In this document: piece after piece, positions 1 through 64,000 of the stretch
Layout: each line of letters starts with the position of its first letter
Position numbering within the stretch: the first letter of the stretch is position 1
Source of the DNA: Patescibacteria group bacterium
GTDB taxonomy: Bacteria; Patescibacteriota; Microgenomatia; UBA1400; MFAQ01
Assembly (NCBI GenBank): GCA_943355005.1
Contig: CALRDV010000002.1
Location: 64,397 to 128,396, forward strand
DNA length: 64,000 nt
Reading direction: 5' to 3'
Notes under the pieces: generated by a model
Told to the model about the DNA's origin: nothing
Database searches by the model: none
Seen by the model: only the letters and a program-made list of their open reading frames with translations
Position numbers and translations under genes: made by a program

Positions 1-493
1 CATCAATCATCTCTTTTTCACTATTAACGACTAATTGAGAATCATAAGCGTCAGTTTCGGAAAAACTATAGACAGTTTCTGGTTTTTCAAAATTATCTGG
101 TAGTTCTACCCTTTCAAGATCGTTAAAACAGTCGAGCAATTCTTGCCATTTATGTCTATTTCCGTCAGTATTCTGGGATTCTTCTACCGCTATCAACCCA
201 CCTTTTTTCAACACTCTCATAAAGTCTTTTAGTGCTCGTCCATTTACGCGACCACCCCTTAAACAAATCCAAATTAAATCAACGCTTGAGTCGGCCAGTG
301 GTGATTCTTCCATATCTCCCAAAAGTTTAATTCCATTACCCAGCCTCTCTAAATACTTAACTTCTTTTTCATTTTCAGGCAAAGATAGATGTATTACACT
401 CGTCTCACCGAATACCTTTTTCGGCACCATGTCAGCACCACTGGCAGGATAGTAAACAATTAGAGGCTTATATTTTCCCTTAATATACTCCAT
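1..493 (-). CDS. Partial CDS (C-terminus beyond window), putative class I SAM-dependent methyltransferase-like protein
   Basis: Minus-strand ATG at 491-493 opens an ORF running off the window start (MEYIKGKYKPLIVYYPASGADM...SSVDLIWICL...RVLKKGGLIAV). The DLIW / LKKGG pattern resembles MTase motifs II-III. Not in the ORF track because there is no in-window stop. Confidence 0.35.
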   Translation of the reverse strand, partial: MEYIKGKYKPLIVYYPASGADMVPKKVFGETSVIHLSLPENEKEVKYLERLGNGIKLLGDMEESPLADSSVDLIWICLRGGRVNGRALKDFMRVLKKGGLIAVEESQNTDGNRHKWQELLDCFNDLERVELPDNFEKPETVYSFSETDAYDSQLVVNSEKEMID

Positions 494-527
494 GAAAATC
501 ATTCTTTTTTCGTCGAAAGTCATTTTT

Positions 528-2234
528 TTATATTTTGGACAATTTACCAATCTCTTCCAGTTCTTTCCAAGTGGTTGCTTGCTTTGGTCCTTTGTCCTGA
601 CGGAATTTTACCAGCCGAGGGAATCGAAGCGCCACTCCTCCTGCATGATTAGGACTCTTTGTGATTTCATCGGCCGCTACTTCCACCACAATCGCGGGCT
701 GAACCCACACATCGGGTATTAAGGCTCCGGTTACCAAATAATCCAAAGGTTTATCTTTTACACTATTCTCATCCAAACTCTTTTTTAAATCTCTAAATTC
801 TTCGTCTGTCAGCCCGGTACCAATTTTAGCTATTGATACCCACTTTCCTTCTTTTAGCAAGCCAACCAGAAATGCCCCAATTCCAAACCCAACTCTCTTC
901 CCTCTACCGGAGTAATAGCCCAAAACCACCAGGTCAAAAGTGTCGGCCAGTTTTCCACTTGTCCCCTCGGCTTCTTTTATCTTTACCCAATTCCACCCCT
1001 GTCGGCCAGGCAAGTATTCCCCTCCCCACATTTTTATGACTGCTCCCTCGAAGCCTTCGCTCAGAAATTTATCATGCATCTTCTGCACCTCTTCAGAGTC
1101 ACTCGTTCGAAAATATTCATCGGGAACCAAAGTATCATTTTTCTTTATTATTTTGCTTAGAATTTCCCTTCTTTCAAAATAAGGTTTCTCAATTAAACTT
1201 TTTCCGTCCAGACTCAGAATATCAAAAACAAAAAATCTCAAAGGAACTTCCTTTGCCGTTTCCGCCACCCCATGTTTTCTTTTCCTCGTGATCGTTAACT
1301 GGAATGAGAGCACTTTATTTGTTTTTAGATCATATCCGACAGCCTCACAATCCAAGATTAACTCGTCAGCTTTAACCCAATCATTCATGGATAATAGCTC
1401 AGGAAACATTGGGCTGGACTCCTCCAAGTTTCTGGTGTAAGTCTTAACGGGTTCCCCTTTTTTAAAATGAATCTGTACCCGAGTACCATCATATTTCTTT
1501 TCAACAGCCACATCCTCCATCTTCTCCACAATTTCCTGGTAATTATTCAAACGCTGACAAAGTGCGGGAACGACAGGTACACCCGTTTTCACTTTGATAT
1601 TTTTAAGACCATCCATCCCCTTATCTTTAACTACCATGGCAATGTATCCGGGATCTGGATAAATCTGAAACACACCATCTAGTTCTTTTCTCAGTGTTTT
1701 TCCCCCGCTTGTCATTTGTGAGATGGCATCAAAAATGGTTTTTTCGGAAAACCCAAGACGAAGTTTACCGAGCACCATTCGCGCAATGAACTTTCTCTCC
1801 AGTTGAGTCGAAGCCAAAAAAAGTTCCGTCAGTCCGAACACTTTTTTTTCCTGACTTCCGGTTCCACCTTCATCTGCAATCAATTTCAATTTTTCATAAA
1901 CCTCGGCAACGGAATAATTTACCCTTTTCTCTTTTTCAAACTCCAAGGTCTCAACCAGCAGGCCAAGGTCTCCCTTCGCTTTATATATTTTTTCCACCTT
2001 TTCGATAGACTGTCCCGTGCCGTCGGCTACGCTCCTCAGAACCATCTTAACTGCCATGTTAAACTCTTTATTATCAAAGTCAGGTCCCAGTTGTCCCAGT
2101 GTCAAATAAACCCCTTTATCTGTTTCATCCACTTCCATATTTATAATCAACTCCGCCAAAACGGCTGTGATTTCCAATCGCGACGAAATTTTCTCCAACC
2201 TCTCCAAATAATCGGCAAATTCTTTAAACTGCAT
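528..2234 (-). CDS. lig: ATP-dependent DNA ligase (archaeal/eukaryotic-type Lig)
   Basis: KYDGTRVQIH adenylation motif I, EGAVIK and other ligase motifs, OB domain. The ORF extends to 2312, but the typical ligase N-terminus MQFKEFADYLERLE begins at the ATG at 2234, which has GGAG 4-7 nt upstream. Confidence 0.8.
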   Translation of the reverse strand: MQFKEFADYLERLEKISSRLEITAVLAELIINMEVDETDKGVYLTLGQLGPDFDNKEFNMAVKMVLRSVADGTGQSIEKVEKIYKAKGDLGLLVETLEFEKEKRVNYSVAEVYEKLKLIADEGGTGSQEKKVFGLTELFLASTQLERKFIARMVLGKLRLGFSEKTIFDAISQMTSGGKTLRKELDGVFQIYPDPGYIAMVVKDKGMDGLKNIKVKTGVPVVPALCQRLNNYQEIVEKMEDVAVEKKYDGTRVQIHFKKGEPVKTYTRNLEESSPMFPELLSMNDWVKADELILDCEAVGYDLKTNKVLSFQLTITRKRKHGVAETAKEVPLRFFVFDILSLDGKSLIEKPYFERREILSKIIKKNDTLVPDEYFRTSDSEEVQKMHDKFLSEGFEGAVIKMWGGEYLPGRQGWNWVKIKEAEGTSGKLADTFDLVVLGYYSGRGKRVGFGIGAFLVGLLKEGKWVSIAKIGTGLTDEEFRDLKKSLDENSVKDKPLDYLVTGALIPDVWVQPAIVVEVAADEITKSPNHAGGVALRFPRLVKFRQDKGPKQATTWKELEEIGKLSKI

Positions 2235-2542
2235 ATCTCCATAGTATATCAATGAGAAGTAAAAATAATCGGCAAGACCATCATCGCTTTGGGAGAACTT
2301 ACACAGTCCCAAAATGCTAGGCTCTGTACTCAGAGTGCCGAAACTGAACCTGTAACAGTTTCAGTGAGGCGGGGGTGAGGGTAAAGACGCAGTCTTTAAT
2401 CCCGAACACATTTATACCATAGGGATTTTGGGGCGAGTATGTAGATGATTGGCGCCCGCAGGAGGCGACAAATTATCGGTCGCAACAAAGCAATGTGGAC
2501 GTTAGTCAGAATTTTTTGCGGTCTTCAAACCAAATTAATTTA

Positions 2543-3607
2543 TTATCTATAACTTCTAATTTTCCCTATTACATAAAGAGCACCTTTGGTCTTCCCTTTC
2601 TTCCTAAGTAGCTTCTTATCAATCAAGCCTTTAAGATCTCTCAGAATCGTATCATCGGAAACCATGGGCAAGATACTCCTGATTTCTTTTATGGTCATCT
2701 CATTTTTTAAAGTCATCTCTTCCATTATTACAATTTGTCTTTCAGTCAAAGAAATTGCCTTCCCTCCATCGGATTTAAAAATAGGTGCTTCCCCCACCAA
2801 ATTAAGAACTTTCGTCTGCGCTTTTTCGGCAGAGTCGGATAGACACCTGGTTAAGAATTCAAGCCATACTGTCAAAGCCCCCCCATTTCTTTCCACGGAG
2901 TCAAATGAAATCTTAAAAACATCAGCACTTTTAAGGACTTCTTCGTTAAAAGACCATATTCTTTTAAGTCCATAGCCTTCGGTAAGCAAAGTCAGTTGAA
3001 AGAAAAGTAATGCTGTCGACAAATTGTTATCTTGAAATGGGTTAATTCTCTGCAATTCGTAGAACATTACCCCTGCTTTGTTTACAGGATGAATTTCATT
3101 TTTACCAACATTTTTATACCACCCAAAGAGGTCTTCGATTTGAAATGGAACTTCGACATGATCTCGAAATTTACCCATATCTTTTGGCTCCATCAGTCTC
3201 TCACCCATTAAGAGGTGTATTTGTGACAAATCTTTTTCCCCAAAATCTCCTTGCTTGAACTTACCCGCCAGATAAGCTAACTGCTCTACTAGTCTGGTAG
3301 CATTTAACAAGTTTAATATTTGCTGTATATCTTTTTCCTTTCCAATCACACCAATTCTGGAAGCCACCACCCCGGCTTTATCATCTCTACTGGGCTCATC
3401 TTTTACTATCTTCGCCACATCGTCAATACTCAAAGCGTTCCCAACAAATCTGGCTAGACTAAAAATATTTTTTATCAAAGCTTCCTGTCTGAGTCGACCT
3501 TCCCACTCTGTCTGCAAAGGAGCCAACGAAATAACCTTTCCTGCTACTTCAATTCCAATTAAATTAGATAGAGTCTTGTTTGTAATTATATATTCCGGGG
3601 AGAACAT
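2543..3607 (-). CDS. Fic/DOC-family-like protein with degenerate active-site motif and C-terminal winged-helix
   Basis: The segment INPFQDNNLSTALLF aligns to the Fic motif HPFxDGNGRxxR but lacks His and GNGR. The C-terminus (EMTIKEIRSILPMVSDDTILRDLKGLIDKKLL) looks like a wHTH. Confidence 0.45.
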   Translation of the reverse strand: MFSPEYIITNKTLSNLIGIEVAGKVISLAPLQTEWEGRLRQEALIKNIFSLARFVGNALSIDDVAKIVKDEPSRDDKAGVVASRIGVIGKEKDIQQILNLLNATRLVEQLAYLAGKFKQGDFGEKDLSQIHLLMGERLMEPKDMGKFRDHVEVPFQIEDLFGWYKNVGKNEIHPVNKAGVMFYELQRINPFQDNNLSTALLFFQLTLLTEGYGLKRIWSFNEEVLKSADVFKISFDSVERNGGALTVWLEFLTRCLSDSAEKAQTKVLNLVGEAPIFKSDGGKAISLTERQIVIMEEMTLKNEMTIKEIRSILPMVSDDTILRDLKGLIDKKLLRKKGKTKGALYVIGKIRSYR

Positions 3608-3673
3608 TCCTCAATTATCGCAGTTTATGCGGTTATTGGCAACTTCTTTAATCCTGAACGCGGCCGCCTCCCT

Positions 3674-4558
3674 CTACCCCAAACTTTTTATCACATCCCC
3701 ATACGCCTCCGGCACCGTGTCTAACAAATCATCAGCATTAAACATAAATCCATTTTTATCTGCCAGTTTCTCACCGGCCTTTTTAACCAAATACGACGCC
3801 GCGGCTACAGAGAAAAGCGAATCGTCTTTAGCTAAAAAACCCACAATCACTCCGGCGATAGTGTCTCCGACGCCACCCTTAATCAAACCATCATTCCCCC
3901 CATATATTTTGATTACCCTTTTCCCATCGCTTACCGCCGAAATTTCATCTTTAGTCAAAATAACCAAATCATATTTCTTAGCCAAATTAAATATCTGCTC
4001 GCACCTCTTATCTATTTCTGGTTCCATTTTTTCACCAAACATCATTTCGAATTCTTTTCCATTTGGTGTAATTATCGAGCCTTTAGGAAGATCACTTATG
4101 CTTACCACCTGAAGAGCACCTCCGTCCACTACCCACTTTTTATCCGGATATTTATTAAAAAAATCGACACAAATTTTCTTTGTTTTTTCGCCCTCGTCAT
4201 CACATACAAAGTTTTGTTCTTTTATATGACTTCTCATCATGCCAGGACCAATTAGAACAGAATCGGACTTGGCGATATAATTTCCAATTTCATCATAAGG
4301 AACCCATACAAAGCTCGACAATAATGACTTTATTTTGTCAGCCACTCCTTTATCTTCATCTGGAGTTGAGAAATAAACCATCCCTGCAATCCTTGAAGCA
4401 CCCTTAAGAGCCATTATGGGAGCCCCATGGAATAGTTTACTCCCACCAATTATAGTCACACCTCCACCCGTAACTACCTTACCTGAATATTTACTGGTCA
4501 CTCCTTTTAAAGTTTTACTTTCCGCAAACCAACTTGGGTCAAATGTTTCTATATTCAT
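3674..4558 (-). CDS. nnrD: ADP-dependent NAD(P)H-hydrate dehydratase (YjeF C-terminal / carbohydrate kinase family)
   Basis: GGSKLFHGAPIMALKGASRIAGMVY and KGGVGDTIAGVIVGFLAK match the YjeF-C P-loop/GSGD-like motifs. Confidence 0.65.
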   Translation of the reverse strand: MNIETFDPSWFAESKTLKGVTSKYSGKVVTGGGVTIIGGSKLFHGAPIMALKGASRIAGMVYFSTPDEDKGVADKIKSLLSSFVWVPYDEIGNYIAKSDSVLIGPGMMRSHIKEQNFVCDDEGEKTKKICVDFFNKYPDKKWVVDGGALQVVSISDLPKGSIITPNGKEFEMMFGEKMEPEIDKRCEQIFNLAKKYDLVILTKDEISAVSDGKRVIKIYGGNDGLIKGGVGDTIAGVIVGFLAKDDSLFSVAAASYLVKKAGEKLADKNGFMFNADDLLDTVPEAYGDVIKSLG

Positions 4559-4581
4559 CGTGTATATTTTACACCTTCTTA

Positions 4582-5634
4582 CTAATTTAATCTGATCATC
4601 CTAGCATCTTTAAACATCTCCACGTCCCCTTCGTCGGCTGTCGTCACAATCACTTGCCGTCCGAACATTACTCTAAGAACCTCCTCTTTATGGTTTTCGT
4701 CGAGCTCGGAAAAAATATCGTCGAGAAGTAAGAGCACTTTTTTCTCACCCTTTTCTTCCATATAGTAAATCTCCCCCATTTTTAGAGCCAAGACTGCCAT
4801 TCTCTGTTCTCCCCTAGAACCATAAACAGCTAAATCTCTCGTTTTATCTTTTATTAGCAAATCATCTTTATGAGGACCCACTAATGTATAACCTACAGCC
4901 AGTTCCGCGTCTTTATACTGCAGCAGCCGGGCTTCACTCATCGCACTCATGTCATACATTATTGATAAATCTCTAAACAGCTCACTCTTTTTAAACAGGT
5001 CATTTATATAGTCAACAATTTCTCTTCTTTTTTCTTGAATAATCTGGCCATGTTTAATCAGAAGACCATCCCAAAAAGTTAAAGAATATCTACTGGCAGT
5101 GCCCTCTCTAATAGCATCCAACAATTTATTTCTCCTCCTCAAAGCTTGTTCATAAGTAGAGATACTGTTGGCATAAATTTTATCTACCTGGATTAGAAGT
5201 CTATCCAAAAACTTTCTTCTTACGTCAGGAGAGCCGCTTATCAGTTCTACATCTTCGGGACGAAAAAGTACCAAGGGTTGCATTCCCAATAGATCCTGTC
5301 TTCTTTTAGAAACTCCATCAATCAAATATTTTCTTTTATTTACCACCTTTCCCATTACCACCCCACCATTAACAATGATTTCCAGAGTCATCAAATCATC
5401 TTTCTTTAGTTCAACTTCTCCGCTCACTCGGCCCAACTCTTGTCCAAAAGCAACCATCTCCTCAGTTCTTTTAGCACGGAAGCTATCGCCAATCCCCAAG
5501 AGATAAATAGCTTCCAACAAATTTGTTTTGCCTTTTGCATTTTGACCAACAATCAGATTTACACCATCCGAAAACTCGTATTCACCATTTTTATAATTTC
5601 TGAAATCACTGAGTGTAATCTTTCTAAGCATCAA
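4582..5634 (-). CDS. recF: DNA replication and repair protein RecF
   Basis: N-terminal LxLxxFRNY plus Walker A GQNAKGKTNLLEAI and C-terminal LLLLDDIFSELD signature/Walker B. Confidence 0.85.
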   Translation of the reverse strand: MMLRKITLSDFRNYKNGEYEFSDGVNLIVGQNAKGKTNLLEAIYLLGIGDSFRAKRTEEMVAFGQELGRVSGEVELKKDDLMTLEIIVNGGVVMGKVVNKRKYLIDGVSKRRQDLLGMQPLVLFRPEDVELISGSPDVRRKFLDRLLIQVDKIYANSISTYEQALRRRNKLLDAIREGTASRYSLTFWDGLLIKHGQIIQEKRREIVDYINDLFKKSELFRDLSIMYDMSAMSEARLLQYKDAELAVGYTLVGPHKDDLLIKDKTRDLAVYGSRGEQRMAVLALKMGEIYYMEEKGEKKVLLLLDDIFSELDENHKEEVLRVMFGRQVIVTTADEGDVEMFKDARMIRLN

Positions 5635-5653
5635 TACCTATATTTTACCTTAC

Positions 5654-6325
5654 TCAATCATTAGGCTCGATTACAAACAAAGTCTGCCTGCCATACATGC
5701 CATAAAATTCTATACTTGACCACTCCTTCGTATAAATAGATTTCCATCCTAACTTCATAAATATTTTTATCCAATCTTCTGTTCTGTGATAATCATGGTG
5801 GTAAAACTCAAAGTTTCCAACAGAATCTCTAGCAGAAACCAAAAATCTTTCAAACTCATTTCTATATGTATCCTCTATTATCACTATTCTTTTGCAAACT
5901 CTCATAGTCTCCTCCAAAACCTTCATTGGATTAGAGCAGTGATGTAAGACGCAAATCAAAAGGCCGGTATCCATCGAACCGTTCTTTAATGGTAAGTTTT
6001 CACCATCATAAATTTTTGCGGTTATTCCCGGGTACAAGGAAGAATTTACGACATCAACTCCCACAACTTTGAACCTGCGGGAGATTAGTATTTTTGACAT
6101 AGATCCCGCGCCAACACCGACATCAAGAATTTTTGAACCAACAATATATTTCTCAAATAAATTAAATCTTGAACGGGCATTAAGCTCCATTAAACTTCTA
6201 GCTACTTTCCTTACAGTATTACCAATACTTCCACTTTTATTAATGAAATTTACAAAAGCTAATGCCGGCATTCCACATTCTACTTCACTTCTGACATCCG
6301 GGACAATAGAAAGTCCCCCTACCAC
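5654..6325 (-). CDS. Class I SAM-dependent methyltransferase
   Basis: ILDVGVGAGSMS motif I and overall Rossmann MTase pattern. Confidence 0.55.
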   Translation of the reverse strand: MVGGLSIVPDVRSEVECGMPALAFVNFINKSGSIGNTVRKVARSLMELNARSRFNLFEKYIVGSKILDVGVGAGSMSKILISRRFKVVGVDVVNSSLYPGITAKIYDGENLPLKNGSMDTGLLICVLHHCSNPMKVLEETMRVCKRIVIIEDTYRNEFERFLVSARDSVGNFEFYHHDYHRTEDWIKIFMKLGWKSIYTKEWSSIEFYGMYGRQTLFVIEPND

Positions 6326-7133
6326 CTTGTTTCATTTTCTTAATCTTATCTCCACATCTCTTACACACTTGTCCTTCTTTTTTATAAACCAAAAAATAAT
6401 CTTGGTATGTGCCACCCAATCCTGTCACTTGTACATAGTTACTGGCACTGGCTCCCCCGTACTTAATTCCCAATTTAATAATCTTAATTACGGAATCGTG
6501 CAATTTTTGAGATTCTTTTGGATTAAGACTATCCGCTTTTCTGTCGGGTCTAATTTCTGCATCATACAGAGCATCATTTACATAAATGTTTCCCAAACCA
6601 CCAATCTTATCTTGATCCAGAAGCAGAAGCTTTATTGGTTTTTTTGTCTTCTTTAATAAATCAAAGAAATATTCCCTGGTAAATTCTTTATCAATTACAT
6701 CCGGCACCAATGATTTCGCTTCTTTTTCATATTTATCTTTATCTACCACCCTCATCCACCCAAACACTCGCATATCATTGAAAAATAATTTCGATCCGTC
6801 TTTAAAAGTCCAGACAGCTCTTGTGTGTTTCGATGGTAATTCACCTACCCAGTCAGGACTAGGGTGTCCGCCCGATATTCTTTTTTCTCCAGTTATATAG
6901 ATAAGTTGTCCGGTCATCTTCAAATGGATAATCACAGAGTCCTCGATATTTTTAAATACTATCTGAATAACTTTTGATCTTCGCTTAACTTCTTCAATCT
7001 CAAATCCAAGTATCCTTTTGGGTACACCGGAAAAGCTTTTTTCCCTAAGCACTTCAATATCTGTTAACACCTTTCCTCTCAGTACTTCATCCAGCTGTCT
7101 TCTAATCGTTTCTACTTCAGGGAGTTCTGGCAT
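6285..7133 (-). CDS. mutM: Formamidopyrimidine-DNA glycosylase (Fpg/MutM)
   Basis: N-terminal MPELPEVE catalytic-proline signature, H2TH region, C-terminal zinc finger CKRCGDKI...CPGCQK. Start placed at the MPELPEV ATG (AAGGA upstream), not the longer ORF start at 7196. Confidence 0.85.
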   Translation of the reverse strand: MPELPEVETIRRQLDEVLRGKVLTDIEVLREKSFSGVPKRILGFEIEEVKRRSKVIQIVFKNIEDSVIIHLKMTGQLIYITGEKRISGGHPSPDWVGELPSKHTRAVWTFKDGSKLFFNDMRVFGWMRVVDKDKYEKEAKSLVPDVIDKEFTREYFFDLLKKTKKPIKLLLLDQDKIGGLGNIYVNDALYDAEIRPDRKADSLNPKESQKLHDSVIKIIKLGIKYGGASASNYVQVTGLGGTYQDYFLVYKKEGQVCKRCGDKIKKMKQGGRGTFYCPGCQK

Positions 7134-7134
7134 A

Positions 7135-7692
7135 CTAAAGTACGTCCTTGGGAGTAAATAATATCCATCCGGCAGAAACAAAACAAAGAAATGCAATTGT
7201 CACAAATAGAAAGTTAAATCCTAAACCACTAACAATAAATCCTCCAACAATAGACCCTAAAGCCATTACCAGGTTTGCCACCAGTGTCCAATCAGAGTAC
7301 TCCATCACCTCCATTTTTTTATTGGTATGTTTTGCAAATAATGCACTAAAAATCGGAGTCCCCAAAGAATCACCCAGCCCAAATACTATTTGAATTAATA
7401 TTAGGGCAAGAGCAGTATTAACAAATATCATTCCCAAGAATCCAAAACCTCTAATTGCGTAGCTGGCCGCCAATAATAATTTTTTTTCCTTCACCTCATC
7501 CCCTCTTTGAGACATAAGAATTAGGAATATTGTCGAGGATACATAGAACACTGCCGTCGTAATACTTACCAGAAGAACTCCTCCACCAATTTTTTGAACA
7601 TATACGGCATACAAAGGACCCAACAAAAGAGCGGCAAACAAATAAATCGCGTTACAAACAAACAGTATCTTTAGAGCCAGGTTATTTTTCAT
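7135..7692 (-). CDS. Polytopic membrane protein (6-TM, half-MFS-like)
   Basis: Six hydrophobic segments; no diagnostic motif recognised. Confidence 0.35.
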
Positions 7693-8794
7693 TCACCTTC
7701 ATCTTATCAATTATCGTTCTGATTTTTTCTTCAAACAAATTCCTAGAAAACTTTTTAGACTGCTTAATCAATTCATCTCTTTTCCATACTGTTTTTTTAA
7801 ACTTTACGATTGCCATCTCAAGTGTTTTTTCATCCGTTCCGTCAATTAATAGACCCGTAACCCCATTCACGACAGTTTCTTTAAATCCTCCGCCATTAAA
7901 GGCGATTACTGGAGTTCCCGAAGCCATCGCCTCGACTGGTGTAATACCAAAATCTTCATCTTTAGCCAAAGCAATAAATCCTTTAGCTTTAGCATATAGA
8001 TCAGCAACCCCTTCATCACTCACTCTTCCTAACAGCTCAACATTATCAAATTTTCTAAGTTGGTTCTCAATCTGAGAAAATCCCACCGACTCACCAACAA
8101 TCTTAAGTTTATAGCCGGAATGGCGGGTTGCTTTAGCTGCCTCCACCAAACCTTTTGCCCCTACCAATCTGGAAACAATAAAGAAATAATCTTCTTTTTT
8201 TACCCCATTACTCGACTTAATGTAATCATCTACTTCTACCGGCGGATAGACAACCTCTGCTTCTTTACGATAATATTTCATGACCCTACCCTTAGTGTTC
8301 TCGGAATTGACGACCCACATATCTACTCGTTTAGAAGACCAAAGGTCAAATATCCGTAAAAAATGATTAACTATAATTGCATAGACCCTCACCATCCAAT
8401 ATTTTTGTAAATTAATACTCGTCTCATACCCATACAAGAATCGTGGAGGAGTATGGCAATAAGCTACTACTTTTGTCTTTGGGGAAACTTTAAATCCCCT
8501 GGCAAAATAAGAAGAACAAGAAGTCAGCACCAAGTCATACTTACTTAAATCAATCGATCCCCAAACAAAAGGAATCAAAAATCTTAACGGACTGTATAAG
8601 TTCCATCTTTTGATTAAAAATGCCCAAGAACTTTCCACAATTTTTCTATCTGAAAACTCTTTTTCACAGCTGGACCCAGATACCTTAAATGCGGTGTAGA
8701 TTGGAGCCTTAGGATACATATCCGCCAACGCTCTCAGAACTCTTTCGGCCCCTCCAAATTCCTTAATATAATCGTGAACTAGAGCAATTTTCAT
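7682..8794 (-). CDS. Glycosyltransferase family 4 (GT-B fold)
   Basis: [19 protein letters not shown] motif typical of GT4, plus the N-terminal GT4 acceptor domain. Confidence 0.8.
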
Positions 8795-9699
8795 ATAAAC
8801 ACATCCTGAACTTCCTTTTCCCAGGAATCTTTTGGCAATTTGGCTACTAAACTTTTAAAGTTTAACTCTTCAAATAAAGACACCACACCTACTTTATCGT
8901 AGTTTGTAAGCAAGCAGTCATCCCAATTCAACTCTAATGGTACTTTTTGATCTATTGTTGCCAAGTGATAACTTTTATCTGCCATTTCTTTATCGGAAAC
9001 CAAAAGCATTTTGATTCTAGGGCTCAACTTAGACACTTCTATATTTTCATAAATATCATGGAGACTTCCAAATTCTTGTATCAATTTTGTTGCCGTTACT
9101 TTTCCGATTCCTTTTACACCTGGTATATTGTCGGAAGGGTCTCCCATTAAGCTCTTTAAATCAATTATTTGTTTCGGATAGAGTCCATAAACTTCTTTTA
9201 CCTTATCCTCATCAAATACTACAGATTGATTGTGATGGTTTTGAATAGGTAAAAAAACTACAATTTTATTCCCTTTAATTAATTGAAGTGAGTCTCGATC
9301 TCCGGTTACTATCACCACTTGAGTGTCATTCTCTTCACCAGCCATTCTAGATAAAGTTCCTATAATGTCGTCGGCTTCATAACCCTCAATTCCAAACTGA
9401 GGAATATTTAGTTTTTGTACCACTTCTTTTGTTCTGTCTATCTGGCCAACCAACTCTTCATCCATAGGACCTCTATTCGCTTTATAATCCTCAAACTCTT
9501 GTTTTCGGAAGGTTGCTCCGTGAACATCCCACGCAACCGCCACATGAGTAGGAGATAGTTTATCCAGGACAGAAAGTAACATGGCAGAGAAACCATAAAC
9601 AGCGTTAATCAGTTCCCCTTTTGGACTCGAAAGCGGAGGGTAGGCATGGTAAGCTCTGTGTAGCAATGCATTACCATCAATTAATATTAATTTCCTCAT
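8791..9699 (-). CDS. Stand-alone 5'-3' exonuclease (Pol I N-terminal/FEN-like)
   Basis: [19 protein letters not shown] start, acidic metal-binding residues, helix-hairpin-helix region. No polymerase domain. Confidence 0.8.
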
Positions 9700-11552
9700 T
9701 ATTCTTCAAATTCTGCCTTTTGTTTTCCAACTAATTCCTCAAACTCTTCCTGTTCCAGGGTTTCTATTTCCACCAATCTGGCGGAAATTATATCAAGCTC
9801 TTTTCTATGTTGTAGAAGTGTCTTTTCTGCCAAAACATAAGCTTCATCAATTAGTCTTTTTATTTCTAAGTCAACTTTTGTTTGCATACCATCGGAGAGT
9901 TTTATGGAATCTCCATAAGAATAACCCCAAGTATTACTTTCCACCATTTGACCCAATGATACCGGGCCCAGATTACTCATACCAAAGTCGACCACCATTC
10001 TTCTGGCTAGCATTGTGGCTCTCTCAATATCACTGGAAGCTCCAGCAGTTAGCTCATCAAAAACAATTCTTTCGGCCGCTCTTCCTCCGAGCATCATAGC
10101 CATTTCATGTTCAAGCTCAGTTTGGGTTTGTTGGAGTTTATCTGTTTTTGGTCTACTCATAGTAAATCCTAACGCCATTCCTCTAGATACAATACTTACC
10201 CGGTGAATAGGATCCGTTCCCGGAAGCAAATGTCCCACCAATGCATGTCCCACCTCGTGGTATGCCGTCATTTTCTTTTCTCTAGCCGACGAAAGCCTCT
10301 TCTTTTCCGGTCCCATCTTAACCTTCATGGCAGCCTCTTCCACATCCGCCATAATAATTTCTTTTCTGTCAGAACGTGCGGCCAGAATTGCGGCTTCGTT
10401 CAGCATATTTTCTATATCGGCTCCCGAAAATCCTACTGTTCTTTCTGCTATCTTATCCCAATTCATCTTTTTTCCAAACGGCTTTCCCACCTTATGTATT
10501 TCAAGGATTGCTTTTCTGCCGGCGATATCAGGTAGATCTAGCGTAACTCTACGATCAAATCTCCCTGGGCGAACCAATGCCGGATCAAGTACGTCAGGTC
10601 TATTGGTTGCCGCTACTACTATTACATTGTCTGTTTGAGTAAACCCGTCCATCTCAACTAATATTTGGTTTAGTGTCTGTTCTCTTTCGTCATGGCCACC
10701 AAAACCCCCACTGGCTCCTCGAGTTCTTCCAATAGCATCAATTTCATCTATAAAAATAATCGAAGGTGAAGCTTTTTTGGCAGTGTCAAACAAATCACGA
10801 ACTCTACTGGCACCTACTCCCACCAGCATCTCCATAAACTCCGACCCTGCCATAGAAAAGAATGGCACACCTGCTTCACCGGCAACCGCTCTTGCCAACA
10901 AAGTTTTTCCTACTCCGGCAGGTCCGGTCAGAAGAACACCTTTAGGAGTTCTCGCTCCCAAATCTCGATATTTTTTAGGGTTCTTTAGAAAATCAACTAC
11001 CTCTTCGAGTTCTTTTTTTGCCTCATCTACCCCGGCAACGTCGGAAAATTTAATATTCTGTTTGCCTTTAGAAAATAGTTTCGCCTTACTCTTTCCAATT
11101 CCAAAAACATCACCACCCCCACCTTGACGCTTCATGATATAGAACATTAGTACTCCAAAACCAATAATCGGAAGAACCAGAGACATCACATTCCACAGCC
11201 CATTTACAAAATCCTGACTAACTACTTCTACTTTTATTTTACTTTCATCCACACCGGCTTTTTGAAGTTGATCCATAAAACTGGAGCTGTCTTCTTTTCT
11301 GGACATCCCCAATACCTGCACCCCGGAAGAATCTTTTGGGTACAAAAGTATTAGCTCTTGTCCTCTAATTTGTACAGATTCAACCTTACCCTCTTTAATC
11401 TCTGCGATTGCGGTAGATAAAGGTAACTCCTTTACTGCACCCGTTGAGCCAAGAATAAACTTAATCAATCCTGGTAAAAAGAGAAAAATTATCAATAACC
11501 AAATAAGGATTCTTCTTAGATTTAAATTAATCTTAAATTCTACTTTTTTCAT
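9699..11552 (-). CDS. ftsH: ATP-dependent zinc metalloprotease FtsH
   Basis: N-terminal TM segments, AAA Walker A GPAGVGKT and Walker [13 protein letters not shown], zinc motif HEVGHAL. Confidence 0.95.
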
Positions 11553-11556
11553 CTCC

Positions 11557-11892
11557 TTATCTTATCATCTGTCCCGCCTTGAGTTCATCAGGAAGAAATA
11601 TCAAAACCGGTTTTTCTTCCGTATCCACCATAATTAGCATACCTTGAGACTCTTCTTCTCCCATCTTTTTAGGTTCCATATTTACGATAAACTGCATATT
11701 CATTCCGACAACATCCTCCGGTATGTACCACTTTCTAATTCCGGAAAACAAAATCCTATTTCCTATCTCCTCCCCCAAATCTACTTCCATTCGTAACAGT
11801 TTAGAACTCCATTCGGGGGCTGTTGCGGATATTACACGACCCACTCTTATATCCAGTTTCTCAAAATCACTATATTGAATATTATTTTTCAT
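11557..11892 (-). CDS. tRNA-binding domain protein (CsaA/EMAP-II-like OB fold)
   Basis: DIRVGRV...EVDLGEE...SGI pattern of the Myf/CsaA tRNA-binding domain. Confidence 0.65.
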   Translation of the reverse strand: MKNNIQYSDFEKLDIRVGRVISATAPEWSSKLLRMEVDLGEEIGNRILFSGIRKWYIPEDVVGMNMQFIVNMEPKKMGEEESQGMLIMVDTEEKPVLIFLPDELKAGQMIR

Positions 11893-12890
11893 TAGAATTT
11901 ATAGTCTATCCCCATAGCGTGCTTCACCTTTCGAAGCACCTCATCCGAAACCGCTCTACCTTTTTCAATTCCATTTTTAAGTATTAGATTAATTTTTTCC
12001 GGATTTTTCTCTAGTTCGGCCCTTCGTTGCCTCATGGGCTCTAACATATTATTTATTGCGATAGCTAGTTTTTGTTTTACCTCTACGTCTCCCACTTTTC
12101 CTTTCCTATATCTTGCTTTCAAATCTTCCACCTCAGACTTATCCGGATTGAAAGCTTCATGGTAAACAAAAACCGGATTTCCCTCTATATGTCCCGGATC
12201 CGTAGGTTTAAGTCTTGTTGGATCTGTATACATAGACATCACCTTCTTGTTCACTTCCTCCACCGAATCCGACAGATAGATACCATTATTCAAACTCTTG
12301 CTCATTTTAGCTTTCCCATCCAGTCCAATTAGTCTTGGGAACTCGCTAATTTTTGCTTCTGGCTCAATTAACGTGTCTCCATACAAATTATTGAACTTAC
12401 GGACAATTTCTCTCGTCTGTTCAATCATGGGAAGCTGATCATCTCCCACCGGAATCAAATTAGCTTCAAAAGCAGTGATATCCGCTGCCTGAGAAACCGG
12501 ATACATCGCAAATCCGGCCGGAATAGAATCACCAAACCCCTTTTCTTCAATCTCAGCCTTAACCGTGGGATTCCTCAACACCCTGTTCAAACTAACCAAA
12601 TTTAGATAAAACACCGTCAATTCGGCGATTGCGGGAATCTGCGATTGAAGAACGATTGTCGACTTTTCAGGATCTATGCCTGCCGCCACATATCCGAGCA
12701 CAAGCTCTTTCACCGAATTGGTCACTTTCTCGGTATTATCATAGTTATCCGTAAGAGCCTGAACGTCGGCAATCAATATGTACTGGTCATAATCCTCTTG
12801 AAGCTTTACACGGTTAGCCAAGGACCCCACATAGTGCCCCAGATGAAGCTTCCCACTTGGCCTATCTCCCGTCAAAATTCTCTTTTTCAT
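11892..12890 (-). CDS. trpS: Tryptophan--tRNA ligase
   Basis: HLGHY (HIGH) and KMSKS motifs; class I aaRS of TrpRS length. Confidence 0.9.
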   Translation of the reverse strand: MKKRILTGDRPSGKLHLGHYVGSLANRVKLQEDYDQYILIADVQALTDNYDNTEKVTNSVKELVLGYVAAGIDPEKSTIVLQSQIPAIAELTVFYLNLVSLNRVLRNPTVKAEIEEKGFGDSIPAGFAMYPVSQAADITAFEANLIPVGDDQLPMIEQTREIVRKFNNLYGDTLIEPEAKISEFPRLIGLDGKAKMSKSLNNGIYLSDSVEEVNKKVMSMYTDPTRLKPTDPGHIEGNPVFVYHEAFNPDKSEVEDLKARYRKGKVGDVEVKQKLAIAINNMLEPMRQRRAELEKNPEKINLILKNGIEKGRAVSDEVLRKVKHAMGIDYKF

Positions 12891-12892
12891 AG

Positions 12893-12966
12893 TAGCTGGG
12901 GCGAGATTCGAACTCGCGGTCTTCGGTTTATGAATCCGATGCTTTAACCAACTAAGCTACCCAGCC
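12893..12966 (-). tRNA. tRNA-Met (anticodon CAU), elongator-like; no encoded CCA
   Basis: Minus-strand cloverleaf GGCTGGGTAGCTTAGTTGGTTAAAGCATCGGATTCATAAACCGAAGACCGCGAGTTCGAATCTCGCCCCAGCTA. T-loop GTTCGAATC, D-loop with GG, anticodon loop TTCATAA. Resembles elongator tRNA-Met; lysidine-type Ile cannot be excluded. Confidence 0.8.
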
Positions 12967-12980
12967 AGACTAGGGATATT

Positions 12981-13712
12981 TTACCACGCCTTAGGCTCAA
13001 AACCACTTAACCCACCAATCAGACCAGATACTAAATAGCTTATGTTTGTACTTCTTTTCACACGTAGACTCAACGTTCCATAATGCTCATTTGGATTTTG
13101 GTACACTTTTAGAGACTGAACCTTTTTTAGACTAGGTTTCCTAAATCCTTGTCTGTTTATTCCGGTAACTTCTGACCAGTATTTTTCTATCTCCTCAATC
13201 CTACCTTCATGAATGAAATTTATTCCAACATAACAATATATGTCCTCAAGAGATATTTTTAAACATTCTGTGAACCACCTCATACACATCTTAATCATAG
13301 CTGGGTCAGAATTAGTAAACTTAATTCTTCTGCCCTTTTTATCTCCCTCAGCCCAATATAGGGCGATACCTGCAACTAGTAGATCCCTAGAACTTATGTT
13401 TCCGACCATTTTTTGACCTAGATCCATATTTACTCTTATTCGGTTCAATCTTTCGTTTTTATTAACAACTGCAGCTCGTGCTCGGCCCACCGCTCCGGCT
13501 TTTTTGTCACTTTCAAGTAGTTTATTTCTTTGGCTATCGCTCAGCTCGATATCTTCACACCACAAACCTACGGTACTTTTTGAAACACCAACTTTCATTG
13601 CAATTCTAGCCAGGCTTTCGCCATTTTTTCTAAACTTCCTAGCCTCGATTCTTTCTTCAGATTTTGCCATAAAACCATTTACCCATAAATTACCCGAATT
13701 GTCAAATCTCAT
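12981..13712 (-). CDS. HTH plus LAGLIDADG-like homing-endonuclease-family protein
   Basis: N-terminal HTH (GESLARIAMKVGVSKSTVGLW), then LLVAGIALYWAEGDKKG resembling a LAGLIDADG dodecapeptide (acidic residue after AEG). Lies 14 nt from the tRNA-Met. Confidence 0.4.
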   Translation of the reverse strand: MRFDNSGNLWVNGFMAKSEERIEARKFRKNGESLARIAMKVGVSKSTVGLWCEDIELSDSQRNKLLESDKKAGAVGRARAAVVNKNERLNRIRVNMDLGQKMVGNISSRDLLVAGIALYWAEGDKKGRRIKFTNSDPAMIKMCMRWFTECLKISLEDIYCYVGINFIHEGRIEEIEKYWSEVTGINRQGFRKPSLKKVQSLKVYQNPNEHYGTLSLRVKRSTNISYLVSGLIGGLSGFEPKAW

Positions 13713-13832
13713 CGTGCGTGCTAAAATAAGAGTGTTCGTCTTTTGCGGGGGGAAGGTAAGTATCTTGCAGGGCTCATAATCCTGCTTAACTAGGGGGCGG
13801 AACCCTAGCCCCGCAACACTGTTGGTTCCAAG

Positions 13833-14219
13833 TTACTCCAAAAGGAGTTTCCACCACTTGATCCAATTTGCCTCAGGAATCAAAATTTCGGGTTTTTTAC
13901 TTAAACCATCTCTATAAAGATCTTTTTCAGGCATCACTACCAGTACCTCCCCTTCCTTTTGCATGTTCAGCTTTTCCCTTATTAGTTTCTCCTTATATTC
14001 TTCTGTTAGTACCATGCCCAGCTTAGATTTCAACGCTTGGTTCTTTGCCTCTTCGGCTTCTAATCTACGGTTTGCCTCAGTTATTCTGCCAAACCCAGTC
14101 CTTATCTGCCATACATCTCGTGCTAAGGAGATAATTAGTAGCCAACCAATAATCAGTATCAGAGCCATATATCGGCTATTATCACGCCCAGTATCCTTAT
14201 TTCGACTTACCACTTGCAT
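13833..14219 (-). CDS. ftsB: Septum formation initiator (FtsB/DivIC family)
   Basis: Single N-terminal TM followed by a coiled coil (RRLEAEEAKNQALKSKL) of typical size. Confidence 0.5.
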   Translation of the reverse strand: MQVVSRNKDTGRDNSRYMALILIIGWLLIISLARDVWQIRTGFGRITEANRRLEAEEAKNQALKSKLGMVLTEEYKEKLIREKLNMQKEGEVLVVMPEKDLYRDGLSKKPEILIPEANWIKWWKLLLE

Positions 14220-14272
14220 TTTAGTAACCTAGAGTGTTATAATTAGAGACATAATAGATTTATATACAAAAA

Positions 14273-15139
14273 ATGGAACAAAACATCAAACAGGCTGTCA
14301 ACGCTTTTAAAACCCACCTTGCCCAGCAAGGCAGAGCTTCTGCTACCATTTTAGCCTATTCAAAGGACATCGAACAGCTTGCCGATTTTGTTGCCAAATC
14401 CAACATTTCTAATCTAAACGAAGTCACCAAGGACAGTATTGATGCTTTTAAGGCCAATTTAGCCGAAAACAACTACACCACCAAGTCCATTTCCAGAAAA
14501 ATCAATTCCATCAAGTCCTTTTTCTCCTACGTTCAAATTAACGGACTTATTGGCGAAAACCCTTCAATTGGCGTGTCTCACCCCAAGTACGACATCAAAC
14601 CACCCCGCATTCTAAACAAGATTGAATACCGTGCTCTAAGAGATGCCTGCCGTGAAGATGTTAGAATGGCTGCCATCGTAGAAATACTTCTTCAAACAGG
14701 AATGCGTATCTCCGAACTTGCCAATTTAAAGATAACCGACATCGATAAAGCCACCAATCAAATCACAATCAGAGCTTATGAATCACACCCGGAAAGACAA
14801 ACTCCCATCAATCAACCGGCCAGAGAAGCTTTAGACAGATACCTTGCTGTTCGCCCCAAAAGCCCGAACAACAATGTCTTTATCACCAAGACAGGCAATG
14901 CTTTCCTAATCAGAAACATTCGTTCCAACTTGGACAGATATTTCCACATCGCCGGCATTGAAAACGCTAAGGTAAATGATTTGAGACACACTTTTATCGC
15001 CCAACAGCTTACTTCAGGCAGTCCACTGGTCTACATCAGCAAGCTAGTCGGCCACAAAAGACTTTCCACTACTGAGAAATACTTAGAATTCATTTCTGAG
15101 AAACCAGCCAAAGATAAACCAAAGATCATCGATCTCTAA
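14273..15139 (+). CDS. Tyrosine site-specific recombinase (XerC/XerD/integrase family)
   Basis: N-terminal SAM-like core-binding domain. Catalytic region has R...HxxR (LRHTFIAQQL) and the terminal Y (TTEKYLEF). Confidence 0.8.
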   Translation: MEQNIKQAVNAFKTHLAQQGRASATILAYSKDIEQLADFVAKSNISNLNEVTKDSIDAFKANLAENNYTTKSISRKINSIKSFFSYVQINGLIGENPSIGVSHPKYDIKPPRILNKIEYRALRDACREDVRMAAIVEILLQTGMRISELANLKITDIDKATNQITIRAYESHPERQTPINQPAREALDRYLAVRPKSPNNNVFITKTGNAFLIRNIRSNLDRYFHIAGIENAKVNDLRHTFIAQQLTSGSPLVYISKLVGHKRLSTTEKYLEFISEKPAKDKPKIIDL

Positions 15140-15504
15140 TCTTTCTTAGCTAACTTTCTAATCGTGTCCAGAGTGGTCTGGGACAAGAAACCTAGAACGT
15201 CCCCCATTTTTTCTATGGATCCAATGGCTAAAGCCAACCACCCCGATGATGTGCGCCTCGTGTCTTCAAGGATAATAAAAGCATTCTTCACTCCGGATAT
15301 TTCCAGCTGCTCTCCTGTAATCTCATCCTCAAGGAATATCGTAACAGGATTCCCTGTCTTTCCTAGGTCCAAGTTTCCGGCAATAAGCATTTCTTGAGGC
15401 CAATTATTTCCGACATAGTCATCCATATCATTTTTTGGCTGGGAAACCCTCAAAAGTCTGTCTTGCTTCAACTTTACCTTGATTATTTTTTTCTTTTCCT
15501 TCAT
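15136..15504 (-). CDS. Hypothetical protein
   Basis: ORF with good coding look that overlaps the recombinase stop; no motif recognised. Confidence 0.4.
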   Translation of the reverse strand: MKEKKKIIKVKLKQDRLLRVSQPKNDMDDYVGNNWPQEMLIAGNLDLGKTGNPVTIFLEDEITGEQLEISGVKNAFIILEDTRRTSSGWLALAIGSIEKMGDVLGFLSQTTLDTIRKLAKKD

Positions 15505-15508
15505 TAAG

Positions 15509-15582
15509 TGGGTCGAGTAGGATTCGAACCTACGACATCGAAGGTATAAGCTTCGCGCTCTAACCAGCTGAGCTATCGACCC
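15509..15582 (-). tRNA. tRNA-Ile (anticodon UAU); no encoded CCA
   Basis: Minus-strand cloverleaf GGGTCGATAGCTCAGCTGGTTAGAGCGCGAAGCTTATACCTTCGATGTCGTAGGTTCGAATCCTACTCGACCCA. Anticodon stem CGAAG/CTTCG, loop CTTATAC. Confidence 0.8.
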
Positions 15583-15638
15583 AATATGCCATATTATACT
15601 TCAGACCTCGATATTGGAAGACCAAAACAAACAAACTC

Positions 15639-17960
15639 TTAAAGATTAGACCTTTTCTCAATTTCTTCAGATACTTCCGTTACATCCCGTCCAAACTTTA
15701 GTCTAGACAATTCTTTCACCATTCTGGAAATTTCCGGACTTCCCTGAGCTTTCTCTGCTTTTAAGTCGCGTCCAACGTTCATTGAAAAAGGAGGTACCGG
15801 TGTCCCGTTTACGATTGTTTTCACATAAATATTTTGTGCCGGGATATTGGACAAATCAGCTTCGTTAAAAACCCCCTCGAACTCTTTTGATAAGATTGCC
15901 GCATCCTGAACTCCCACCCGATAGGTCATTAGTGTTCCACAGTTGCCAAAGATAGCGTCTCTCACTTGCTCATCAATCTGGCTCACAAATTGGTTAGCCA
16001 AGATAAGGCCAATTCCATATTTACGCACCTCGGAAAGCATCTGGGCAAAATCGGGTGTCGCAAAGTTCTGAAACTCATCAACATACAAATAGAAAGGCCT
16101 TCTTTGCTCCTTAGGTACTTCCTGACGGGAAAGCGCGGCAGCTAAAATCTTAGGTACCAAAACATTCCCCAAGAAGTTCGAGTCTTCTTCTCCGAGTAGT
16201 CCTTTGGCCAATTTTAGAAACACTATTTTACCCTCATCCATCGCCGTTCTAAAATTCAACGCACTGTGAGACTGACCTATGATATTTCGAATCATTTCGT
16301 TCGTCACAAATCGCCCAAATTTTGAAGCAATGTAATCTAATGTTTCAGATTTGTGGAAGTCACTTGTTTGAGCAATTTGATCGGTCCAGTACCTTTTTAC
16401 AATTGGATCCTTCACCAAAGGCAATATCTCTTGAACGTATTTCTGATCTGTCAGAGCTCTGTTAACCTCCACAAAAGTTGCTCCCGGCACCATTGCCACT
16501 GTCAGCATAGCGTTTCGGATAGCATGCTCAAATCTTGGACCCACCATACCGGTACGGTGTGGATCATAGAGCTTATACATTAGATTGATAATAGAGGAAG
16601 CCACAATATGCATCTCATCATAGTTCGCCACCTCAAGTAGATTTAGACCCACCGGTCTACTTTTATCTGACGGATCGAAGAGAATCACGTCTTCAGCTCT
16701 CTCTGGTGGCACCAGTTCAAGCAACTCCTCAATACCATCACCATGTGGCTCCATAAAGCAGAGACCTTTCCCTGACCTCATATCTTGAAGAATCATAGAT
16801 TTTAGAAGTTCTGTTTTCCCTGTACCTGTTCTACCGATTATGTACAAATGTTTCATTCTGTCCGTCTCCCCCATAAAGATATTTCTTTCTTGTCCTCTAT
16901 AGACAGACCTACCAAGCCACAAACCGGAATCCGGGAACTCACCTGAAGCTGGAGCTGTCTTTGCCGTCAGCCAATATATATGTGGGGTTTCAATTGTCTT
17001 ATTTGGTAAGTGCCAAACCGTAGCCAATTCATCTACCGACAAGATTGAATTCAATCCCCATAGATTCTGATATCTATATATAAAGTCGAGCATGAAGGAT
17101 TGTTTAAACCTTATCTTGCTACCCGAAAAAGAATTCTGGTTGCTGGCAAATTGTGAGAAAGTTCCTTTTAGGTTGCTTAAATTTGCTTTCGCCTGTTCCA
17201 AAGCAGGAGCCACACTTATTATCCTAATACTGGTAAGGTATCCCACTTTCGAACACTTATTTGTAATTGCTTCCATATCTTGCGGGTTCATCTTGAACTT
17301 TGCTTTCTCAGGATCCGCTTCATCTTTCTTTAATTTTGAAATATATCCCAAACCGGACTTGCTCCACTCAGACTCGGCAGGAGAGATGATTATTTGAATC
17401 GCAGCAGCTTCATTATCATTAAACTTAGCCATGGCAGATGTGATAGAAGATAATGAATCTACCGGCAACTCTTTAAATCCCTTAATTGGCTTGAAACTCT
17501 CTCCTTTTAAAGTAAGCTCAGCGAAATCTATCTTGGCATCCTTATAAAAGATATTGTATTCATCCACCTGCTTCACATGTGTCCCCGGGTATGTTCCTGA
17601 TATCATCTTTTCCACCAGCTCGGCATTTTTCTTATGGCAGGAAACGTAAAATCTTATATCTTCCTTTTTTCCTACAATTTCTAAAGATAAGTGTTGTTGA
17701 GATTCAAACTTTTGCCAAAAACCACCTTTCTTCATAGAGAATAAAGCAGCAAACATCTGTTCCACTGCATCTATTTTTACTTCATTGTCTCTAGGCACCG
17801 CAATTTCCATCAATACGAAATTTAAGCTCACATCTTCCCTGTTTCTGTTCTTTACCCAAATCACAAACAGCATCCAAAACATTATTATTGTGGCAGTCAA
17901 GAAGGCTATGCCCAGAAAAACTACAAATATGTATTGAATCCAAAAATTTAGATCTATCAT
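15639..17960 (-). CDS. VirD4/TraD/TrwB-like coupling-protein ATPase (FtsK-HerA superfamily) with N-terminal TM anchor
   Basis: N-terminal TM helices, Walker A GRTGTGKT, Walker B LYVDEFQNF, about 770 aa. Confidence 0.5.
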   Translation of the reverse strand: MIDLNFWIQYIFVVFLGIAFLTATIIMFWMLFVIWVKNRNREDVSLNFVLMEIAVPRDNEVKIDAVEQMFAALFSMKKGGFWQKFESQQHLSLEIVGKKEDIRFYVSCHKKNAELVEKMISGTYPGTHVKQVDEYNIFYKDAKIDFAELTLKGESFKPIKGFKELPVDSLSSITSAMAKFNDNEAAAIQIIISPAESEWSKSGLGYISKLKKDEADPEKAKFKMNPQDMEAITNKCSKVGYLTSIRIISVAPALEQAKANLSNLKGTFSQFASNQNSFSGSKIRFKQSFMLDFIYRYQNLWGLNSILSVDELATVWHLPNKTIETPHIYWLTAKTAPASGEFPDSGLWLGRSVYRGQERNIFMGETDRMKHLYIIGRTGTGKTELLKSMILQDMRSGKGLCFMEPHGDGIEELLELVPPERAEDVILFDPSDKSRPVGLNLLEVANYDEMHIVASSIINLMYKLYDPHRTGMVGPRFEHAIRNAMLTVAMVPGATFVEVNRALTDQKYVQEILPLVKDPIVKRYWTDQIAQTSDFHKSETLDYIASKFGRFVTNEMIRNIIGQSHSALNFRTAMDEGKIVFLKLAKGLLGEEDSNFLGNVLVPKILAAALSRQEVPKEQRRPFYLYVDEFQNFATPDFAQMLSEVRKYGIGLILANQFVSQIDEQVRDAIFGNCGTLMTYRVGVQDAAILSKEFEGVFNEADLSNIPAQNIYVKTIVNGTPVPPFSMNVGRDLKAEKAQGSPEISRMVKELSRLKFGRDVTEVSEEIEKRSNL

Positions 17961-18322
17961 TGATTTGAGTTTTTAGACATATAAAAAACTCTGCCTGGGT
18001 ATTTTTTTATCATCATGACGCACCACTCGGAAAGCCATCGAACACCTTCAATCACGTCACTCTTAAGCCCTGATTCAACTCCAACCTGATCCAGGGGCAA
18101 AGTAATTTTTTGTTTTGTATTTATTGGAGCCACACCAGGCATATTTTTTATGCTGGGACCTAACAAGGTCGACGTGTTTACCTGAGCCTGTTGAGGTTTT
18201 ACTATTTGAGGCTGTTGAGTCTCAACTTGACGTTCGACTCTGTCGATATAACCCTGGATTTCTCTCAAGGCTAATTCGTCCGATGTTAGCTGGCGTTCTA
18301 TTTCCTTACCCAAAGCAGGCAT
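17957..18322 (-). CDS. Hypothetical protein (translationally coupled upstream of the VirD4-like ATPase)
   Basis: 4-nt overlap with the downstream gene; no motif recognised. Confidence 0.35.
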   Translation of the reverse strand: MPALGKEIERQLTSDELALREIQGYIDRVERQVETQQPQIVKPQQAQVNTSTLLGPSIKNMPGVAPINTKQKITLPLDQVGVESGLKSDVIEGVRWLSEWCVMMIKKYPGRVFYMSKNSNQ

Positions 18323-18358
18323 ATCTAACTATACCAATTTTTGCGGTCAAATTCCTAG

Positions 18359-18931
18359 TTAATAATCAAGTCCTTTCACTGCCAGGATACCTTTATCGTA
18401 AGGATGTTTGATTTTTTTCATCATAGTAACCAAGTCTGCCTGCTCAATCATTGCCTTTGATGCCGCATGTCCCGTTAGCACCAAATGTGTTTTCCTCCTT
18501 TTTTCCACTATACGCAAAACTTCTACCTCCGAAAGCAAGCCATCGCTAATTGCCCTAATTACTTCGTCCATTACTATTAATTCAGGAGGGTTTTCACCAC
18601 CCAATCGATCTTCTACATAACTAAGCGCTTTTTCAGCCGCTACCTTGTGAACTTCTTGAGACGTTAGATCGTAAACAGTAGCCCTACCGGTTCTGGCAGT
18701 TTTTTCGCCCGACTTAAGAAAAAAGCCTTCCCCTGCAAAAAACATTTCCAAATTGCTTACAAAAAACTTCGTCAAACTTGCTTCTGATATTTGCCAAGAA
18801 AGCGACTTAAACCAAGAAATCCAGACCACCTTTTTATCGTTTAAGAGCATTCTCAAAGCAACACCCAAGGCCGCCGAAGTTTTACCCTTTCCGTCTCCCT
18901 CAAAAATGTATATTAATCCTTTTTTAGTCAT
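18359..18931 (-). CDS. cobO: Cob(I)yrinic acid a,c-diamide (corrinoid) adenosyltransferase CobO/BtuR family
   Basis: N-terminal P-loop IYIFEGDGKGKTSAALGVALR...VVWISWFK characteristic of CobA/CobO. Confidence 0.6.
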   Translation of the reverse strand: MTKKGLIYIFEGDGKGKTSAALGVALRMLLNDKKVVWISWFKSLSWQISEASLTKFFVSNLEMFFAGEGFFLKSGEKTARTGRATVYDLTSQEVHKVAAEKALSYVEDRLGGENPPELIVMDEVIRAISDGLLSEVEVLRIVEKRRKTHLVLTGHAASKAMIEQADLVTMMKKIKHPYDKGILAVKGLDY

Positions 18932-19190
18932 TAGTTATAACTGTATCAAACATTATTACTTAAAATTACAGTGTGAAAATTTGGATATAGGAAAACTATA
19001 GAGTTATTTAACTGTCTGACCTCATTGCCGGAAGAAGACTCTAATAGGAAGATTGAAAAGGCAAAAAGGAGCGATGTCAGGCTAAAAAATAACGACAACA
19101 TCCACTTAGCAATGTCAACAAAAGACTGATAGTAATCAAAATTACCTACTATCATTTAATATCATTTCTATGCGCTTGTCAAATGAACAG

Positions 19191-19250
19191 AAAAACCGTC
19201 TCAAAAGATATCACAGTTGTGCTTATGATATCAGATTTAGACGGTTTTTT
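19191..19250 (-). terminator. Rho-independent terminator hairpin immediately after the nrdJ stop
   Basis: Long imperfect palindrome AAAAACCGTCT...AGACGGTTTTTT. A U-run follows the stem on the minus strand, and an A/T run flanks it on both sides. Confidence 0.6.
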
Positions 19251-19253
19251 CCT

Positions 19254-21524
19254 CTATTGTTTTCCTTCGTTCGGATCTATATCACACCCGGCGACACAGG
19301 CTAACTCCTGGGCTGCCTTGGTATAGTCCTCCTCTTCATATCGATACAGCTTACTAAAGTCTATCGATGGGAAATTAGGTTTAAGCTTTTCGTATTCTTC
19401 CTTATCAATTTCCTGATATGGCATCTGAGAATAAGCCGCATCATAAGATGGCAAGAAGGACATTCCCCCGATTAAATTTCGGTGTTCCCAAACCCACTTA
19501 ATCAAGTCAATTACTTCGTCCGGGTGATAAGTAATGGTTACACTAGGATTGTGTTCCGTCCAATTAATTTTATTCTGTAGCCAATACTCACATTGCTGGA
19601 TTGCCGAAAAGTTCTTTCGAGTGACGGCGCCATCAGGGGACTTGACAGGAAAATGAATCACCCAAGTGTTTGCATTTTCTGCCGTCTGACCGTTTTCCGG
19701 ATCCATCGGTACTCCTTCTGACTTTAATACCTTAAAGATAGAAGAATGAGTACTTACTCGAATATTTCGGACATAATACTGAGACCATCTGGCGTGAATC
19801 CCTGACGCACTATTAAATAGTTGGGAAGAATTACCGGAAGGCTTTACACAGGTCACCGCAGCCGCCTGATTAATTCCCAAAGCCTGAGCCGTAATCCTAT
19901 TTGTTTCTATAGCTACTTGTCTTAGGCGGTTTTGCACGGCAGCGTCTTGTACCACAGGACTATCCATTTGTCCGTTTATGTCTACTCCCAGCAATCTTTC
20001 CTCTTCACAATTCTTCTTCCATTGAGGCCTTAATCCGGAAAAGTTGGTTGCCATTGCTTGAATTGTTCCGATAATAGAAGCTACTTCTACCTTATCTTTT
20101 AGTGTTTCATAGGTATCCTCATGTCTGGCGATAGCAATTGAAAGGTTACAGAATTCATGAGGTCTCAATATAATCTCGCCACATGGATTAGTTCCAAACT
20201 CAGCCGCTTCTCTTCTGGCCGGTCTCATATCAATCGCCGATTGCCGATTAAAAATACCGGGCTCACCCCTACCGGACTTAACCATTTCAAGCATTTGCTT
20301 GGTTACTTCCAGCTGAGTTAGCCCAGACAGTGGCCAGACAGCACTATTGTTGGCGTTCCACCGTTGACTATTATCTCTTTCAAAATCTCCGGACTTACTG
20401 TCCCACATTTCCTTATCATCAAAGTCAAAGAGAGAAATCATAGCCGTTCTTCTCATCCCACCGGAAACAGCAGCAGTTCCAACCTCACACATAATATCGT
20501 GAGCATCAATAGGCCTCAGGAAACTCCCTTGTCTCGCAAACAATCTCTCTCTTACAAACTCCATCATTCTTCTAAATGGTTCGGGGCCGGAAGACCTACC
20601 ACCTTTTGTTAGGAGTATTGCTCCTGCAGGTCGAAGCATCGAATAATCAAACTTTATATCTCCACCATCAAACCAAACCGATAGGCCGGCTCGCAGTGCA
20701 GCGGCCCACCCCTCGGTTGTGTCCTCAACTACCATTTGTTTAGTCTCTAAACCATCTTGTCGCTTTACCCTTGGCAAATTTTCTACATACTTACTTTCTA
20801 CAGAGAAGCCGACCCCACACCCGTTCATAGAGATTAGTAGGGCTTCTACAAAAGAGTCAATACTATCTACCGGCTGGTAAGAACAGTTGTAAATAGCAAT
20901 ATTATTTCTTTTTGCAGCCGGACCTGCCATAGCCAAGAGCCTCATAGACGGGGTAGCTTTCATCTCCAACATTGAATTTCTTATTCTTTTATAAGCATCA
21001 GATTCCAGTCTTCCTTCAGATAGTTCGTGTAAGAAATCTACCGAGCGGTTTACAGTTTCTTTCCAGGTTTCCCTTCTGCCATAGTCGTAGTTAAAACGGG
21101 AGTATTTATCAAAAAACTGGAACTTTTGAATTTGATTCTCAAAATACACATCACTTTCGGCAAAAGCATCAGCCACCGCTTTTGGTATAGGTCTGGCATC
21201 CCTCAGCTTCGCATGTTCCAATCTGTAGATGATATAGCTTTTAGCTGCGGCAAACTCACCTGCTCCTTGCAATACAAGTTCTACTGCGTCTTGTACCTGC
21301 TCCACCGTTGGTTTTGTATATTTGACTCCAATAATATTTATCACTCTTTTTGCTAACTCCTCAATAGGAGTAGAGGGCACTTTCTCAATATCTTCGAAAC
21401 ACGACTTAATCGCCTTTTCTATTTTCGCCACCTCGAAAGGCATCACTCTACCATCCCTTTTCACAATTGTCTTGGGTATTTCGGGCTTAAGTTCTTCCAC
21501 TACCTTTTTCTTACTATTTTTCAT
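19254..21524 (-). CDS. nrdJ: Adenosylcobalamin-dependent ribonucleotide reductase (class II, NrdJ) with N-terminal ATP-cone
   Basis: ATP-cone at the N-terminus (VKRDGRVMPFEVAKIEKAI), catalytic NPCGEI motif, monomeric class II length. Confidence 0.8.
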   Translation of the reverse strand: MKNSKKKVVEELKPEIPKTIVKRDGRVMPFEVAKIEKAIKSCFEDIEKVPSTPIEELAKRVINIIGVKYTKPTVEQVQDAVELVLQGAGEFAAAKSYIIYRLEHAKLRDARPIPKAVADAFAESDVYFENQIQKFQFFDKYSRFNYDYGRRETWKETVNRSVDFLHELSEGRLESDAYKRIRNSMLEMKATPSMRLLAMAGPAAKRNNIAIYNCSYQPVDSIDSFVEALLISMNGCGVGFSVESKYVENLPRVKRQDGLETKQMVVEDTTEGWAAALRAGLSVWFDGGDIKFDYSMLRPAGAILLTKGGRSSGPEPFRRMMEFVRERLFARQGSFLRPIDAHDIMCEVGTAAVSGGMRRTAMISLFDFDDKEMWDSKSGDFERDNSQRWNANNSAVWPLSGLTQLEVTKQMLEMVKSGRGEPGIFNRQSAIDMRPARREAAEFGTNPCGEIILRPHEFCNLSIAIARHEDTYETLKDKVEVASIIGTIQAMATNFSGLRPQWKKNCEEERLLGVDINGQMDSPVVQDAAVQNRLRQVAIETNRITAQALGINQAAAVTCVKPSGNSSQLFNSASGIHARWSQYYVRNIRVSTHSSIFKVLKSEGVPMDPENGQTAENANTWVIHFPVKSPDGAVTRKNFSAIQQCEYWLQNKINWTEHNPSVTITYHPDEVIDLIKWVWEHRNLIGGMSFLPSYDAAYSQMPYQEIDKEEYEKLKPNFPSIDFSKLYRYEEEDYTKAAQELACVAGCDIDPNEGKQ

Positions 21525-21534
21525 TTTTTATTAA

Positions 21535-22008
21535 TTAATTATTAATTTCCTTGGAATTCAAAACAAACTTTTTGTAATCTTCTGCATCACTAAAATCCAT
21601 ATAAACACTAGCAAATCTCATGTAGGCCAGTTCATCCAATTTTTTTAACCGTATTAGTACCATCTTCCCAATGTCGCTCGATTTAATTTCAACAGTTTTC
21701 CTGTTTAGCATTTTGCACTCAACTTCGTCAACCAAATTTTCTATCTCTTCTTTGGCCACCCGCCTCTTGTAGCAAGCTTTTCCAACTCCTTTCAAGAGCT
21801 TATCTCTGTCATACTGTTCCATTTTCCCGCTTTTTTTAATTACCTTTAGATCGATGTGGACTATCTTCTCGTGAGTCGTAAATCGCTTTTCACATTTCTT
21901 ACACTGTCTTCTTCTTCTCACACCCTCAGCTCCAGGTAAACCCCGACTCTCCAAAACATTTGTATCTTCGTTGTTACAGTATGGGCAGTTCATATTTAGC
22001 GTTGTCAA
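21535..22008 (-). CDS. nrdR: Transcriptional repressor NrdR
   Basis: MNCPYCN...CKKCEKRF zinc ribbon followed by an ATP-cone; 157 aa; sits immediately upstream of nrdJ. Confidence 0.9.
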   Translation of the reverse strand: MTTLNMNCPYCNNEDTNVLESRGLPGAEGVRRRRQCKKCEKRFTTHEKIVHIDLKVIKKSGKMEQYDRDKLLKGVGKACYKRRVAKEEIENLVDEVECKMLNRKTVEIKSSDIGKMVLIRLKKLDELAYMRFASVYMDFSDAEDYKKFVLNSKEINN

Positions 22009-22185
22009 TCATCTTTTAACACTACCCCTAGTATGTCAACTGTAAAATAAGTAATCAGACTCTATCATTGAAGCCAATTTCCGCAAAATCTTCTTCAATT
22101 AAGGATTAATCCTATAGTTGATTTCCTGCCTATAAGTGCTAAAATTCCAACAATACACATTTTGTACCCTAAAAAGGAGGCCACC

Positions 22186-22803
22186 ATGCCTACAATCGAT
22201 TGGGATGCTGAAAAAAAAGCCAGAGAAAAAGCCAAAGAAATTGCAGATGAGGCTCGTAAGGCATACGTAGCTACTTATACCACCCAGGAAACTGACAAAA
22301 AAGCTACTGCAGGCATAAAGCTTCTGGAAACTCAGGAAAAAGTTTCTCTGTTTTTTAAAACCACAAAGTTTAATCATGCGATTCGTCAGACTCTCAGGTC
22401 TTTCGACCCCAGCCACACTGTCACAGCCTGGTTAGAGGGCCAACAAACACCATTGGGCGGTGAAACAAAAATCAGTCCTGATCATACCCCCGCCTTTGTT
22501 CTTGAAAGTCATGGCAAGAAAACACCTTCCGGAGCCCCAGGTCTCCATTACGTCGTACATTTCGGTGTACAACGTAGTGTAGAAATCTTTACTACCATCT
22601 GTCTAGATATGGCAAGTAATCCTTATCTATATGTCCATTTAGTGAACATCGATGGACGGACTCACGAATCTGACTGGGATAACACACTGGTCAATCCAAC
22701 CAACACAGAACTAGCCGAGTGGTTAAAAAAAGAAATCACCCTTTCAGGAATTAAAAAACCGGCAATAGTAGAGCGAGAACAACGAGTATTTCTTCCCGAC
22801 TAA
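22186..22803 (+). CDS. Hypothetical protein
   Basis: The ORF from 22162 has GGAGG 8-12 nt upstream of the ATG at 22186 (MPTIDWD...). No motif recognised. Confidence 0.5.
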   Translation: MPTIDWDAEKKAREKAKEIADEARKAYVATYTTQETDKKATAGIKLLETQEKVSLFFKTTKFNHAIRQTLRSFDPSHTVTAWLEGQQTPLGGETKISPDHTPAFVLESHGKKTPSGAPGLHYVVHFGVQRSVEIFTTICLDMASNPYLYVHLVNIDGRTHESDWDNTLVNPTNTELAEWLKKEITLSGIKKPAIVEREQRVFLPD

Positions 22804-22836
22804 ACACACTCTCCCCTAACCAGGGAGAGTTTTTTG

Positions 22837-23415
22837 TTACCCTAATACCGCCAGATTCATTCCAATTCGGGCCAAAATAGACCCTGCCACACTGCCCGTT
22901 TCTACTCTAATCCAAGCATTAATTACACCACCGGCTCCGGCAAAGAGAAACACTCCCAGCATATCAACCAACCCCAGCTTATAAACAAAAAACAATATTG
23001 GAAGCCGAATGACGGCCACCATTAGCCCAACAATAAGCAAATTAACCCCTCTTCCTTTTTGGATTTTCTCCAAATACCCCGCCACAAAACCACTAAAAAG
23101 TAGTTCCTCGGTAATTGCTGTGGCAACCGCTACACCTATTAAATTGGAATCAAACATTAATCCCATCAAATTAAATCTCCGGATCAAAACAAAATAAATA
23201 AGACCGACTAAAATTCCCATTACCAATGACATCAGATTATTCTTGCTAAACATGGTTACCCTATTCTTCATGGATAACTGCCACCAAAACACCGGAGTCA
23301 GCCACAGTATCGGTTTAAACCAAAGCTCAACAACCACATCCGGCATACGGACGAAACATCTGAAACTACCCCAAATCAAGAGTAAATACAAATAGTAGTA
23401 CCAAAGTCGCTTCAC
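22837..23415 (-). CDS. CPBP-family intramembrane metalloprotease (CAAX protease/Abi-like)
   Basis: Polytopic protein with the EELLFSG motif (EExxxR/G) typical of CPBP. Confidence 0.55.
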   Translation of the reverse strand: MKRLWYYYLYLLLIWGSFRCFVRMPDVVVELWFKPILWLTPVFWWQLSMKNRVTMFSKNNLMSLVMGILVGLIYFVLIRRFNLMGLMFDSNLIGVAVATAITEELLFSGFVAGYLEKIQKGRGVNLLIVGLMVAVIRLPILFFVYKLGLVDMLGVFLFAGAGGVINAWIRVETGSVAGSILARIGMNLAVLG

Positions 23416-23518
23416 AACTAAATACTACCATACGAGCTTGCCTCGCCGAAGAGTGTTTCAAAGGCGGGCTTGCCTCACCTAAACCGATTTATCTATTGGC
23501 GGGTATAATGAACATATC

Positions 23519-25891
23519 ATGCGTCCAAGCCACAAAGAAATACTTAAGAATATCGAGAAGAGTTATCAAAAACTCCTGGGAAGACGAAAATTTACCGCAC
23601 TCCAAATTATCCTGATTTTATCGGGACTATTTTTGATTTCACTATTTTTCTTGTTGAAAGATGTTCCCAGTCCTGCCAAATTAATCAAAACTCCCGCACC
23701 TGTTAGCACCAAAATTCTAGATCGTAACGGCAAACTCCTTTACGAAGTTTATTCAGATTACCGTCGCACTCCTATTGCGTCCAAAGATATTCCTGATTAT
23801 GTTAAAAAAGCCACTATTGCCATTGAAGATAAAAACTTTTACAAACATCATGGTCTGGACACCGTCGCCATTATTAGAGCTGCCTTCAACACCCTCAGGG
23901 GTAAAAGGCTCGAAGGTGGTTCTACCATCACCCAGCAACTGGTAAAGAACTCTTTACTCTCGGATCCAAGCCGAACTATCACCCGTAAAGTTAAAGAAGC
24001 CATACTCGCTCTAGTCACAGAATTTTATTACACCAAAGATCAAATCTTGGAACTTTATCTCAACCACTCTCCATACGGAGGTACAGTTTATGGCATAGAG
24101 ACAGCCGCCCAAACGTATTTCGGCAAATCAGCTAAAGACCTTGACCTTGCACAATCAGCACTACTAGCAGGGCTTCCTCAGTCCCCGACCCGATACTCAC
24201 CTTTCGGCGCAAATCCCGATCTCGCTATAAACCGCAAAGCCGAGGTTCTTAGACGTATGCAGGAAGATGGTTATATAACCAAAGAACAAGCTGATGCCGC
24301 TAAGAATGAAAAATTGGTTTTTGAAAAGAAGAATATTTCCATCAATGCCCCGCACTTCTCTCTCATGGTCAGAGATAGTTTGGTTCAAAAGTATGGTGAA
24401 GATAAAGTTAATATTGGCGGTCTAATAGTTACGACTTCACTCGATTTGGATTTACAAAATTATTTTCAAGCTTCCCTTTCGGCAGAGATGAACAAAATTG
24501 CTAAGCTCAAAATCAGCAATGGGGCAGCTATCGTTACGAAGCCAAATACAGGAGAAATACTGGCATTAATTGGTTCCAAGGATTATTACGACGATACTAT
24601 AGACGGTCAAGTTAACGTCGCCACTTCCCTGCGCCAGCCGGGCTCTTCCATTAAACCTGTCAACTACGCTACTGGATTACTAAATGGTTGGTCGGCAAGC
24701 ACTACTTACCTAGACGTCCCCACTTGTTTTACAGTCGCAGGCCAAAAACAATACTGCCCAAAAAATTATGACAGTACTTTCCGTGGACCGGTCTCTATGA
24801 GACAGTCACTAGCTAACTCACTAAATATTTCAGCCGTAAAAATGCTTGCTCTAAATGGTATAGATTCCTTCATTGCCACGGCTTCTGCTATGGGAATCAC
24901 TTCTTGGACAGATCCAAGTCGGTTTGGTCTCTCTCTGACTTTAGGTGGTGGTGAAGTCACCATGTATGACATGGCTAAAGTTTTTGGCACCTTTGCTAAT
25001 CAAGGTGTTACCGTTCCTCTTGTCTCAGTTCTTAAAGTTACCTCTTACGAAGGTCAAACACTCGAAGAATATCAGCCGGAAAAAATGGCCAACCTTGTCT
25101 CTGTTATGCCACTTAAATGGACAGATTTTTGGGATTATCAAAAAAATCCAGGCACCACCAACCCGACAGATCCAAAAGTCACACTTCCACTTGAAGTCCC
25201 TTTCATCATTTCCGATATCTTAGCTGACAATGGTGCCCGCTCAGCTGCTTTTGGCATAGGAAGTAAGCTTGTTATTCCTGGTCACTCCGTTTCAGTAAAA
25301 ACAGGCACCACAAACGATCTCAAAGACAACTGGACCATTGGCTACACCCCGGATTACTTAGCAGCTACTTGGGTAGGCAACAATGACAATTCTTCCATGA
25401 GTTACGTGGCTTCAGGAGTCACCGGTGCTTCACCAATCTGGAATACAATCATGAAAAAACTCCTCCAAAACACAAAAGACAGGCCTCTTTCCAAACCCGA
25501 AGGAATTACCAATTACCAGGTTTGCAACCTTACAGGATTTTTGGCTCAGCAAGAGAACCAGTGTGAGTCTCATTCAGAATATTTTATAAACGAGATGCTT
25601 CCACTCAGCCAAAACAACTTTCCATTAAAAAAGCAGGTTTGGGTTAGAAGGTCGGACAAGTATCCAATCCTACCCGGAGATGAAACCATTGATCGAGATC
25701 TAGAGGAGCACACTGTCGTATCCGATCCGTTTACCCAAGATTTTTGCCTAGACTGTGCCTACCCCGTAGATGACAAAGGTCATATTCAATGGCCACAAAC
25801 AGTTGTAGACTTGTCAAAATTTCAGTCTAGATTAGTTACTCCATTCAACTATATGCCCACAGTTACCCCGGAAAATGCTCCGCAAAATTAG
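23519..25891 (+). CDS. Class A penicillin-binding protein (PBP1A-type; GT51 transglycosylase plus transpeptidase)
   Basis: N-terminal TM; GT51 motifs EDKNFYKHHG and RKxxE; transpeptidase motifs SSIKP (SxxK) and KTGTT. Confidence 0.9.
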   Translation: MRPSHKEILKNIEKSYQKLLGRRKFTALQIILILSGLFLISLFFLLKDVPSPAKLIKTPAPVSTKILDRNGKLLYEVYSDYRRTPIASKDIPDYVKKATIAIEDKNFYKHHGLDTVAIIRAAFNTLRGKRLEGGSTITQQLVKNSLLSDPSRTITRKVKEAILALVTEFYYTKDQILELYLNHSPYGGTVYGIETAAQTYFGKSAKDLDLAQSALLAGLPQSPTRYSPFGANPDLAINRKAEVLRRMQEDGYITKEQADAAKNEKLVFEKKNISINAPHFSLMVRDSLVQKYGEDKVNIGGLIVTTSLDLDLQNYFQASLSAEMNKIAKLKISNGAAIVTKPNTGEILALIGSKDYYDDTIDGQVNVATSLRQPGSSIKPVNYATGLLNGWSASTTYLDVPTCFTVAGQKQYCPKNYDSTFRGPVSMRQSLANSLNISAVKMLALNGIDSFIATASAMGITSWTDPSRFGLSLTLGGGEVTMYDMAKVFGTFANQGVTVPLVSVLKVTSYEGQTLEEYQPEKMANLVSVMPLKWTDFWDYQKNPGTTNPTDPKVTLPLEVPFIISDILADNGARSAAFGIGSKLVIPGHSVSVKTGTTNDLKDNWTIGYTPDYLAATWVGNNDNSSMSYVASGVTGASPIWNTIMKKLLQNTKDRPLSKPEGITNYQVCNLTGFLAQQENQCESHSEYFINEMLPLSQNNFPLKKQVWVRRSDKYPILPGDETIDRDLEEHTVVSDPFTQDFCLDCAYPVDDKGHIQWPQTVVDLSKFQSRLVTPFNYMPTVTPENAPQN

Positions 25892-27092
25892 TCTATTTTT
25901 TCTCTTCTTGGCAATAATTTTTACTGGCATCACCGCCTATTCAGTTTGGAAAAATACATTACCACTCATCAGCCCGATTGCACTTATCGAAGTTATTACC
26001 GGAAACGCTCCTGCTACCAAATCAAAAAAAATTGTATACGGTTTCTTCCCCTACTGGAATCTTAAAGTGGCCGATGAACTGAATATCAGCCAACTAACTC
26101 ATTTTGCCTACTTTGCAGTAGATTTAAATCCGGATGGTACTATCAATAAAATAAACGACCACAAAGAGCAAGAACCGGGCTGGAATAAACTAAATTCAAA
26201 GGCTTTTGAAAAACTTTTATATCAAACAAAACTACTTGGTCAAAAAACTGTAATCACCATCACCGCTATGGATCCGGAAACAATCAGCTCACTGACAGAA
26301 GATTCTCAAATCTCTCTAACAGCAGTCCGTTCAATAATAGGTGTTTATCAAAACAAAGGTTTTGACGATATCAACGTAGACTTCGAATATGTAGGCGAGC
26401 CCAGTCAAAAAACAAGAGACGGTTTCACATTTTTTGTAAAAAGCCTAAAGTCAGCCTGTTTGTCAATTAATCCGAAATGCCAAATAGACATCGACGTTTT
26501 TGCCGATTCAGCCGAAAAATTCCGACTGTGGGATTTATCAGCTCTAAATTCCACGACCGATCACTTTATTGTCATGGCTTATGACTACTACAGAAAAAGC
26601 TCCAAGCAAGCCGGCCCCATTGCTCCGCTCACAGGTAAGTGCGGTTCAGACGCAAAACAAGATACCGTATGTCTTGATCAAGATATCATCACCCACATAT
26701 CTCAGTTCAGCAAAATACTTCCTTCAGACAAAATAATTTTAGGAGTTCCTTTTTATGGCTACGAATGGCAAACAGCGGACAATATGTATCTTGCAAACAC
26801 TTACCCCGGTACCGGTTCAATGGCCAGCTATTCTCGCATCCAATCCATTTTTTCGGACCCATTAGTATCTTCACTTTCGGCTCAATGGTCCACTCTTTCT
26901 TTAAGCCCCTACCTTTCATACACCAAATATAACAAAACATTCCTCATCCAATTCGAAAATACCGAATCGTTATATCAAAAAATTAAATTGGTAAAGTCTG
27001 CCAATCTTGGTGGCATAGCTATTTGGGCCTTAGGTTACGAAACTCCCTATCCGGATCTTTGGCAGCCCATCAAAGATCTTTCTTCCCTCTAG
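25875..27092 (+). CDS. Glycoside hydrolase family 18 domain protein (chitinase-like / peptidoglycan hydrolase-like)
   Basis: Signal/TM at the N-terminus; GH18 catalytic motif DDINVDFEY (DxxDxDxE). Confidence 0.6.
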   Translation: MLRKISLFFLFLAIIFTGITAYSVWKNTLPLISPIALIEVITGNAPATKSKKIVYGFFPYWNLKVADELNISQLTHFAYFAVDLNPDGTINKINDHKEQEPGWNKLNSKAFEKLLYQTKLLGQKTVITITAMDPETISSLTEDSQISLTAVRSIIGVYQNKGFDDINVDFEYVGEPSQKTRDGFTFFVKSLKSACLSINPKCQIDIDVFADSAEKFRLWDLSALNSTTDHFIVMAYDYYRKSSKQAGPIAPLTGKCGSDAKQDTVCLDQDIITHISQFSKILPSDKIILGVPFYGYEWQTADNMYLANTYPGTGSMASYSRIQSIFSDPLVSSLSAQWSTLSLSPYLSYTKYNKTFLIQFENTESLYQKIKLVKSANLGGIAIWALGYETPYPDLWQPIKDLSSL

Positions 27093-27166
27093 TGTTTTGT
27101 TCTCCATAGATTTACAATAGGATTTAGCCCCGCCTTCGTACTTTCCAAAAAATTTTCCTTGAGTTT

Positions 27167-29491
27167 ATGGTAACAAAGAAAGAATCTAAAACAAACACCT
27201 TTCTCGCAGCTCTGGGTTGTCCTGTCTTTAAATTGTTCCTTTTCCTAGTTTCTCTAATTGGTTTTGCCTTAATTTTCCTCGACAAACTTTACAGTACTTT
27301 GTCATCCGCCTTGGCGGATCTATACAAATTAATTCCGATTTCTCGAATTAATTTAAACCTTAAAAGTTTATCAGAAATTCGCTTTCCTCAATTAAAGTAC
27401 CCTGTATTCCCCAAAGTTAAATTACTTAAACTTCGATACTTTCTTTTTGCATTATCCCTAACAAGTCTTTCTATTTTTACATATTTTGAATTCTTCAAAG
27501 GACTTCCGGACCCAAAATCATTACAAGATTTCCCCTCTAAGCTAACTACTCAGATTTTAGATCGAAACGGAGTTCTACTTTACAAAATCTATAAAGATGA
27601 AAACAGAACTCTTATTTCACTAGACACGCTACCTCAACACGTCAAGAATGCTTTCCTGGCCGCCGAAGACAAAGATTTCTATATTCACCAAGGCTTCTCA
27701 GTTCCAGGAATTTTCAGAGCCCTATATAAAAATATTTTTGATGACAGAGCAGAAGGAGGATCCACCATTACCCAGCAGCTAATCAAAAACACCATCCTTT
27801 CATCAGAAAAAACCATATCCAGAAAAATAAAGGAAATTATTCTCGCTATTAGAACAGAACGAATTTTTTCAAAAGACAAAATATTTGAGATGTATCTTAA
27901 TCAAGTAGGTTTTGGTGGTCCTGCCTACGGCATACAAGAAGCTTCCAAACAATATTTTGATTTGGATGCCAATCAACTTGATCTAGCCCAATCCGCCTTC
28001 TTAGCCGGACTGACCAGGGCTCCTAGCAAATACTCTCCTTTTGGAGATCAACCGGAGCTTGCAACTTCCCGCCAACAATTGGTACTCAATCAAATGTACA
28101 AAGACGGTTTCATTTCTGAAGCAGAATTACAAGCTTCACTAAATGAAAAGCTTGATTTCAAGTCAGCCAAAATTGAAATCAGAGCCCCCCATTTCGTCAT
28201 GCTAATCAAAAGCATTTTAGAAAGTCAGTTGGGTGAAAATAAAGTTGCCCAAGGTGGTCTAAAAGTTTTTACCACTTTAGATTCAAAACTTCAGGACGAT
28301 GTTCAAAAAATCGTAACAAGTGAAGTTGCATCTCTGAAAAATCTAAAAGTTAGCAATGGCTCTGCCCTAGTCACCAACCCTGAAACAGGAGAAGTCCTTG
28401 CCATGGTCGGCTCCAAAGATTATTTTGATCTCAAAAATAACGGTCAAGTAAACCTTACCACTTCTCTCAGACAACCAGGCAGTTCTATCAAACCCCTCAA
28501 CTACGCTCTCTATTTTGAAAATGGTCATGGTCCGGCCACCATAATTGATGATCGCCCTATCACCATTCATCTCTCCGGCCAAGAAGCGTGGACACCCAAA
28601 AATTACGATGGTCGGTTTCATGGAACTATAACCCTCCGACAAGCCCTTGGCAGCTCCTACAATATTCCTTCTGTTTTACTACTTGCTCAAAACGGCACAA
28701 CTAATTTCGCTGACTTTGCCAAAAACCTTGGCATCACCACATGGACAAATACTTCTCGATACGGCCTCTCAATGGCACTCGGAAGTCTAGAAGTAAGGAT
28801 GATTGATTTGGCCACTGCTTACTCTACTTTTGCCAATCAAGGATTTACATCACCTCTTCAAACTATTCTCAAAGTAGAGGAGCCAAGTGGAAAACAATTT
28901 CACCTTTCCGGCTGTCCAAATGGCAGCCCTAATCTGGCAGAGGGTAGCACCGTCAATGCCGAAGATAACAGCTGCAGTCCAAAAAGAACCATCTCTCCAA
29001 ACACCGCTTATTTAATTTCCGACATACTAAGTGACAATACTGCCAGAAGCCCGGCTTTTGGGAGCAATTCGATTTTGAATATCAAAAATGCCAAAGTAGC
29101 TGTAAAAACAGGTACCAGTAACGATCTAAAAGATAATTGGACAATCGGCTACACCAAGAACTTTCTTGTCGCCACTTGGGTGGGAAACAACGATAACTCG
29201 CCCATGTCCCAAATCGCCTCTGGTATCACCGGAGCATCCCCCATTTGGGCCAAGATTTTTAACAAAATTTTAGAAACCAATCACGAATCCACACAGCTTA
29301 TCGCCCCTGAAGACTTAATTAAAGTCCCTATCTGTCTTCTTACCGGAACTCTTACTTGCACAGGCTGTCCTACCAGAATCGATTATTTTGTCAAAGGAAC
29401 GGAACCCAAAAAAACCTGTGACCCTGTTGATATTCAAAACCGACTCCATCCATCAACACCGACTGTGCCACCAACCCCCCAAATCCTCTAA
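27167..29491 (+). CDS. Second class A penicillin-binding protein (PBP1A paralog)
   Basis: GT51 motifs EDKDFYIHQG; transpeptidase motifs SSIKP and KTGTS. Confidence 0.85.
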   Translation: MVTKKESKTNTFLAALGCPVFKLFLFLVSLIGFALIFLDKLYSTLSSALADLYKLIPISRINLNLKSLSEIRFPQLKYPVFPKVKLLKLRYFLFALSLTSLSIFTYFEFFKGLPDPKSLQDFPSKLTTQILDRNGVLLYKIYKDENRTLISLDTLPQHVKNAFLAAEDKDFYIHQGFSVPGIFRALYKNIFDDRAEGGSTITQQLIKNTILSSEKTISRKIKEIILAIRTERIFSKDKIFEMYLNQVGFGGPAYGIQEASKQYFDLDANQLDLAQSAFLAGLTRAPSKYSPFGDQPELATSRQQLVLNQMYKDGFISEAELQASLNEKLDFKSAKIEIRAPHFVMLIKSILESQLGENKVAQGGLKVFTTLDSKLQDDVQKIVTSEVASLKNLKVSNGSALVTNPETGEVLAMVGSKDYFDLKNNGQVNLTTSLRQPGSSIKPLNYALYFENGHGPATIIDDRPITIHLSGQEAWTPKNYDGRFHGTITLRQALGSSYNIPSVLLLAQNGTTNFADFAKNLGITTWTNTSRYGLSMALGSLEVRMIDLATAYSTFANQGFTSPLQTILKVEEPSGKQFHLSGCPNGSPNLAEGSTVNAEDNSCSPKRTISPNTAYLISDILSDNTARSPAFGSNSILNIKNAKVAVKTGTSNDLKDNWTIGYTKNFLVATWVGNNDNSPMSQIASGITGASPIWAKIFNKILETNHESTQLIAPEDLIKVPICLLTGTLTCTGCPTRIDYFVKGTEPKKTCDPVDIQNRLHPSTPTVPPTPQIL

Positions 29492-29518
29492 AATATTATC
29501 ATTTAAGTTCATCACCTT

Positions 29519-29578
29519 GTCATTCCGGGCTTGAATCGGCCGCTGATACCCGAAGGGGTAAATCCATCTGGAATCTAT
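29519..29578. repeat. GTCATTCC-hairpin repeat copy (variant unit)
   Basis: gtcattccgggcttga... shares the GTCATTCC-stem-CTTGA head with the copies at 41858 and 55476. Confidence 0.6.
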
Positions 29579-29877
29579 TAAAGTTTATACTCAATATAAT
29601 TTTTCATCTCAGTCTTTGGTTCATCGGTTTCCAGTATCTCGTCCCCAGAACTGTTCCCGCCAAAGCTCGGTAATCCTAGTTTGAAATCTTTCATTTTTGG
29701 CCAAACCCAAAAAAACAAAGTAATTCCCAAAATTATCAATAAAGTCCAAAAAACCACTTTTCTATCGGCCTCACGTTCTTCTTTTGATTTCTTTTTCTTT
29801 ACTTTCTTCTTAGGCAGATCACCAACATTTTCATCATCCTCAGTTGGTACATCAATGGTTCTTTCGGTATCTTTCAT
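29578..29877 (-). CDS. Small lysine-rich membrane protein (hypothetical)
   Basis: One TM segment and a K/E-rich N-terminus; low-complexity sequence. Confidence 0.3.
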   Translation of the reverse strand: MKDTERTIDVPTEDDENVGDLPKKKVKKKKSKEEREADRKVVFWTLLIILGITLFFWVWPKMKDFKLGLPSFGGNSSGDEILETDEPKTEMKNYIEYKL

Positions 29878-29878
29878 A

Positions 29879-30865
29879 TCAATCTATTTTTTGTTTCCAA
29901 ACGTCCAAATTAACCAAGCAGGATGGTTGGCGTTCTTCAATAGCGTCGGCAAGATTATCCACCACAATCCTTGCCATTGCAGTTCTGGCCTCAATAGTTG
30001 CTGAAGCTGTATGCGGGGTTAATACTGTATTTGGCAGAGCAATAAGTTCATCCGGCACGTGAGTTTCGTCCTCAAAGACATCAAGCCCGGCGCCTGCAAT
30101 CCATTTTTCTTTTAATGCTTTTATCAAAACTTCCTGATCAACAATAGGCCCCCTGGATGTATTTATTAGGAGAGAGGTTGGCTTCATTAGTTTGAGTTCC
30201 CTCTCACCAATCATATGTCTAGTTTCCGGTGTCAATGGTACGGACAAACTCACCACATCTGCCATTTCCAACAAGTGGTCAAAAGTATGGTAAGTCACAC
30301 TATATTCTTCCTCAAACTCCTCATCCCTGTGACGGTTAAAATAAATAACTTTCATTTCCAATGCTCTTGCCATTCTCGCCGTCCACCTACCAATTCTTCC
30401 CAATCCCACAATTCCAACTATTTTACCCTTTACACTGGTCCCCAATAACAAGTCCGGTTCCCATCGTTTGTATTTACCAGATCGAATTAGCCTATCCCCT
30501 TCAGCAATTCTGCGGTATAAGGCCAAAATAAACCCAATTACCTCTTCAGCCACCGACTCTGTTAACACTCCCGGAGTATTAGTCACGCATATTCCTCTTT
30601 TTGTCGCCGCGGAAACATCAATATTGTCAAAACCCACTGCATAATTACTGATTACTTTTAATTGTGAGCCAGCCGCATCCATTACCTCCCCATCCATTTT
30701 TTCAGTCAACAAAGAGATTATTCCTGTCGCTCCGACGACTCCATCCAAGAGCTGTTGTCTACCAATTTCTCGCTTAGGCCAAACAGTAATATCGTATTTA
30801 TCGCGCAGTCTTTCTACAAACTTGCCCAAAAAAACATGTGTAACAAAAATCTTTGGCTTCTCCAT
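29879..30865 (-). CDS. D-isomer-specific 2-hydroxyacid dehydrogenase (glyoxylate/hydroxypyruvate reductase-like)
   Basis: NAD-binding motif GIVGLGRIGRWTA; catalytic R/E/H region of the D-2-HADH family. Confidence 0.8.
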   Translation of the reverse strand: MEKPKIFVTHVFLGKFVERLRDKYDITVWPKREIGRQQLLDGVVGATGIISLLTEKMDGEVMDAAGSQLKVISNYAVGFDNIDVSAATKRGICVTNTPGVLTESVAEEVIGFILALYRRIAEGDRLIRSGKYKRWEPDLLLGTSVKGKIVGIVGLGRIGRWTARMARALEMKVIYFNRHRDEEFEEEYSVTYHTFDHLLEMADVVSLSVPLTPETRHMIGERELKLMKPTSLLINTSRGPIVDQEVLIKALKEKWIAGAGLDVFEDETHVPDELIALPNTVLTPHTASATIEARTAMARIVVDNLADAIEERQPSCLVNLDVWKQKID

Positions 30866-30880
30866 ACCTTTATTTAACCA

Positions 30881-31864
30881 CTAAATCTGTTCCTCCACCA
30901 CCTTGAGCTTCTTCACCATCCATTTTTCCATCTCATTTTTATAAAGCAAGCCATCTTTCGCTCCTAATTTCATCACCTGACTTCCTCCACTAGCCAAACC
31001 CATTTTCAAAAACTCCTCAGGCTTTTTATTTTGAAGTATTCCTGCCACTATTCCACACACAAATGCGTCTCCTGCCCCCGTATCATCTACTGAATTTACA
31101 GGAAAAGCATCCATCTTTAGCCATGTTCGATTCGAGATAACACTAGCCCCTCTTTTTCCATCAGTCACTGCAATTACTCTAGCTCCCAAGTCAGAAATCT
31201 GTTTCATCAATTCATTTTCATCCTCAAATTCACCCCCGGTCAGCATACTTGCCTCCATTCGATTAACATTAAAGAAATCCAATTTAGGGATAATTTTTTT
31301 CAATCTTTCTTTCTGATCTAACTCTTTTTTACCGGGATTAAAACCGATTTTTACTCCATTGTTATAAGCAAACATTATTAAATCTTCTAAAAATTGCATC
31401 TCACCACCTAGTGATGACACTTGTATCCAATCCGCTTTCTTAATTTCCTCCCAATTAATTTCATTTGGGTCTATCAGAGCACTCTCTCCGCGATATGTGA
31501 CGATAGATCTGCCCCCATCGGACGAGACCAATACTACCGAAAGTCCGGTTTTTCCCTTCCCTTTTTGAAGCATAGACAGGTCTAGATCTTCTCTCTTCAA
31601 TTGTTTTATCAGCACTTCACCTAAATCATCATTGCCGATTCTGGATATCACTTTTATTGCTTCTCCTAACCTATGAAGACCTACAGCTACATTAGTTCCT
31701 CCGCCTCCACTAGCTATCAGATTGTCTTCAGCCTCCAGTTTTCCACCTACTACTTCACACATCGCCAAACCACCGGGCACTTCATGGCCCTTTACGGTTT
31801 TTAATGCTTTCGACTTCAGCAATATATCTACAACAGCCGCACCAACAACAACAACTTTCTGCAT
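30881..31864 (-). CDS. PfkB-family carbohydrate/nucleoside kinase (ribokinase-like)
   Basis: N-terminal GG dipeptide region and C-terminal DTGAGDAFVCG anion-hole motif. Confidence 0.8.
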   Translation of the reverse strand: MQKVVVVGAAVVDILLKSKALKTVKGHEVPGGLAMCEVVGGKLEAEDNLIASGGGGTNVAVGLHRLGEAIKVISRIGNDDLGEVLIKQLKREDLDLSMLQKGKGKTGLSVVLVSSDGGRSIVTYRGESALIDPNEINWEEIKKADWIQVSSLGGEMQFLEDLIMFAYNNGVKIGFNPGKKELDQKERLKKIIPKLDFFNVNRMEASMLTGGEFEDENELMKQISDLGARVIAVTDGKRGASVISNRTWLKMDAFPVNSVDDTGAGDAFVCGIVAGILQNKKPEEFLKMGLASGGSQVMKLGAKDGLLYKNEMEKWMVKKLKVVEEQI

Positions 31865-31925
31865 AAATCCATTCTATCGCATCCAAAGCTACGCTATTTC
31901 AATTTATGGTTGATAATAATAATTA

Positions 31926-33125
31926 GTGCAAAAATATTTAGGCTCAAACATATGGAAGTTTTATCTAATTGCCGGCCTAGGCATTCGGTTTATTGCCCCT
32001 ATTAGAATTCTTTATCTCCTATCCTTCGGGTTAACTTTTTCTCAAATTGGTATGATGGAGCTGGCCGCTGCCCTCGTAATAGTAGTTCTTGAAGTTCCAA
32101 CTGGCGTCTTTGCCGACCTAGTTGGTCGCAAAGCTTCCAGAATGGTGGCTTACATTCTCTCAATTGTTGCATTTTCTTGTTTGAGTTTTGGCTCCACTGC
32201 TACAATTTTTATTTTCGGATGGGCACTCTCAGGAGCAGCTGATGCATTTCAGTCCGGCGCTCAAGACGCATTAATATTCGACACTTTAAAGTCTTTAGGT
32301 AGAGAAAAAGAATATTTGCCTCTCAAAAGCCGATTTCTACTTATTAATACAGTTACGGTTATTTTGGGATCTATCCTCGGAGCTTGGCTTTATAAAATTG
32401 ACCATCGACTTCCTTGGTACCTTATTACGGTTTTTATTACTTTGTCTGCCTTGGTTTTTTCCACAATCATCGAACCGGAGACAAATAGAAAATTTTCCAG
32501 ATTTACCGATCGGCTTAAAGAGTTTAAATTATCCCTCAAACTTTCAATGTCCAGTCTGGATGTTAGAAGATTAATCGTTTTAGGGTTAATTTTAACAATT
32601 CCTATGTATGTATTTGTTACTCTTTTGAACCAGCCCTATCTCATTAGCCTAGGCTTTAACGTTCAATCATTAGGATTAGTCTTCGCTCTTATTACAGGTA
32701 TCAGTGGTTTTACCGCCTCATTCTCTCACCAAGTTGAACCAAAGATAAGAAAAAGACTTTCATTTTTAATTATTTTTATATCTTTTACTTTACTTCTAAT
32801 TTTCATGGGGTTGGTTCATAGCCCCGTTGCTTTATTGTTTGTAATCTTGTTCTATGTTGTCGAGAATTACAAGAATATAATCATCGATAATTATATTAAT
32901 CAGTCGATCGATTCGGAGAGTCGTGCCACAGTTTTATCGGTACAATCACTTGCCAACAATATAATAATTTCCATCGTTTTTGTTTTTGTAGGGTATTTTA
33001 TCGACATCTTAAGCATAAATATCGTTTTAATACTAATGGGTGTTTTGACAGGATTAGCTTGTATTCCATTTATATCAATTTCAAATCGGATCAAGACTGT
33101 CAAACTTGATAAGATATCTATATGA
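31926..33125 (+). CDS. MFS transporter
   Basis: 12 predicted TM segments; MFS loop 2-3 motif GVFADLVGRK. Start may be GTG at 31926 or a downstream ATG. Confidence 0.6.
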   Translation: MQKYLGSNIWKFYLIAGLGIRFIAPIRILYLLSFGLTFSQIGMMELAAALVIVVLEVPTGVFADLVGRKASRMVAYILSIVAFSCLSFGSTATIFIFGWALSGAADAFQSGAQDALIFDTLKSLGREKEYLPLKSRFLLINTVTVILGSILGAWLYKIDHRLPWYLITVFITLSALVFSTIIEPETNRKFSRFTDRLKEFKLSLKLSMSSLDVRRLIVLGLILTIPMYVFVTLLNQPYLISLGFNVQSLGLVFALITGISGFTASFSHQVEPKIRKRLSFLIIFISFTLLLIFMGLVHSPVALLFVILFYVVENYKNIIIDNYINQSIDSESRATVLSVQSLANNIIISIVFVFVGYFIDILSINIVLILMGVLTGLACIPFISISNRIKTVKLDKISI

Positions 33126-33568
33126 AACCTTGGCATTTACTGCGGCCCAAAACAGGCAAAGAGATTCCTTTTTTAATTCTCATTAGTTTTTTGGCCACTT
33201 TCGCTCTATCACGCTTAATTACATCACTACCATTTCCCAATCTATATCTCAAAGTTAGAGGTACACATATTCATCACTTAGCTTACGGCATATTTATCCT
33301 CGGAGTTTCAGGTTTTTTAAGTCTAGTTCAAGAAAGGTCTCCAAAAACTAGATTACAGCTCTCAATTCTCTTTGGAATTGGTCTAGGGCTTGCCTTTGAT
33401 GAATTTGCCATGTGGATACAGCTTGAAGACGTCTACAAGGACAGATCAACCTACGATGCCATAGTTGTAATCTCCCTCATTCTCCTAAACATAGTTTACT
33501 TTGGTGATTTCTGGAAAAAATGGGGACACCACTTAGGAAAACTTGTCAAACGCATCTTTACGATATAG
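33122..33568 (+). CDS. Small membrane protein (hypothetical)
   Basis: Four hydrophobic segments; overlaps the upstream stop. Confidence 0.4.
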   Translation: MKPWHLLRPKTGKEIPFLILISFLATFALSRLITSLPFPNLYLKVRGTHIHHLAYGIFILGVSGFLSLVQERSPKTRLQLSILFGIGLGLAFDEFAMWIQLEDVYKDRSTYDAIVVISLILLNIVYFGDFWKKWGHHLGKLVKRIFTI

Positions 33569-34022
33569 TTTCGATTGGATACTTAAATTCTTCTTTTTTC
33601 ATCTTAATGGCAAAAAGTGGTTCAATCGGCTGATAAGAAAGTATCTCTCCACCAATTTCTTCAAGCCCAGAAGTCCTTAAATCCACCACATAGATATATC
33701 CTATTTCTGAAATTTCAGAAGGTTTTTCCACTCCAAAACTGGGTTTCTTGTCGTAACTCACCTTTCCATCCTCAATCTTCATAAAGCAGGCACTTACCCT
33801 CTTCCCCACCTCTATTCCACCACATAAAGCCCTAAACTCGGCCACCAAAGGATTCTTCGACAGATACACAGCCTTTCTATTTCCAGTCTCTTTTGAATCA
33901 TCATTTGCAAGCGACGGTTTTAACTGACCGTCGATTAGTACAGAGCTCCCATGAAAACAGTACCCCCTCACGACCAAATCTTCCAAGGACTCTGTTATGT
34001 TCTCTTCTCCGACGATTAACAT
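33558..34022 (-). CDS. Hypothetical protein
   Basis: ORF with plausible coding look; no motif recognised. Confidence 0.35.
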   Translation of the reverse strand: MLIVGEENITESLEDLVVRGYCFHGSSVLIDGQLKPSLANDDSKETGNRKAVYLSKNPLVAEFRALCGGIEVGKRVSACFMKIEDGKVSYDKKPSFGVEKPSEISEIGYIYVVDLRTSGLEEIGGEILSYQPIEPLFAIKMKKEEFKYPIETIS

Positions 34023-34036
34023 TTTTTACAGTTGAA

Positions 34037-34783
34037 TTATTTAAATACAATCTCTGAAAGCTTTTTGGAAATTTCATTTGGATTCGGGTCTTGCCAAACA
34101 TTTCTACCTATCGCAATACCCCTGGCTCCTGCCTTCATCGCCCCTTCAATTTCCAAATCCAAGTTTTCCCAGTCCACTTTTTTTCCACCTTGAGCCAGCA
34201 CTCCTGTTTTACCTGCAGCTCTCACTGTCCAACTAAAACTCTCGGGATCTCCGGTGTAAGGCACCTTTACAAAATCTGCATTCAATTCCATACCGATTCT
34301 TGCCCCATAAGCCACTACATCCCTGTCAGACTCCCTTCCAAACACCTTTTTGCCCCTAGGATACATCCAAGCAATCACAATCATTCCTCTGGCATGGGCC
34401 TCATCCTCAATTTTAGAAAATTCTACCAGCATTTGCTCTTCATGCTCACTTCCTACATATATGGTATATCCAACTCCGATCGCGCCAAGCGCAGCCGCTT
34501 TTTCCACCGTACAAAGCTGAAGTGATAATGGCTCCTCACTATAGAAAGAAGTCTTACCATTTAGTTTTACAATCAGAGGAACACCACTTTCTTTATCATA
34601 ATATTTTGCTGCTACACCTTCCTGAAAAACCACTCCTGTAAAGTAACCATTTTTTGCAATCTCCATGATGTAGGCAGGATCTACACTTTTTTCATCGAAG
34701 TCCACCGGACCATGTTCAAATCCCTGATCATATGCAATCAGCATTACTTTCCCATTTTTTTCAATCCTAGTTGTATCAATCAT
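34037..34783 (-). CDS. Class I aldolase of the DhnA/FbaB (archaeal-type fructose-bisphosphate aldolase) family
   Basis: TIM-barrel aldolase pattern with a Schiff-base lysine region (ELNADFVKVPYTG) and overall DeoC/FbaB-like layout. Confidence 0.55.
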   Translation of the reverse strand: MIDTTRIEKNGKVMLIAYDQGFEHGPVDFDEKSVDPAYIMEIAKNGYFTGVVFQEGVAAKYYDKESGVPLIVKLNGKTSFYSEEPLSLQLCTVEKAAALGAIGVGYTIYVGSEHEEQMLVEFSKIEDEAHARGMIVIAWMYPRGKKVFGRESDRDVVAYGARIGMELNADFVKVPYTGDPESFSWTVRAAGKTGVLAQGGKKVDWENLDLEIEGAMKAGARGIAIGRNVWQDPNPNEISKKLSEIVFK

Positions 34784-34801
34784 ATTTATATAATAACTTT
34801 T

Positions 34802-35428
34802 TTATTCCATGAATGCTTTCTCCCCACTTAAATCATCTTTAATGCCCTCCTGATGTGGTGGCATCTCTGTATCAAACTCTTTCAGATACTCCATTACTTG
34901 TTCCGGTGTTGTCGCAATCTTATAGACTCTCAAAGCACCAGGTCTATCTCCGATACGCATATTGGCTACAAGAGTCTCCACTATTGGATACCAAAAATCA
35001 CCGTAAAGAATGAGTGGTTTATGGTGACCAAAATAAAGATACGCCAATCCCCAAGCCATACCAAGTTCCGAAAGAGTTCCTGTTCCACCATTAAAAACAA
35101 CGTAAGCGTCTCCAAGTTCCAGAAGCTTCATTGTTCTGTCGACGTAATTGTTCATGATTATCTCTTTGTCGGCTTTATTTAGAGGATCCTTTCCTTCAAA
35201 ATTCTCAATAAATTTCGGGTAAAACGTTGCCACTGAAGCGACACCACCACCTTCATGAGCACCTTCTGTAGCCGCTCTCATTACTCCGGGGCCACCTCCA
35301 TTAACCACTTCCAGACCGTTCTGAGCTATCAATCTGGTGACATCCACTGTCTCCCGATAAAGCGGGTCACTAGGAGGACAGTCTGCGAATCCAAACACTG
35401 TAATTGCTTTCAAGTTCTTAAATGTCAT
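34802..35428 (-). CDS. LOG family protein (TIGR00730; cytokinin riboside 5'-monophosphate phosphoribohydrolase-like)
   Basis: GGGPGVMRA and FNGGTGTLSEL motifs typical of LOG. Confidence 0.7.
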   Translation of the reverse strand: MTFKNLKAITVFGFADCPPSDPLYRETVDVTRLIAQNGLEVVNGGGPGVMRAATEGAHEGGGVASVATFYPKFIENFEGKDPLNKADKEIIMNNYVDRTMKLLELGDAYVVFNGGTGTLSELGMAWGLAYLYFGHHKPLILYGDFWYPIVETLVANMRIGDRPGALRVYKIATTPEQVMEYLKEFDTEMPPHQEGIKDDLSGEKAFME

Positions 35429-35451
35429 ACTCCTACTATACTGTAAAAATC

Positions 35452-36135
35452 TTATATTGCACCGAGATTCTCAAGCCGCCTCAGTTCAAGTTCCACATCT
35501 TCAGCATTGAACAAATCTGATCCAACAACAAACTCCATTCCCAAAAAGCTTTTGTTAAATTCATCATTAGCAATCTCTTGTGCCCACTCGGCTACTAAAC
35601 ATTTTTTAATATTTTCCACATTAAGCCCTCCATCTACTACAATCTTTACAAATTCACTCATCTCTCTCACTTTTTTAATTTTATCCAGCACTCGGTCGTC
35701 AAATTCCTGGACTCCCTGGCTTCCGGCCTTTACACTCATGAGCAGAACTCCATCAAGATTATTTATTACATCTTCTAAGCCATCCAGTGGGGTATCTATA
35801 TCGAAAGCCAACCCCGCTTTCATCCCTGCCGCCTCAGTGTCGGCAATAAATTTAGTCCTATCCTGCATTTTCTCCACATGGCCATATAGCACCGTCATTC
35901 CCGCTGCCGCACACCTATCCACCCATTCTTCCGGTTTATCTACCATAAGCTGACCCTCAAAATCCACAATAGTATCAATATTCAGTAAAATTTCCGGCAT
36001 GACAGTTTCCGTTGGTGCAAATTTACCATCTATTACATCCATCTGCACTCTTTTACTTATTCCCCATACTTTTTTTAACTTCTCCTCAAAAGATGTAATA
36101 TCTTTTTCTAATATTGCCGGAACTATTGTGACCAT
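35452..36135 (-). CDS. rpe: Ribulose-phosphate 3-epimerase
   Basis: N-terminal PAIL...DVIDGKFAP (PSILxAD...DVMDG pattern); TIM barrel of about 225 aa. Confidence 0.7.
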   Translation of the reverse strand: MVTIVPAILEKDITSFEEKLKKVWGISKRVQMDVIDGKFAPTETVMPEILLNIDTIVDFEGQLMVDKPEEWVDRCAAAGMTVLYGHVEKMQDRTKFIADTEAAGMKAGLAFDIDTPLDGLEDVINNLDGVLLMSVKAGSQGVQEFDDRVLDKIKKVREMSEFVKIVVDGGLNVENIKKCLVAEWAQEIANDEFNKSFLGMEFVVGSDLFNAEDVELELRRLENLGAI

Positions 36136-36573
36136 TTAAATTAAATTATCTAATTTCATAATACGTCTTTTATATTTATCTTCCCTAGAAGCCTCTTCTG
36201 TCAAAAATATTTTTATCATTCTCATTACCGTCACTTCATCCACATAATCGGAGGGAATCGACAAGGCGTTAATATCATCATCAGTTCTTCCTTTTAACAC
36301 GGCATCCTCACCAAACCCCAAGCCACATCTCACGCCCACGTATCTATTGGCCGCGATTACCATGCCATATCCATTCCTACAAAACAATAGTACCCTATCT
36401 CCGGAGGAAGTTACAGCCTTCACCGCTCTTTTTGCATATTCCACAAAATCGTCTTCAGCCACCAGATTCTCGGCTCCCACATCTTCCACGGTATAGCCCT
36501 CATCTACCAGCCACCTTTTAATTGACTCTTTCATTTCAAACCCTCCATGGTCCGCCCCCAATATTACTTTCAT
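36136..36573 (-). CDS. rpiB: Ribose-5-phosphate isomerase B (RpiB/LacAB family)
   Basis: MKVILGADHGGFEMK N-terminus and CRNGYGM region characteristic of RpiB. Confidence 0.75.
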   Translation of the reverse strand: MKVILGADHGGFEMKESIKRWLVDEGYTVEDVGAENLVAEDDFVEYAKRAVKAVTSSGDRVLLFCRNGYGMVIAANRYVGVRCGLGFGEDAVLKGRTDDDINALSIPSDYVDEVTVMRMIKIFLTEEASREDKYKRRIMKLDNLI

Positions 36574-36597
36574 TACTTAATACTATATCAAATTGAT

Positions 36598-37233
36598 CTA
36601 ATCTTTTGCTTTTACCGTTTCAATTTCTACTCCATCATCATCTCTTAATTTTCTAATACCGTAAATCATAGGTTTCTCTTGGGTTTCACGCCAATTCCAA
36701 CCCTTATTTGCCTCAAAAGTTACCTTTAATGATTCTACTTGATATTTTTTTCTTGGAGCATTTTTTTCCCATACAACAATGTCACCTTTATCATCTTTTC
36801 CTAAAACCAAAAAAGAGTGTGCCACATACCCCTTAGAATTACCATACGGAGGGGATTTGAGGTGGACAACACACGGATACCCAAATCTGTTTAATCTATC
36901 AATCAATTCGTCTACAGAACCAGCTTCATTGTATTCTGCATCAAAGAAATCTTTATCTTTCAATCTTATATCTCCCAAGTTAACACCTTCACTTTCAAGC
37001 GACGCAACTGCCAAATGACAATAAACATTACGAATTTGTGAACCAGACAATAAATAATTTTCGTCAGATTCTCTATCAGCCCTCTGGTTAACAAAAAATG
37101 ACATCTCTATCTTTTTTCGTTGTTCACCTGAAAGCTTTACCCACCCTTCTGTTTCACGAAGTGTATCTAATTTTTTGTTTCTCTCTATTTTTTCCCTGTC
37201 AAGTAATTCTCCGCGAGTTTCCATGTCAATCAA
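36598..37233 (-). CDS. Hypothetical protein; possible Cys/His hydrolase fold
   Basis: No clear motif. A conserved-looking Cys (NVYCHLAVAS) and His (YVAHSFLVLG) weakly suggest a papain-like fold. Confidence 0.3.
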   Translation of the reverse strand: MIDMETRGELLDREKIERNKKLDTLRETEGWVKLSGEQRKKIEMSFFVNQRADRESDENYLLSGSQIRNVYCHLAVASLESEGVNLGDIRLKDKDFFDAEYNEAGSVDELIDRLNRFGYPCVVHLKSPPYGNSKGYVAHSFLVLGKDDKGDIVVWEKNAPRKKYQVESLKVTFEANKGWNWRETQEKPMIYGIRKLRDDDGVEIETVKAKD

Positions 37234-37531
37234 GTCCCAGCTCAGCTCTTAATTCCTCAGACATCGCCTCAGTGCTCCAAGGCGGATCCCACACTAAATC
37301 TACAATTACTTTTTTCACTTCGGGAACTTCCTTCATGGCATCTCTCACTTTTTTATCAATTACCGGAGCCAGCGGGCATCCGGGGCTCGTGAGTGTCATT
37401 TCTATCTCTGCCTCACCGGCTTCATATCGGACATCGTAAATCAGGCCCAAGTCAACTATGCTCACTCCCAGCTCTGGGTCAATTACCTTTTTCAAGGCTT
37501 CGCGTATTTTATCTTCAATCATTTCCATCAC
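37226..37531 (-). CDS. DUF59/MIP18-family Fe-S assembly protein (SufT-like)
   Basis: VIDPELGVSIVDLGLIYDV...TSPGCPLAPVI signature of DUF59. Confidence 0.8.
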   Translation of the reverse strand: MMEMIEDKIREALKKVIDPELGVSIVDLGLIYDVRYEAGEAEIEMTLTSPGCPLAPVIDKKVRDAMKEVPEVKKVIVDLVWDPPWSTEAMSEELRAELGLD

Positions 37532-37719
37532 CTTATTTTAAACTGTGCCTCAATCAAAACAAAGACCCCCCACACGGCCAGAGTTAATGCTATAAGCATC
37601 CACTGGGTACTTGCCAGCCAAAGATCGGTTCCAAACGCCCCGATAAAAGCTAGTATCACACACACGATTGAAGCATAGATCAATATTTTTCCCACCGCCA
37701 ATTTATCTTTATTCCTCAT
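37528..37719 (-). CDS. Small membrane protein (hypothetical)
   Basis: 63 aa with two TM helices; overlaps the upstream gene stop. Confidence 0.3.
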   Translation of the reverse strand: MRNKDKLAVGKILIYASIVCVILAFIGAFGTDLWLASTQWMLIALTLAVWGVFVLIEAQFKIR

Positions 37720-37788
37720 TCATTACACCTCCTCTCAAATTCATATTAAAAATACTCCTTATTCATTAAGTATATCTCAATCCAATTG

Positions 37789-39384
37789 TTAATCTTTTTT
37801 CCTTAACAAATCTATGTATCTATCCAAAGTCGCTTTGGTCATATTTTTAAAACTATCACCAATCCAAACCGACCCACCACTCGCCTTAATAAAGTCAAAA
37901 AGTTGGCTGCTTTGATTTTCAGTCAAACCCGTACCTTTTCTGCCTACATAACAATCGGCATCATTAACCCAAACCTTCCCATTTAGAAATATTCTAGAAC
38001 TACTATTCCTCAGGCTTTCTTTAAACATAAAATTATTAACCAACTTTCCTATCACCGGTAGACCTGACACATAAGGATTAATTGTGTCTATTCCAACCCT
38101 CGCCGAATCCACTACACCTACTAGAGGTGAAAGCTGTGTAATTGCCGACAATATATGAATATCTTCTCCAGCCGCTTTTCTAATTGTCATATATCCCGTC
38201 CTCAACGCTTGTGCTCTCGTCATCGGTACGTAATAACTACTGGAAAAACAAACAGGGTAAGTAAAATCTATCTTAAGCATCTCAAATCCCCAATCTATGA
38301 ATAGCTTAATTACCTTATTAATATATTTTTGTACTTCGGGGTGGGTCGGATCCAATACTCTCAGAGAAAGCGAAGTCATAAAATCAACAGGTGAGCTTTG
38401 CCTTCCTTCCAAATATTTTCCATTTTTATCTTTCAAGAACCACTCAGGATGTTGGGCAAATATCTTACTTTTCGAATTGGCTACATAAGGAGCCAGCCAA
38501 ATCCCGGCCTTCAATCCTGCTTTTTCAATTTCTTTAACCACGCTTTCAAAACCTGAAGGAAAACTATCATTTATCTCCAACCAATCCCCCCAAACACAGT
38601 ATCCGGCATCGATCTGAATATACTTTAGATTTGATTTTTTAGGAAATATCGATAGCGCCTTAAGCTGATTCTGAAGATAAACTTCACTCACAGTATTACC
38701 TTGATAATAATAAGCACAGCAGAGTCCTACCGGAGGAGATTTAGTTTTTTTGATTTCGGAATACTTAACTATTAAATCTGCATATTCATCCAAATTTTCT
38801 CTCAGACCTCTTCCTTTTATAAAGGCGATTTTTTCAGAAGCAACTTTTTCTCCCGGCTTAAGAATCAAGCCATCCAATTGACAAGTCACTCTAACTCTTA
38901 ACTTTTCCTTTTCTTGACGGAGATAAATTTGAGAAAATTGATCTGCCGAGGTAACCGCTCCTATTACCACATTTTCATCGGAAAATACCACTTCAGTAAA
39001 CCACTCGTTCACCATAGCATTTTTCATATAACCGTAATCATCCAAAAATGAATTTGGGTTCTGGTCTCTTTTTAGAAAAAATTTATTTTTCTTTGTTCTT
39101 AGAATCTTATTTCTATATCCTGAAAAACTGGACTGCCCCCAGCCATTTTCCAAAACACTTTCAACTTTGCCATCCATTAAGAACTCAGATACCATTATCG
39201 AATTAATCTTTACCTCTTCTTTACTCTCATTAATTACCTCAGCTTGAAAAACGAAAATCTCTGGACCCTCTTCCAACATCCTTCTAAAGACTTTAATCTT
39301 TTCTACATTATTAGAATCTATATATTTCGTGACACCATTAATGTTTGCAAATAATCCAAACCTAGAATCAGAAAAACTTCTCAT
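37789..39384 (-). CDS. Glycoside hydrolase, alpha-galactosidase-like (GH36/GH27 clan)
   Basis: IDAGYCVWGDW resembles the melibiase DDGW motif; LAPYVANSKSKIFAQHPEWF fits the family. Confidence 0.4.
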   Translation of the reverse strand: MRSFSDSRFGLFANINGVTKYIDSNNVEKIKVFRRMLEEGPEIFVFQAEVINESKEEVKINSIMVSEFLMDGKVESVLENGWGQSSFSGYRNKILRTKKNKFFLKRDQNPNSFLDDYGYMKNAMVNEWFTEVVFSDENVVIGAVTSADQFSQIYLRQEKEKLRVRVTCQLDGLILKPGEKVASEKIAFIKGRGLRENLDEYADLIVKYSEIKKTKSPPVGLCCAYYYQGNTVSEVYLQNQLKALSIFPKKSNLKYIQIDAGYCVWGDWLEINDSFPSGFESVVKEIEKAGLKAGIWLAPYVANSKSKIFAQHPEWFLKDKNGKYLEGRQSSPVDFMTSLSLRVLDPTHPEVQKYINKVIKLFIDWGFEMLKIDFTYPVCFSSSYYVPMTRAQALRTGYMTIRKAAGEDIHILSAITQLSPLVGVVDSARVGIDTINPYVSGLPVIGKLVNNFMFKESLRNSSSRIFLNGKVWVNDADCYVGRKGTGLTENQSSQLFDFIKASGGSVWIGDSFKNMTKATLDRYIDLLRKKD

Positions 39385-40075
39385 AAAAAATCTTAGTTTC
39401 CGGAACGCCCTTTTCCTTCAACTTCTTATCTGTTTCATTAATCATTTCCGGAGAACCACAAAGATAGTTTAGGTTGTTTTCCCAATTTTGCTGAAGACGA
39501 TCAATTACCACCCCCACATGGCCTTTAAATCCCGGCCAGTCTGGTCCAGGTTTTGACAACACCACATCAATTTTAAAATTATCAAAATCACGATTGATAT
39601 TATCCAACTCCTTTAACCAATACAAATCATCTTCAAACCTCATTCCCCAAATAAGCCTCACTTCTCCCATAAAATGTTTTTTATACAGAAGGTCTTCTAT
39701 CATTGGTTTAAATGGCGCAATACCCGTTCCGGTAGCCACAAATAATAGTTGCTTGGCGTCTAAAAGTAGCATTGAATCTACCGTAAACTTGCCCAAAAAT
39801 CCGAGCACTTCGACAGCATCTCCGATTTTTAGACTCAAGATAAATTTGGAACCCACCCCCATCGGACTCACATCCACCAGCAAATCTATCGACTTTCCGC
39901 CTGGCAAACTTGCAACAGAATAAGACCGCCTCATCCCATCTTCACTCACTTTGATACTTGCATATTGACCTGGGATATATCCAACCTCTTCATCGAAGCA
40001 AATTCGAACAAGCCAAATATTTCCGGCTAAATTCTCCTTATACTCTACCTTCCCAACCATTTTTCTTGGTGCCAT
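39368..40075 (-). CDS. FAD/NAD(P)-binding oxidoreductase of the ferredoxin-NADP reductase family
   Basis: RRSYSVAS (RxYS FAD-binding) and VATGTGIAPF NAD-binding motifs. Confidence 0.7.
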   Translation of the reverse strand: MAPRKMVGKVEYKENLAGNIWLVRICFDEEVGYIPGQYASIKVSEDGMRRSYSVASLPGGKSIDLLVDVSPMGVGSKFILSLKIGDAVEVLGFLGKFTVDSMLLLDAKQLLFVATGTGIAPFKPMIEDLLYKKHFMGEVRLIWGMRFEDDLYWLKELDNINRDFDNFKIDVVLSKPGPDWPGFKGHVGVVIDRLQQNWENNLNYLCGSPEMINETDKKLKEKGVPETKIFYEKFF

Positions 40076-40081
40076 ATTATT

Positions 40082-40771
40082 TTATCTACTTACAATTAAA
40101 TAGCCAACAATTATTAGAGCAACACCCAATAGGAATCTCATCCATTTTGTATTTTTATGCTCCCACTCTTTCATATCCACTACCTGTTTACCCTCCCCCA
40201 TAGCTAAAAGTATTACCAGAAGAGGCGTAATAAAAACCAAGTTGTAATAAAGAAATAATCCCAATACTTGAGCCATTGGCAGTCCAGACCTTGCGATAAC
40301 AGCCGTAGTTCCAATATACAAAGGCATCATGCAAGGGGTAGCAAATACGGTAGTCAAGAAACCGATAAGTGCCGCCACTCCCACACTAGTCTTAGCCATC
40401 AATTTGTTTATTTTTTCAAAACCAACCTTCGGCATTCTCAAATGAATTGGTAAGTCTTGCCAAAAAACGTCCTTTAGTTGAATAAAACCGGCAACCATAA
40501 TTGCTCCACCAATTACATACTTAAAAACACCTGCCAACCACCATCGCTGCAAATAATAAGCAGCACTATAAAAAGCCAACCCGAGGAGAAGATAGGTCAC
40601 AAAGACACTTAGTATATAAACCAACCCAATTTTATAAATCCATTTCTTGTCCTTACTCCTTCCACCAAACACTAACAAATATCCCAAAAAGGTAATCAAC
40701 ATTCCTATACCACATGGATTCAAGCCATTGGCCAATGCTGTTGCCGTTAATACCGGAATGCTTATTTGCAT
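40082..40771 (-). CDS. ccdA: Cytochrome c-type biogenesis / thiol-disulfide transmembrane electron transporter CcdA (DsbD family)
   Basis: Six TM helices; conserved Cys in LNPCGIGML and ATPCMMPLY. Confidence 0.7.
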   Translation of the reverse strand: MQISIPVLTATALANGLNPCGIGMLITFLGYLLVFGGRSKDKKWIYKIGLVYILSVFVTYLLLGLAFYSAAYYLQRWWLAGVFKYVIGGAIMVAGFIQLKDVFWQDLPIHLRMPKVGFEKINKLMAKTSVGVAALIGFLTTVFATPCMMPLYIGTTAVIARSGLPMAQVLGLFLYYNLVFITPLLVILLAMGEGKQVVDMKEWEHKNTKWMRFLLGVALIIVGYLIVSR

Positions 40772-40772
40772 A

Positions 40773-41408
40773 TTATTTCCCTTCTAATAGCTGCTTAACT
40801 TTATCAACGACAAATGGAGAGCCAACTTGTTCCCCATTGACAAAAAACGTTGGTGTTCCGGAAAGCCTAAGCGAATCAGCAAGTCTTGCGTCTATCGAAA
40901 CAAAATCGGAAACCTCACTTGATTTTAACTTTTCCTTAAATATTTTTTCATCCAAACCGAGGCTCTTCGCGTAACCGGCAAATAGATCTTCGGGTTTGCT
41001 GGAGCCGGACCACTCTTCTTGTTTTTCAAACATCAAACTCATCATCTCCCATCCTTTTCCAAGAACTCTTCCTGCTTCTACCGCTTTTGCTGAAATAAGC
41101 GCATATTTATGAACATTCGCAGGCAAGGGATAATGCCTCATCACAATTTTTACCCCTGGCATATCAAAAAGCTCTTTAGTTGCAATCTCTGCCGCCTTAC
41201 AAGATGGACACTGAATGTCTGAGAACTTAACCACCGTTACCTTTGTTTCTCCATTTTCTTTTACAAACCTAGCCCCATCAGTCAAAATCTTTTCATCTAC
41301 CTTAAGCTCCCCACCCGGCCCGGACATTTTTGACAAGCCCCAAATTATAAGTAGCAGTAGGACTGCACTTCCTATCGTAACTTTTAGTATCAATTTCCAA
41401 TCATTCAT
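40773..41408 (-). CDS. DsbA-like thioredoxin-fold thiol:disulfide oxidoreductase
   Basis: N-terminal TM; CPSC active site; thioredoxin fold. Confidence 0.75.
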   Translation of the reverse strand: MNDWKLILKVTIGSAVLLLLIIWGLSKMSGPGGELKVDEKILTDGARFVKENGETKVTVVKFSDIQCPSCKAAEIATKELFDMPGVKIVMRHYPLPANVHKYALISAKAVEAGRVLGKGWEMMSLMFEKQEEWSGSSKPEDLFAGYAKSLGLDEKIFKEKLKSSEVSDFVSIDARLADSLRLSGTPTFFVNGEQVGSPFVVDKVKQLLEGK

Positions 41409-41416
41409 AGTTTTTT

Positions 41417-41586
41417 GTCATTTCGACCGAAGTGGAGAAATCCCCCTCCACCATTGTCATTCCCGACCTGATCGGGAATCTATATAAATAAATTCTAATT
41501 ACTTTGTCATTCTGACCGAGTACTCGAGTGGAGGAATCTCCCTCCACCGTCATTGCGAAGCACGTAGTGCTGTGGCAATCCAGGCT
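41417..41586. repeat. Array of four tandem GTCATT-initiated hairpin repeat units between dsbA and iscU
   Basis: Units start at 41417, 41456, 41506 and 41549, each beginning GTCATT and containing a perfect short hairpin (for example ATTCCCGA-CCTGA-TCGGGAAT). The last unit overlaps the iscU stop. Confidence 0.8.
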
Positions 41587-42025
41587 AGTCATTACTATCA
41601 AATATCTTCAATAATGCTCTGTACGCGAGTGTAGCACATTTCATTCTACCTGGATTTATCTCCCCACCCAAAAGATCTACAATACCTGCTTCTCCAAATT
41701 TTTCCAAATCATCTTTACTCATCCCCACCACTTTTTCGGAAAGCATGCTGGCGGAAGCAGTAGAAATTGCACATCCTACTCCTTGCCACTTCATCTCCAT
41801 AATTACCTTTTCGTCATTGCGAGGAACGGAGTGACGTGGCAATCCAGGCTCATTTTTGTCATTCCGGGCTTGACCCGGAATCCATCCGGAAAATTTCACC
41901 TGTATCCGAATCATATCCCCACACGATGCATTCGACTCATCCATACTCACATCGGCATCATCAAGCGTCCCGAAATTCCTGGGATTTTTATAATGATCAA
42001 TGATTGTATCTTTGTAATCACTCAT
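41585..42025 (-). CDS. iscU: Fe-S cluster scaffold protein IscU/SufU-like, carrying an in-frame insertion of about 27 aa encoded by a repeat element
   Basis: HYKNPRNFG, ASCGDMIRI, GVGCAISTASASM and RMKCATLA motifs are all present. The foreign segment SGWIPGQARNDKNEPGLPRHSVPRNDE falls between the first and second Cys regions. Confidence 0.8.
   Translation of the reverse strand: MSDYKDTIIDHYKNPRNFGTLDDADVSMDESNASCGDMIRIQVKFSGWIPGQARNDKNEPGLPRHSVPRNDEKVIMEMKWQGVGCAISTASASMLSEKVVGMSKDDLEKFGEAGIVDLLGGEINPGRMKCATLAYRALLKIFDSND
41813..41889. repeat. Two GTCATT hairpin repeat units inserted inside the iscU coding sequence
   Basis: gtcattgcgaggaacggagtgacgtggcaatccaggct (41813-41850) is about 84% identical to the intergenic unit at 41549-41586. 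gtcattccgggcttgacccggaatcc (41858-41883) matches the units at 55476 and 29519. Confidence 0.8.
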
Positions 42026-42026
42026 A

Positions 42027-42668
42027 TTATTTGATTATTTCCACTATCTTATCGCCTATATGTATTGCAGATCCACCAAGGTGACCGTTATTATTACCCT
42101 TTATTATAAGTTTATTATTCTTTATTATAAAACCAATTTCCCTGCCAACACCTCCAAATCCAAAATCAAGCGGATACATTCCAAGTTCTATTTTATCTAT
42201 TGATATTGGCTTATTACAGAGATATTCACTATTCACTCCAGCCCTTCTTGCAAATACTTCATCGCTTAGGTGTTCACCAAGAATATTCCTTTCTTCAATT
42301 TCAAGCATCTCCAACAACTCTTCAGCATCTTCTTTAGGAATATAAAAAATGTTATCTTTTACAAATTGAAATTTCCAATAACCATTTTTATCATTTTGAA
42401 CTCTAGCAACGCCATCATTTGTCTGAAAATAAATGGACCCTCTATCTGTTTTAAATACATGTTTGAACTTCGATTTTTCAGATATTAAAGTGTCTATTTC
42501 TTTTTGCATCTCCTCCTGTCTCAAATCTAGATTAACTTTATCATCAAGAGCTATGTGTTTTGCCAAAAACACTTTTTTTAATCTATCAGAAATTTCTTCA
42601 ATCTTGTATGCTTCTACCCCAATATCTTCTACCTCATTTTTTTCAACCGGTTTATCCATATTACGCAA
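42027..42668 (-). CDS. Hypothetical protein embedded in the suf operon
   Basis: 213 aa ORF between sufS and iscU, overlapping the sufS stop; no motif recognised. Confidence 0.4.
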   Translation of the reverse strand: MRNMDKPVEKNEVEDIGVEAYKIEEISDRLKKVFLAKHIALDDKVNLDLRQEEMQKEIDTLISEKSKFKHVFKTDRGSIYFQTNDGVARVQNDKNGYWKFQFVKDNIFYIPKEDAEELLEMLEIEERNILGEHLSDEVFARRAGVNSEYLCNKPISIDKIELGMYPLDFGFGGVGREIGFIIKNNKLIIKGNNNGHLGGSAIHIGDKIVEIIK

Positions 42669-43947
42669 ATACTTTTGGTACTTCTCTGATTTTCTCGATC
42701 AAGTAATCAATTTCGGCTTTAGTATTGTATACATAGAAAGTAGCACGGACCATAGCCGGTACTCCAAAGCCTGTTACCAGTGGCGCCGCGCAGTGTTGAC
42801 CGCTTCTAACCGCGATTCCAAAGTTATCTAAAATCTGAGCCGCATCATGTGGGTGAACTCCGACGACATTAAAAGCCAGAGCCCCACCCCTATCCTCCAC
42901 GTCTCTCGGACCATAAATTACCACCAAACCCTCTTTTTCCAAAACAGACATTTTTTCCAAAGCATATTTAATTAGCTCTTTCTCATGTTGTCTTACATCG
43001 TCCATTCCCAACTTCTCCAAATAGTCCACCGCTTCTCCCAGCCCAATAATCCCGGCGATGTCCGGTGTTCCGGCTTCAAATCTACTTGGCAAATCTGCCC
43101 ATGTCGATCCGGTAATTTTTACTTCACCAATCATGTCTCCCCCAAATAGAAACGGTCTCATCTTAGACAATATTTCTTTCTTTCCCCAAAGCACTCCCGT
43201 ACCCGTTGGACCCATCATCTTGTGTCCGGAAAAAGCTACAAAATCCGCTCCCAAAGTTTTTACATCCACCTTCATATGAGGCACCATCTGAGAAGCGTCC
43301 ACCAAAACCGTAACCTCGGGTGATTTTGATTTGATCGTTTTGATCATACCGGTCACATCAGGCAAAGTCCCCAAAACATTTGATGCTCCGGTGACAGCAA
43401 ACAGTTTTACTTTTTCATCCACCAACTTATCAAAACTGCCCAGCTTTACGTTAAGTCCGCTTTCTTCGAAGCTTTGCTCTTCAGCTCCGGATATTTTTAA
43501 TTTTCCTTCAGCATCTACGTCGATAATCCTCAGCTCAGCTCCGGTTTCTCGACAGAGTTCTTGCCAAGGTACCAGATTTGAATGGTGCTCCAGTTTACTG
43601 ACAAGCACGGCATCTCCCACCTTAACATTATCTTTACCCCAAGAATACATCACTAGATTCAAACTTTCACTGGCATTTCTGGTAAAAATTATTTCTTCAT
43701 TTCTAGCCCCAATGAACTCAGCCACTTTCCCTCTAGCTTCATCCACCAATCTCGTTGACTCTACAGAAAGCTCGTAAACCCCTCTGTGGATATTAGCATT
43801 GGTATTTCTATAAAAATCATCCATGGCTTTTATGACACTCTCGGGCTTTTGGCTCGTCGCCCCACTATCCAAGAAGACCAAATCATGACCATGAATTTTT
43901 CTCTTTAATATCGGAAAGTCTTTTCTTATTTCTTCAACATCAAACAT
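42661..43947 (-). CDS. sufS: Cysteine desulfurase SufS (class V aminotransferase)
   Basis: PLP-lysine motif FSGHKMMGPTGTGVL, catalytic Cys region RSGQHCAAP, length 428 aa. Confidence 0.85.
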   Translation of the reverse strand: MFDVEEIRKDFPILKRKIHGHDLVFLDSGATSQKPESVIKAMDDFYRNTNANIHRGVYELSVESTRLVDEARGKVAEFIGARNEEIIFTRNASESLNLVMYSWGKDNVKVGDAVLVSKLEHHSNLVPWQELCRETGAELRIIDVDAEGKLKISGAEEQSFEESGLNVKLGSFDKLVDEKVKLFAVTGASNVLGTLPDVTGMIKTIKSKSPEVTVLVDASQMVPHMKVDVKTLGADFVAFSGHKMMGPTGTGVLWGKKEILSKMRPFLFGGDMIGEVKITGSTWADLPSRFEAGTPDIAGIIGLGEAVDYLEKLGMDDVRQHEKELIKYALEKMSVLEKEGLVVIYGPRDVEDRGGALAFNVVGVHPHDAAQILDNFGIAVRSGQHCAAPLVTGFGVPAMVRATFYVYNTKAEIDYLIEKIREVPKVFA

Positions 43948-43952
43948 ATCCT

Positions 43953-44435
43953 TTATTTTACCCCCTCAACCTCTTTTAAGAACCCCTCAACAATCAATTT
44001 TTTAGCTTCATCCAATTCAATTCCTCTACTCGCCATATAGAATAGTTGCTCATCATCTATTTTTCCAACCGTGGCTGCATGCGAAGCTTTAACATCATTA
44101 TTTTCAATCTCCAATTTTGGTTCGGCCACCGCACTGCTTTTTTTATCCAAAAGTAAGATTCTCATTTCCAAGAAACTATCCGTCTTTCTGGCATTTTTCC
44201 CAATTTTCACCATTCCGTCTACGACAACCCTAGCTCCGTTAGCCGCGACTCCTTTGATTACTATTCTGCCAAATGTATTTGTAGCTTGGTGATCAGACAC
44301 CACCTTTACCTTATAGTCACCGGGTTCCATGGCTGAAATCACTCCCAACACTTCTTGTTCTTCATGGGTTTCCAGAAATGGCACCACCAAGTCTATTTCC
44401 CCCGGTTTATCCAATTTAAATCTTTGTATTTTCAT
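43953..44435 (-). CDS. sufD: Minimal SufD/SufB-family protein (C-terminal beta-helix domain only)
   Basis: Matches the SufBD C-terminal domain (GARVVVDGMVKIG...KASHAATVGKIDDEQLFYMASRGI). Confidence 0.65.
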   Translation of the reverse strand: MKIQRFKLDKPGEIDLVVPFLETHEEQEVLGVISAMEPGDYKVKVVSDHQATNTFGRIVIKGVAANGARVVVDGMVKIGKNARKTDSFLEMRILLLDKKSSAVAEPKLEIENNDVKASHAATVGKIDDEQLFYMASRGIELDEAKKLIVEGFLKEVEGVK

Positions 44436-44461
44436 CTGATTGTATTTTCTTTGTTTTTATT

Positions 44462-44495
44462 GTCATTCCCGACCTGATCGGGAATCTATATAAAT
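44462..44495. repeat. GTCATTCCCGACCTGATCGGGAATCTATATAAAT repeat copy between sufB and sufD
   Basis: Identical to the unit at 41456-41489. Confidence 0.85.
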
Positions 44496-44503
44496 TATTC
44501 CAA

Positions 44504-45916
44504 TTAACCAACCGACCCTTCCATCTCTAGCTCTACCAATCTATTCATTTCTACGGCGTACTCCAAAGGAATTTCTTTGACTACCGGCTCCATAAATCCA
44601 TTTACAATCATCGTACTAGCCTCATCAGCCGTAATTCCTCTACTTTGTAAATACAAAAGTTGTTCTTCACTAACTCTACTTACGGTCGCTTCATGTTCCA
44701 GCACCACATCATTTTCTTGAATCTTATTTACCGGATAAGTATCAGACCGACTTTTTTCGTCGAGAATCAATGCGTCACAAACTACCTTAGACCTGCTCCC
44801 CCAAGCTCCGGGAACCATATGAACAATTCCCCGATAAGTCGCCCTTCCACCATTTTTACTTATAGATTTACTAATTATTTGCGAAGTCGTCTCAGGAGCC
44901 AGATGAATCATCTTTGCTCCGGTATCCTGGTGTTGCCCTTCACCCGCCCAAGCAATCGACAGTACTTCTCCATGAGCCCTTCTTCCTACCAAAACACACG
45001 AAGGATATTTCATCGTTAATTTGGACCCCAAATTACCGTCTACCCAGCGCATCTCAGCATCTTCCTCCACTCTAGCTCTTTTAGTCACCAAGTTGTAAAC
45101 ATTTTTAAACCAATTTTGAACAGTGGAATATTGGACCTTAGCTTTTTTCTTTACATAAATTTCTACCACGGCCGCATGAAGTGATGCCGAAGAGAATGCC
45201 GGAGCAGAACACCCTTCGATGTAGTGCATCTTACTACCCTCTTCGGCAATGATAAGTGTTCTTTCAAACTGTCCTGCATTCTCCGTATTAATCCTAAAAT
45301 ATGCTTGCAAAGGAAGTCCTACGTCAACATTTTTGGGTACATACACAAATGATCCACCACTCCAAACAGCGGTATTTAACGCTGCCAATTTATTATCTCC
45401 CATAGGAATCACTTTTCCAAAATGTTCTTTTACTATCTCAGGATATTGTTTCAGTCCCTCATCCATCGACAGGAAAATTACACCCTTTTCGGCCAAAGCT
45501 TTCTTGAGTGAACCATAAACCACTTCCGAATCGTATTGCCCCTTTACTCCAGCCAACATTTCTCTCTCGGCTTCTGGTACTCCAATCTTTTCAAAGGTGT
45601 TTTTAATCGCCTCCGGCACATCTTCCCAAGATTTTGCATCCTGAGTTTTTGGTCGGACGTAATAATGTATATCTTCAAAATCAATGGGGGATAAATCTCC
45701 ACCCCAAGCCGGCATAGGCATTTCTCTGTATTTTTTTAAAGCTTTTAAGCGAATTTCCAACATCCATTCAGGCTCTTCTTTAAGCGATGAAATCTTTCGT
45801 ACCAGCTCTTCATTCAGCCCTTTATCGGAAGTAAATGAATACTCTACCTTATCTGTATATCCCAATGGATAAGCTTTATCCTCAAGAAGCTTATTATTGT
45901 CTTGGGCATTACTCAT
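44504..45916 (-). CDS. sufB: Fe-S cluster assembly protein SufB
   Basis: Full-length SufB pattern of 470 aa, including the conserved C-terminal [10 protein letters not shown] region. Confidence 0.9.
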
Positions 45917-46634
45917 ATGATTTATAGCCCTCGACTTCTAGTTTATCTACGATTTCTCTACCACCCTCATCCACCACCTCACCCGTCTTTAAAATCACCA
46001 CCTTATCAGGCTCTAGATACTTCAGAAGTCTTTGATAGTGTGTAATTACCAGCACACTCATGCGGGTTTCTTCGACCATTTCTTTAACATTTGTAGCAAT
46101 GAGAGCCAGAGCATCAATATCTAGCCCCGAGTCCACTTCATCGAGTACCAAGAGTTTTGGTCTCAAAACTCTCATTTGTAAGATTTCAAATTTTTTCTTT
46201 TCACCACCACTAAAACCTTCATTTAGACTTCTATTCAACATTGCCGGTTCAATATGTAACTTCTCACCTTCTTTGGCAATTTGATTTTTCAGGTCAAGTG
46301 CGCTCACTGTCAGCCCTCGACCTCTAAGTGAAGTCAAAAGCAGTTCTCTCACTGTCACCCCGGGAATCGCCAATGGATATTGAAAAGACATCAAAATTCC
46401 CAATTTAGCTCTCTCCTCAGGCTTCATTTCCAAAATACTTTTTCCCTCAAAAAGAATCTCTCCACTTGTCACTTCATACTTAGGATTCCCAATTAGCGCA
46501 TTGGCCAGACTCGACTTTCCGGATCCGTTCGGTCCCATGAGTGCCACTACTTCTCCACTTTTTATCTCAAGATCAACTCCCTTAAGAATCTCTTTTTCTT
46601 CTACTTTTACCTTCAATTTTTTTATATTAAGCAT
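45909..46634 (-). CDS. sufC: Fe-S cluster assembly ATPase SufC
   Basis: Walker [14 protein letters not shown] signature FSGGEKKK, Walker [13 protein letters not shown]. Start placed at MLNIKKLKV rather than the ORF-track start at 46682. Confidence 0.9.
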
Positions 46635-46687
46635 CTTTTTATTCTTCTTTATTTTATCTGTCCCTCGCCATGGCGGGGCCACACAAT

Positions 46688-47080
46688 CTAATTCATAATC
46701 AAATCCGCCAAAGTATATTTCTCCAGCAACTCTTCAATCTGTAAAGTCAATTTATCCATTAGGGTTTGTTGTCCACAGCCACCTTCCATAGGGCAGCTTT
46801 CGCAGTTCACGGGCTCCACTCCACCACCTTCGATCGCTTCAAGAGCTTCTTTTACTTGCACCTCTTTCGGCTCGTAGTTGAGACTAAAGCCTCCACCTTT
46901 TCCTTCTTTGGAGTTCAGTATTCCAGCCTCCACCAGGGATCCCGCAATCTTAGACATAAAAGCTCTAGGCATGCCCATATCACTCAATTCTTTAAGCGAA
47001 ACACGTCCGCCTCTGCCTCTTTGGGCACAAACAGAGAGCAAAGCCATGCCATAATCTGCTTTTTTGGTAAGTGTAAACAT
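46688..47080 (-). CDS. Rrf2-family transcriptional regulator (IscR/SufR-like) with C-terminal Cys cluster
   Basis: N-terminal wHTH (MFTLTKKADYGMALLSV), C-terminal CESCPMEGGC, head of the suf operon. Confidence 0.8.
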   Translation of the reverse strand: MFTLTKKADYGMALLSVCAQRGRGGRVSLKELSDMGMPRAFMSKIAGSLVEAGILNSKEGKGGGFSLNYEPKEVQVKEALEAIEGGGVEPVNCESCPMEGGCGQQTLMDKLTLQIEELLEKYTLADLIMN

Positions 47081-47129
47081 ATACTTGGACTATTATACTC
47101 CAAGTATCATTTCCCAGTCAACAGCCACA

Positions 47130-47543
47130 CTACTGATATTCCCAGACTTCTTTCTCGTTATTAAACTGAGCTACTGTCTCTCCAAAACTTGTCTCATTGT
47201 CTTTAATATGAAAATATTCCTTGGTCAAAACTGTCATTTGCCCACTAAAGACAGGTTCGAAATTACCTGCCACTTGAAATTTATATCTAACCCCCTCCCC
47301 GCCTGCATTAAGCTCTTTCATGGAATCACTTTCAGACTCCAGAGTCCACTCCATAGTTAAAGTCTCACCCCCCTCAGTCATTCTAATGAGACACAGTGTT
47401 AGCCTATCCCCTTCCACAAGTGGAATTAATCCTTCTATATCTTTCTGATTAAAGACTTTTTCCGTATATGGATAATCAACCAGTAATACCTCGACCTTAG
47501 GATTTTCACTGCTTCCGGCGAAGCGCTCCAATTTTTCTGTCAT
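47130..47543 (-). CDS. Hypothetical protein
   Basis: 137 aa; no motif recognised. Confidence 0.35.
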   Translation of the reverse strand: MTEKLERFAGSSENPKVEVLLVDYPYTEKVFNQKDIEGLIPLVEGDRLTLCLIRMTEGGETLTMEWTLESESDSMKELNAGGEGVRYKFQVAGNFEPVFSGQMTVLTKEYFHIKDNETSFGETVAQFNNEKEVWEYQ

Positions 47544-47573
47544 AGCGTATTTTACCCCCTTATCAGCACAACC

Positions 47574-48251
47574 TTAGAACAAACCCATCTGAACTTCCGT
47601 CGGTGCCTTCTCCTCTACCACCACCTCGACGGGATAAGAAAAATCTACTTCTATTTCTCGGTACTCATTCCACCTGTCTTTAAACTTCAGTTTTCCATAT
47701 TTTTTGGCAAAATCATATACTTTTGTCGTTACTTCTACATCCATCTCACAGTATTTTTTAAGGCTAGCTAGACTTTCCGGGTCCCCCATATTCCACCATT
47801 TAACTGCATCCAATCCTCCGGCAATTTTCCCTTGACCAAGGGTTTCCTTAGCCACACTATCCAGTTTTACCCGATGACCAAAGGAAAGCCTAATCATCTC
47901 CAAAATATCGAAATGCTTAAGCTTGGTAAAGTCTCCCTTGGTATATATACCATTCATAGCAGGGTTATCAAAACCAAAAGAGTTGTATCCAATAATCCTA
48001 TCTGCCTCCTCAAACCATGGCCACATTTCTTCAAAAAACAAATTGTTTCCGAAAAGTTTTCCGGCAGCATCCGGAGTCCAAAAACTTTTCATCTCCCCTT
48101 TTACTTCATTATGGTCTCCATCCACCTCTCTTCTATAAACAGATACTATCGATATTCCCAAGTCTGCTGGGTCGTTCCCTACTATCTCATCAAAAATTCT
48201 TTTGGTCTCAATATCGTAAATAACCTCGACTCTATTTCCATTTGTCGTCAT
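47574..48251 (-). CDS. DEDD-family 3'-5' exonuclease (DnaQ-like)
   Basis: Exo I motif VIYDIET, Exo II-like NSFGFDNPAM, Exo III-like YCEMDVEVT. Confidence 0.5.
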   Translation of the reverse strand: MTTNGNRVEVIYDIETKRIFDEIVGNDPADLGISIVSVYRREVDGDHNEVKGEMKSFWTPDAAGKLFGNNLFFEEMWPWFEEADRIIGYNSFGFDNPAMNGIYTKGDFTKLKHFDILEMIRLSFGHRVKLDSVAKETLGQGKIAGGLDAVKWWNMGDPESLASLKKYCEMDVEVTTKVYDFAKKYGKLKFKDRWNEYREIEVDFSYPVEVVVEEKAPTEVQMGLF

Positions 48252-48291
48252 AAGTACACTATTTAACCACTAGTCACGATATTTTTCCATC

Positions 48292-48810
48292 TTATCTCTC
48301 CGGCTTCTTTCCTTCCCAAGACATCATTTTATCCTTCAAGAATTTTCCAAAGAAGAAAACCGTCAAACCCATTCCAATTATGGGCAAGTAATACTCCCAA
48401 ATTCCTGCTGCAGGAAGCTCCGAAGTCGCCGGAGTTGCCGTAGGAGTTGCAGTAGGAGTCGCTGCGGCGGTTGCGTTAAACTCGATCGAAAAAGTCAAGG
48501 TTTGAGTTCCGGATGTAATTTCCACTGCACTAACCCCTTTATCTAGCACACCTGGCTTAAACTGCCACGTTCCACTGGGACTCGCGGCCACAGTCGCATC
48601 TGTAGATGTCTTAATTTTTATATAAACAACGGCGGACGGTGAAGCTGTTCCTTGCAAATTTGGAATAGCTCCTGAATAAATCACATTACTATAGTCAACC
48701 CCTATGGTCGATAGCACTCCAATATTTGTCAGAGTGAGATCTTGAGCAAAAACTGCTCCCGCAAACAAAAACAGCATCACTATCCAAATTGAATAAAAGA
48801 GTTTCTTCAT
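48292..48810 (-). CDS. Secreted Ala/Thr-rich surface protein with an LPAAG-type C-terminal sorting-signal-like tail
   Basis: Signal peptide; ATPTATPTATPATS linker; C-terminal LPAAG, then a hydrophobic stretch, then a K-rich tail. Confidence 0.45.
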   Translation of the reverse strand: MKKLFYSIWIVMLFLFAGAVFAQDLTLTNIGVLSTIGVDYSNVIYSGAIPNLQGTASPSAVVYIKIKTSTDATVAASPSGTWQFKPGVLDKGVSAVEITSGTQTLTFSIEFNATAAATPTATPTATPATSELPAAGIWEYYLPIIGMGLTVFFFGKFLKDKMMSWEGKKPER

Positions 48811-48815
48811 TTAAT

Positions 48816-50156
48816 CTATATTTCTATTTCTTGATTAACTATCGGTAATATAACTTTAACATCTGGAAGTTCTAAATGAATCTTTTCACCTAAAACCAAT
48901 CTTGCCAAATCCTCTCCATGAACCAAAGCTACCTCTTTTAATCCTCCAATTTTCTTCAGCCAATCCAAAAGCTGACCTTGATCTGCATGAGCGCTCATTG
49001 TTTTAATTTCTAATACCTCAGCCTTAATATCTATAGAATTTCCCCAAATATTAATTCTTTTATTTCCATCCAAAATTTCACGACCCAGAGTCCCTTCAGC
49101 TTGATAACCCACAATTACCAGTTGTGTCCTCGAATCTCCTAAATAGTTTATGGCGTGATGGATTACTCTTCCTCCACTCATCATTCCGCTCCCCGCCACA
49201 ATCACTTTAGTTCCGTCATAATTTTTTATCTGCTTACTTTTCTCTATACTGTCACAAACCATTAATCCCGGAAAATCAAACGGATCGTCAGACTTCACCT
49301 GTAATTGTAATCTTTTGCTGTAAAGCTCCGGATAATCTCTAAATACCTGAGTTGCCTTGATCGCCATCGGGCTATCCAGAAACACAGGAGTCTCTTGGGC
49401 CATATCACCCTCTTTTTTTAGCTGATCAAAAATAAACAACAGTTCTTGGGCTCTCTCAATCGAAAATGAAGGAATAAGGACAACTCCTTTTTCCCTTTCC
49501 GCCTTTTGAATTATTTTCTTTAAGTCTTCAATCTCCTCTCTTCTTCCATGGAACTCATCTCCATAAGTAGACTCCATTATGGCCATATCCGCTTTTTTAA
49601 CCATTTCTGTCGGTAGCAGTAATGGTTCTGGTGTATTACCAAGATCTCCACTAAATACTATTGTTTTACCTGTTGCATTTTCTTCAATCAGGATACTTGA
49701 AGATCCCAATATGTGCCCTGCATCAAGGAATGTAACTTTAAATTCTCCTACCATAAATGGTTTGTCGTACTCAACAGTTTTAATTTGTTTAAGTACCTCC
49801 ACTACCTCATCATCTGTATAGAGTACGGCTTTTGCTTCTTCCTCCCTTGCCAACTTAGCCGAATCAGTCAACACCAGATCCATCAACGCCTTTGTGGCTT
49901 CCGTCATAAAAATTGGACCTTTAAACCCGTAGTTAACGAGCATAGGCAATCTTCCACAGTGATCCAAATGTGCATGGGTGATGAGCACTGCCGATAGATT
50001 TACAAATTCAATCTCCGGTTTTACCGAGTTCATTCCAACTTCTTCCGGCTTCCCTTGAAACATTCCATAATCCACCATCATATTAGTACTTTTGCCGGAC
50101 AGATAAAAATTTGACCCCGTTACTGTCTTCGCTGCCCCCAAAAATTTCAATTTCAT
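48816..50156 (-). CDS. MBL-fold beta-CASP ribonuclease (RNase J / CPSF73-like)
   Basis: HAHLDHCG metal-binding motif, beta-CASP region, about 446 aa. Confidence 0.7.
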   Translation of the reverse strand: MKLKFLGAAKTVTGSNFYLSGKSTNMMVDYGMFQGKPEEVGMNSVKPEIEFVNLSAVLITHAHLDHCGRLPMLVNYGFKGPIFMTEATKALMDLVLTDSAKLAREEEAKAVLYTDDEVVEVLKQIKTVEYDKPFMVGEFKVTFLDAGHILGSSSILIEENATGKTIVFSGDLGNTPEPLLLPTEMVKKADMAIMESTYGDEFHGRREEIEDLKKIIQKAEREKGVVLIPSFSIERAQELLFIFDQLKKEGDMAQETPVFLDSPMAIKATQVFRDYPELYSKRLQLQVKSDDPFDFPGLMVCDSIEKSKQIKNYDGTKVIVAGSGMMSGGRVIHHAINYLGDSRTQLVIVGYQAEGTLGREILDGNKRINIWGNSIDIKAEVLEIKTMSAHADQGQLLDWLKKIGGLKEVALVHGEDLARLVLGEKIHLELPDVKVILPIVNQEIEI

Positions 50157-50198
50157 AATTTCAGTGTACCAGATTCACCACATTTGCTAGAATGAATC

Positions 50199-50954
50199 AT
50201 GGACTGCCCACACTGTCACCAGCCGCTCTCGGCCATCGAAATTGAAACCGCCGACGGTCACACACATTCCATTGAAGAATGTCTAAATTGTGGAGGTCAT
50301 TTTATTGAGCCTTATCTAGCCAATTTCTTTACCATTGAAACCGCTAGAAATATCGATTCAATAATTCCCAAAATCCAAGCAGTCCCAGCGACCAACCCCA
50401 TCTGTCCAAAATGTGGCCAAGGCATGCCGGGTATCAAAGATGACTCTGTTCCGGAGACAGTCACTGTGTTTACCTGCCCCAATCATCACGGCGATTTCTT
50501 TCCCAAAGAGCAATTATTCTTATTCAAAGAAGCTCAGCAATCTAAAATTTATTATCACAAGCTTTGGGGTATTCCTTTAAAATCTGCTTTTGCCGTACTT
50601 ATTCCCATCCTGGTAATTTTTTCTCTGGCCACTTTATTACCTTCCATCCTTGAGCAAATTAACAGTCCCCAAGAAACCAGAGTCAAAGCCTCGGAAATAC
50701 TCACCTCACCCCTAATTACGCCTATATCGTCTACTCAGGTTTTGATTTCATTCTCCACCCAAAAGCCGGCAAAAACTTCAGTTAAATTTACCGAAGGCTT
50801 GAGTAAGACTTTGATTGGCTCACAAGTCCTTACTACCACACACCTTGTCAGTGTCGAAGGTTTAGCTCCCGGTACACTATATAAATATGTAATCATTATT
50901 GATTCAAACGGAAAACCAGTGACCACCTCGGAATATACTTTTTCCACCCCCTAA
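50199..50954 (+). CDS. Double zinc-ribbon, single-pass membrane protein with C-terminal FN3-like domain (hypothetical)
   Basis: CPHC...CLNC and CPKC...CPNHH ribbons, one TM, and a C-terminal beta-rich segment (LAPGTLYKY). Confidence 0.45.
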   Translation: MDCPHCHQPLSAIEIETADGHTHSIEECLNCGGHFIEPYLANFFTIETARNIDSIIPKIQAVPATNPICPKCGQGMPGIKDDSVPETVTVFTCPNHHGDFFPKEQLFLFKEAQQSKIYYHKLWGIPLKSAFAVLIPILVIFSLATLLPSILEQINSPQETRVKASEILTSPLITPISSTQVLISFSTQKPAKTSVKFTEGLSKTLIGSQVLTTTHLVSVEGLAPGTLYKYVIIIDSNGKPVTTSEYTFSTP

Positions 50955-50991
50955 TACAAATTTCTACCTTAAAGACTAAAATTAATTAATC

Positions 50992-51735
50992 ATGTCACGT
51001 GTTTTTTCAGCCTACGAATTGAATCACTTAAAGAATAATGGTTTTAAGGATATCGATACAGATAGTATCGGTGACTCTCCCGTCGAATATGTTACCGGAC
51101 ATGCGGAATTTCGGGACCTGGATTTTTTAGTTAATCCATCTACCCTAATTCCTCGCCTAGAGTCGGAAAAAATAGTAGACCTTGCATTACAATTTATTTC
51201 CCAAGAAAATATTTCTCATCCGGCCATTGCCGATGTTGGTACCGGAAGCGGTTGCCTTGGTATATCTTTAGCTGTTAGTTTAAGTAAAAAACAAATTCCA
51301 TACACCATTTACCTTTCGGACATTTCGGAAGAAGCACTCAAAATAGCAGGTCAAAATGCCGACAACCTTCTTTCATCCCGAGTCAATCTTTTTTTTCAAA
51401 CGTCTTCGCTTATGACAAATTATCCAAAAATAAGATTCGATGTCATTCTTGCAAATCTTCCTTATATTCCGTCGGCAAATATCTCAACTCTTGATTCTTC
51501 TGTAAAAGACTTCGAGCCTGTTTCTGCTCTCGATGGAGGACCTGATGGCACACATTTTATTAACCTCCTATTACAGGAAATTCCGGATTATCTAAACAGT
51601 CGAGGCCTAGCCATTTTTGAAATAAATGACACTCATGCTATTGAAGATTTTCATATTCCCAATAAGTTCAAGGCTGAAATAAAAAACGACACAAACGATG
51701 TTCCTAGATTTTTACTTGTAAATCCAAATCAATAA
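50992..51735 (+). CDS. prmC: Release factor glutamine N5-methyltransferase-like (PrmC/HemK family)
   Basis: Motif I DVGTGSGCLG and an NPPY-variant NLPYIP. Confidence 0.6.
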   Translation: MSRVFSAYELNHLKNNGFKDIDTDSIGDSPVEYVTGHAEFRDLDFLVNPSTLIPRLESEKIVDLALQFISQENISHPAIADVGTGSGCLGISLAVSLSKKQIPYTIYLSDISEEALKIAGQNADNLLSSRVNLFFQTSSLMTNYPKIRFDVILANLPYIPSANISTLDSSVKDFEPVSALDGGPDGTHFINLLLQEIPDYLNSRGLAIFEINDTHAIEDFHIPNKFKAEIKNDTNDVPRFLLVNPNQ

Positions 51736-51755
51736 TATTTGTTACACTTAAATGT

Positions 51756-52412
51756 ATGAAAAAATCCTGGGTTATTAGCCTAATCGTGATCTTTTTTTCT
51801 CTTTTCTTTGTCAACGCCACAGACCAAACCAACCACTACGAACCTCAGTCAGGCTACGAGCCATCACTCACTTCTGCCATCATAGATAACAATCCCATCA
51901 ACGTTCCTGCATATATCGCAAGTGTCCCCACGCCTCCCAAAGTATTAGGTGAATCCACAGATGAAAAAGTAATTTATGTCGACCTTTCCAATCAAAGACT
52001 TTACGCTTATGAAGGCAACAAACTTATATTTAGCTTTTTGGTATCTACCGGTAAGTGGGGAAAAACACCCACTGGCGAGTTTCGTATTGCAAATAAATTC
52101 CGTTATATAAAAATGAGTGGTGGCTCTACCGCTTTGAAGACATACTATTACCTTCCCAACGTGCCATATACGATGTTTTTTGGTAATTCAGAAATCCCTG
52201 CCTCGAAAGGCTTCTCCCTCCACGGAGCCTACTGGCACAACAACTTTGGTCACCCCATGTCACATGGTTGTGTAAATTTGAAAATTACTGAAGCCGGAAT
52301 TATTTACAATTGGGCAGACCCTATACTTCCGGAAGGTAAATCTTCAGGAGTCGCCTCTAAAGAAAATCTTGGCACCAGAGTTATAATTTACGGGACTACT
52401 CCTAGATCTTAG
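51756..52412 (+). CDS. L,D-transpeptidase (YkuD domain)
   Basis: Signal peptide; catalytic H...SHGCVNL motif. Confidence 0.8.
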   Translation: MKKSWVISLIVIFFSLFFVNATDQTNHYEPQSGYEPSLTSAIIDNNPINVPAYIASVPTPPKVLGESTDEKVIYVDLSNQRLYAYEGNKLIFSFLVSTGKWGKTPTGEFRIANKFRYIKMSGGSTALKTYYYLPNVPYTMFFGNSEIPASKGFSLHGAYWHNNFGHPMSHGCVNLKITEAGIIYNWADPILPEGKSSGVASKENLGTRVIIYGTTPRS

Positions 52413-52471
52413 ATATTTCTCATCCTCTAATTTGCATAAATCAGCTACTGCGAGATACAATACAGATTAAG

Positions 52472-53122
52472 ATGACAAAAGCCAAATTCTCTCAATTAAA
52501 AAAGTTTTTTTCTCAGTTCCCCACCAAGAAATTAGCGAAGAACACCATTATCTTCAGTCCAGGAGATAAAGTAGAAGATGTTTATTTTATTAAATCCGGT
52601 TTTGTTAGAGCATACACCAAGACTCCTTACGGAGAAAACACCCTAAACATATTTAAACCTCTATTTATGGTTTCCGTCATGCACAACATGGTCAGTCAGA
52701 AAAACAATTTTTATATCCAAGCTCTCACTCCGGTAGAAATCTATATCGCCCCTAAAGCCCAATTTGCTAAGTTCCAAAAAGAAAACCCGGAAATTGAAGC
52801 TCTTGTTACAGAATTCTTTGTTAGCACCATGCTCAACTACCTCACCAATCAGGGCAATATTATCAATGGCAACGCCATCAACAAAGTTGCTTCTGTCCTC
52901 TTACAGTTAGTCAACGACTACGGTGATATCAAAAATGACCAGCTTGTGGTAAATTTCCCCGCAACTCACCGCATAGTTGCCAACATTGTGGGCCTCACCA
53001 GAGAAACCACCAGTATTCAGATGAGCAAGCTTCAGAAGTTAGGAGTAATTTCCACCAAACGGGCTCAGTTCACTGTCAAAAATGTTGAAAGGCTTAAATC
53101 CCTCGCTGATCTAGGAGAGTAA
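52472..53122 (+). CDS. Crp/Fnr-family transcriptional regulator
   Basis: N-terminal cNMP-binding beta-roll; C-terminal HTH (RETTSIQMSKLQKLGVI). Confidence 0.6.
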   Translation: MTKAKFSQLKKFFSQFPTKKLAKNTIIFSPGDKVEDVYFIKSGFVRAYTKTPYGENTLNIFKPLFMVSVMHNMVSQKNNFYIQALTPVEIYIAPKAQFAKFQKENPEIEALVTEFFVSTMLNYLTNQGNIINGNAINKVASVLLQLVNDYGDIKNDQLVVNFPATHRIVANIVGLTRETTSIQMSKLQKLGVISTKRAQFTVKNVERLKSLADLGE

Positions 53123-53124
53123 CT

Positions 53125-54522
53125 TCAAATACCGAAAAACTGTTTCATTGTGAAAAACCCGAAGACTGAAAAAAATACTATTACCCCAATCACCACAGTA
53201 CCTCTCCATGCGTTTGGTCTTAGTTTCTTGTGTAGTTCTGTTGTGTTCATCCAAAGCACCAAAATAGAATAAATTACCATTGTCCACGAATTCAATACAG
53301 CACTAATGAGTACAAGTTGAAATGGCTCCTTAAAGCCTAAAGATAAAACTAATAGCATCAATCCAATTTGAGCCCAAAGAAAACTGTAAAAATATTTTGG
53401 CAAATCAACAGCCTTAAACTTATCGATTTTTATAATAGCCAAATTCTCCGCCAAAATTTTTCCGGTAGTTCCCAATACCGATAGCTGTGTCGAAAAAAGC
53501 ATAAAACCTAAGACCACCAAAAATATTTTACCGAGTAAAACATTTGTCATTTCACCAATAATCTTTCCCTCAAAAACAACAAACTCTACCCCCGATAACC
53601 CCCCTGATTTACCGTAAATTGTTTCAAAAGCCAATAACGCCAAAGACAACATCGCGATTATTCCAGTCAACCAAAAAATCAATCCTTGCTCTAAATTGGT
53701 CAATTTCCACCATTTGGAAAAAATTCTCAAATTATCCTCAGTCATCTCGAAACTCTTTCCTGTCAGACTTATCTCTTCTCTTTTTCCCGTAAGCAAGCTG
53801 GTAATTCTTCCAGACCCATGACCCATACCATATCCTTTTTCCTTAATATTTTGAGATTGACCCAGATTTAAATTACCTCCGGCTCCTGAAAACACAATTG
53901 CACCCAAAAAGGCTGATATTTGAACACCTACAGGCAAAAACCAATAAGTTTCTCCTTTTCCGATTACTCCTAAAGCCAATGCTGTTATTCCACTCTTCGA
54001 TGCCAACCACCAAGACAGTCCTAATATAAACGGAATCCCAAAAATTAATAGAATCTTTTCCAGTTTCTCCTGTGTACCATACAACACCGGACCAAGGCTC
54101 AAAATTACTCCCATTACTATTAATGCCACCACACCAATAATCTCTGTATTTCCCCATCCTAACCCCGCTGAGAATAATCTTGCACCTGCCAAAGTAATAC
54201 CTGGCCACATCCACGGAATAACAGTTGAAGCTATAAACCAAATCGGAATTATTTTTCCAAACTTTCTTGTCAGCCCCACAAACACGCTCTCACCTGTCAC
54301 CATAGTATATCGACTGATTTCCATGTTTACAAACCACTGCATCGTAATCCCAGCAATTGCCCCCCAGATAATTCCCAATCCATAATTTGCAGTCAGGTAA
54401 GGCCACAAAATTAGTTCTCCAATACCCAAACCTAATCCAAGTAAAATAATACTTGGACCCACCATTTTCCAAAATGGCGGTGGTTCTATTAAGGAGGATT
54501 TTTTAAGCGGTAAAAAATTCAT
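53125..54522 (-). CDS. Polytopic membrane protein, putative transporter (about 12 TM)
   Basis: Many TM segments; no diagnostic family motif (Nramp DPGN is absent). Confidence 0.3.
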   Translation of the reverse strand: MNFLPLKKSSLIEPPPFWKMVGPSIILLGLGLGIGELILWPYLTANYGLGIIWGAIAGITMQWFVNMEISRYTMVTGESVFVGLTRKFGKIIPIWFIASTVIPWMWPGITLAGARLFSAGLGWGNTEIIGVVALIVMGVILSLGPVLYGTQEKLEKILLIFGIPFILGLSWWLASKSGITALALGVIGKGETYWFLPVGVQISAFLGAIVFSGAGGNLNLGQSQNIKEKGYGMGHGSGRITSLLTGKREEISLTGKSFEMTEDNLRIFSKWWKLTNLEQGLIFWLTGIIAMLSLALLAFETIYGKSGGLSGVEFVVFEGKIIGEMTNVLLGKIFLVVLGFMLFSTQLSVLGTTGKILAENLAIIKIDKFKAVDLPKYFYSFLWAQIGLMLLVLSLGFKEPFQLVLISAVLNSWTMVIYSILVLWMNTTELHKKLRPNAWRGTVVIGVIVFFSVFGFFTMKQFFGI

Positions 54523-54584
54523 CTATCTAATGTTATACCAACAAACCACTACATCACACAAGATAAACTTAGAAAAAAATTAAA

Positions 54585-54803
54585 CTATTTTTTTAGCAGC
54601 TTCTTTTTTGTTGCTATTACGGATTTCTTCACTTTTGCAACTTCTGCCTTTCCCTTTTTAACAGCTCCACTAACCGTTCTCTGAACAGAATCTCTATTTT
54701 CTTTCCTGGACAAGAACACCGCAGCCGCACCGGCAGCCAAACCCAAAGTGGCAGCACCGATAGCACCCAATAATCCTTTATTTGTTTTCTTTTTGGCAGG
54801 CAT
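54585..54803 (-). CDS. Small lysine-rich membrane-anchored protein (hypothetical)
   Basis: Start taken at MPAKKK; one TM (LLGAIGAATLGLAAGAAAVFL). The ORF track extends to 54872. Confidence 0.3.
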   Translation of the reverse strand: MPAKKKTNKGLLGAIGAATLGLAAGAAAVFLSRKENRDSVQRTVSGAVKKGKAEVAKVKKSVIATKKKLLKK

Positions 54804-54901
54804 ATACTTTCCCTTTTTATTAATAACTATTTTTATTATGCCACAATCACTACTAACTTTCACAAACCCCATTAAGTATCACCACTCGACTATAATGAAC
54901 T

Positions 54902-55468
54902 TTGTTCATGTCCAAAAAATTTATAAAACAAGCCGGGAACACTCTCATACTTCTAGCGACTTTCGCACTACCGGTAGCTTTACTAATTTTCTTTCGAGAA
55001 GACTTTAAAGAGATTGAGAAAATCATCCCTACCACCGGTGTAGCCGGACCACTTATCTCTATACTTCTCATGGGAGTTCTTTCTGCCACACCAATTCCCA
55101 CCGACCCAATAGTAATTCTCAATGGTGCCGTTTTTGGTCCTTTCGTCGGCGTCCTAGTTTCCTGGATGGGCAACAATTTCGCCGCGATCATTGAGTACTT
55201 TATTGGAAAAGGGATTGCCAAAATTGCCGACTTTGAAAGACAAAGGCACAATCTTCCCTTTGGCCTTGGTAATTTTCCCGTAGATTCTGCATGGTATCTA
55301 ATTTGTGGTCGTTTCGTCCCGCAGTTCGGCGGAAAAGTTGTCTCCATTTCGAGTGGCATGTATCATGTAAATTTTTGGAAATATCTTTGGACGTCTCTCG
55401 TTAGTAACTTATTTGGCTCTGTCGCTCTCGCTGTAGGTGGTTATTCCATACTCCACAAATTCCTCTGA
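54902..55468 (+). CDS. DedA/TVP38/TMEM64-family membrane protein
   Basis: Reentrant hydrophobic topology and the G-rich DedA-like core (PTDPIVILNGAVFGP). Confidence 0.45.
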   Translation: MFMSKKFIKQAGNTLILLATFALPVALLIFFREDFKEIEKIIPTTGVAGPLISILLMGVLSATPIPTDPIVILNGAVFGPFVGVLVSWMGNNFAAIIEYFIGKGIAKIADFERQRHNLPFGLGNFPVDSAWYLICGRFVPQFGGKVVSISSGMYHVNFWKYLWTSLVSNLFGSVALAVGGYSILHKFL

Positions 55469-55475
55469 TAACAAT

Positions 55476-55508
55476 GTCATTCCGGACTTGATCCGGAATC
55501 TATATAAT
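55476..55508. repeat. GTCATTCCGGACTTGATCCGGAATCTATATAAT repeat copy
   Basis: Same head, tail and hairpin architecture as 44462 and 41456, with compensatory stem changes (CCGGA/TCCGG). Confidence 0.8.
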
Positions 55509-55515
55509 TTTTCTC

Positions 55516-56127
55516 CTACAAGTATTTTGCAAACCACGCAATAGTTAATTCAGATATTTTTTCCATCCCCACAGGGACTATTTCCATCTTTTTTACACAT
55601 CCCATCTTTTGATATGCTTGCTTATTGAAATCAATCAGCTGTTTATCCTCTCCCCCAACAATAAAAAGCGAAGGAGCCTCGATTAAATCCAATACCTCCA
55701 TCGCCAAATCCGGCCTACCACCCTTGGAGACCAAAGCCTTAATCTTGGTCCCCCAATATGCAGCTGAAGATAGTGCCGCAGTAGAGCCGATACCGGCGCC
55801 ATAATACCCCAATTTCAAACTCTTTGTCTTGTCATTTTCCAAACACCACTTGCTTACTGCAATCAATCTCTCCGTCATTATCTCAATATTAAATCTGTTT
55901 TCAGACTTTTTAGCTTCCCCTTCGGTTAACAAATCAAACAACAGAGTTCCTACCCCTGCACTCCGAAGGTCTTTTGCCACCCTAAAGGTTTTATCGGACA
56001 ATCTTCCATCCCCCAACTCGTGGGCAAACACCACCATCGACTCTGATTTTCCAGGCAAATCAAGAACCCCTTTGAGAATAATATTCTGAACTGAAATTTC
56101 CACATCCATCTTCCTTAAATATAACAA
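55516..56127 (-). CDS. Alpha/beta hydrolase of the dienelactone-hydrolase-like family
   Basis: Nucleophile elbow GxGxG region (GYYGAGIGS) and DLH-like size. Confidence 0.45.
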   Translation of the reverse strand: MLYLRKMDVEISVQNIILKGVLDLPGKSESMVVFAHELGDGRLSDKTFRVAKDLRSAGVGTLLFDLLTEGEAKKSENRFNIEIMTERLIAVSKWCLENDKTKSLKLGYYGAGIGSTAALSSAAYWGTKIKALVSKGGRPDLAMEVLDLIEAPSLFIVGGEDKQLIDFNKQAYQKMGCVKKMEIVPVGMEKISELTIAWFAKYL

Positions 56128-56215
56128 ATCTTACATCCCAAACTCAATAGCCAGATTATTCCCAAAAAAAATGCCCCAATAAAAATTGGGGCAAATACCA
56201 TAAACATTAACTGAG

Positions 56216-57019
56216 CTACACTGAGAATCCACCAACCTGGGCTTGAGAAAAACCGGGAGCACCCTGAGAAGCTGTCGTGGCGACAGTCGAGAAAGTTCCA
56301 AAGCCGCGCCGGATATCAGTCCCGGAAGCATCGGTCTTGAGAATGCACTGTTCGAGAACTCCCATCCGCAAGAAAATATCGCGGAAGTCGGTTCCCAGGT
56401 CATCCTGAATACCCATGGCGCAGACAATATGCTGCTCGCCGGAAAGAAAATCTTTCGTCAATGGAGCCACTGACTCAGGAGTCATATAGAGAGAACTTCC
56501 CTCGTCATGACCATCACAAACCAGTAATGTTGCTGAACGGACCGGAGTACCACGATCGGAGAATTCCTGAGTCTTTTTTACCAGGTCACCATAACTGATG
56601 ACGGTGGTATCGTAGAAAGGAGTTCCACCATTCGCTCGGTAATTTGTCGAATCCAGTAGTGGCACGTCGTCAATCGGAGTGAAGGGAATCACCACCCCGG
56701 CATTCAAAAAGCGCACGCACATCAGAATTGACTTGTGGTTTTTTGCACCCTTCAAATCAGCACGGACCTTGTTCACACCATCACGGATCGCTTGCTCGTT
56801 CCCCGCACGTCGGATCGAAGTTGAATCATCAACCACGATTTCAACTGCGAAGATTTCCGAACCGCCTTTTACGTCAATCGCGGGCACACCCATCGCCTGA
56901 TTTATCTGAGCAGATACATCAGGGATCGTGAAAGCTTTATGGCTGGCAGCAGAGATTACTCCCTCTGCCCGAGCATTATCAAACAGATCATTCGAATTTG
57001 CAGCACTTGAATTTGTCAT
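56216..57019 (-). CDS. von Willebrand factor A (vWA) domain protein, TerY-like
   Basis: MIDAS residues: DDSTS (DxSxS), GGTP threonine, and an LVCDGHDEG aspartate. Notably GC-richer than its surroundings. Confidence 0.65.
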   Translation of the reverse strand: MTNSSAANSNDLFDNARAEGVISAASHKAFTIPDVSAQINQAMGVPAIDVKGGSEIFAVEIVVDDSTSIRRAGNEQAIRDGVNKVRADLKGAKNHKSILMCVRFLNAGVVIPFTPIDDVPLLDSTNYRANGGTPFYDTTVISYGDLVKKTQEFSDRGTPVRSATLLVCDGHDEGSSLYMTPESVAPLTKDFLSGEQHIVCAMGIQDDLGTDFRDIFLRMGVLEQCILKTDASGTDIRRGFGTFSTVATTASQGAPGFSQAQVGGFSV

Positions 57020-57063
57020 CGGAATCTCCTTATTTTTTGTCTTTTAGATCAACACTCGAAAAA

Positions 57064-58083
57064 TTAGATCGGGTCAGTCGAGCGAACGATATTCATACCT
57101 TCCTTAGCAAACTTGGCAAAAACTTCGTTCGTTTTGTCTGTATGATCCACAATTCCAGGAACCACCACAGGACTCATACAATCTTCCAACAGATACACTT
57201 TCTTTGCCATCGCAGGGTCGACCGCCTTGATTTCTTCCAGAAGGTCAGCGATTGTCCATGCCACACAGTGACTCTTCGCCTGTCCCGCAATATACAGCTT
57301 GTCTACCGACATCAACGCCTTAATGAATCTTGTGCTTTTTTGAGCAATCGGTTGCCCCATGGCAAACAAGATCTCTGGGCGCAAAGCCGAATAGCTTTCA
57401 TCCAGTGGATTTCCACCTTTTGTCTCTGGCTCAATATCGGTCTCACGAGCAATGCTATGAAAGAAAATTGCTTCATGGAAGGATGCAACCAGCGCATGTC
57501 CAATACCACCAAGCATTGCGTGGTAGGGCCAGACAGTCAAGCGGAATTTATTGGCTCTCTCCAGCTGAGTACAGTAGTCAAGTAAATATGACTGAAGCCA
57601 ATTATAGTCAACTCCAGGCACACGACCAACGACCGCCAAATTGACCATCCATTTCCCGGTACGAATATCATTAGAACTGATTTCAGTATACGGAGCAGGG
57701 TGCTTACCATTTTTGTCAACGAAAAACACCGGGTGAAAAATTTGTTGAGCAGTATGAGTATCCATCGTCGCAAAGATGCGATTTATCTTACGCAGATTGC
57801 GATAAATGAATTCTGTTAAACGCCGGGTATCGTCGATCGCGCCCGTTCCACTGCGTCCACCAACATAGAGCTCGAATTCAGGAATACAGAAAGTATTCTG
57901 AACATCGATTCCCATTAACCCAATCTTTACAGAATCTGTCGATGCGGGCTTAATGTCATACTGTTTTGCATACTTCTCAGCCGACACTTCCAATTCGGCA
58001 TACTTCGGTTCCCAAACTTGTCCAACTTTTCTTGCATCATAATGTGTAGGAATAGGCAGATTAGTCATTCTTTTCTCCTTCAT
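57064..58083 (-). CDS. Isochorismatase-family cysteine hydrolase with N-terminal extension
   Basis: GIDVQNTFC (catalytic Asp), ATMDTHT, and the catalytic Cys in YIAGQAKSHCVAWTIADL. Confidence 0.6.
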   Translation of the reverse strand: MKEKRMTNLPIPTHYDARKVGQVWEPKYAELEVSAEKYAKQYDIKPASTDSVKIGLMGIDVQNTFCIPEFELYVGGRSGTGAIDDTRRLTEFIYRNLRKINRIFATMDTHTAQQIFHPVFFVDKNGKHPAPYTEISSNDIRTGKWMVNLAVVGRVPGVDYNWLQSYLLDYCTQLERANKFRLTVWPYHAMLGGIGHALVASFHEAIFFHSIARETDIEPETKGGNPLDESYSALRPEILFAMGQPIAQKSTRFIKALMSVDKLYIAGQAKSHCVAWTIADLLEEIKAVDPAMAKKVYLLEDCMSPVVVPGIVDHTDKTNEVFAKFAKEGMNIVRSTDPI

Positions 58084-58086
58084 TTT

Positions 58087-59958
58087 CTAACGGATTGTCA
58101 AACTCAGTACTTCTTTCTTGCGAATTACATAGATCCCTTTAGAACTTGGCAACAAGAACGAATTCTCGTCGACATATGGTTCTGTATCGGGAAATTCCTT
58201 TGTCTGAACAATTCTGCCGTTTACGATTTCGGCACGAACTATCCCGTCATTGGTAGCATTCAAGATAAAGTCACCTATTGGCAGCTTACCTCGAATTTTT
58301 CCTAACCAGGAACCATCCCCATTTTCACACTCCTCAGTGGCCTCAATTTCCCCCAGTGAGTTAATCACCTGAACTCTGTTGATGATCTTGGAGCCACTCT
58401 TTTCCGTAGTCATAAACCATGCATGAGTACCGGCGAACACACAAGTCGAATCGATCAATTGTCCTTTAACGGGAACAATCTTTACAGAATCGTTAATACC
58501 GGACCTATTAGCGTCAAACACAAAAGCGCGAGTCAAATTATCAGCCCGGTAAAAACCAAAGCCAAATTTTTCACCCACCCAAAAAAGCGTCTGACCTTCA
58601 AGAACACTTCCGATGATCTCGGGACCTAAAGATTCATCACGATAGAGAAAACCACCGCTAGACCAGTAGTAATGTTTAGAATTAGCGTCGATGGTCGGTA
58701 AGTTCCCAAAGGAATCCACCGCAATCTTCTCAGCCGCTTTTCCGTTTTCCAAGACTACCATCAGTCCATTTTTAGCCACTATCGTCTTGTTTGCCTGTAT
58801 CCGATACCTCATACCCACATCCAAGCCACCTTCCAAACTTACTGCTCCATCTTCACGAAGAAACCGACCATTTTCGTTATAGAGGTATTTCAACTCTCCT
58901 TTTTGCACTGTTGCGTATACTATCAAACCTCCTGTTTGAAAAGCAAAATCTACCCGGACGTTTCCTCTGATCTGGGTTACCTTCTGAGCTGCCACTCCGG
59001 CAGAACAATTAGGGCAGATACTTCGAGCATGCTCATAACCACAGTTCAGACATTTTCCAAACCTAATCTGCAAAAGCTTTGTCGGGAACTCTCCTCTTTC
59101 TCCTTTTTCAAAGGTTTTAAAAAAGAAATCCAATAAATCATCCGGCAGAATATGCATTGGGGTCGCCGGTTTTGGATAAACCACTTCAGGGTTAAAAATA
59201 CTTATTCCCCGGAGAGGTCTTGCATCCAGTGTCACCAAGTTTTTTCTATCTTTCGGCTTATAAACTCCTCCCCACGGACGCACATACAATAGTGCTTCCA
59301 TGAGCATAACGACATAGGCGTACCAATCAGACAAGTCATCGTGAGGCTTGATCATCTTCAGAGACTTCTGTTTAGGATCACAATGCTTCGGATCTACATA
59401 AGCAGCCGTAAACATTGGACTCAAATATTTACTATTCCCCATACTGTCAGCATCACACAATTTTGCCTTTGCTTGCTTGATTAACACATTAAGACTATTA
59501 AAATCAGAAATTACTACTCCGGCTTCATGGGTCTGTTTCACCGTGGGGTGTAGATCGGCAAAGATCTGCATCATCACATTGTTTCCAATACCACCGACTT
59601 CACGAAAGTCCCTATCAAGATACTGCATCAAAGTTTCATAACCTTTCAAGTACTCCATTTCATAACCCAATATTTTTCTCCCGGACAAGTCCGTAAGAAG
59701 ATCTAGGGGCACCACCACACTTGATGGCAACATGGCAAAAGGAAACTCTCGAAGTTTCGTTTGATGCATAATAATTCTTTTTTCTGCTTCTTTTTGTTGA
59801 TCCGGAAACATATCAAAATCAGGATCGTTTCTTTCCTTAAAGATTTTCCCTACCCTGGAAGGGCTAGTTTCGTAAATATATGCTTCCCCGCCTTTCCCTC
59901 TCAACTTACTGGGATCCAAGGGAACTCTTTCTCCATTTCTATAAGCAACTCTATGCAT
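58087..59958 (-). CDS. Protein-kinase-like (Ser/Thr kinase fold) protein with internal zinc ribbon and C-terminal beta-rich domain
   Basis: Gly-rich loop GKGGEAYIYE and VGKIFK lysine; catalytic-loop-like VISDFNSLNVLI (D...N); DADSMG (DFG-like); CLNCGYEHARSICPNC ribbon. Confidence 0.5.
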   Translation of the reverse strand: MHRVAYRNGERVPLDPSKLRGKGGEAYIYETSPSRVGKIFKERNDPDFDMFPDQQKEAEKRIIMHQTKLREFPFAMLPSSVVVPLDLLTDLSGRKILGYEMEYLKGYETLMQYLDRDFREVGGIGNNVMMQIFADLHPTVKQTHEAGVVISDFNSLNVLIKQAKAKLCDADSMGNSKYLSPMFTAAYVDPKHCDPKQKSLKMIKPHDDLSDWYAYVVMLMEALLYVRPWGGVYKPKDRKNLVTLDARPLRGISIFNPEVVYPKPATPMHILPDDLLDFFFKTFEKGERGEFPTKLLQIRFGKCLNCGYEHARSICPNCSAGVAAQKVTQIRGNVRVDFAFQTGGLIVYATVQKGELKYLYNENGRFLREDGAVSLEGGLDVGMRYRIQANKTIVAKNGLMVVLENGKAAEKIAVDSFGNLPTIDANSKHYYWSSGGFLYRDESLGPEIIGSVLEGQTLFWVGEKFGFGFYRADNLTRAFVFDANRSGINDSVKIVPVKGQLIDSTCVFAGTHAWFMTTEKSGSKIINRVQVINSLGEIEATEECENGDGSWLGKIRGKLPIGDFILNATNDGIVRAEIVNGRIVQTKEFPDTEPYVDENSFLLPSSKGIYVIRKKEVLSLTIR

Positions 59959-59970
59959 GGGGTCTCCTTT

Positions 59971-60840
59971 CTACAATCTACTAACGACCACCACAGCTAA
60001 ATCGTCCTTTAGAATCGCCGGTTGTGTTTCCATTTCGGACACAGCCCAATCAATTCTCTTTTTTTCGGTAGCTAACAAGTTTAGTCTCCACCCTAATGCT
60101 TCAGTGTTTTCAAAATACTCCTTGTTACTCCAAAAATCTTCAGGGCCACCCACGGGATTTCTTGTTCCGGGAACGATTTTTGTCGGATCTTTAAGAAACC
60201 ATTCAATCCCATCAGTAGCGATCATCGCTGATTGCACTGTTTTTGTGGAGACCGCATGCCGAACCCTCAGTCTCAAATCTTCTGTGGTCAATCTTTTCGA
60301 GGTCGTTCCAACCAAATTATACGCAAGACAAGGGGGCATATTATCAACATCTTTGGCAAACATTTCGTACATTTGACCATTTAAGAAATAATTTCCATCT
60401 CCTGTGCCGAAAAACAAAGTGATTTCGGGAGTTACTACCATTCCCACAATAGTAAACAAAAAATGTTTAATTATGGCTCTGGAATAACTTCCCCCCATTG
60501 CGTGTGAAGTAGACTCAATTAGGTTTAGAGTGTGCTTTTGAGTTTCCTCCCACAACTCTCTCCCCCTTAACATCGAATTCCACTTCCACTTTGGCGCACT
60601 TTCCAGACGGCCGGCAATATAGTTTGCAATGGCTGTAACACCAATTGTTGACCCAACTTCAGCGTGAAGAGAATCAATCGGGTCTCCCATTCCATCTCCT
60701 ACAACAGCGACCAATAAATCTTGTTTCTCAACCACAAGAAGTGCGTCTTGACAGTTTTTTTTGATCCTTACATGATCGGCGCCAATTACAATTCCCGAAG
60801 AAACTTTGATCTGATTCACAAAAACCTCCTTAACTCTCAA
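59971..60840 (-). CDS. PP2C-family Ser/Thr protein phosphatase
   Basis: VAVVGDGMGD (DGMGG-like metal-binding motif) plus other PP2C acidic residues. Confidence 0.65.
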   Translation of the reverse strand: MRVKEVFVNQIKVSSGIVIGADHVRIKKNCQDALLVVEKQDLLVAVVGDGMGDPIDSLHAEVGSTIGVTAIANYIAGRLESAPKWKWNSMLRGRELWEETQKHTLNLIESTSHAMGGSYSRAIIKHFLFTIVGMVVTPEITLFFGTGDGNYFLNGQMYEMFAKDVDNMPPCLAYNLVGTTSKRLTTEDLRLRVRHAVSTKTVQSAMIATDGIEWFLKDPTKIVPGTRNPVGGPEDFWSNKEYFENTEALGWRLNLLATEKKRIDWAVSEMETQPAILKDDLAVVVVSRL

Positions 60841-60907
60841 TTTTGTAGTTCAATTTTCAAGGAACCAAATACTTAGTGTATTTATGACACCATTATATAC
60901 CAAATCT

Positions 60908-60926
60908 TAGTGTTGTCAATACACTA
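60908..60926. promoter_or_regulatory. Operator-like palindrome TAGTGTT-GTCAA-TACACTA overlapping a TTGTCA(-35)-N17-TAAATA promoter upstream of 61075
   Basis: Inverted repeat seen directly. A weaker copy lies at 60866-60884 and a perfect copy at 61962-61980. Confidence 0.45.
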
Positions 60927-61074
60927 TTTTGAACCTAAATAAGGTTCATGCGCTCTATTATATAGACATTTCCCTCAAAATTACCCACTCGTAGGTAATT
61001 CGTACAGCAAGAACTTTTATAGGATATTTTTGCACCATTTTGACTTACCTGAACAAAACTTATAAAATACCCTC

Positions 61075-61635
61075 ATGAACAAAACGTCCCTGTTGATTAA
61101 ACCTACCATCCTTTCCATCACCTTTCTCCTTCTCACTTCCCCGGTATTTGCGGCCAATACAGACATTAAAGGCAAAAACCTTAAAAGTCTTCCGAAAATG
61201 GAAATCTCTGCCGTAAAAAATAAAATTTGCAAATCAAAAGAAGAAGATACCAAAACTCGCATGACTCAGCTTACGAAACTGGTAGCCTCCATGGAAACGG
61301 TTTTTGATCGAATCGCTGAAGGTGTCAAAAAATACTACACAGACAAGGTTCTTACTTCGGGGAAAACTGTGACTAACTACGACAAACTTGTCAAGGATAT
61401 TGCCGACAAAAAAGCACTTATTCAAACACAGCTTGACAAGGCAAAGTCAGATATCGGCAATTTAAATTGTGAGGATGGCACAGCTAAGAATACTACTGCT
61501 CAATTTCACACCAATATGAAAGCCGTCAAAGAAGGTCTAAAAAACTACAGAAAATCTGTCAATACTCTCATCGTCGCAGTCCACACTGTTGATAAAAACA
61601 TCAAAGTGTCACCCACCATTACTCCGGCCAATTAA
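61075..61635 (+). CDS. Secreted coiled-coil protein (hypothetical)
   Basis: Signal peptide (LLTSPVFAANT); K/E-rich helical repeats. Confidence 0.5.
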   Translation: MNKTSLLIKPTILSITFLLLTSPVFAANTDIKGKNLKSLPKMEISAVKNKICKSKEEDTKTRMTQLTKLVASMETVFDRIAEGVKKYYTDKVLTSGKTVTNYDKLVKDIADKKALIQTQLDKAKSDIGNLNCEDGTAKNTTAQFHTNMKAVKEGLKNYRKSVNTLIVAVHTVDKNIKVSPTITPAN

Positions 61636-61650
61636 TATCACTCAAAGTCC

Positions 61651-61905
61651 ATGCCCAAAACAAACCAAAATAGCAATAAAGAAACCAAATTATTTTTACT
61701 AATTGTCCTTCTAGTCCTGGTAGGCTACCTTTTTACTTCTAAGAAAAGTGAAACTGCCAAAACAACAGCACCCGCTCCACTATCTGCCGAAAACATTACC
61801 GACACCTCAAGTCTTGAAAACGCTCAAGACAAGCTTAACTCTGTCAACATCGATTCTTTAGACCTAGAACTAAACAAACTAAACTCAGACTCTTCTGCTT
61901 TTTAG
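61651..61905 (+). CDS. Small single-TM protein (hypothetical)
   Basis: 84 aa with an N-terminal TM helix (LFLLIVLLVLVGYLF). Confidence 0.4.
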   Translation: MPKTNQNSNKETKLFLLIVLLVLVGYLFTSKKSETAKTTAPAPLSAENITDTSSLENAQDKLNSVNIDSLDLELNKLNSDSSAF

Positions 61906-61961
61906 GTCGACTCTCAAAGCTTCCTCACCTGCACGAACTTCCTCTTGCGCTTGACAATACT

Positions 61962-61980
61962 TAGTGTAAGCTATACACTA
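61962..61980. promoter_or_regulatory. Operator-like perfect palindrome TAGTGTA-AGCTA-TACACTA within a TTGACA-N17-TACACT promoter upstream of 62009
   Basis: Perfect 7-bp inverted-repeat arms; the same half-sites occur at 60908. Confidence 0.5.
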
Positions 61981-62008
61981 CATTATGATAGTGTAATTAA
62001 TACACAAT

Positions 62009-62929
62009 ATGACAAAACCACTTAAAGCTGTTTACTGTTACTACTTTCCTGAAGTCAGAAAAATAATTGATGAAGCTACCTCCTCTTATCCTCACGAAAT
62101 TTTTCTCAAATCCGTCAATCCCGGTCTCGACGATTTTCACCATAAAGCTCTAGACGCCTACATCAAACACTTTAAATATGAACTTCCAGATCTTAATTCC
62201 TTCCCCTTCAAATATGTTTCAGGTGGAGCTAGTGAGAGTATCTTTCACCTCCTTTCTTATATCAAAGCAAACAGACCGGATACCCCACTTTATGTCCTAA
62301 AAGGTGAATACGAAGGTTATGCCGGCTATGGTTCGAACTTAGGCCTTAGATTTACCATAGTGAATGATCTGTTGGATTTACTCACCCTCCCCAAAGGCAT
62401 TCTCTTTCTATCAAACCCTTCAGCGCGGGACGGCAATATCATTCCCGACTCAGAAATTCTAAAAGTTGCTGATTCGGGCCAGCAAATAATTTACGATGCA
62501 ACTTATGTTGGCCTTACAGATCCTCACCGATTCGAGCTAGGTCACCCAAATATAATCGCCGTAATTGTTTCGCTTAGTAAACCTTTCGGTCTCTACTACT
62601 ATCGCATTGGCTTTACCTTTAGCAGGTTCGAGATAAAAACTCTTGAAGTTAACAAGTGGTTTAAAAATATCTTATCTCTCATCATCGCCGAAAAAGTATT
62701 AAACCAAATTGATTCAAAAAAACTTGTCAACCAGTACCGGGTTCTTCAAAAGAAAGCCGTCTCTCAAATGAATTCTGATTTAGGACTTGATGCCAAGCCA
62801 AGCCAAGTGGTTTTACTTGCTCATTCCAATCAAGAGTCAAACCCCTCAATGGAAATTTACAACCGAGGCAGCAACTATCGATTTTGCCTTACACCATATT
62901 ATTTAATCAAAGAAAGGGGTTATATCTAA
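62009..62929 (+). CDS. PLP-dependent aminotransferase-fold enzyme (class I/II, HisC/CobD-like), short form
   Basis: FLSNPSARDGNI matches the NPxNPTG substrate motif. SLSKPFGLYYYRIGF matches the SxSKxxGxxGxRxG PLP-lysine motif. Confidence 0.5.
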   Translation: MTKPLKAVYCYYFPEVRKIIDEATSSYPHEIFLKSVNPGLDDFHHKALDAYIKHFKYELPDLNSFPFKYVSGGASESIFHLLSYIKANRPDTPLYVLKGEYEGYAGYGSNLGLRFTIVNDLLDLLTLPKGILFLSNPSARDGNIIPDSEILKVADSGQQIIYDATYVGLTDPHRFELGHPNIIAVIVSLSKPFGLYYYRIGFTFSRFEIKTLEVNKWFKNILSLIIAEKVLNQIDSKKLVNQYRVLQKKAVSQMNSDLGLDAKPSQVVLLAHSNQESNPSMEIYNRGSNYRFCLTPYYLIKERGYI

Positions 62930-62930
62930 G

Positions 62931-63809
62931 ATGAGACAAGCTGAAAACTTTAGTATTATTGCCGGAACCGGGGCCTGCAATGCTTCTTGCCCATTCTGTG
63001 TTTCCAAAATGACAGGTATTAAGGCTCTTGGTTTACACCCCCAGCCGATAAATTGGCGCAACTTTGAAAAAGCAGCCCGGCTTGCCAAAGATTACTTTGT
63101 GGGCAGTGTCATGATTACCGGCAAAGGTGAACCCACTCTCTTCCCCGACCAAATCACTTCTTATCTTGAGCATTTGGAACCTTACAAGTTTCCCTTAATA
63201 GATTTACAAACCAATGGAATCAACTTAATCAGCCAAAAAAACCGTTACGAATCCTACCTAAAAAAGTGGTACGACCTTGGTCTTTCCTGGATTGCGATTT
63301 CTATTATTCATTATATTCCGGAGGAAAATCACAAAGTTTACAACCCATATGCCAAAGAGTATATCGATCTTCCCAAACTGGTAAAACACCTAAAAAGCTT
63401 TGGTTATTCTGTCCGATTCAGTGTCACTATGCACAAGGGCGCTATCGATACTCCTAGAAAAGTTTTGAAAATAATCGAATTTGCTAAATCTCTGGGGGTT
63501 GAACAGCTCACGCTCAGAAAAATTGCTAAGCCAACCGTGAGCGAAAACGACGATATTGGAAAATGGACCAAAAAACATTTTTTGTCTGAAACGAAACTAT
63601 ATTTAATCAAAGCATTTATAGAAAAAATAGGTCACAGACTTCTTACCACGGGCCACAATGCGGGTATCTACGATGTGAATGGTCAGAACGTCTGTCTTAC
63701 AAACGCCCTCACCATCGATGCCGACCCATCTCAAATTCGTCAACTCATTTTCTTTCCTGATGGTCGGATTAAATTTGACTGGCAATACTCTGGAGCCACT
63801 TTACTTTGA
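62931..63809 (+). CDS. Radical SAM enzyme (no SPASM/twitch domain)
   Basis: CNASCPFC (Cx3Cx2C) near the N-terminus and the GKGEPTL glycine-rich SAM motif. Translationally coupled to the PLP enzyme (stop and start 1 nt apart). Confidence 0.7.
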   Translation: MRQAENFSIIAGTGACNASCPFCVSKMTGIKALGLHPQPINWRNFEKAARLAKDYFVGSVMITGKGEPTLFPDQITSYLEHLEPYKFPLIDLQTNGINLISQKNRYESYLKKWYDLGLSWIAISIIHYIPEENHKVYNPYAKEYIDLPKLVKHLKSFGYSVRFSVTMHKGAIDTPRKVLKIIEFAKSLGVEQLTLRKIAKPTVSENDDIGKWTKKHFLSETKLYLIKAFIEKIGHRLLTTGHNAGIYDVNGQNVCLTNALTIDADPSQIRQLIFFPDGRIKFDWQYSGATLL

Positions 63810-64000
63810 TTCAGCCAAATCAGTTAAACACTTAACCGAACTTGTCACATTCCCTAGAGTAAAGATGCTAATTCCTCCAATGTTTAAGTCTGCCCTATTT
63901 TTCTCTGCCAACTCCTTCAGGAAATCATTCGGAGAAAATCCTGTTATCACCCCGGTCGCTAGCGAAGCCGCCAACTTTGGCTTAGATTTGAGAAAAGCAA
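63804..64000 (-). CDS. Partial CDS (N-terminus beyond window), hypothetical
   Basis: Open minus-strand frame ending at TAA (63801-63803), C-terminal sequence ...NIGGISIFTLGNVTSSVKCLTDLAESK. Convergent with the radical SAM gene. Confidence 0.3.

Follow-up and report, generated by a model that had tools for sequence, protein, structure and literature searches.

Hairpin repeats on a Microgenomates contig very probably belong to the CGTC-tagged REP superfamily and include a unit pair translated within SufU

GTAG REPs, BIMEs and REPINs are tagged palindromes that form single-stranded DNA hairpins recognised by RAYT proteins (Y1 HUH), which are encoded between the repeats. MITEs are 70–300 bp long and have terminal inverted repeats and target-site duplications; the Correia elements of Neisseria are MITEs. 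In Rickettsia, Ogata and colleagues are said to have described, in 2000 and 2002, palindromic elements (RPE) that lie in frame in intact protein genes and encode a peptide placed in a surface loop. CGTC-tagged REPs are defined by a CGTC or TGTC head, an 8–9 bp stem starting with A,T, a 4–5-nt loop and a CCA-like tail (Di Nocera 2013, BMC Genomics 14:522, PMC3733652), and have already been equated with Neisseria dRS3 and Rickettsia RPE, RPE-6 corresponding to CGTC-1 and RPE-4 to CGTC-4 (PMC3733652). They occur mainly as head-to-head dimers, head-to-tail dimers being negligible, never flank RAYT genes, include previously known in-frame intragenic copies and were proposed to be perhaps heading for extinction (PMC3733652). 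In Neisseria, the NTS (CGTCATTCCCGCGMAVGCGGGAATCYRG) is the single-stranded DNA target of Ssn GIY-YIG nucleases (Chenal 2025, Nat Commun 16:2388, PMC11893778) and has the head and flanks CGTCATTCC...GGAATCYRG (PMC11893778). Cleavage depends on its GTC head and binding on the C that follows the palindrome; SsnA does not bind RNA. Neisseria and Wolbachia enzymes were shown to bind the hairpin and to nick its strand at a short distance, a few nucleotides, on the 5' side of the head (PMC11893778). Neisseria Ssn limits how single-stranded DNA taken up by transformation is integrated, and 19% of genomes rich in Ssn-related motifs (SRMs) are without an SsnA homolog (PMC11893778).

Here, we analysed a 64,000-nt stretch (the window) of a 255-kb Patescibacteria contig. 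It contains ten hairpin units headed by GTCATT (0 expected by chance), and an eleventh is located elsewhere on the contig; all are on one strand (+ of the window), and arrays run head to tail. The hexamer GTCATT by itself is not enriched in the window (37 observed, 37.3 expected); the signal is carried by the whole unit. Units are 20–57 nt long with one hairpin each, and in all ten window units the palindrome is immediately preceded by GTC and immediately followed by C. The head reads TGTC at 27301, 29519, 41417, 41456, 41506, 41858, 44462 and 55476, and CGTC at 41549 and 41813. As short, REP-like hairpin repeats whose structure is under selection, they occupy mostly operon spacers.

Three main unit types were distinguished. 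Type A (GTCATTCCSGRSYTGAYCSGGAATC; starts 41456, 41858, 44462 and 55476) has an 8-bp stem, ATTCCSGR/YCSGGAAT, which is perfect in all four copies, and a 5-nt loop, CYTGA; within the window it follows the pattern YGTCATTCC-N11-GGAATC-YAK and was found four times compared to 0.00 expected exact matches (100 shuffles). As single-stranded DNA, type A is predicted to fold into a hairpin of -7.6 to -8.5 kcal/mol (z = -2.7 to -3.7). Types B (GTCATTGCGARG...GTGGCAATCCAGGCT; starts 41549 and 41813) and C (GTCATTYYGACCGA...GTGGAGRAATCYCCCTCCACC; starts 41417 and 41506) close with a stem of just 5 bp (ATTGC/GCAAT and ATTTC/GAAAT, respectively) around a long interior of 12–20 nt, and their predicted single-stranded folds are weaker or partly involve alternative pairings, the minimum-energy fold of type C preferring a downstream GTGGAG/CTCCAC hairpin. 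On the 3' side, CCA follows the unit at 41858, CCAGG both B units and CTA(TATAA) three A units.

Four of the units form a head-to-tail array on the + strand of the sufU–dsbA spacer. A type C unit (41417–41452; GTCATTTCGACCGAAGTGGAGAAATC then CCCCTCCACC) is followed by a type A unit (GTCATTCCCGACCTGATCGGGAATC, 41456–41480) with the AT-rich tail TATATAAATAAATTCTAATTAC (together 41456–41502; repeat family D1), a second type C unit (41506–41548; GTCATTCTGACCGAGTACTCGAGTGGAGGAATCTCCCTCCACC) and a type B unit (41549–41586; (C)GTCATTGCGAAGCACGTAGTGCTGTGGCAATCCAGGCT; repeat family D11) that abuts the sufU stop codon. A head-only GTCATT (41588–41593, + strand) lies over the last sufU codons and the stop (AAT GAC TAG, read as N, D and stop on the - strand). 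Tandem Repeats Finder did not report the array because its units are heterogeneous, and Rfam searches of the whole window at gathering thresholds and of 41300–42000 at E <= 10 returned only two tRNAs and one chance match. A CRISPR array was rejected, as the four units are of three types and directly abutting, and the gene lists of L001, L122 and L123, three stretches of the contig, contain no cas domains.

Loci other than this array and sufU, again on the + strand, carry single units. A type A unit with AT-rich tail occupies 44462–44508 in the 68-nt sufB–sufD spacer, and this copy is 88% identical to 41453–41502 over 50 nt. Another type A unit (GTCATTCCGGACTTGATCCGGAATC), followed by TATATAA, lies between two co-directional - strand ORFs (55476–55506). 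At 29519–29575, 28 nt past the stop of a PBP1A-like gene, a 57-nt variant ("type E") combines the type A head and 5' arm with the closing GGAATC and ~25 extra nucleotides inside, including a TACCC-GAAG-GGGTA hairpin; a second copy occurs on the contig beyond the window (L123, 19474–19530, - strand). A further variant, GTCATCCGCCTTGGCGGATC (27301–27320) with the tail TATACAAAT (together 27301–27329; repeat family D2), sits in sense orientation in the N-terminal part (aa 45–53) of the PBP1A-like ORF (27167–29491). Two of the ten window units, both in sufU, are certainly intragenic and one more possibly so. All 11 contig units lie on the C-rich strand, at seven independent loci (2 × 0.5^7 = 0.016). 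Avoidance of the lagging-strand template by the cleavable strand was considered as an explanation and dropped, because the orientation of 121 units in other genomes was not biased with respect to local GC skew (55 vs 66).

A preliminary description of this stretch had placed units at five loci, and each of them is present at the coordinates given, on the + strand; yet 29519–29575 is the 57-nt variant rather than a simple unit, and the unit at 27301–27320 had been overlooked. Perfect hairpins of 5–8 bp, as proposed there, are found with 8 bp in type A, but types B and C pair over 5 bp and type C folds elsewhere at minimum energy. The sequence confirms the compensatory stems CCCGA/TCGGG, CCGGG/CCCGG and CCGGA/TCCGG, with the loop CYTGA in type A, and a TATATAA tail, described as frequent, is part of the CTATATAA that follows three of the four type A copies. 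The location at gene ends agrees with the predominance of operon spacers, but not with 41813–41889, which is in frame inside the sufU ORF.

The sufU gene (41585–42025, - strand) encodes a 146-aa NifU_N Fe-S scaffold protein, into which units B and A (41813–41889) place an in-frame insert of 27 aa. The type B unit (41813–41850, + strand) reads as ...EPGLPRHSVPRND on the - strand, and the type A unit GTCATTCCGGGCTTGACCCGGAATC with its tail CATCCGGA (41858–41890, + strand) encodes SGWIPGQARND. The insert is located in a β-hairpin, between β-strands 37–46 and 74–83, and splits the Pfam NifU_N match in two, while the ORF and all three conserved cysteines (C35, C85, C130) are intact. Structure prediction gave pLDDT values below 50 at residues 50–68, between two confident β-strands, compared to 84–93 for the core blocks and 77 for block 41–50, which extends into the insert; the insert is modelled as a disordered loop. 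A loop insert is present in 70 of 119 SufU homologs and absent from the remaining 49, and many of these inserts read as translated units, belonging to several unit families. A C-terminal ND was also observed in 3 of 37 other aligned SufU homologs (P0010, P0036, P0039).

A scan of genome contigs revealed the same 25-mer pattern in at least 120 stretches, covering ~18 phylum-level groups among the matches listed, with ~15 Patescibacteria loci as well as Rickettsia/Rickettsiales, in which the exact type A pattern occurs in four records (L048, L087, L093 and L111, L093 being a Rickettsia genome). The scan pattern left stem complementarity free, so complementarity was not forced by the search. Of the 136 copies among the matches listed, 135 have a complementary stem; one of the two variable stem pairs is complementary in 136/136 and the other in 127/136, plus 8 G-T. 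The earlier proposal of selection on structure holds, and copies exist beyond the window. In the same 136 listed copies, the head is preceded by T in 67 cases and by C in 61, and the stem is followed by C plus CAG, CAT or CAC in 79. Truncated copies consisting of head and 5' arm were found across genomes upstream of 28/511 full units vs 0/511 downstream. Inverted, head-to-head doublets are common in other genomes. Phage carriage was considered as a source of the cross-phylum identity and not adopted, as IMG/VR yielded only 43 stretches and 4 Ssn-like genes.

Outside the window, these units accompany small nuclease genes. In L038 and L100, the arrangement is unit, GIY-YIG gene, inverted unit, and among 80 Ssn-like metagenome loci a unit lies upstream in 57/77, an inverted unit downstream in 52/74 and both in 42/71; units number 5.0 per kb close to the Ssn-like gene vs 0.24 per kb beyond 800 nt (20-fold). 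A 25-mer identical to the 41456 unit flanks Ssn-like genes in L100 and L148, and one identical to the 41858 unit lies next to such a gene in L131 and on either side of the one in L038. An Ssn-like gene in L142 is bordered by B-like units, and C-like units flank such genes in L199, L208 and L137. Ssn-like genes were searched by tblastn, for which the first queries were consensus sequences, validated by matches with Pfam GIY-YIG; GIY-YIG motif regexes on six-frame translations were uninformative and were superseded by this approach. The published SRM expression, HGTCWYN(0-2)YYVSBRHN(0-5)WNVSBRGN(0-2)RNCYNB, has 0 matches in the window, and the literal NTS expression likewise none. As implemented, the SRM expression matches canonical NTS and NTSvar and misses CTTGA-loop units directly flanking Ssn-like genes; it is therefore narrower than the biological family, and current SRM counts are underestimates because this very common class escapes it.

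In the host itself, tblastn with nine Ssn-like proteins did not detect an Ssn-like GIY-YIG gene in ~84 kb of the contig (window plus L001, L122 and L123), nor was one found in ~54 kb of non-redundant loci of relatives. A profile search for Ssn homologs gave at least 7,988 clusters, with no CPR name among the few named matches, and no Ssn locus resembled the proteome of the window. The units themselves differ between syntenic relatives (L124, L126 and L128), whose corresponding spacers and sufU loop hold other units or lack them altogether: the sufB–sufD spacer has a different unit in L124 and none in L126 and L128, and the sufU gene of L126 has a type A unit alone, the type B unit at 41813 being missing. 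A comparison of filled with empty sites, which are highly divergent, revealed no recognisable target-site duplication.

A rival reading takes the units to be orphan relics of the same family, i.e., neutral or mildly selfish remnants of a genome whose Ssn gene was lost or that never had one and received its units by transfer, with no nuclease acting now and copies drifting, decaying and occasionally duplicated by slippage or recombination. We regard this as possible but doubtful. It would account for the 84 kb without an Ssn-like gene, for the decayed copy GGACTTCTGCCTTTGTAGGAGTGAC in the sufU–dsbA spacer of L124, for the published 19% of SRM-rich genomes that are without an SsnA homolog (PMC11893778) and for the suggestion of Di Nocera that CGTC families are perhaps heading for extinction (PMC3733652). 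However, all four type A copies retain perfect 8-bp stems, the two copies that share 88% identity over 50 nt argue for recent copying, the differing unit content of syntenic relatives argues for ongoing gain, and the Ssn search covered only about a third of one contig. A role in RNA, in which hairpins of the form GAUUCC...GGAAUGAC in a suf–dsb polycistron would stabilise mRNA or act in its processing or in attenuation, as has been proposed for classical REPs, appears quite improbable. While most copies do lie between co-directional genes near the upstream stop codon, a pattern reported for REPs, and form stable hairpins, no unit is followed by a U-tract, Rfam holds no matching family and two units are translated; SsnA, moreover, does not bind RNA (PMC11893778), and it would be left unexplained why head and tail are conserved and unpaired and why the units are associated with ssDNA nuclease genes. 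A terminator or promoter role was rejected in particular, as terminator-like and promoter-like sites do not exceed the shuffled expectation.

The preliminary description had considered the repeats a previously unrecognised family. The absence of an Rfam match, the lack of hits with the published SRM expression and a literature search that gave no mention of these repeats in Patescibacteria would fit a lineage-specific MITE/REP family that is new and has no relation to those described; we nevertheless consider this reading refuted and give it hardly any credence. The units fit the published CGTC REP definition (PMC3733652), share their head and the flanks GTCATTCC...GGAATC(YRG) with NTS (PMC11893778) and, as identical 25-mers, recur in ~18 phylum-level groups among the matches listed and flank Ssn-like genes. 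Of the earlier label "MITE/REP-like", only the second part holds, since units of 20–57 nt with neither terminal inverted repeats nor a detected target-site duplication are not MITEs. Equally hard to credit is that they are classical GTAG REPs or REPINs mobilised by RAYT, an IS200/IS605-like Y1 transposase: despite a general resemblance as short tagged palindromes with frequent inverted doublets in other genomes, the head is YGTC rather than GTAG, CGTC REPs never lie beside RAYT genes (PMC3733652), and the called genes of L001, L122 and L123 (lists that exclude 13.6–31.6 kb of the window) contain no Y1_Tnp or transposase domain. Least credible of all are palindromic operators for a suf transcription factor such as the adjacent Rrf2-family regulator. 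Perfect palindromes do cluster around the suf genes and an Rrf2 gene is located upstream of sufC, but unrelated loci (27301, 29519, 55476) have copies too, some copies lie within ORFs, identical ones recur in ~18 phylum-level groups among the matches listed, and an orientation-specific head and tail is not a feature of operators.

Judged by sequence, the window units very probably belong to the CGTC-tagged REP superfamily, which comprises dRS3, NTS, Ssn-related motifs and RPE-4 and RPE-6. The fuller reading, CGTC REP/NTS-type units in a Microgenomates genome with the mode of action proposed for Ssn, seems to us reasonably probable. Accordingly phrased as a model, each unit would be a short DNA palindrome with an unpaired 5' (Y)GTC head and a C just 3' of the stem, which may fold into a hairpin when the GTCAT strand becomes single-stranded; a ~90-aa single-domain GIY-YIG Ssn nuclease would then bind this hairpin and nick that strand slightly 5' of the head, at a distance of a few nucleotides. 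Copies would be gained and lost over evolutionary time and persist where they are tolerated, in operon spacers, at gene ends and in protein surface loops; here, the four-unit array lies between sufU and dsbA, single units are found in other spacers and two units are translated in the SufU loop. An active Ssn partner might, with slightly better than even chances, act on the units in this genome. The organism would then presumably encode a cognate Ssn, the units may influence DNA uptake or recombination, and new units could arise beside the 5' side of existing ones.

The 70/119 homologs with an insert in the SufU loop, the type B unit immediately 5' of the position of the lone type A unit of L126 and the polarity of half-units (28/511 vs 0/511) led us to a more speculative proposal, which we put forward as rather unlikely: the Microgenomates SufU β-hairpin loop may be a recurrent landing pad for CGTC/SRM units, with arrays growing directionally through nick-and-copy at Ssn nick sites. 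If true, nick-and-copy would be the propagation mechanism of a repeat class whose mobilisation has been open since 2013, and units in naturally competent, DNA-scavenging CPR bacteria might gate the recombination of incoming ssDNA. Likewise, should a cognate Ssn exist, the units could affect which incoming DNA recombines in bacteria that depend on DNA uptake. The loop hot spot, the turnover in relatives and the polar half-unit footprints together provide a natural experiment on unit spread and protein tolerance. For annotation, a false "new family" is removed, and odd peptides in CPR and MAG proteins (...WIPGQARND..., ...GLPRxARND..., ...MDSRLRGND...) can be read as translated CGTC/NTS-type repeats. 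Modestly new are the in-frame unit pair in the SufU loop, the frequent loop inserts among homologs, the turnover in relatives and the single-strand, head-to-tail layout.

Among the comparisons suggested earlier, Rickettsia RPE is a family relative, whereas Correia elements, being MITEs, are not; the Neisseria relative of the window units is dRS3/NTS. GTAG REPs with RAYT are a functional analogue, with the head GTAG instead of CGTC and a Y1 HUH transposase instead of a GIY-YIG nuclease. With RPE-4 and RPE-6, the window shares an in-frame palindromic repeat, an intact gene and a surface-loop peptide, but it belongs to another phylum and its insert is a 27-aa head-to-tail pair of two unit types; the relation to RPE-4 and RPE-6 rests on the equation made by Di Nocera and on the exact type A matches in the Rickettsia/Rickettsiales records. 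Compared with CGTC REPs in general, type A fits the geometry of family CGTC-2 (8-bp stem, 5-nt loop), with a CGTC or TGTC head and a stem that begins A-T, and shared features include a position between genes that are co-directional or convergent, the occasional copy in frame within a gene and the short CCA-like tail, in place of which three type A copies have CTATATAAAT. Types B and C and the 57-nt variant lie outside the four consensus shapes CGTC-1 to CGTC-4, types B and C partly agreeing with the stem definition, and the typical head-to-head dimers are absent from the window, where all units are on the same strand. The 2013 survey covered five phyla without Patescibacteria (PMC3733652), a group to which the family is extended here. 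With NTS and Ssn-related motifs, finally, the stem interior and loop differ (8-bp stem and CYTGA in window type A, CCCGCG-MAV-GCGGG in NTS), as do the share of intragenic units (two certain and one possible of ten, vs 2% in N. meningitidis), the host, a Patescibacteria MAG, the one-strand head-to-tail arrays and the 84 kb without an ssn gene. In contrast, the head (C/T)GTCATTCC, the closing GGAATC and the YRG/CCA-like tail are identical in window units, and common to both are the ssDNA hairpin, a defined orientation, clustering and, elsewhere, identical units flanking small GIY-YIG genes.

The GTCATT-headed hairpin repeats of the preliminary description were borne out: type A (GTCATTCCSGRSYTGAYCSGGAATC; 8-bp stem, 5-nt loop; 41456, 41858, 44462 and 55476, + strand) occurs four times in the window against 0.00 copies expected in shuffles. 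Its hairpins clearly beat shuffles when folded as single-stranded DNA, whereas types B ((C)GTCATTGCGARG...GTGGCAATCCAGGCT; 41549 and 41813) and C (GTCATTYYGACCGA...GTGGAGRAATCYCCCTCCACC; 41417 and 41506), both on the + strand with a 5-bp closing stem, gave weaker or different folds. The array at 41417-41586 is composed of all three kinds; its four units, each headed by GTCATT on the + strand, abut directly and (in 41200-42100) fill the interval between the stop of the SufU gene and the start of the DsbA-like gene. The hexamer by itself is not enriched in the window, and Rfam returned zero matching families for the units. Over 50 nt, the type A copy at 41453-41502 matches the one at 44459-44508 with 88% identity, and the copied unit therefore includes an AT-rich tail. 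A hairpin-anchored scan added a short variant (27301-27320, +) and a 57-nt variant (29519-29575, +), the latter found once more on the contig just beyond the window (L123, a contig flank, 19474-19530, - strand of L123). The 57-nt variant agrees with the 41858 unit over the initial 16 nt and in the 3' GAATCCATCYGGA, carries about 25 additional nt with their own TACCC-GAAG-GGGTA hairpin, and may be a unit nested in another. All 11 units of the window (1-64000) and contig flanks (L122, L123) are found on the same, C-rich strand (GC skew between -0.16 and -0.36 over the whole length), independently of neighbouring gene direction; across 121 units of other genomes, no strand bias relative to GC skew was observed.

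The window is a portion of a 255-kb ENA metagenome contig, and its nearest named SufU homologs come from "Microgenomates group bacterium GW2011_GWC1" and Candidatus Collierbacteria, which makes the host a member of the Patescibacteria/CPR. Most units had been placed at gene ends in the suf/dsb region; the units are indeed located in and around the suf operon (- strand: sufC, sufB, short sufD, sufS, unknown ORF, sufU, dsbA-like), but the sufU ORF itself contains those at 41813-41889. Terminator-like and promoter-like sites showed no excess over shuffled expectation. The head of the 44462 unit gives a -35-like ATGACA, 16 nt from TACAAT (44439-44466, -), immediately upstream of the short SufD-like gene (43953-44435), which encodes 160 aa with the C-terminal SUFBD core only. 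Between sufS and sufU, a 213-aa ORF (42027-42668) is without Pfam match; among syntenic relatives, its counterpart is present in L126 and absent from L124 and L128. L124 instead carries genes for a GDSL lipase and a 23S-rRNA-intervening-sequence protein between sufD and sufS (5958-7162).

Units B and A at 41813-41889 are in frame within sufU (41585-42025, -; dsbA-like, 40773-41408, -), where the - strand reads SGWIPGQARNDKNEPGLPRHSVPRNDE and the Pfam NifU_N match is split in two. Alignment of 38 homologs showed that the three cysteines and the remaining fold are conserved and the insert is confined to one loop; AlphaFold2 placed it (pLDDT <50 over residues 50-68) in an otherwise well-predicted domain, with a confident β-strand on either side. 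Among 119 homologs in which the flanking motifs could be recognised, 49 have a basal 17-residue segment in this loop and 70 have additional residues, many of the inserts reading like translated repeat units (WIPGQARND, GLPRxARND, GVRLPHPDGIGVRND, GMDSRLRGND, MDPRIREDD). The loop also takes non-GTCAT inserts (sufU of L124, 8684-9079, and L128, 10001-10441), such as TQKLKNSKTQD, whose coding sequence is an 8-nt tandem ACTCAARA present also in an intergenic spacer (L128 7961-7997), and SPTSxKAxLGAGD-type peptides; further repeat families may be using the same tolerant site. A head-only GTCATT (41585-41593) provides the final two sufU codons before the stop (AAT GAC TAG), and a C-terminal ND occurs in 3 of 37 other aligned homologs (P0010, P0036, P0039). 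The short variant (27301-27329) lies in sense orientation in the N-terminal part (amino acids 45-53) of a PBP1A-like ORF (27167-29491), flanked by two hydrophobic segments; it would be a third translated unit unless translation truly begins further downstream. A 68-nt direct repeat in two neighbouring long ORFs (24603-24670 and 28440-28507, 76% identity), one of them PBP1A-like, is unrelated to the hairpin units and may be paralogous coding sequence.

Comparison of the window with three syntenic relatives (L124/125, L126/127, L128/129) revealed varying unit content at shared sites. The sufB-sufD spacer holds type A in the window, a different unit (GTCATTCCTGCGAAGGCAGGAATC) in L124 and none in L126 or L128, and the sufU-dsbA spacer holds four units in the window, one decayed unit in L124 and one unit each in L126 and L128. 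In the sufU loop, L124 has no unit, L128 a B-like unit and L126 only A, the window differing from L126 by a 45-nt B unit directly 5' of A in unit orientation. In the loci of other genomes (L130-L209, L002-L121, L214-L256), truncated copies made up of the GTCAT head and the 5' arm precede 28 of 511 full units by no more than 45 nt, with a typical spacing of 18-24 nt (for example L136, L141, L165, L178, L003, L005 and L043); none lie downstream (0/511), and no 3'-arm remnants follow full units. Together, the B-next-to-A arrangement and these polar half units suggest possible directional growth on the Ssn cutting side. Bacteroidales loci contain half-unit runs with a 21-22-nt period.

A scan for the type A pattern in a single genome of each species yielded at least 120 stretches from about 18 phylum-level groups (by record titles). 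Among the matches listed are about 15 Patescibacteria loci, Rickettsia/Rickettsiales, Bacteroidota, Chloroflexota, Nitrospirota, Campylobacterota, Spirochaetota and Armatimonadota. Two stem pairs left unconstrained by the pattern are complementary in 136/136 and 127/136 listed copies (a further 8 as G-T), in agreement with the proposed structural constraint; T or C precedes GTC in 128 of these 136, and many genomes carry a second, inverted unit 10-25 nt further on. An Armatimonadota MAG (L078 5493-5705) contains five identical type A units in perfect tandem (47-nt period), terminating in an inverted unit of a different type; a CRISPR was rejected, the 22-nt spacers being near-identical. Few examples occur in IMG/VR: 43 stretches with the type A pattern and 4 Ssn-like genes (L210-L256), with 7-9 copies apiece in L226 and L255.

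Using tblastn, Ssn-like queries matched two of the at least 120 type A loci: in L038, copies of the exact 41858 unit, inverted relative to each other, stand on both sides of a GIY-YIG ORF, and in L100 the exact 41456/44462 unit and a canonical NTS-like unit flank an Ssn-like gene. In JGI metagenomes, 80 Ssn-like loci were detected by a profile scan, with a unit within 250 nt upstream of the gene in 57/77, an inverted unit downstream in 52/74 and both in 42/71. Unit density was 5.0 per kb adjoining the gene versus 0.24 per kb at distances above 800 nt, and exact type A 25-mers occur among the flanking units, as do B-like and C-like units. Some unit-flanked genes contain an in-frame stop codon (L100 4378-4650(-), L207 3004-3270) and are possible pseudogenes. 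The Ssn-like family comprises at least 7,988 clusters. Because no Ssn-like gene was found in the 84 kb of the window's contig examined or in about 54 kb of the relatives' non-redundant loci, and the few named Ssn-like matches listed include no CPR organism, a local Ssn partner is only putative. This negative result would also fit orphan relics, units of a known family whose host carries no Ssn partner, a reading we consider rather unlikely.

In Neisseria, the NTS (CGTCATTCCCGCGMAVGCGGGAATCYRG), which encompasses dRS3, is bound and cut by SsnA, a 94-aa single-domain GIY-YIG nuclease acting on single-stranded DNA and on that strand only, a few nucleotides upstream of the repeat (Chenal et al. 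2025, PMC11893778). GTC is important for cutting, and the C that follows the palindrome for binding; repeats typically flank ssn genes, and Rickettsia and Wolbachia are among the repeat-rich genomes (PMC11893778). Di Nocera et al. 2013 (PMC3733652) defined the CGTC-tagged REP superfamily by a CGTC/TGTC head, an 8-9-bp stem beginning A-T, a 4-5-nt loop and a CCA-like tail, equated CGTC-1 with dRS3 and CGTC-1/-4 with RPE-6/-4, and documented in-frame intragenic copies, a dedicated transposase not being known then. The literal expression for Ssn-related motifs (Chenal et al. 2025) matched none of the window units; since it matches canonical NTS and misses units flanking Ssn-like genes too, this is no exclusion. 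Relative to the searchable literature, four points are new: the host belongs to the Patescibacteria, the SufU loop is a hot spot, the units run head to tail on one strand, and the published search expression is too narrow. The repeats of the window are real, structurally constrained and of an already known family, not the previously unrecognised one first proposed: type A fits the definition of CGTC-tagged REPs (PMC3733652), with the geometry of family CGTC-2, and has every flank position in common with the Neisseria NTS (PMC11893778).

Follow-up and report, generated by a model that had tools for sequence, protein, structure and literature searches.

Two translated GTC-tagged hairpin repeats within sufU of a Patescibacteria bacterium, at a turn that holds different repeats in related genomes

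The window analysed here, by which we mean the whole 64-kb stretch of DNA, has a low GC content (40%) and carries its genes mainly on the minus strand. It includes a suf operon with the order Rrf2, sufC, sufB, a short sufD, sufS, an unknown ORF of 213 aa, sufU and a DsbA-like gene. The operon is syntenic across all the relatives that were fetched, and the organism itself, judged by the names of its homologs, belongs to Candidatus Collierbacteria (Microgenomates, CPR). The gene of interest lies at 41585-42025 on the minus strand and encodes a protein of 146 aa, which the ORF list together with Pfam, NCBIfam and Foldseek identifies as a SufU-type Fe-S sulfur-transfer/scaffold protein that carries an insert. 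A second sufU was not seen in the suf operon. A fusion of SufU to DsbA in two related loci (L027 and L031) was also considered and rejected, as a TAA stop codon is present there.

We disagree with the sequence-only reading of this stretch in regard to the identity of the gene, which it named iscU. The best match of the ORF is NCBIfam TIGR01994 (SufU). With the insert in place the score against this model is 82.1 bits, but it rises to 98.6 bits once residues 46-72 are swapped for Asp-Gly, and the curated cut-off is 92.5 bits. Since the score exceeds the cut-off without the insert, and since the gene stands in a sufC-sufB-sufD-sufS-(ORF)-sufU operon, it is of the SufU type rather than IscU. The Pfam NifU_N match to the same ORF is broken into two stretches, and the Cys motifs are CGD, GCAIS and KCATL, with no His ahead of the third Cys.

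The inserted coding segment, SGWIPGQARNDKNEPGLPRHSVPRNDE, occupies 41810-41890 on the minus strand and corresponds to residues 46-72; the codon view against orthologs and the AF2 model both locate it at the tip of the beta2-beta3 hairpin. Uninserted sufU orthologs are 117-121 aa long and have loops such as KKDGK or KMGNGM. In these orthologs the conserved VK and the W that follows are joined by a stretch of 10 residues, for example KDGKKITDMK, and residues 46-72 have no counterpart. The segment is made of two repeat units, both of which are read here on the plus strand. The B unit (41812-41850), recognised from its intergenic copies, is CGTCATTGCGAGGAACGGAGTGACGTGGCAATCCAGGCT, with a CGTC tag, an outer stem ATTGC...GCAAT and the tail CCAGGCT; its translation on the gene strand is (E)PGLPRHSVPRND. 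The A unit (41858-41884), recognised by hairpin folding, is GTCATTCCGGGCTTGACCCGGAATCCA and consists of a GTC tag, an 8-bp stem ATTCCGGG/CCCGGAAT, a 5-nt loop CTTGA, then C and a tail CA; it is translated as WIPGQARND. Between them lies a spacer of 7 nt, CATTTTT (41851-41857, plus strand), which on the gene strand forms part of K-N. Codon alignments against uninserted orthologs resolve the insert into two parts, the A unit and a B segment of 45 nt, and the net gain that comes with the A unit is 30 nt as against its 27-nt core.

Both units have close copies outside the gene. The B unit in sufU is 87% identical (34/39) to an intergenic copy at 41548-41586, and its 32-nt core recurs exactly in an intergenic copy of a relative (L005, 2616-2647) and with 1 nt difference in another (L006, 10469-10500). 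The A unit matches 41454-41483 with 80% identity across 30 nt. Consensus patterns give four A-type and two B-type matches in the window, where 100 shuffles predict 0.00. The insert in sufU is translated repeat DNA and not a protein sequence that happens to look like a repeat. The A+B allele itself is on record from this assembly only (two records, possibly one contig).

In this respect the sequence-only reading was largely right. Its claim that about 27 extra residues are encoded by two GTCATT units is borne out, as the A and B units together span residues 46-72. It also stated that the first unit has a close intergenic twin 120 nt downstream of the gene. The high identity was confirmed (87%), but the twin adjoins the gene and overlaps its stop codon by 2 nt; the copy found about 105-130 nt downstream of sufU is of the A type. 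The alignment with homologs that was proposed as a check indeed returned uninserted orthologs (117-121 aa) and placed the insertion point at the beta2-beta3 turn. Relatives that carry the same segment without any repeat signature, named in advance as the observation that would speak for an ancestral protein sequence, were not found: the relatives are either empty or have other inserts, and every insert examined at the DNA level is a recognisable repeat.

The window holds nine units in total, starting at 29519, 41417, 41456, 41506, 41549, 41813, 41858, 44462 and 55476, and seven of them are intergenic. Folding and alignment define a cluster of four directly after sufU (41417-41586, plus strand): a C unit at 41417-41452, an A unit at 41456-41482, another C unit at 41506-41548 and the B copy at 41548-41586, whose last two bases sit in the sufU stop codon. 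Pattern matching adds an A unit between sufD and sufB (44462-44486, plus strand), with the same sequence as the copy at 41456, and an A variant, CCGGACTTGATCCGG, between two minus-strand genes (55476-55500, plus strand). A scan of the sequence further shows an A-like unit, GTCATTCC...GGAATC, whose filling is 43 nt long, between convergent genes (29519-29575, plus strand). All nine have the plus orientation and run antisense to the genes around them. The GC skew is -0.19 to -0.32 across the whole window, and the plus strand is C-rich even in the stretch where the genes are on that strand; we therefore take the plus strand to be the leading-strand template. GTCATT alone is insufficient as a target, as most plus-strand GTCATT sites in the window are without a unit. 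An Rfam scan of the whole window at gathering thresholds returned two tRNAs only, and the units fit no described RNA family.

The A unit folds into a DNA hairpin of -8.5 kcal/mol (z -3.7), and as RNA, on the mRNA strand, into one of -14 kcal/mol; the B copy inside sufU folds weakly. For the analysis of covariation we took every GTCATTC-N13-17-GAATC in the window and in the sufU loci, with pairing not required. This set consists of 10 distinct sequences with 9 different inner stems, and pairing with the own partner reaches 3.4/4, compared with 1.98/4 when the partners are taken from other units. Since the inner stems pair better with their own partners, the hairpin is kept through compensatory change. 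Units retain their hairpin, their GTC tag and their 3' C throughout, and the identity of a unit is governed at the DNA level, not by selection on the protein.

What does the insert do to the protein? In the AF2 model, which was built with 40 homologs, the mean pLDDT is 80.6 and falls to about 50 at residues ~47-70, between the strands 37-46 and 74-83. C35 is modelled ahead of the first of these strands and C85 after the second, at the base of the hairpin, and Foldseek matches the model to solved IscU/SufU structures with TM of about 0.6-0.7. The insert is thus predicted to be the tip of the beta2-beta3 hairpin, some ten strand residues away from the end that carries the Cys ligands; this position comes from the ortholog alignments and the model, as the HMMER alignment to B. 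subtilis SufU is mis-aligned through the insert. In the SufS-SufU complex of B. subtilis, SufS binds at the ligand end. The structural check proposed along with the idea of a surface loop therefore came out in its favour, the insert being modelled as a low-pLDDT loop between the two strands.

Neither unit has a stop codon in the frame that is used, and the insert adds a whole number of codons, so that the ribosome reads through both units. Translational bypass or splicing of the insert was considered and rejected as unnecessary, since every sufU frame examined passes through the loop in whole codons and without a stop. In the window sufU is an intact ORF, and the frame is open across the loop in 39/39 of the related loci examined. 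Judged from these sequences, SufU with its insert most likely still works, and we infer that the insert is neutral for its function. The view that this is an in-frame insertion into a tolerated surface loop agrees with the open frame, the disordered loop and the uninserted orthologs.

The turn of sufU is occupied in many relatives. Among 118 parsable clusters of close homologs, 66 have an insert of 2-25 extra residues at this turn and 52 have a basal loop of 10-11 residues. By peptide signature the inserts comprise A-type hairpins (10), B-type units (10, and in addition 2 composites), an 8-nt tandem array (ACTCAARA)n (23), SPTS..LGAGD (7), DPRIREDD (2; at the DNA level a TGTC-tagged hairpin with an 8-bp stem and a 4-nt loop) and others (12), so that at least six repeat types are seen at this one turn. 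All GTC-tagged inserts examined at the DNA level are antisense to the gene, and their tag is an in-frame GAC codon. At the same position the A unit is found in independent assemblies or samples (L001, L002, L009, L016, L018), and B units are found in L004, L006, L011-L013 and L021. The spacer between sufU and dsbA has units in every relative, with differing variants, and units lie at several junctions of the suf operon in every relative. Six candidates for other intragenic copies in the relatives were rejected as spurious or antisense ORFs or as lying upstream of the real start, and in about 0.5 Mb sufU is the only convincing translated case.

The distribution of these inserts does not follow the relationships of the hosts. 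As a proxy for the host tree we used a neighbour-joining tree of SufS; this tree and the identities of the sufU backbone agree with each other, and the loop contents agree with neither. The nearest relative of the window (L010) has a backbone 89-92% identical at the nucleotide level and an 8-mer array instead of A+B. L009, which has an A unit, is closest to L011, which has a B unit; L018 (A) is closest to genes with 8-mer or B inserts; L016 (A) is inside an otherwise uninserted clade, to which its backbone belongs; and the empty sites of L019 and L020 are nested among filled ones. The A unit is identical at 27/27 nt in the window, L009, L016 and L018, while the flanking coding sequences of these four lineages are at 70-80% identity, and third positions at about 44-55%. 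A further relative, L056, has another A variant at the same site, with two compensatory stem changes and the peptide WIPDQVGND, which is non-conservative relative to WIPGQARND; this variant is identical to the copies at 41456 and 44462 of the window. Import of a larger foreign segment along with the A unit was rejected: in its N-terminal as well as its C-terminal part the backbone clusters with its own clade, and the difference is confined to the loop. These comparisons show that the contents of the loop have been swapped between close relatives, with recurrence and turnover at a single site.

The A unit is by no means restricted to this group. Its 25-nt core turns up without mismatch in more than 120 metagenome contigs (a lower bound), with a GC content of 33-66% among the matches listed. 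None of these listed matches falls within sufU, and the majority end in CCAG. Elsewhere the 25-mer is also found in long ORFs, where all four stop-free frames are seen.

We believe that the best explanation, with a probability of roughly 80%, is that two GTC-tagged hairpin units were incorporated into the coding sequence of sufU at a permissive turn that is recurrently refilled. Two short hairpin repeats, antisense to the gene, have become coding sequence of sufU at the beta2-beta3 turn. Both are of the GTC-tagged kind of palindrome, in which a (C/T)GTC tag leads into a stem beginning with AT and a short loop, and a C and a tail resembling CCA come last. Reading through them gives SufU a loop of 27 residues, predicted to be disordered, at the end opposite to its Cys ligands. 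The turn in sufU and the spacer between sufU and dsbA are recurrent nests. In related Collierbacteria the turn is either unoccupied or holds other variants and families, whose orientation and register never vary, and its content differs between close relatives. The recurrence may reflect the local density of units, targeting next to existing GTC tags, and selection for the one coding site that is permissive. Flanking sequences, compared among four lineages for the A unit and with L009 for the B unit, show no target-site duplication, and no clean pair of an empty and a filled site was found among the relatives compared. A more specific version seems to us unlikely, namely that the turn and the spacer are a site-specific landing place, where a nuclease for single-stranded DNA, possibly of the Ssn type discussed below, guides insertion or exchange and sets the GTC tag at a fixed nucleotide.

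Several other explanations have to be weighed against repeated filling of the turn, and that of a single ancient insertion is closest to it. There could have been one insertion in the ancestor of Collierbacteria, followed by gene conversion in place, nested addition and precise deletion. We regard this as somewhat doubtful, yet it deserves serious attention. The shared orientation and register of all sequenced GTC-tagged inserts, with the tag as an in-frame GAC, would be expected from it, and the register is constant even though all four stop-free frames of the 25-mer are seen elsewhere. Inserted alleles also share the 'LVI/xVI' strand pattern that follows, which is absent from uninserted ones, and the composites K8+B and A+B suggest additions next to units already present. 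On the other hand, the A unit of L016 in an otherwise uninserted clade argues for independent gain, and the empty sites of L019 and L020 nested among filled ones would require precise deletions. In any case this is a variant of our preferred explanation rather than a contradiction of it. It is less probable that the hairpins are kept in sufU for a function, whether as mRNA or ssDNA structures that tune the expression or stability of suf, as cut sites of the Ssn type that limit recombination tracts when DNA is taken up, or as a new interaction surface of SufU. Such a function would agree with the perfect conservation of the A unit at synonymous sites in four lineages, with its stable RNA hairpin (-14 kcal/mol), with the presence of units at several suf operon junctions in every relative, and with the Neisseria NTS repeats, which cluster around particular genes and modulate transformation. 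However, recent copying from a widespread master sequence accounts for synonymous identity just as well, the 25-mer being known from more than 120 unrelated contigs. Nor is there conservation in what fills the site: close relatives have unrelated inserts or none, the peptides differ non-conservatively, and the B copy in sufU folds weakly. A selected function fits poorly with such a rapid exchange of unrelated contents, and on the whole we find it improbable.

The two remaining explanations carry far less weight. The sequence-only reading had offered recent inactivation as its own alternative, and to this one may add that the insert could be an artefact of assembly. The record of the A+B combination from this assembly only and the HMM score below the curated cut-off speak for an inactivated or wrongly assembled copy. 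Against it, the frame is open with all motifs intact, no second sufU is present in the operon, the backbone has diverged under obvious constraint while the inserts persisted, and independent assemblies have the A unit (L001, L002, L009, L016, L018) or a B unit (L004, L006, L011-L013, L021) at the same position. Inactivation is unsupported also by the 39/39 open loci and by the retention of the A unit where the backbone is down to 70-80% nucleotide identity, so that we consider this explanation very improbable. As to the suggestion that the segment is ancestral protein sequence, with a likeness to repeats that is coincidental or derived from the gene, we give it next to no credence. Many homologs do have long loops, but nothing further speaks in its favour. 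The basal loop of 10-11 residues is found in 52/118 homologs, the pattern matches in the window are far above chance, the 25-mer is in more than 120 unrelated contigs and in none of the matches listed within sufU, and the loop contents are incongruent with the phylogeny.

The case of sufU has several implications. In terms of host range, GTC-tagged hairpins that are pan-bacterial, down to an identical 25-mer, are present and translated in a streamlined CPR genome. To our knowledge, GTC-tagged repeats have no known transposase or target rule, and a turn of sufU that is refilled by different repeat types is a rare comparative handle on how units arrive and are lost. Should the landing-place version be true, the empty, single, double and swapped alleles of Collierbacteria would be a natural record of the mechanism and the target rule of CGTC/SRM repeat mobility. 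There is a practical consequence for annotation, as the insert drops the SufU HMM score to 82.1 against a cut-off of 92.5 bits, and automatic annotation may fail to name such genes. For protein engineering, the beta2-beta3 turn of SufU is marked as tolerating up to about 25 extra residues.

The analogy with Rickettsia palindromic elements, already drawn in the sequence-only reading, turns out to be closer than it was claimed. RPE-1 type elements are in-frame palindromic repeats in unrelated housekeeping genes, whose extra peptides were judged compatible with the fold (Ogata et al. 2000, as summarised in PMC10969869). The insert in sufU likewise is an in-frame palindromic insertion into a housekeeping gene. 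However, RPE-1 elements are ~100-150 bp long and have a conserved peptide of their own, whereas the units described here are 27-45 nt long with variable peptides, and there is no sequence relation between them. Hence the sufU insert works like an element of the RPE-1 type but is not a member. The closer link is through the superfamily of CGTC-tagged REPs, which takes in RPE-4 and RPE-6 of Rickettsia conorii as well as dRS3 of Neisseria (Di Nocera, De Gregorio & Rocco 2013, BMC Genomics 14:522; PMC3733652); RPE-4 and RPE-6 share this superfamily with the A unit.

A CGTC-tagged REP is defined by a CGTC/TGTC (or CCTC) tag, an 8-9 bp stem starting with AT, a 4-5 nt loop and mostly a CCA tail (PMC3733652). 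The tags agree with this definition: A and C units have tGTC, and B units (41812, 41548) have cGTC. Regarding stem and loop, only the A type agrees cleanly, with its 8-bp stem ATTCCGGG/CCCGGAAT and loop CTTGA, which is the geometry of CGTC-2. B and C units do start with ATTGC/ATTTC but have longer, interrupted two-part stems that place them outside the four CGTC-REP families described. The tail is GGAAT-CCA in the A copy of sufU and GGCAAT-CCA in the B copies, and the intergenic A copies of the window have CTA instead. Like CGTC-REPs, which lie mainly between co-directional or convergent genes, the units are multi-copy, mostly intergenic and located downstream of genes in operons, with further copies in all the related loci. 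CGTC-REPs are also known in-frame inside ORFs, sometimes at approximately the same site in orthologous genes (PMC3733652); in-frame intragenic copies of about 10-30 residues are thus common to them and to the sufU units, and the occupation of roughly one site in Xanthomonas recB by different REPs has its parallel in the sufU turn. Head-to-head dimers, in contrast, are not a feature of our units, which are singletons or head-to-tail clusters, on one strand throughout the window and its close relatives; inverted pairs of units are confined to L146 and to two more distant loci, L037 and L048. Such dimers are a tendency of CGTC-REPs, not a requirement (PMC3733652). Judged by its sequence, the A unit fits the definition of CGTC-REPs, and we would file the units there.

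There is also a likeness to REP/RAYT systems (REPINs) and IS200/IS605 elements, in that short tagged hairpins show strand asymmetry and clustering and a small dedicated nuclease is proposed as a partner. IS608 and ISDra2 have a preference for the lagging-strand template. In the present case the recognisable strand is the leading-strand template, which is opposite to that preference. REP/RAYT further differs in its tag, GTAG rather than GTC, and our units have no associated Y1 transposase. It may be speculated that, with an Ssn-type nuclease at work, cleavage would fall on the strand least exposed as ssDNA during replication, which would point to avoidance and not to targeting of the lagging-strand template.

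Among systems with a nuclease of this type, the 28-nt NTS of Neisseria, CGTCATTCCCGCGMAVGCGGGAATCYRG, is an extension of dRS3 (Chenal et al. 2025, Nat Commun 16:2388; PMC11893778). It is bound as ssDNA, on one strand only, by SsnA, a GIY-YIG protein of 94 aa; cleavage depends critically on the three bases that precede the palindrome, and binding on the C that follows it (PMC11893778). The same study describes thousands of Ssn-type nuclease genes across phyla that are flanked by related hairpins, and NTS repeats of Neisseria that cluster around particular genes and modulate transformation (PMC11893778). The A units of the window, (T)GTCATTCCCGA CCTGA TCGGGAATC(T/C), match NTS, CGTCATTCCCGCG..GCGGGAATC, in their sequence features. 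The determinants of SsnA are present, as all window A units read GTC-ATTCC...GGAAT-C and the GTC and the 3' C are the invariant parts, and the strand-specific recognition of NTS by SsnA fits the bias of our units to one strand. The published SRM pattern, HGTCWYN(0-2)YYVSBRHN(0-5)WNVSBRGN(0-2)RNCYNB, was made by hand from 29 genomes and expects a 9-position stem (PMC11893778). It has 0 matches in the window, and none of the seven units fits it; A units miss it at one position of the stem. For this reason we speak of a strong resemblance to Ssn motifs and not of membership.

As to the nuclease itself, a genome with such motifs typically has a single-domain GIY-YIG gene (cd10448) flanked by them. 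All six-frame ORFs of the 64-kb window and of the relatives' sufU loci (~12 kb; L001-L058) were searched with a motif regular expression and with phmmer (two GIY-YIG queries), and neither search yielded a GIY-YIG/Ssn gene. In this genome the link to Ssn is thus by sequence resemblance. A database search with the GIY-YIG profile gave at least 8000 matches, and the named top ones among the matches listed are from Betaproteobacteria. Three of the contigs with the exact 25-mer (L146, L167 and L121) have a GIY-YIG ORF within ~400 nt of it (Pfam PF01541, E 1e-12 to 1e-16); the one in L146 has twelve flanking units within 1.6 kb, and L167 has units on both sides. A single-strand nuclease of the Ssn-type GIY-YIG kind, acting on ssDNA, may be involved in the spread or maintenance of the units.

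In comparison with what is already known, in-frame palindromic repeats as such, described in Rickettsia and as CGTC/GTAG REPs in several phyla, do not represent novelty, and neither does the link between hairpins and Ssn nucleases. Chenal et al. 2025 make no mention of intragenic or translated copies, nor of Patescibacteria. The CPR host is new, since Patescibacteria are a lineage outside the coverage of both Di Nocera 2013 and Chenal 2025. New as well is the use of a single codon position of SufU as a nest of repeats across many species, where recurrence with at least six repeat types exceeds what was described for CGTC-REPs (Di Nocera 2013).

A second turnover site is the short spacer that separates sufU from the DsbA-like gene (window 41385-41640). 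It carries GTC-tagged units, short hairpin repeats, in every relative compared here (sufU loci L001, L003-L006 and L008), and both the type and the number of these units differ from one relative to the next, the copies in L003 being decayed. SufS, for its part, has a separate variable region at window 43420-43491 on the minus strand, approximately residues 153-176, where the SufS of L005 lacks 24 residues that are present in the window protein, and where those of L004, L006 and L008 have an extra segment, KTQKIKNSK, encoded by 8-mers.

Related Collierbacteria carry an 8-nt unit in tandem arrays, (ACTCAARA)3-5, of which there are none in the window. They lie, among other places, at 8816-8847 of L003, 2193-2224 of L008, 9143-9174 of L004, 4095-4168 and again 8755-8794 of L018, and 6127-6158 of L037; the sites they occupy are in-frame within sufS and sufU and also elsewhere. 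With respect to the suf region, all 25 arrays found are on the sense strand. Because 3 x 8 = 24, an array is translated as a permutation of TQELKNSR, whichever frame is used, and therefore it never introduces a stop codon. The array in the sufU loop, the beta2-beta3 turn, is common to L010 and L037 over 30/30 nt, and these two loci are distant on the neighbour-joining SufS tree.

Between sufS and sufU there is a 213-aa ORF (window 42027-42668, minus strand), which overlaps sufS by 8 nt and has no Pfam match. L001 has a 201-aa counterpart and L008 one of 202 aa, with Pfam Hydrolase on record; the ORF is missing from L003-L006.

Further, GC skew on the plus strand is very strongly negative throughout positions 1-64000 of the window (-0.19 to -0.32 in 8-kb windows), and it stays so at 23.5-29.5 kb, a stretch whose genes lie on the plus strand. 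The window also encodes a tRNA-Ile with the anticodon TAT (UAU) at 15508-15582 on the minus strand; such a tRNA is uncommon in bacteria, where AUA is usually read by a lysidine-modified CAU tRNA.

One unit, at window 29519-29575 on the plus strand, has the ends GTCATTCC and GGAATC with 43 nt in between, which looks as though its loop had received an insertion, and a similar filled unit is present at L037 10383-10427.

The exact 25-mer GTCATTCCGGGCTTGACCCGGAATC of the sufU A unit occurs, among the matches listed (metagenome loci L059-L178), in contigs with GC from 33% to 66%, often with an inverted second unit (CTGGATTCCCGC...) 10-15 nt further on. Such identity across genomes so different is itself striking. 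In one of these contigs, L146 (region 594-1506; a Ga0265297-type contig, GC 0.40), a GIY-YIG ORF of 95-105 aa at 907-1221 is flanked by twelve hairpin units, all within 1.6 kb, in which GTCATTCC..GGAATC and GTCATTCTGA..TCAGAATC hairpins alternate. This unit-GIY-YIG-unit layout is a textbook example of an organisation like NTS-ssnA-NTS, in which hairpin repeats flank the gene of a GIY-YIG ssDNA nuclease.

Follow-up and report, generated by a model that had tools for sequence, protein, structure and literature searches.

The TerY-P triad comprises a TerY-like vWA protein, a PP2C phosphatase and a Ser/Thr kinase with a C-terminal zinc ribbon (Anantharaman et al. 2012 and Gao et al. 2020, via PMC11090510), and is found in the context of tellurite resistance, restriction or CoCoNuT systems. 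In the available part of PMC11090510, the role of this widespread triad is only hypothesized or predicted. NrtR-regulated salvage operons, such as nrtR-pncA-pncB, encode a PncA-type enzyme and carry a 21-bp palindromic operator with a GT-N7-AC core over the promoter, and ADP-ribose is the effector of NrtR (Rodionov et al. 2008, PMC2330246). ARG-centred systems, which are Nudix- or WYL-regulated, are predicted to counter viral ADP-ribosylation (Iyer et al. 2022, PMC9503650). Phages in turn can reconstitute NAD+ through the pathways NARP1, NARP2 and NARP3, by ADP-ribose recycling, Nampt and Nmnat, or PnuC and NadR (PMC13464706).

Here we describe a four-gene cassette in a 64-kb stretch of DNA (the window), in which a TerY-P-like triad is joined by a nicotinamidase-like hydrolase. 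That the cassette belongs to NAD metabolism is a new point of this analysis. With somewhat better than even confidence, we read it as an ADP-ribose-inducible nicotinamide-salvage operon of the NrtR regulon, gated by a TerY-P-like phospho-switch.

The cassette shares with TerY-P the three protein types, the fusion of kinase and zinc ribbon, an intact MIDAS, a PP2C predicted to be active and tight operon linkage. It differs in having the nicotinamidase as a fixed fourth gene between the kinase and vWA genes, in a kinase that adds a 7-bladed propeller after the zinc ribbon, in a context of NrtR and NAD salvage, and in a vWA protein that is unrecognized as a member of the TerY subfamily (PADLOC at E ≤ 0.1, and Pfam). 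Like the NrtR-regulated operons, it combines a 21-bp GT-N7-AC operator over the promoter with a PncA-type enzyme, and its neighbours are often nrtR, pncB and nadD, with nadE in two IMG/VR loci. However, its PncA is a divergent form of 335–350 aa with a large insertion and scores below curated cut-offs, and kinase, PP2C and vWA genes are not among the operon and regulon structures of Table 1 of PMC2330246, as far as the available part of that paper extends. The ARG-centred systems have in common with the cassette an NrtR-like Nudix regulator, phosphatases, a vWA ‘chaperone’ and a stable core to which variable genes are added, and some cassette loci also encode an ADP-ribosylglycohydrolase. By contrast, the glycohydrolase is central to the ARG-centred systems and optional in the cassette (17 of 80 loci), their phosphatases are of the rhodanese, calcineurin or HD type, and nicotinamidase, Hanks kinase and PP2C are not described for them in the accessible part of PMC9503650. 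Finally, as in the NARP pathways, large IMG/VR contigs (candidate phages) pair the cassette with NAD synthase, pncB and an NMNAT-like gene, whereas the pathways described in the portion of PMC13464706 consulted do not include a PncA/PncB (Preiss–Handler) route under a kinase/PP2C/vWA switch. Our literature searches on TerY-P, nicotinamidase and NrtR returned no description of the cassette; the original TerY-P paper (PMC4104200) may mention it.

Operon layout and NrtR-type operators

The four genes occupy positions 56216–60840 of the window, all on the minus strand, and are transcribed in the order PP2C, kinase, nicotinamidase-like hydrolase and vWA (Table 1). The intergenic gaps of 12, 3 and 44 nt agree with the preliminary description, which had noted four co-directional minus-strand genes separated by 3–44 nt. 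The genes are predicted to form a discrete operon bounded by a sigma-70 promoter and an intrinsic terminator. The perfect promoter match is unique within 55300–62100, and the terminator lies 23 nt 3′ of the vWA stop codon. A dienelactone-hydrolase-like gene located downstream (55516–56127) was ruled out as an operon member, because the terminator intervenes and the gene does not cluster with ORFs of other loci. At the upstream end, the true PP2C start is probably the GTG at 60819, with AGGAGG ahead of it at 60825–60830.

Table 1 Features of the cassette and their positions in the window
Feature	Position	Strand	Details
NrtR-type operator 1	60907..60927	-	21-bp palindrome ATAGTGTATTGACAACACTAA; core GT-N7-AC; overlaps -35 hexamer
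Sigma-70 promoter	60892..60919	-	TTGACA-16 nt-TATAAT; 12/12 consensus positions
NrtR-type operator 2	60874..60892	-	1 mismatch; abuts -10 hexamer, spans likely transcription start
PP2C-family Ser/Thr phosphatase	59971..60840	-	289 aa as maximal ORF; Pfam PP2C_2 E=1.8e-14
Hanks-type Ser/Thr protein kinase domain, kinase residues 1-300	59059..59958	-	GKGGEA loop, K38/K41, D152, N157, D169
Zinc ribbon, kinase residues 303-318	59005..59052	-	C303, C306, C315, C318 invariant
7-bladed beta-propeller, kinase residues 328-623	58087..58977	-	~29 strands; stop codon after
Long-form nicotinamidase-like isochorismatase-fold hydrolase	57064..58083	-	339 aa; catalytic D60, K222, C273; metal D108, H110, H188
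Cytoplasmic vWA protein	56216..57019	-	267 aa; MIDAS D64, S66, S68, T133, D169 intact
Intrinsic terminator	56162..56193	-	9-bp stem, 5 G-C pairs, then T8

Operator 1 is an exact match to TAGTGT-N7-ACACTA, and the operator motif agrees with the NrtR palindrome published in PMC2330246, in the part of it that was available. The window contains four NrtR-box matches, against 0.10 expected by chance, and two of the four lie on the operon promoter. In related loci, the 400 nt preceding the PP2C gene contain a box in 54 of 75 cases, whereas none of the 75 control windows has one. Of the 100 boxes found in 1.08 Mb, 80 fall within this distance upstream of a PP2C gene. Moreover, 44 of 80 related loci have nrtR itself directly upstream of the cassette, two representatives being confirmed by Pfam. 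Together, boxes and neighbours suggest that NrtR, and through it ADP-ribose, would control the operon. In the source organism NrtR control is predicted from the operators; nrtR is absent from the 64-kb window, as are pncB, nadD-nadK and ARH.

The four proteins

The preliminary description had assigned the products as a PP2C phosphatase, a kinase with a zinc ribbon, an isochorismatase-family hydrolase and a vWA protein. All four assignments hold, on the basis of profiles, invariant residues and, for the vWA protein, an AF2 model. The PP2C looks active, as judged from its invariant catalytic Asp residues; the invariant positions comprise D32, D49-G50, D148, D210-G211 and D279-D280.

The kinase domain has the features of the kinase fold (a Gly-rich loop, the β3 Lys, the catalytic Asp and Asn and a DFG-type Asp), and its catalytic residues are invariant among homologues. 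Its motifs are atypical, with GDFNDLN in place of HRDLKPEN and DAD (DADS) in place of DFG, and its score is slightly under the Pfam kinase cut-off. The zinc ribbon follows directly C-terminal to the kinase domain, as in the TerY-P kinase. The C-terminal β-propeller had been overlooked in the preliminary description.

Nicotinamidase converts nicotinamide to nicotinate, the entry step of Preiss–Handler NAD+ salvage. The third protein of the cassette appears to be a divergent, long-form PncA-like Cys hydrolase of nicotinamidase-like type. PncA is its sole PDB match: in the alignment, the segments with the catalytic Asp and Cys correspond to D8 and C138 of Mycobacterium tuberculosis PncA, and WPyH corresponds to WPPH (H71). 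The catalytic Lys was placed by a KG-x6-YS motif in the sequence, its segment being out of register in hhalign. The catalytic and metal-binding residues are invariant in 26 hydrolase sequences; the motifs WPxH, DxH and SHC do not vary either. The earlier suggestion of an effector that acts on an amide-containing nucleotide or cofactor thus came close, in that the PncA motifs and alignment make the hydrolase nicotinamidase-like. We infer nicotinamidase activity from these sequence features, although the substrate could differ from free nicotinamide, because the protein misses the curated cut-offs (Pfam Isochorismatase, 13.3 bits versus 27; NCBIfam PRK11609, 20.7 versus 174) and carries an insertion of ~65 residues. 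A weak match to glutarate 2-hydroxylase (E ~0.01–0.02) is local to the insertion region; we took it for a chance similarity and set it aside.

The vWA protein consists of an N-terminal helical region, the vWA domain and a C-terminal Ser-rich tail that ends in GGF and is conserved yet predicted to be disordered. Its MIDAS residues are invariant. Single-sequence and family-profile HMM searches of PDB sequences and Pfam found no significant vWA domain; among 27 homologues, one reaches the Pfam vWA family (E = 0.045), and the window protein has no Pfam vWA match. In the AF2 model, the top 50 PDB matches are all vWA or I domains, and it is this predicted structure alone that resolves the vWA assignment.

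Conservation, gene neighbourhood and the defence question

The PP2C–kinase–hydrolase–vWA arrangement recurs, in the same order and on the same strand, in 72 of 80 loci, which span Patescibacteria, Cyanobacteria, Planctomycetota, Acidobacteriota and others. In IMG/VR contigs, too, the hydrolase gene is found between those for the kinase and the vWA protein. This co-localization across phyla upholds the earlier view of a Cys hydrolase embedded in a TerY-P-like triad, and the refutation foreseen for it, that homologues would never be co-localized, fails decisively because the order is so conserved. The same result corrects the idea of an inserted element, since the hydrolase is a fixed member.

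The hydrolase family is linked in genomes to pncB, nadD, nadE or NrtR. It is also common without the triad in many genomes, which argues that the triad is dispensable for catalysis; the window protein is 57–60% identical to stand-alone homologues, and in Anaerolineales the family occurs in an nrtR-ISO-pncB operon with its own NrtR box. This identity and this operon prompted us to consider a housekeeping pncA accidentally inserted in the triad, an idea dropped in view of the conserved gene order. Another explanation is that the operon is shared for regulatory convenience only and the triad is an independent signalling module unrelated to the nicotinamidase. The frequency of the enzyme without the triad is compatible with this, as is the occurrence of the kinase alone, without partners, in a few genomes (L064 and L083), but in distant phyla and IMG/VR contigs alike, the hydrolase gene is invariably flanked by those of the kinase and the vWA protein. 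Since this placement persists across such distances, functional coupling is to be expected, and we consider mere convenience highly improbable.

Recurrent neighbours of the cassette are pncB, an NMNAT–NAD kinase fusion and ADP-ribosylglycohydrolase, with representatives of each confirmed by Pfam. The NAD context as a whole (NrtR operators, nrtR, pncB, NMNAT–NAD kinase, nadE and ADP-ribosylglycohydrolase) had been missed in the earlier reading. A neighbourhood that is entirely NAD metabolism also lends some support to a reading in which the kinase-like and PP2C-like proteins are small-molecule enzymes of the pyridine-nucleotide cycle rather than protein-signalling components, the one phosphorylating, for example, a riboside or ADP-ribose derivative and the other dephosphorylating a nucleotide. 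The atypical kinase motifs and the missed Pfam kinase cut-off point the same way; we nevertheless regard this reading as very unlikely.

The preliminary description took the triad for a mobile stress or conflict module. This view is not borne out: the PADLOC screen gave no clear match, searches of plasmids and GenBank phages with the kinase turned up no orthologs, and in the kinase tree the Cyanobacteria form one clade with largely vertical descent. At E ≤ 0.1, PADLOC returned zero matches for the PP2C, the hydrolase and the vWA protein, whereas the kinase gave weak matches of the kinase-domain type (PD-T4-6, Stk2, mad6 and MkoA; best E = 0.0011). No core protein clearly matched a known defence family, and none matched TerY-P, which we assume the library to cover. 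Membership of any catalogued defence system was ruled out on this outcome.

A TerY-P-type anti-phage or conflict system, with the nicotinamidase as effector and the triad as sensor and switch, is unlikely in our estimation. In such a system, ADP-ribose from NAD+ cleavage during infection would induce the operon, and nicotinamide would be destroyed, denying the phage Nampt-type reconstitution or locking in NAD+ depletion. TerY-P-like triads have been reported as stand-alone defence systems (Gao 2020, via the available part of PMC11090510), ADP-ribose is predicted to induce the cassette, and the combination of a constant core with changing accessory genes is a hallmark of the ARG-centred systems in the accessible part of PMC9503650. 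Some loci contain in-cassette inserts of conflict type, namely a SIR2 gene (PADLOC PDC-S65, E = 7e-216), a PD-(D/E)xK gene (PD_DExK, E = 1e-47), a weakly Macro/DarG-like ORF (E ~2e-5 to 6e-5) and an ADP-ribosylglycohydrolase gene. The distribution is patchy, with kinase relatives in 370 of 185,579 species genomes, and GC content is elevated in the ISO and vWA genes. Against an anti-phage role stand not only the PADLOC outcome and the single cyanobacterial clade, but also the strong cross-phylum conservation (43–51% identity for the kinase and up to 60% for the hydrolase), in contrast to fast-evolving defence genes. Furthermore, in small Patescibacteria genomes the cassette adjoins pncB, nadD and nadE, and it is absent from plasmids and is also found on phage-like contigs.

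Proposed mechanism and candidate phage-borne cassettes

In the salvage reading that we favour, we infer every step of the phospho-switch. Consumption of NAD+ by ADP-ribosylation, sirtuins or NADases would yield free ADP-ribose, which would release NrtR from the two operators straddling the promoter, so that the operon is transcribed. The nicotinamidase would clear the nicotinamide by-product and supply PncB, NadD and NadE for resynthesis; the genes of these enzymes are often neighbours of the cassette. The kinase and PP2C would reversibly phosphorylate a partner, most likely the Ser-rich vWA tail or the nicotinamidase itself, and binding or release of a target at the vWA MIDAS would follow, so that salvage flux would track a signal read by the propeller. 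The SIR2, PD-(D/E)xK and weakly Macro-like inserts of some loci run counter to this best reading, hinting at a conflict role.

In the cassette, the triad is tied to an enzyme whose biochemical role can be read and to a regulator whose ligand is known, and this opens the triad to concrete assays. The cassette has been retained by genome-reduced Patescibacteria and by many Cyanobacteria, cultured Pseudanabaena and Leptolyngbya among them, and apparently also by huge phages; it is therefore probably the answer to a general problem of NAD+ homeostasis. If phosphorylation gates salvage, a post-translational layer would be added to bacterial NAD+ control, hitherto described mainly as transcriptional, and the cassette would bear on present work on how NAD+ is depleted and reconstituted during phage–host conflict.

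Huge phages apparently carry the cassette as well, as judged from the gene content of phage-like contigs. The kinase is found on 16 large IMG/VR contigs, with at least two partner genes on 13 of them; the GenBank-phage search yielded only kinase-domain matches of 22–25%, in two huge uncultured phages. A more speculative and distinctly unlikely reading is that the cassette serves both sides in a front-line NAD+ conflict. On the cellular side, ADP-ribose from infection-triggered NAD+ cleavage or viral ADP-ribosylation might induce a phospho-gated nicotinamidase, and nicotinamide might thereby be withheld from phage Nampt-type reconstitution and channelled to the host Preiss–Handler route. On the side of huge phages, the cassette might combine with pncB, nadD and nadE into a fourth, kinase-controlled pathway of NAD+ reconstitution. 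If this reading were true, it would provide the first known case of Ser/Thr phosphorylation directly controlling bacterial NAD+ salvage. On the phage-like IMG/VR contigs, the cassette and its NAD synthase, pncB and NMNAT-like neighbours lie beside phage-type replication genes.

Operon architecture and protein folds

The four minus-strand open reading frames lie exactly where the preliminary description had placed them, separated by gaps of 12, 3 and 44 nt. Scanning for consensus elements revealed one perfect sigma-70 promoter (TTGACA-16-TATAAT, 60919 to 60892) 5′ of the PP2C gene, and a strong hairpin with a T8 tail (56193-56172) 23 nt past the vWA stop codon; the cassette thus forms a self-contained transcription unit. 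The PP2C protein probably starts at GTG 60819, behind AGGAGG (60825-60830), in preference to TTG 60840. A gene for a dienelactone-hydrolase-like alpha/beta hydrolase (203 aa, 55516-56127, minus strand) is located directly downstream, outside the cassette and beyond the terminator; the closest relatives (loci L006 and L008) have ORFs of similar size and position after the cassette, which do not cluster with this gene. The G+C contents of the hydrolase (0.449) and vWA (0.499; GC3 0.478) genes exceed those of 27 other window genes (0.401 +/- 0.021, maximum 0.433), and could reflect either past transfer or constraint from highly conserved proteins. The plus-strand GC skew is strongly negative (-0.13 to -0.40) in each 2-kb bin of window 1-64000 and the minus strand holds most of the long ORFs, so that the window looks like one replichore arm with a strong strand bias.

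Features of the cassette, its operators and related loci
Feature	Location	Strand	Basis or remark
PP2C gene	59971-60840	-	ORF, 289 aa
Kinase gene	58087-59958	-	ORF, 623 aa
Hydrolase gene	57064-58083	-	ORF, 339 aa
vWA gene	56216-57019	-	ORF, 267 aa
NrtR-type box	60908-60926		motif match; overlaps -35 hexamer
NrtR-type box	60874-60892		motif match; abuts -10 hexamer, covers likely transcription start
Aminotransferase class I/II-like gene	62009-62929	+	weak CobD/HisC similarity
Radical SAM gene	62931-63809	+	weak MoaA/viperin-like similarity
Cassette inserts in other loci	L085:8927-10693; L079:8877-9473, 10810-11322; L094:8888-9433; L053:8997-9743

The phosphatase is the sole cassette protein above a curated HMM cut-off (PP2C_2, E=1.8e-14), in agreement with its original assignment, and its metal-binding residues (D32, D49-G50, D148, D210-G211 and D279-D280) are invariant among 27 homologs. 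The vWA protein had no match in any HMM search run. The top 50 PDB matches of its AF2 model (pLDDT 79.5, pTM 0.82) are vWA/integrin I domains without exception (best E=4e-6), among them SpaC, the alpha-M I domain, C2a and RPN10, and all of 27 vWA sequences keep the MIDAS residues (D64-x-S66-x-S68, T133 and D169) unchanged; the predicted fold and these residues uphold the earlier proposal of a vWA protein with an intact MIDAS. Its conserved C-terminal tail is Ser-rich (consensus FSQSAVRASQ...FSQ...GGFG) and predicted to be disordered. Two vWA homologs (L009:4042-4920 and L033:4202-5077) have an insertion of ~30-45 residues inside the vWA domain, with a CxxC...CPxCG zinc-ribbon motif.

The hydrolase (ISO) falls below the Pfam Isochorismatase (13.3 vs 27 bits) and NCBIfam PncA (20.7 vs 174) cut-offs. 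A profile of 26 family members matches just one PDB sequence, Mycobacterium tuberculosis PncA (E=0.0056), through the active-site segments IVDVQNDFC, WPPHC and ATDHCV, all three in collinear order, and hhalign pairs the two with 91% probability (E=1e-6). D60, K222, C273, D108, H110 and H188 are invariant across the family and, as read from the alignment, constitute the predicted nicotinamidase catalytic triad and an Asp/His/His metal site, of which the WPxH signature is part. The isochorismatase-family assignment is backed by the active-site residues and the PncA profile match, but not by the curated Pfam and NCBIfam models. At 335-350 aa, with some 65 inserted residues, its members are a long form, and the family extends far beyond the cassette (>8000 matches), occurring also without the triad of PP2C, kinase and vWA, as in an nrtR-ISO-pncB operon of an Anaerolineales genome. 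In two loci (L015:8905-10647 and L035:8910-10724), a ~230-aa domain without a match in Pfam, NCBIfam or PADLOC is fused to the N terminus of the nicotinamidase-like protein; in two others (L028:11854-12621 and L038:11732-12421) it is free-standing, downstream of the cassette.

Conservation and distribution of the cassette

A scan of 185,579 species genomes found the kinase family in 370, and a set of 1.84 billion representative proteins contained 792 matches at E<=1e-30. A tblastn search with the four window proteins found all four genes, with order and strand preserved, in 72/80 fetched loci and across phyla; the hydrolase, which the preliminary description had seen as inserted into a triad, is thus a fixed cassette member. 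This interleaved order makes mere co-transcription of the four genes very improbable. Among the eight exceptional loci, four are contigs that break off within the cassette, two (L018 and L039) are short contigs carrying the kinase only, and L064 (Prochloron) and L083 (Spirulina) encode the kinase-propeller protein alone, with no PP2C, hydrolase or vWA gene nearby. L064, L083 and L018 (4.2 kb, with ~2 kb downstream of the kinase lacking the hydrolase) are the only apparent exceptions unexplained by a contig ending inside the cassette.

The loci come from many Patescibacteria lineages, Cyanobacteria (including a complete Pseudanabaena minima genome), Planctomycetota, Acidobacteriota, Gemmatimonadota, Polyangia, Desulfococcaceae and Entotheonellaceae. 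With close relatives of the window left out, identities to the window proteins are 42-51% (kinase), 36-60% (hydrolase), 33-46% (vWA) and 24-35% (PP2C). The neighbour-joining tree of the kinase groups the Cyanobacteria in a single clade and shows the Patescibacteria as a star-like set enclosing a few other phyla, indicating mostly vertical inheritance with some transfer. L006, L007 and other 'MAG TPA_asm' records are titled 'uncultured Pseudomonadales' or 'Gammaproteobacteria', and their cassettes and flanking synteny resemble the Collierbacteria-like window and Patescibacteria loci; the kinase of the 'Rhizobium sp. Q54' MAG (L085) is nested within Cyanobacteria. The taxonomic labels of all these records look unreliable.

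NAD context and NrtR-type operators

Clustering of all ORFs from the 80 loci, with representatives checked by Pfam, revealed nrtR (NUDIX and NrtR_WHD, E=1e-26 to 4e-30) directly 5′ of the PP2C gene in 44/80 loci, an ADP-ribosylglycohydrolase in 17/80, frequently located between PP2C and kinase, nicotinate phosphoribosyltransferase PncB in 12/80, and a nucleotidyltransferase-NAD kinase fusion in 11/80. This NAD context is absent from the preliminary description, and no nrtR, pncB or nadD lies within the 64-kb window. NrtR binds a 21-bp palindromic operator with a GT-N7-AC core, and ADP-ribose relieves this binding (PMC2330246). The motif TAGTGT-N7-ACACTA occurs within 400 nt 5′ of the PP2C gene in 54/75 loci, as compared with 0/75 control windows, and 80 of the 100 boxes in 1.08 Mb of loci occupy this position; the stand-alone nrtR-ISO-pncB operon likewise carries a box. 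The window contains four matches (0.10 expected), two of which lie on the cassette promoter in what, from motif positions, is a classical repressor layout. The second pair (61962-61980, exact, and 61989-62007, one mismatch) is directly 5′ of a plus-strand two-gene unit (62009-63809), whose aminotransferase-like and radical SAM genes may be unrecognised NrtR regulon members in this organism.

Proposed function and relation to known systems

Our data directly support a discrete operon encoding four folds with intact active sites, a gene order fixed across phyla, a promoter bearing NrtR-type operators, and a neighbourhood of NAD-salvage and ADP-ribose genes. Overall, we consider it reasonably probable that the cassette serves nicotinamide salvage under NrtR control and includes a TerY-P-like switch, and hold any particular wiring of the switch with much less confidence. 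PncA catalyses the first step of Preiss-Handler salvage. NAD+ consumption would yield ADP-ribose and nicotinamide; ADP-ribose would derepress the operon, as expected from NrtR, and the nicotinamidase, acting like PncA, would convert nicotinamide to nicotinate, feeding resynthesis. Within the switch, the Ser-rich vWA tail or the hydrolase is probably the target whose phosphorylation the kinase and PP2C control, the MIDAS might then bind or release a partner, and the propeller could be a sensor or docking module. That the kinase and phosphatase are instead small-molecule enzymes is improbable, given the protein-kinase fold and the vWA partner.

By its published definition, TerY-P combines a TerY-like vWA protein with a PP2C and with a Ser/Thr kinase that carries a zinc ribbon at its C terminus (PMC11090510). 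The triad matches this definition, but the cassette differs in its fixed fourth gene, the added propeller of its kinase, the absence of a TerY-P match in PADLOC and its NAD-metabolic context. It also resembles NrtR-regulated pncA-pncB operons, whereas the operon and regulon structures in Table 1 of that study include no kinase, PP2C or vWA genes (PMC2330246). ARG-centred Nudix/WYL-regulated systems similarly include vWA 'chaperones', but lack a nicotinamidase, Hanks kinase and PP2C (PMC9503650). We found no description of the cassette in the literature searched; the original TerY-P paper, beyond that search, may mention it.

Some cassettes contain additional genes. The L085 insert encodes a SIR2 protein (588 aa) with a full-length match to the PADLOC candidate PDC-S65 (E=7e-216), and that of L079 a PD-(D/E)xK protein (E=1e-47), whose L057 counterpart reads as near-identical; others encode an OGFr_N protein, a sugar transferase or a weakly Macro/DarG-like ORF (E about 2e-5 to 6e-5). 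Although the conflict-type inserts and the predicted inducibility by ADP-ribose would suit a defence system of the TerY-P type whose effector is the nicotinamidase, we regard this as unlikely: the core proteins have no clear PADLOC matches, their sequences are strongly conserved, descent in Cyanobacteria is largely vertical, and the cassette occurs in minimal genomes beside pncB and nadD.

No kinase orthologs were found in GenBank phages or PLSDB plasmids. The family is encoded on 16 IMG/VR contigs (42-545 kb) classed as viral: ten show all four genes and three show three; a further contig combines a truncated kinase with PP2C and vWA genes, and in two distant contigs (kinase identity 23-25%) only the kinase and hydrolase are seen. 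The order is vWA-PP2C-kinase-hydrolase in two (L090 and L097), and NrtR boxes are missing from 14/16. The flanks checked in several contigs encode Prim-Pol, PIF1 helicase, T4-type RNA ligase and HNH endonuclease, together with NAD synthase, PncB and an NMNAT-like protein, and these copies may represent a phage-borne Preiss-Handler NAD+ pathway.

Follow-up and report, generated by a model that had tools for sequence, protein, structure and literature searches.

NrtR regulons consist chiefly of genes for biosynthesis, salvage and uptake, and their operator signature is a 21 bp palindrome with a GT-N7-AC core (PMC2330246). Phages carry small NAD+ reconstitution cassettes, of which NARP1 consists of Adps and Namat, NARP2 makes NAD+ from nicotinamide by way of NMN, and NARP3 consists of PnuC and NadR. 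Radical SAM enzymes paired with aminotransferases are represented by DesII with DesI and BlsE with BlsH, which tailor sugar nucleotides or nucleosides, and SbzP of the altemicidin pathway, which uses beta-NAD and SAM, is annotated as an aminotransferase-type PLP enzyme (PMC13518217). The enzymes of NAD synthesis and salvage are commonly seen as fully mapped, and we found no radical SAM enzyme among them; searches of the available literature for radical SAM enzymes together with NrtR, NAD salvage, Preiss-Handler, DPANN or NARP returned nothing relevant, and yielded neither a radical SAM nor a HisC-like PLP enzyme as a member of an NrtR regulon.

The DNA analyzed here (the window) is a 64,000-nucleotide stretch of a 255 kb contig of a Patescibacteria group bacterium, in which a sequence-only reading had picked out a tightly coupled gene pair encoding a PLP-dependent enzyme (P) and a radical SAM enzyme (R). 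Both open reading frames are present as that reading placed them, with P followed by R, a single base between the P stop and the R start, and a Shine-Dalgarno-like run inside P (Table 1). The pair probably performs an undescribed step of NAD metabolism, because its relatives sit in NAD gene clusters and behind the DNA site of the NAD regulator.

Table 1. Positions of the gene pair, its predicted control elements and related features in the window.
Feature	Position	Strand	Details
P gene, PLP-dependent class-I aminotransferase-fold enzyme	62009..62929	+	306 aa; ATG start; TAA stop at 62927-62929
R gene, radical SAM enzyme	62931..63809	+	292 aa; ATG at 62931
Shine-Dalgarno-like AAAGGGG	62913..62919	+	Within the 3' end of P, 11 nt before the R ATG
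Predicted sigma-70-like promoter of the pair	61951..61979	+	TTGACA, 17 nt spacer, TACACT; 10/12 consensus matches
Operator 1 (predicted)	61962..61980		TAGTGTA-AGCTA-TACACTA; perfect palindrome; GT-N7-AC core (NrtR-type)
Operator 2 (predicted)	61989..62007		TAGTGTA-ATTAA-TACACAA; 1 mismatch
Two further predicted operator copies	60874..60926		60874-60892 (2 mismatches); 60908-60926 (1 mismatch)
Divergent isochorismatase/nicotinamidase-like hydrolase	57064..58083	-	339 aa; in the PP2C/kinase operon

P contains the motifs N136-P-S-A-R-D-G142 and S188-L-S-K191-P-F-G-L-Y-Y-Y-R199-I-G201, corresponding to the NPxxxxG and SxSKxxGxxxxRxG patterns from which a HisC/CobD-like protein had been proposed. 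Its conserved residues include the Schiff-base Lys191, Asp163, Tyr166, Asn136, Ser188/190 and Arg199, so that all of the PLP-binding residues of a fold-type I (class I/II) enzyme (the S-x-S-K lysine, an Asp for the pyridine N, Asn/Tyr for O3' and an Arg for the phosphate) are present in an aminotransferase fold, and Arg291 occupies the usual carboxylate/phosphate-binding position. P matches Pfam PF00155 at 26.1 bits (cut-off 19.7) but falls far below the family models for HisC (TIGR01141, 26.4 bits; cut-off 276.55) and CobD (TIGR01140, 28.7 bits; cut-off 290.55), and it has neither a his-operon context nor cobamide genes nearby. Single-sequence and profile searches of the PDB find HisC/CobD at 35-41 bits and nothing nearer, and the JGI automatic annotation is 'histidinol-phosphate/aromatic aminotransferase/cobyric acid decarboxylase-like'. 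P is unlikely to be a cysteine desulfurase serving the R cluster, because the window encodes its own SufS/SufB and the conserved Cys293 of P sits in an ordinary R-x-C-L structural motif.

R has the cluster motif C16-N-A-S-C20-P-F-C23 (CX3CX2C), the GGE-type SAM motif G64-K-G-E-P-T-L70 and a partial TIM-barrel fold, and its match to Pfam PF04055 (36.1 bits; cut-off 29.5) agrees with membership of the radical SAM superfamily. Because Cys255 is the only cysteine outside CX3CX2C, R lacks an auxiliary-cluster domain, as the earlier reading had it. Residues that are invariant or nearly so are QTN93-95, Arg162, Arg196, Cys255 and Arg270, and Lys65 (in GKGEP) is invariant. The profile and structure comparisons that had been suggested place the fold of R nearest to viperin, MoaA and GDGT-MAS, and show P to be most like HisC and CobD; GDGT-MAS, one of the two top fold matches of R, works on lipids, not nucleotides. 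R does not belong with the viperins by score, either in NCBIfam (NF038283, 28.2 bits; cut-off 180) or against the PADLOC pVip models (26.9 bits for PDLC02903, and 17.9 bits), nor with MoaA (TIGR02666, 32.2 bits; cut-off 284), whose C-terminal cluster cysteines it lacks, and neither model match nor que-gene context identifies it as QueE. PDB searches of both kinds return MoaA at 27 bits and nothing nearer, and JGI annotates R automatically as 'MoaA'. Pfam superfamily-level matches aside, the curated-model scores are some 10 times under their cut-offs, and the view that neither protein can be assigned to a characterized family stands. The R family is small and discrete, with 434 clusters at 50% identity among 1.84 billion representatives, and some 250 GTDB genomes encode a member.

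Both are real, conserved genes: the two proteins have 1456 and 590 database homologues, their PLP-binding and cluster residues are invariant across alignments of 95 and 89 sequences, and their AlphaFold models have mean pLDDT values of 91.6 and 96.3. A check for co-occurrence in other genomes finds R and P adjacent and co-directional, in either order, at 45 of 84 loci, which is far above chance and bears out the proposed coupling. One natural R-P fusion protein (P0300) is encoded on a single 3.75 kb contig, where a frameshift error could create such a fusion. P is missing from half of the loci and from every viral locus. The two small exported proteins reported upstream of the pair are present in the window, as is the kinase/PP2C block, and since the small genes are not kept beside the pair in other genomes we rejected a RiPP maturase with these proteins as precursors.

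The neighborhoods of R are rich in NAD genes, counted here as NrtR, NadK, PncA/B, NadD/E, NadA/B/C, NadR and PnuC. Among 72 species loci these account for 51% of the immediate neighbors, the fraction declining from 0.51 at ±1 to 0.38 at ±2 and to no more than 0.02 at position 11 or beyond, and at least one NAD gene lies within six genes of R at 46 of the 72; the open reading frame calling and clustering behind these counts are crude. Pfam confirms NUDIX with NrtR_WHD, NAD_kinase, Isochorismatase, NadA, NAD_synthase, NAPRTase, ADP_ribosyl_GH, NMN_transporter and a NadR-like protein among the neighboring families. On independently annotated contigs R-P lies within tight operons, examples being PncB-PncA-x-R-P-NadE-NadC-IUNH-Nudix-NadB-NadK-like-NadD (L088) and NadE-R-P-NadM/Nudix-x-NrtR (L086), and in two relatives (L008 and L009) nrtR is directly upstream of P-R. 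The NAD link is present in nearly all clades of the R tree, whether P is there or not. About one-third of the genome loci have no NAD neighbor, and in Chloroflexi, Acidobacteria and Planctomycetes the context is mixed, with extra radical SAM genes, an amidohydrolase and a patatin. R occurs alike with genes of de novo synthesis, the Preiss-Handler route and NR salvage, and therefore no single missing step is indicated. A replacement of NadA by R was rejected because the two occur together at 12 loci, and an MttB-family methyltransferase, considered as a partner in connection with trigonelline, was not adopted, being near R at only four loci of one clade.

These loci, 1.29 Mb in all, contain 87 copies of the motif TAGTGTA-N5-TACACTA compared with 3-8 in shuffled sequences, and nearly all copies are upstream of R, P, PncB/NAPRT, NadA, NadC, NadK, NadE or nrtR. 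In the Collierbacteria clade it lies upstream even though R-P has no NAD neighbors. The motif fits the published NrtR signature (PMC2330246), and by this measure a predicted NrtR-type regulon extends here to CPR bacteria and DPANN archaea. The window has eight matches with up to three mismatches where 1.75 are expected, and the best four cluster at two promoters. Operator 1 is an exact match with fully complementary 7 nt arms and overlaps the -35/-10 region of a promoter predicted from consensus match alone; operator 2 ends 1 nt before the P start codon, and the two form a direct repeat with 27 nt spacing. A GT-N7-AC palindrome in the promoter region is the arrangement described for NrtR regulons, and suggests that NrtR controls the pair. 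No riboswitch or other RNA was detected at 60700-64000 of the window.

The other two operator copies overlap a minus-strand promoter of perfect TTGACA-16-TATAAT sequence that is predicted to drive the PP2C/kinase/isochorismatase-like operon, and the closest relative (L005) has the same arrangement. A PncA profile made from the related loci matches the 339-residue hydrolase of this operon at 29 bits, and the DxQNxF, D-x-H and G..A...CV motifs align; the hydrolase may be a NAD link within the window itself, an assignment that is tentative because Pfam finds no match. The pair in the window has no canonical NAD gene beside it, and nrtR was not found in the window, the adjoining 7 kb or locus L001. 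A downstream protein (197/212 aa) was rejected as a regulator; it is a secreted protein and its weak BLAST match is spurious. The description of this region as accessory-looking is fair for the window, although the two predicted operators at 61962-62007 tie the operon to the NAD regulon.

R is also present on 46 IMG/VR contigs, and adjoins NAPRT, PncA, NadD or NadE in 12 of the 42 on which it was recovered as an open reading frame; most viral R loci have no NAD neighbor. One example is a cassette of overlapping genes, R-NAPRT-NadD-NadE, and the phage cassettes lack both NadA and P. A BFVD search returned only generic phage radical SAM proteins, and the only relatives found among GenBank phages are ~23% identical, in a 735 kb uncultured phage and a Pelagibacter phage. 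In the latter, MoaA-like genes lie within a few kb of an aminotransferase-like match, in a region resembling sugar modification, which is not informative.

We consider it rather likely that the pair forms a two-enzyme unit within the NAD (NrtR) regulon, in which R acts on an anionic substrate and P is its partner. Taking characterized NrtR repressors as a guide, the pair would be turned on during NAD consumption, together with the genes for NAD synthesis and salvage. As a member of the viperin/MoaA structural group, R would cleave SAM to give a 5'-deoxyadenosyl radical, which would take a hydrogen atom from a substrate that is anionic and probably phosphorylated. Our inferred candidates for this substrate are the pyridine and adenine nucleotides of the NAD pathway and ADP-ribose, and the invariant Cys255 is a candidate hydrogen donor. 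P is most like the class-I PLP enzymes of phosphorylated substrates (HisC, CobD) and could act on the product of R, for example by transaminating a keto intermediate, or could supply its substrate, and the two probably work as a complex. We propose more tentatively, with slightly less confidence than doubt, that R, together with P where present, catalyzes an undescribed NAD step under NrtR control in CPR, DPANN and some other anaerobes, and that jumbo phages have borrowed R for a fourth type of NAD-reconstitution cassette. Candidate steps are a radical-based, oxygen-independent entry to the pyridine nucleotide pool, or the recycling or repair of NAD or ADP-ribose.

A related but unlikely explanation is that the pair supplies a precursor without oxygen, with R, aided by P working on aspartate or another amino acid, making or freeing iminoaspartate, quinolinate or nicotinate for NadA or NAPRT. 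R would in that case stand in for the flavin oxidase NadB as a radical SAM enzyme, in the way that ThiH takes the place of ThiO in thiamin synthesis, or would be a salvage lyase comparable to the radical SAM queuine lyase. We know of no single radical SAM enzyme that builds a pyridine ring, R and NadB are found together at five loci, and R is also present in purely salvage clusters without NadA, and in the phage cassettes that have neither NadA nor P. Precursor supply would nonetheless suit the predominance of biosynthesis, salvage and uptake genes in NrtR regulons (PMC2330246), the mostly anaerobic CPR/DPANN hosts, the absence of a nearby NadB in nine of 12 NadA-containing loci, and the retention in P of Arg291, a binder of alpha-carboxylate or phosphate; the R-NAPRT-NadD-NadE phage cassette would be complete if R delivered nicotinate. 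It is very doubtful that R and P are a two-subunit aminomutase or other amino-acid modifier, comparable to lysine 2,3-aminomutase, whose product lies outside NAD metabolism and is merely co-regulated. The tight coupling, the fusion and the complete PLP site of P are in keeping with this, but P does not accompany half of the R genes or any viral one, R itself lacks a PLP-binding region, and its association with NAD genes is independent of P.

The sequence-only reading had allowed products ranging from modified nucleosides to cofactors and peptides, and the neighborhoods, the NrtR-type operators and the phage NAD cassettes favor a cofactor, namely NAD. Its antiviral option, in which R would make a chain-terminating nucleotide that P modifies further and the proximity to NAD genes would be incidental, is highly improbable. 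R has a similar size to viperins, lacks an auxiliary cluster and has weak pVip matches, but these reach only 27-28 bits, far under the NCBIfam cut-off, and the scores for MoaA and GDGT-MAS are at least as good. The surroundings of R are housekeeping NAD operons with overlapping genes behind predicted NAD-regulator operators, rather than defense islands; no recurrent defense genes adjoin it in the genome and viral neighborhoods examined, and large phages carry it themselves. That the two are ordinary but divergent housekeeping genes, a HisC/CobD and a MoaA or QueE, is akin to the outcome that had been named as overturning the proposal, and it is scarcely credible: CobD, HisC and MoaA are the best NCBIfam matches and the JGI annotations are similar, but these matches reach 26-32 bits where the cut-offs are 276-290, the cluster cysteines at the C-terminus of MoaA are missing from R, ~130 neighborhoods contain no his, cob, moa or que genes, and the R family is a small and discrete one.

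The R family is tied to NAD operons and NrtR-type operators in CPR bacteria, DPANN archaea and large phages, and this wiring across three very different groups suggests that a reaction is missing. Confirmation would bring a new enzyme into a central cofactor pathway, perhaps along with a new metabolite, would help to explain the upkeep of the NAD pool in ultra-small symbionts, and could represent another phage counter-measure to NAD-depleting bacterial immunity.

Among known enzymes, viperin (RSAD2) and the prokaryotic viperins are 15% identical to R (28 bits against a 180-bit cut-off), and R differs from them in the additional invariant lysine of its GGE motif (GKGEP), the invariant Cys255, the NAD-operon context and the PLP partner. 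MoaA (GTP 3',8-cyclase) shares the TNG motif with R, and Arg162 of R aligns with MoaA Lys163, which we take to be a GTP-binding residue; however, R has no auxiliary [4Fe-4S] cysteines at its C-terminus and does not conserve MoaA Lys69 and Arg71, and molybdopterin genes are absent nearby. The pair resembles DesII/DesI and BlsE/BlsH in composition, but P is a HisC/CobD-like class-I enzyme and not a sugar aminotransferase of the DegT/DnrJ type, and the context is primary NAD metabolism, with no glycosyltransferase or antibiotic cluster. SbzP is a precedent for an aminotransferase-type PLP enzyme with NAD as a substrate, and serves as a lead only, as it is 523 residues long, belongs to secondary-metabolite clusters and has no detected specific similarity to P. 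The IMG/VR cassettes containing R are small phage-borne NAD-synthesis cassettes like NARP1, NARP2 and NARP3, none of which has a radical SAM enzyme, and resemble a further, Preiss-Handler-type cassette whose anti-defense role is hypothetical. The closest parallel in regulation is the NrtR regulon (Rodionov et al. 2008, PMC2330246), in which GT-N7-AC palindromes are upstream of nadABC, pncAB, nadD/E and nrtR; here too nrtR genes are found in the same clusters as R, but the predicted regulon also includes a radical SAM enzyme and a HisC-like PLP enzyme.

The sequence-only reading had placed a PLP-dependent enzyme next to a radical SAM enzyme at 62009-63809, and two ORFs fill exactly that span, encoding P, with a class-I aminotransferase fold, and the radical SAM enzyme R. 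Every motif quoted for them is present, and R contains no cysteines for a second cluster, in keeping with its description as having no auxiliary cluster domain. A single base separates the P stop codon (TAA) from the R start codon (ATG) and an AAAGGGG stretch precedes the latter by 11 nt, a classic layout for translational coupling. Pfam matches are at the superfamily level only (PF00155, 26 bits; PF04055, 36 bits), and the top NCBIfam matches (CobD 28.7, HisC 26.4, MoaA 32.2, Tes 27.8 and viperin 28.2 bits) have cut-offs of 180-450 bits; PADLOC matches are confined to weak ones with pVip. A divergent MTHFR-like gene is convergent with R, the two sharing 9 nt at the 3' end of R. The window also encodes penicillin-binding proteins, FtsH, SufB/SufS, an ATP-dependent DNA ligase and a TraG-like protein; two tRNA genes near a TrwB/TraG-type gene may mark an integrated conjugative element. 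GC skew on the plus strand is strongly negative in all 2-kb bins of 1-64000 (-0.13 to -0.40), irrespective of coding strand.

Locations of features in the window and in loci carrying homologues (L-numbers)
Feature	Location	Remarks
P	62009..62929	306 aa ORF; same direction as R
R	62931..63809	292 aa ORF; same direction as P
Operator 1	61962-61980	TAGTGTAAGCTATACACTA; exact palindrome, directly upstream of P
Operator 2	61989-62007	TAGTGTAATTAATACACAA; tandem with operator 1, directly upstream of P
Two operator copies	60874-60892 and 60908-60926	overlap perfect TTGACA-16-TATAAT promoter, minus strand
PP2C/kinase/isochorismatase-like operon	55516-60926	minus-strand promoter
PP2C phosphatase	59971-60840	minus strand
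Protein-kinase-like gene	58087-59958	minus strand; 623 aa
Isochorismatase/nicotinamidase-like gene	57064-58083	minus strand; 339 aa
MTHFR-like gene	63801-64000, on into L001 10871-11740	minus strand; PF02219, 34 bits
tRNA-Met(CAT)	12892-12966	
tRNA-Ile	15508-15582	unusual TAT anticodon
TrwB/TraG-type coupling protein gene	15639-17960	
R-P fusion P0300	L171 1730-3730	666 aa
MttB-family gene	L002 6400-7857	trimethylamine methyltransferase-like
Three-radical-SAM operon	L048 8439-14270	Anaerolineales
FAD oxidoreductase (cluster c52)	L082 2706-4076; L064 789-2180	DAO/Mqo-type
Phage block with P relative	L090, MT647606.1 50954-67709	Pelagibacter phage Mosig

R and P are real, conserved and a discrete pair. 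Database homologues number 1456 for R and 590 for P, and those that are named belong to CPR bacteria and DPANN archaea, the nearest being CPR. An exhaustive profile search of 1.84 billion representatives recovers only 434 clusters of R at 50% identity (E <=1e-30), and the family is therefore small and sharply bounded. The cluster cysteines, K65, Q93/N95, R162, N253 and R270 are invariant in R, with T94, R196 and C255 nearly so; in P, R291 and the whole PLP site (N136, D163, Y166, S188, S190, K191, R199) are invariant. Of 84 loci, 80 of which stand for one GTDB species each, 45 have P next to R in the same direction. The order is R-P in most paired loci and P-R in the window's own clade only. 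P0300 is a full-length fusion with R N-terminal and P C-terminal (39% and 35% identity to the window proteins), and is supportive rather than conclusive because it comes from a single 3.75-kb Logan contig, where a response regulator lies alongside. R is duplicated as R-P-R in an archaeal locus and as tandem R-R on two viral contigs (L080, L091, L117). A P relative of 23% identity in phage Mosig shares a block with three genes annotated in the record as 'MoaA-like', a second aminotransferase, a carbamoyltransferase and dioxygenase-like genes, which appears to be a phage tailoring cluster in its own right.

Genomic context is the decisive evidence for a probable role in NAD metabolism. ORFs in the 84 loci were called by a greedy longest-ORF procedure and clustered, and recurrent clusters were named via Pfam from one representative each; some metagenome-assembled genome titles ('Pseudomonadales', 'Gammaproteobacteria') look unreliable and were left unused. 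The recurrent neighbours are NAD genes almost throughout: NrtR (NUDIX plus NrtR winged helix; 30 loci), NAD kinase (29), archaeal-type and classical NAPRT (25 plus others), nicotinamidase (22), NadD (16), NadA (15), NadE (14) and glutamine-dependent NadE (12), together with NadB, NadC, NadR, PnuC, ADP-ribosylglycohydrolase, Prs and nucleoside-2-deoxyribosyltransferase-like proteins. A NAD gene lies within six genes of R in 46 of 72 loci, and the NAD-gene fraction, P excluded, falls from 0.51 at ±1 to 0.38 at ±2, 0.25 at ±3 and <=0.02 from position 11 outward, a pattern repeated on contigs whose genes were called independently and whose Pfam matches were precomputed. Overlapping genes run Nudix-PncB-PncA-x-R-P-NadE-NadC-IUNH-Nudix-NadB-NadK-like-NadD in L088, and L086 has PncB-like-x-NadE-R-P-NadM/Nudix-x-NrtR. 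A neighbour-joining tree of R splits cleanly into P-containing and P-lacking clades, and the NAD link is found in nearly every clade: DPANN clades of both kinds, Saccharibacteria (NadE-NrtR-R-PncA-NAPRT-Ndt/Nudix-NadA-NadD), Parcubacteria, Obscuribacterales (NadK-R), Planctomycetota and the window's own clade, where P-R is flanked by NadA, NadB, NadC or NrtR (L006-L009). The exceptions are the window, its closest relative L005, and a Collierbacteria/Woesebacteria clade that carries the pair as an insertion within the rpoBC-str region. The c52 oxidoreductase, preceded by an NrtR-type operator in both loci, adjoins NadA/NadC at NadB's expected place in L082, and NadK and R in L064, and could stand in for NadB in Parcubacteria.

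The reported NrtR operator is a 21-bp palindrome with a GT-N7-AC core (PMC2330246), and the window palindromes carry this core; operator 1 is located between TTGACA and TACACT, 17 nt apart. Eight matches to the motif (<=3 mismatches) occur in the window against 1.75 expected, the four best being at the P promoter and at 60874-60926. Across 1.29 Mb of genome loci the motif (<=2 mismatches) occurs 87 times versus 3-8 in block shuffles, and nearly all copies fall in intergenic DNA preceding R, P, PncB/NAPRT, NadA, NadC, NadK, NadE, PncA or nrtR. It begins 18-24 nt ahead of the R or P start codon in 17 loci, including the Collierbacteria clade without NAD neighbours. From this placement R-P is predicted to belong to the NrtR regulon in most lineages and in the window, where neither the window nor the following 7 kb contains an nrtR gene. 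The minus-strand promoter at the 60874-60926 copies, a perfect sigma-70 consensus, drives the PP2C/kinase operon, which also holds 267-aa and 203-aa proteins without an assigned family. This operon recurs with its operators in L005, and a signalling operon within a NAD regulon is unexpected. An MttB-family gene is divergent from R-P in four loci, all in the Collierbacteria/Woesebacteria clade (L002, L010, L011, L017), sharing an operator-containing intergenic region with it in the first three. In L048 two operators precede genes for a 485-aa radical SAM enzyme, R, P, a 262-aa radical SAM enzyme, a 147-aa protein and a DUF3048 protein.

Full-length R (33-50% identity) is also present on 46 contigs of 13-461 kb called viral by IMG/VR, all of which lack P and, as expected for phage, the NrtR motif. 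It is a recovered ORF on 42 and lies beside NAD genes on 12 of these, as R-NAPRT-NadD-NadE with overlapping genes (L098, L101-103), NAPRT-NadE-R-PncA (L100), PncB-PncA-R-NadM (L094) or R-x-NAPRT-NadE-NadD (L127); NAPRT is the commonest Pfam family within ±2 genes. Flanking RtcB, tRNA nucleotidyltransferase, RNA ligase, ThyX and sigma factor genes fit jumbo-phage auxiliary regions.

We propose that R would abstract hydrogen by radical chemistry from an anionic, probably phosphorylated NAD-pathway molecule or from ADP-ribose, and that P would contribute a further, PLP-dependent reaction to that route. R shows no preference among de novo (NadABC), Preiss-Handler (PncAB) and riboside (PnuC/NadR) genes and NadK, and the data therefore single out no one missing NAD step. 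In the leading alternative R, alone or together with P, would provide a pyridine precursor by an oxygen-independent route. This suits both the phage cassette and the character of NrtR regulons, but is at odds with the occurrence of R alongside NadB and in cassettes that lack P and NadA. A viperin-type defence reading is weak, as are those of an aminomutase and of housekeeping genes.

AlphaFold models of the two proteins are confident (pLDDT 91.6 and 96.3), and fold and profile comparison places R in the viperin/MoaA neighbourhood and P in that of HisC/CobD, as families separate from these. R shares the TNG motif with MoaA, and R162 aligns opposite MoaA K163, a GTP-contacting lysine, whereas MoaA K69, R71 and the auxiliary cluster are missing from R. 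Full-text searches turned up no publication that connects NrtR, NAD operons or phage NAD cassettes with a radical SAM enzyme or with P's PLP family, and the published phage NAD-reconstitution pathways NARP1-3 include no radical SAM enzyme. Since both proteins belong to known superfamilies, R-P does not constitute a novel type of system but rather an unassigned pair of enzymes within a pathway thought complete.
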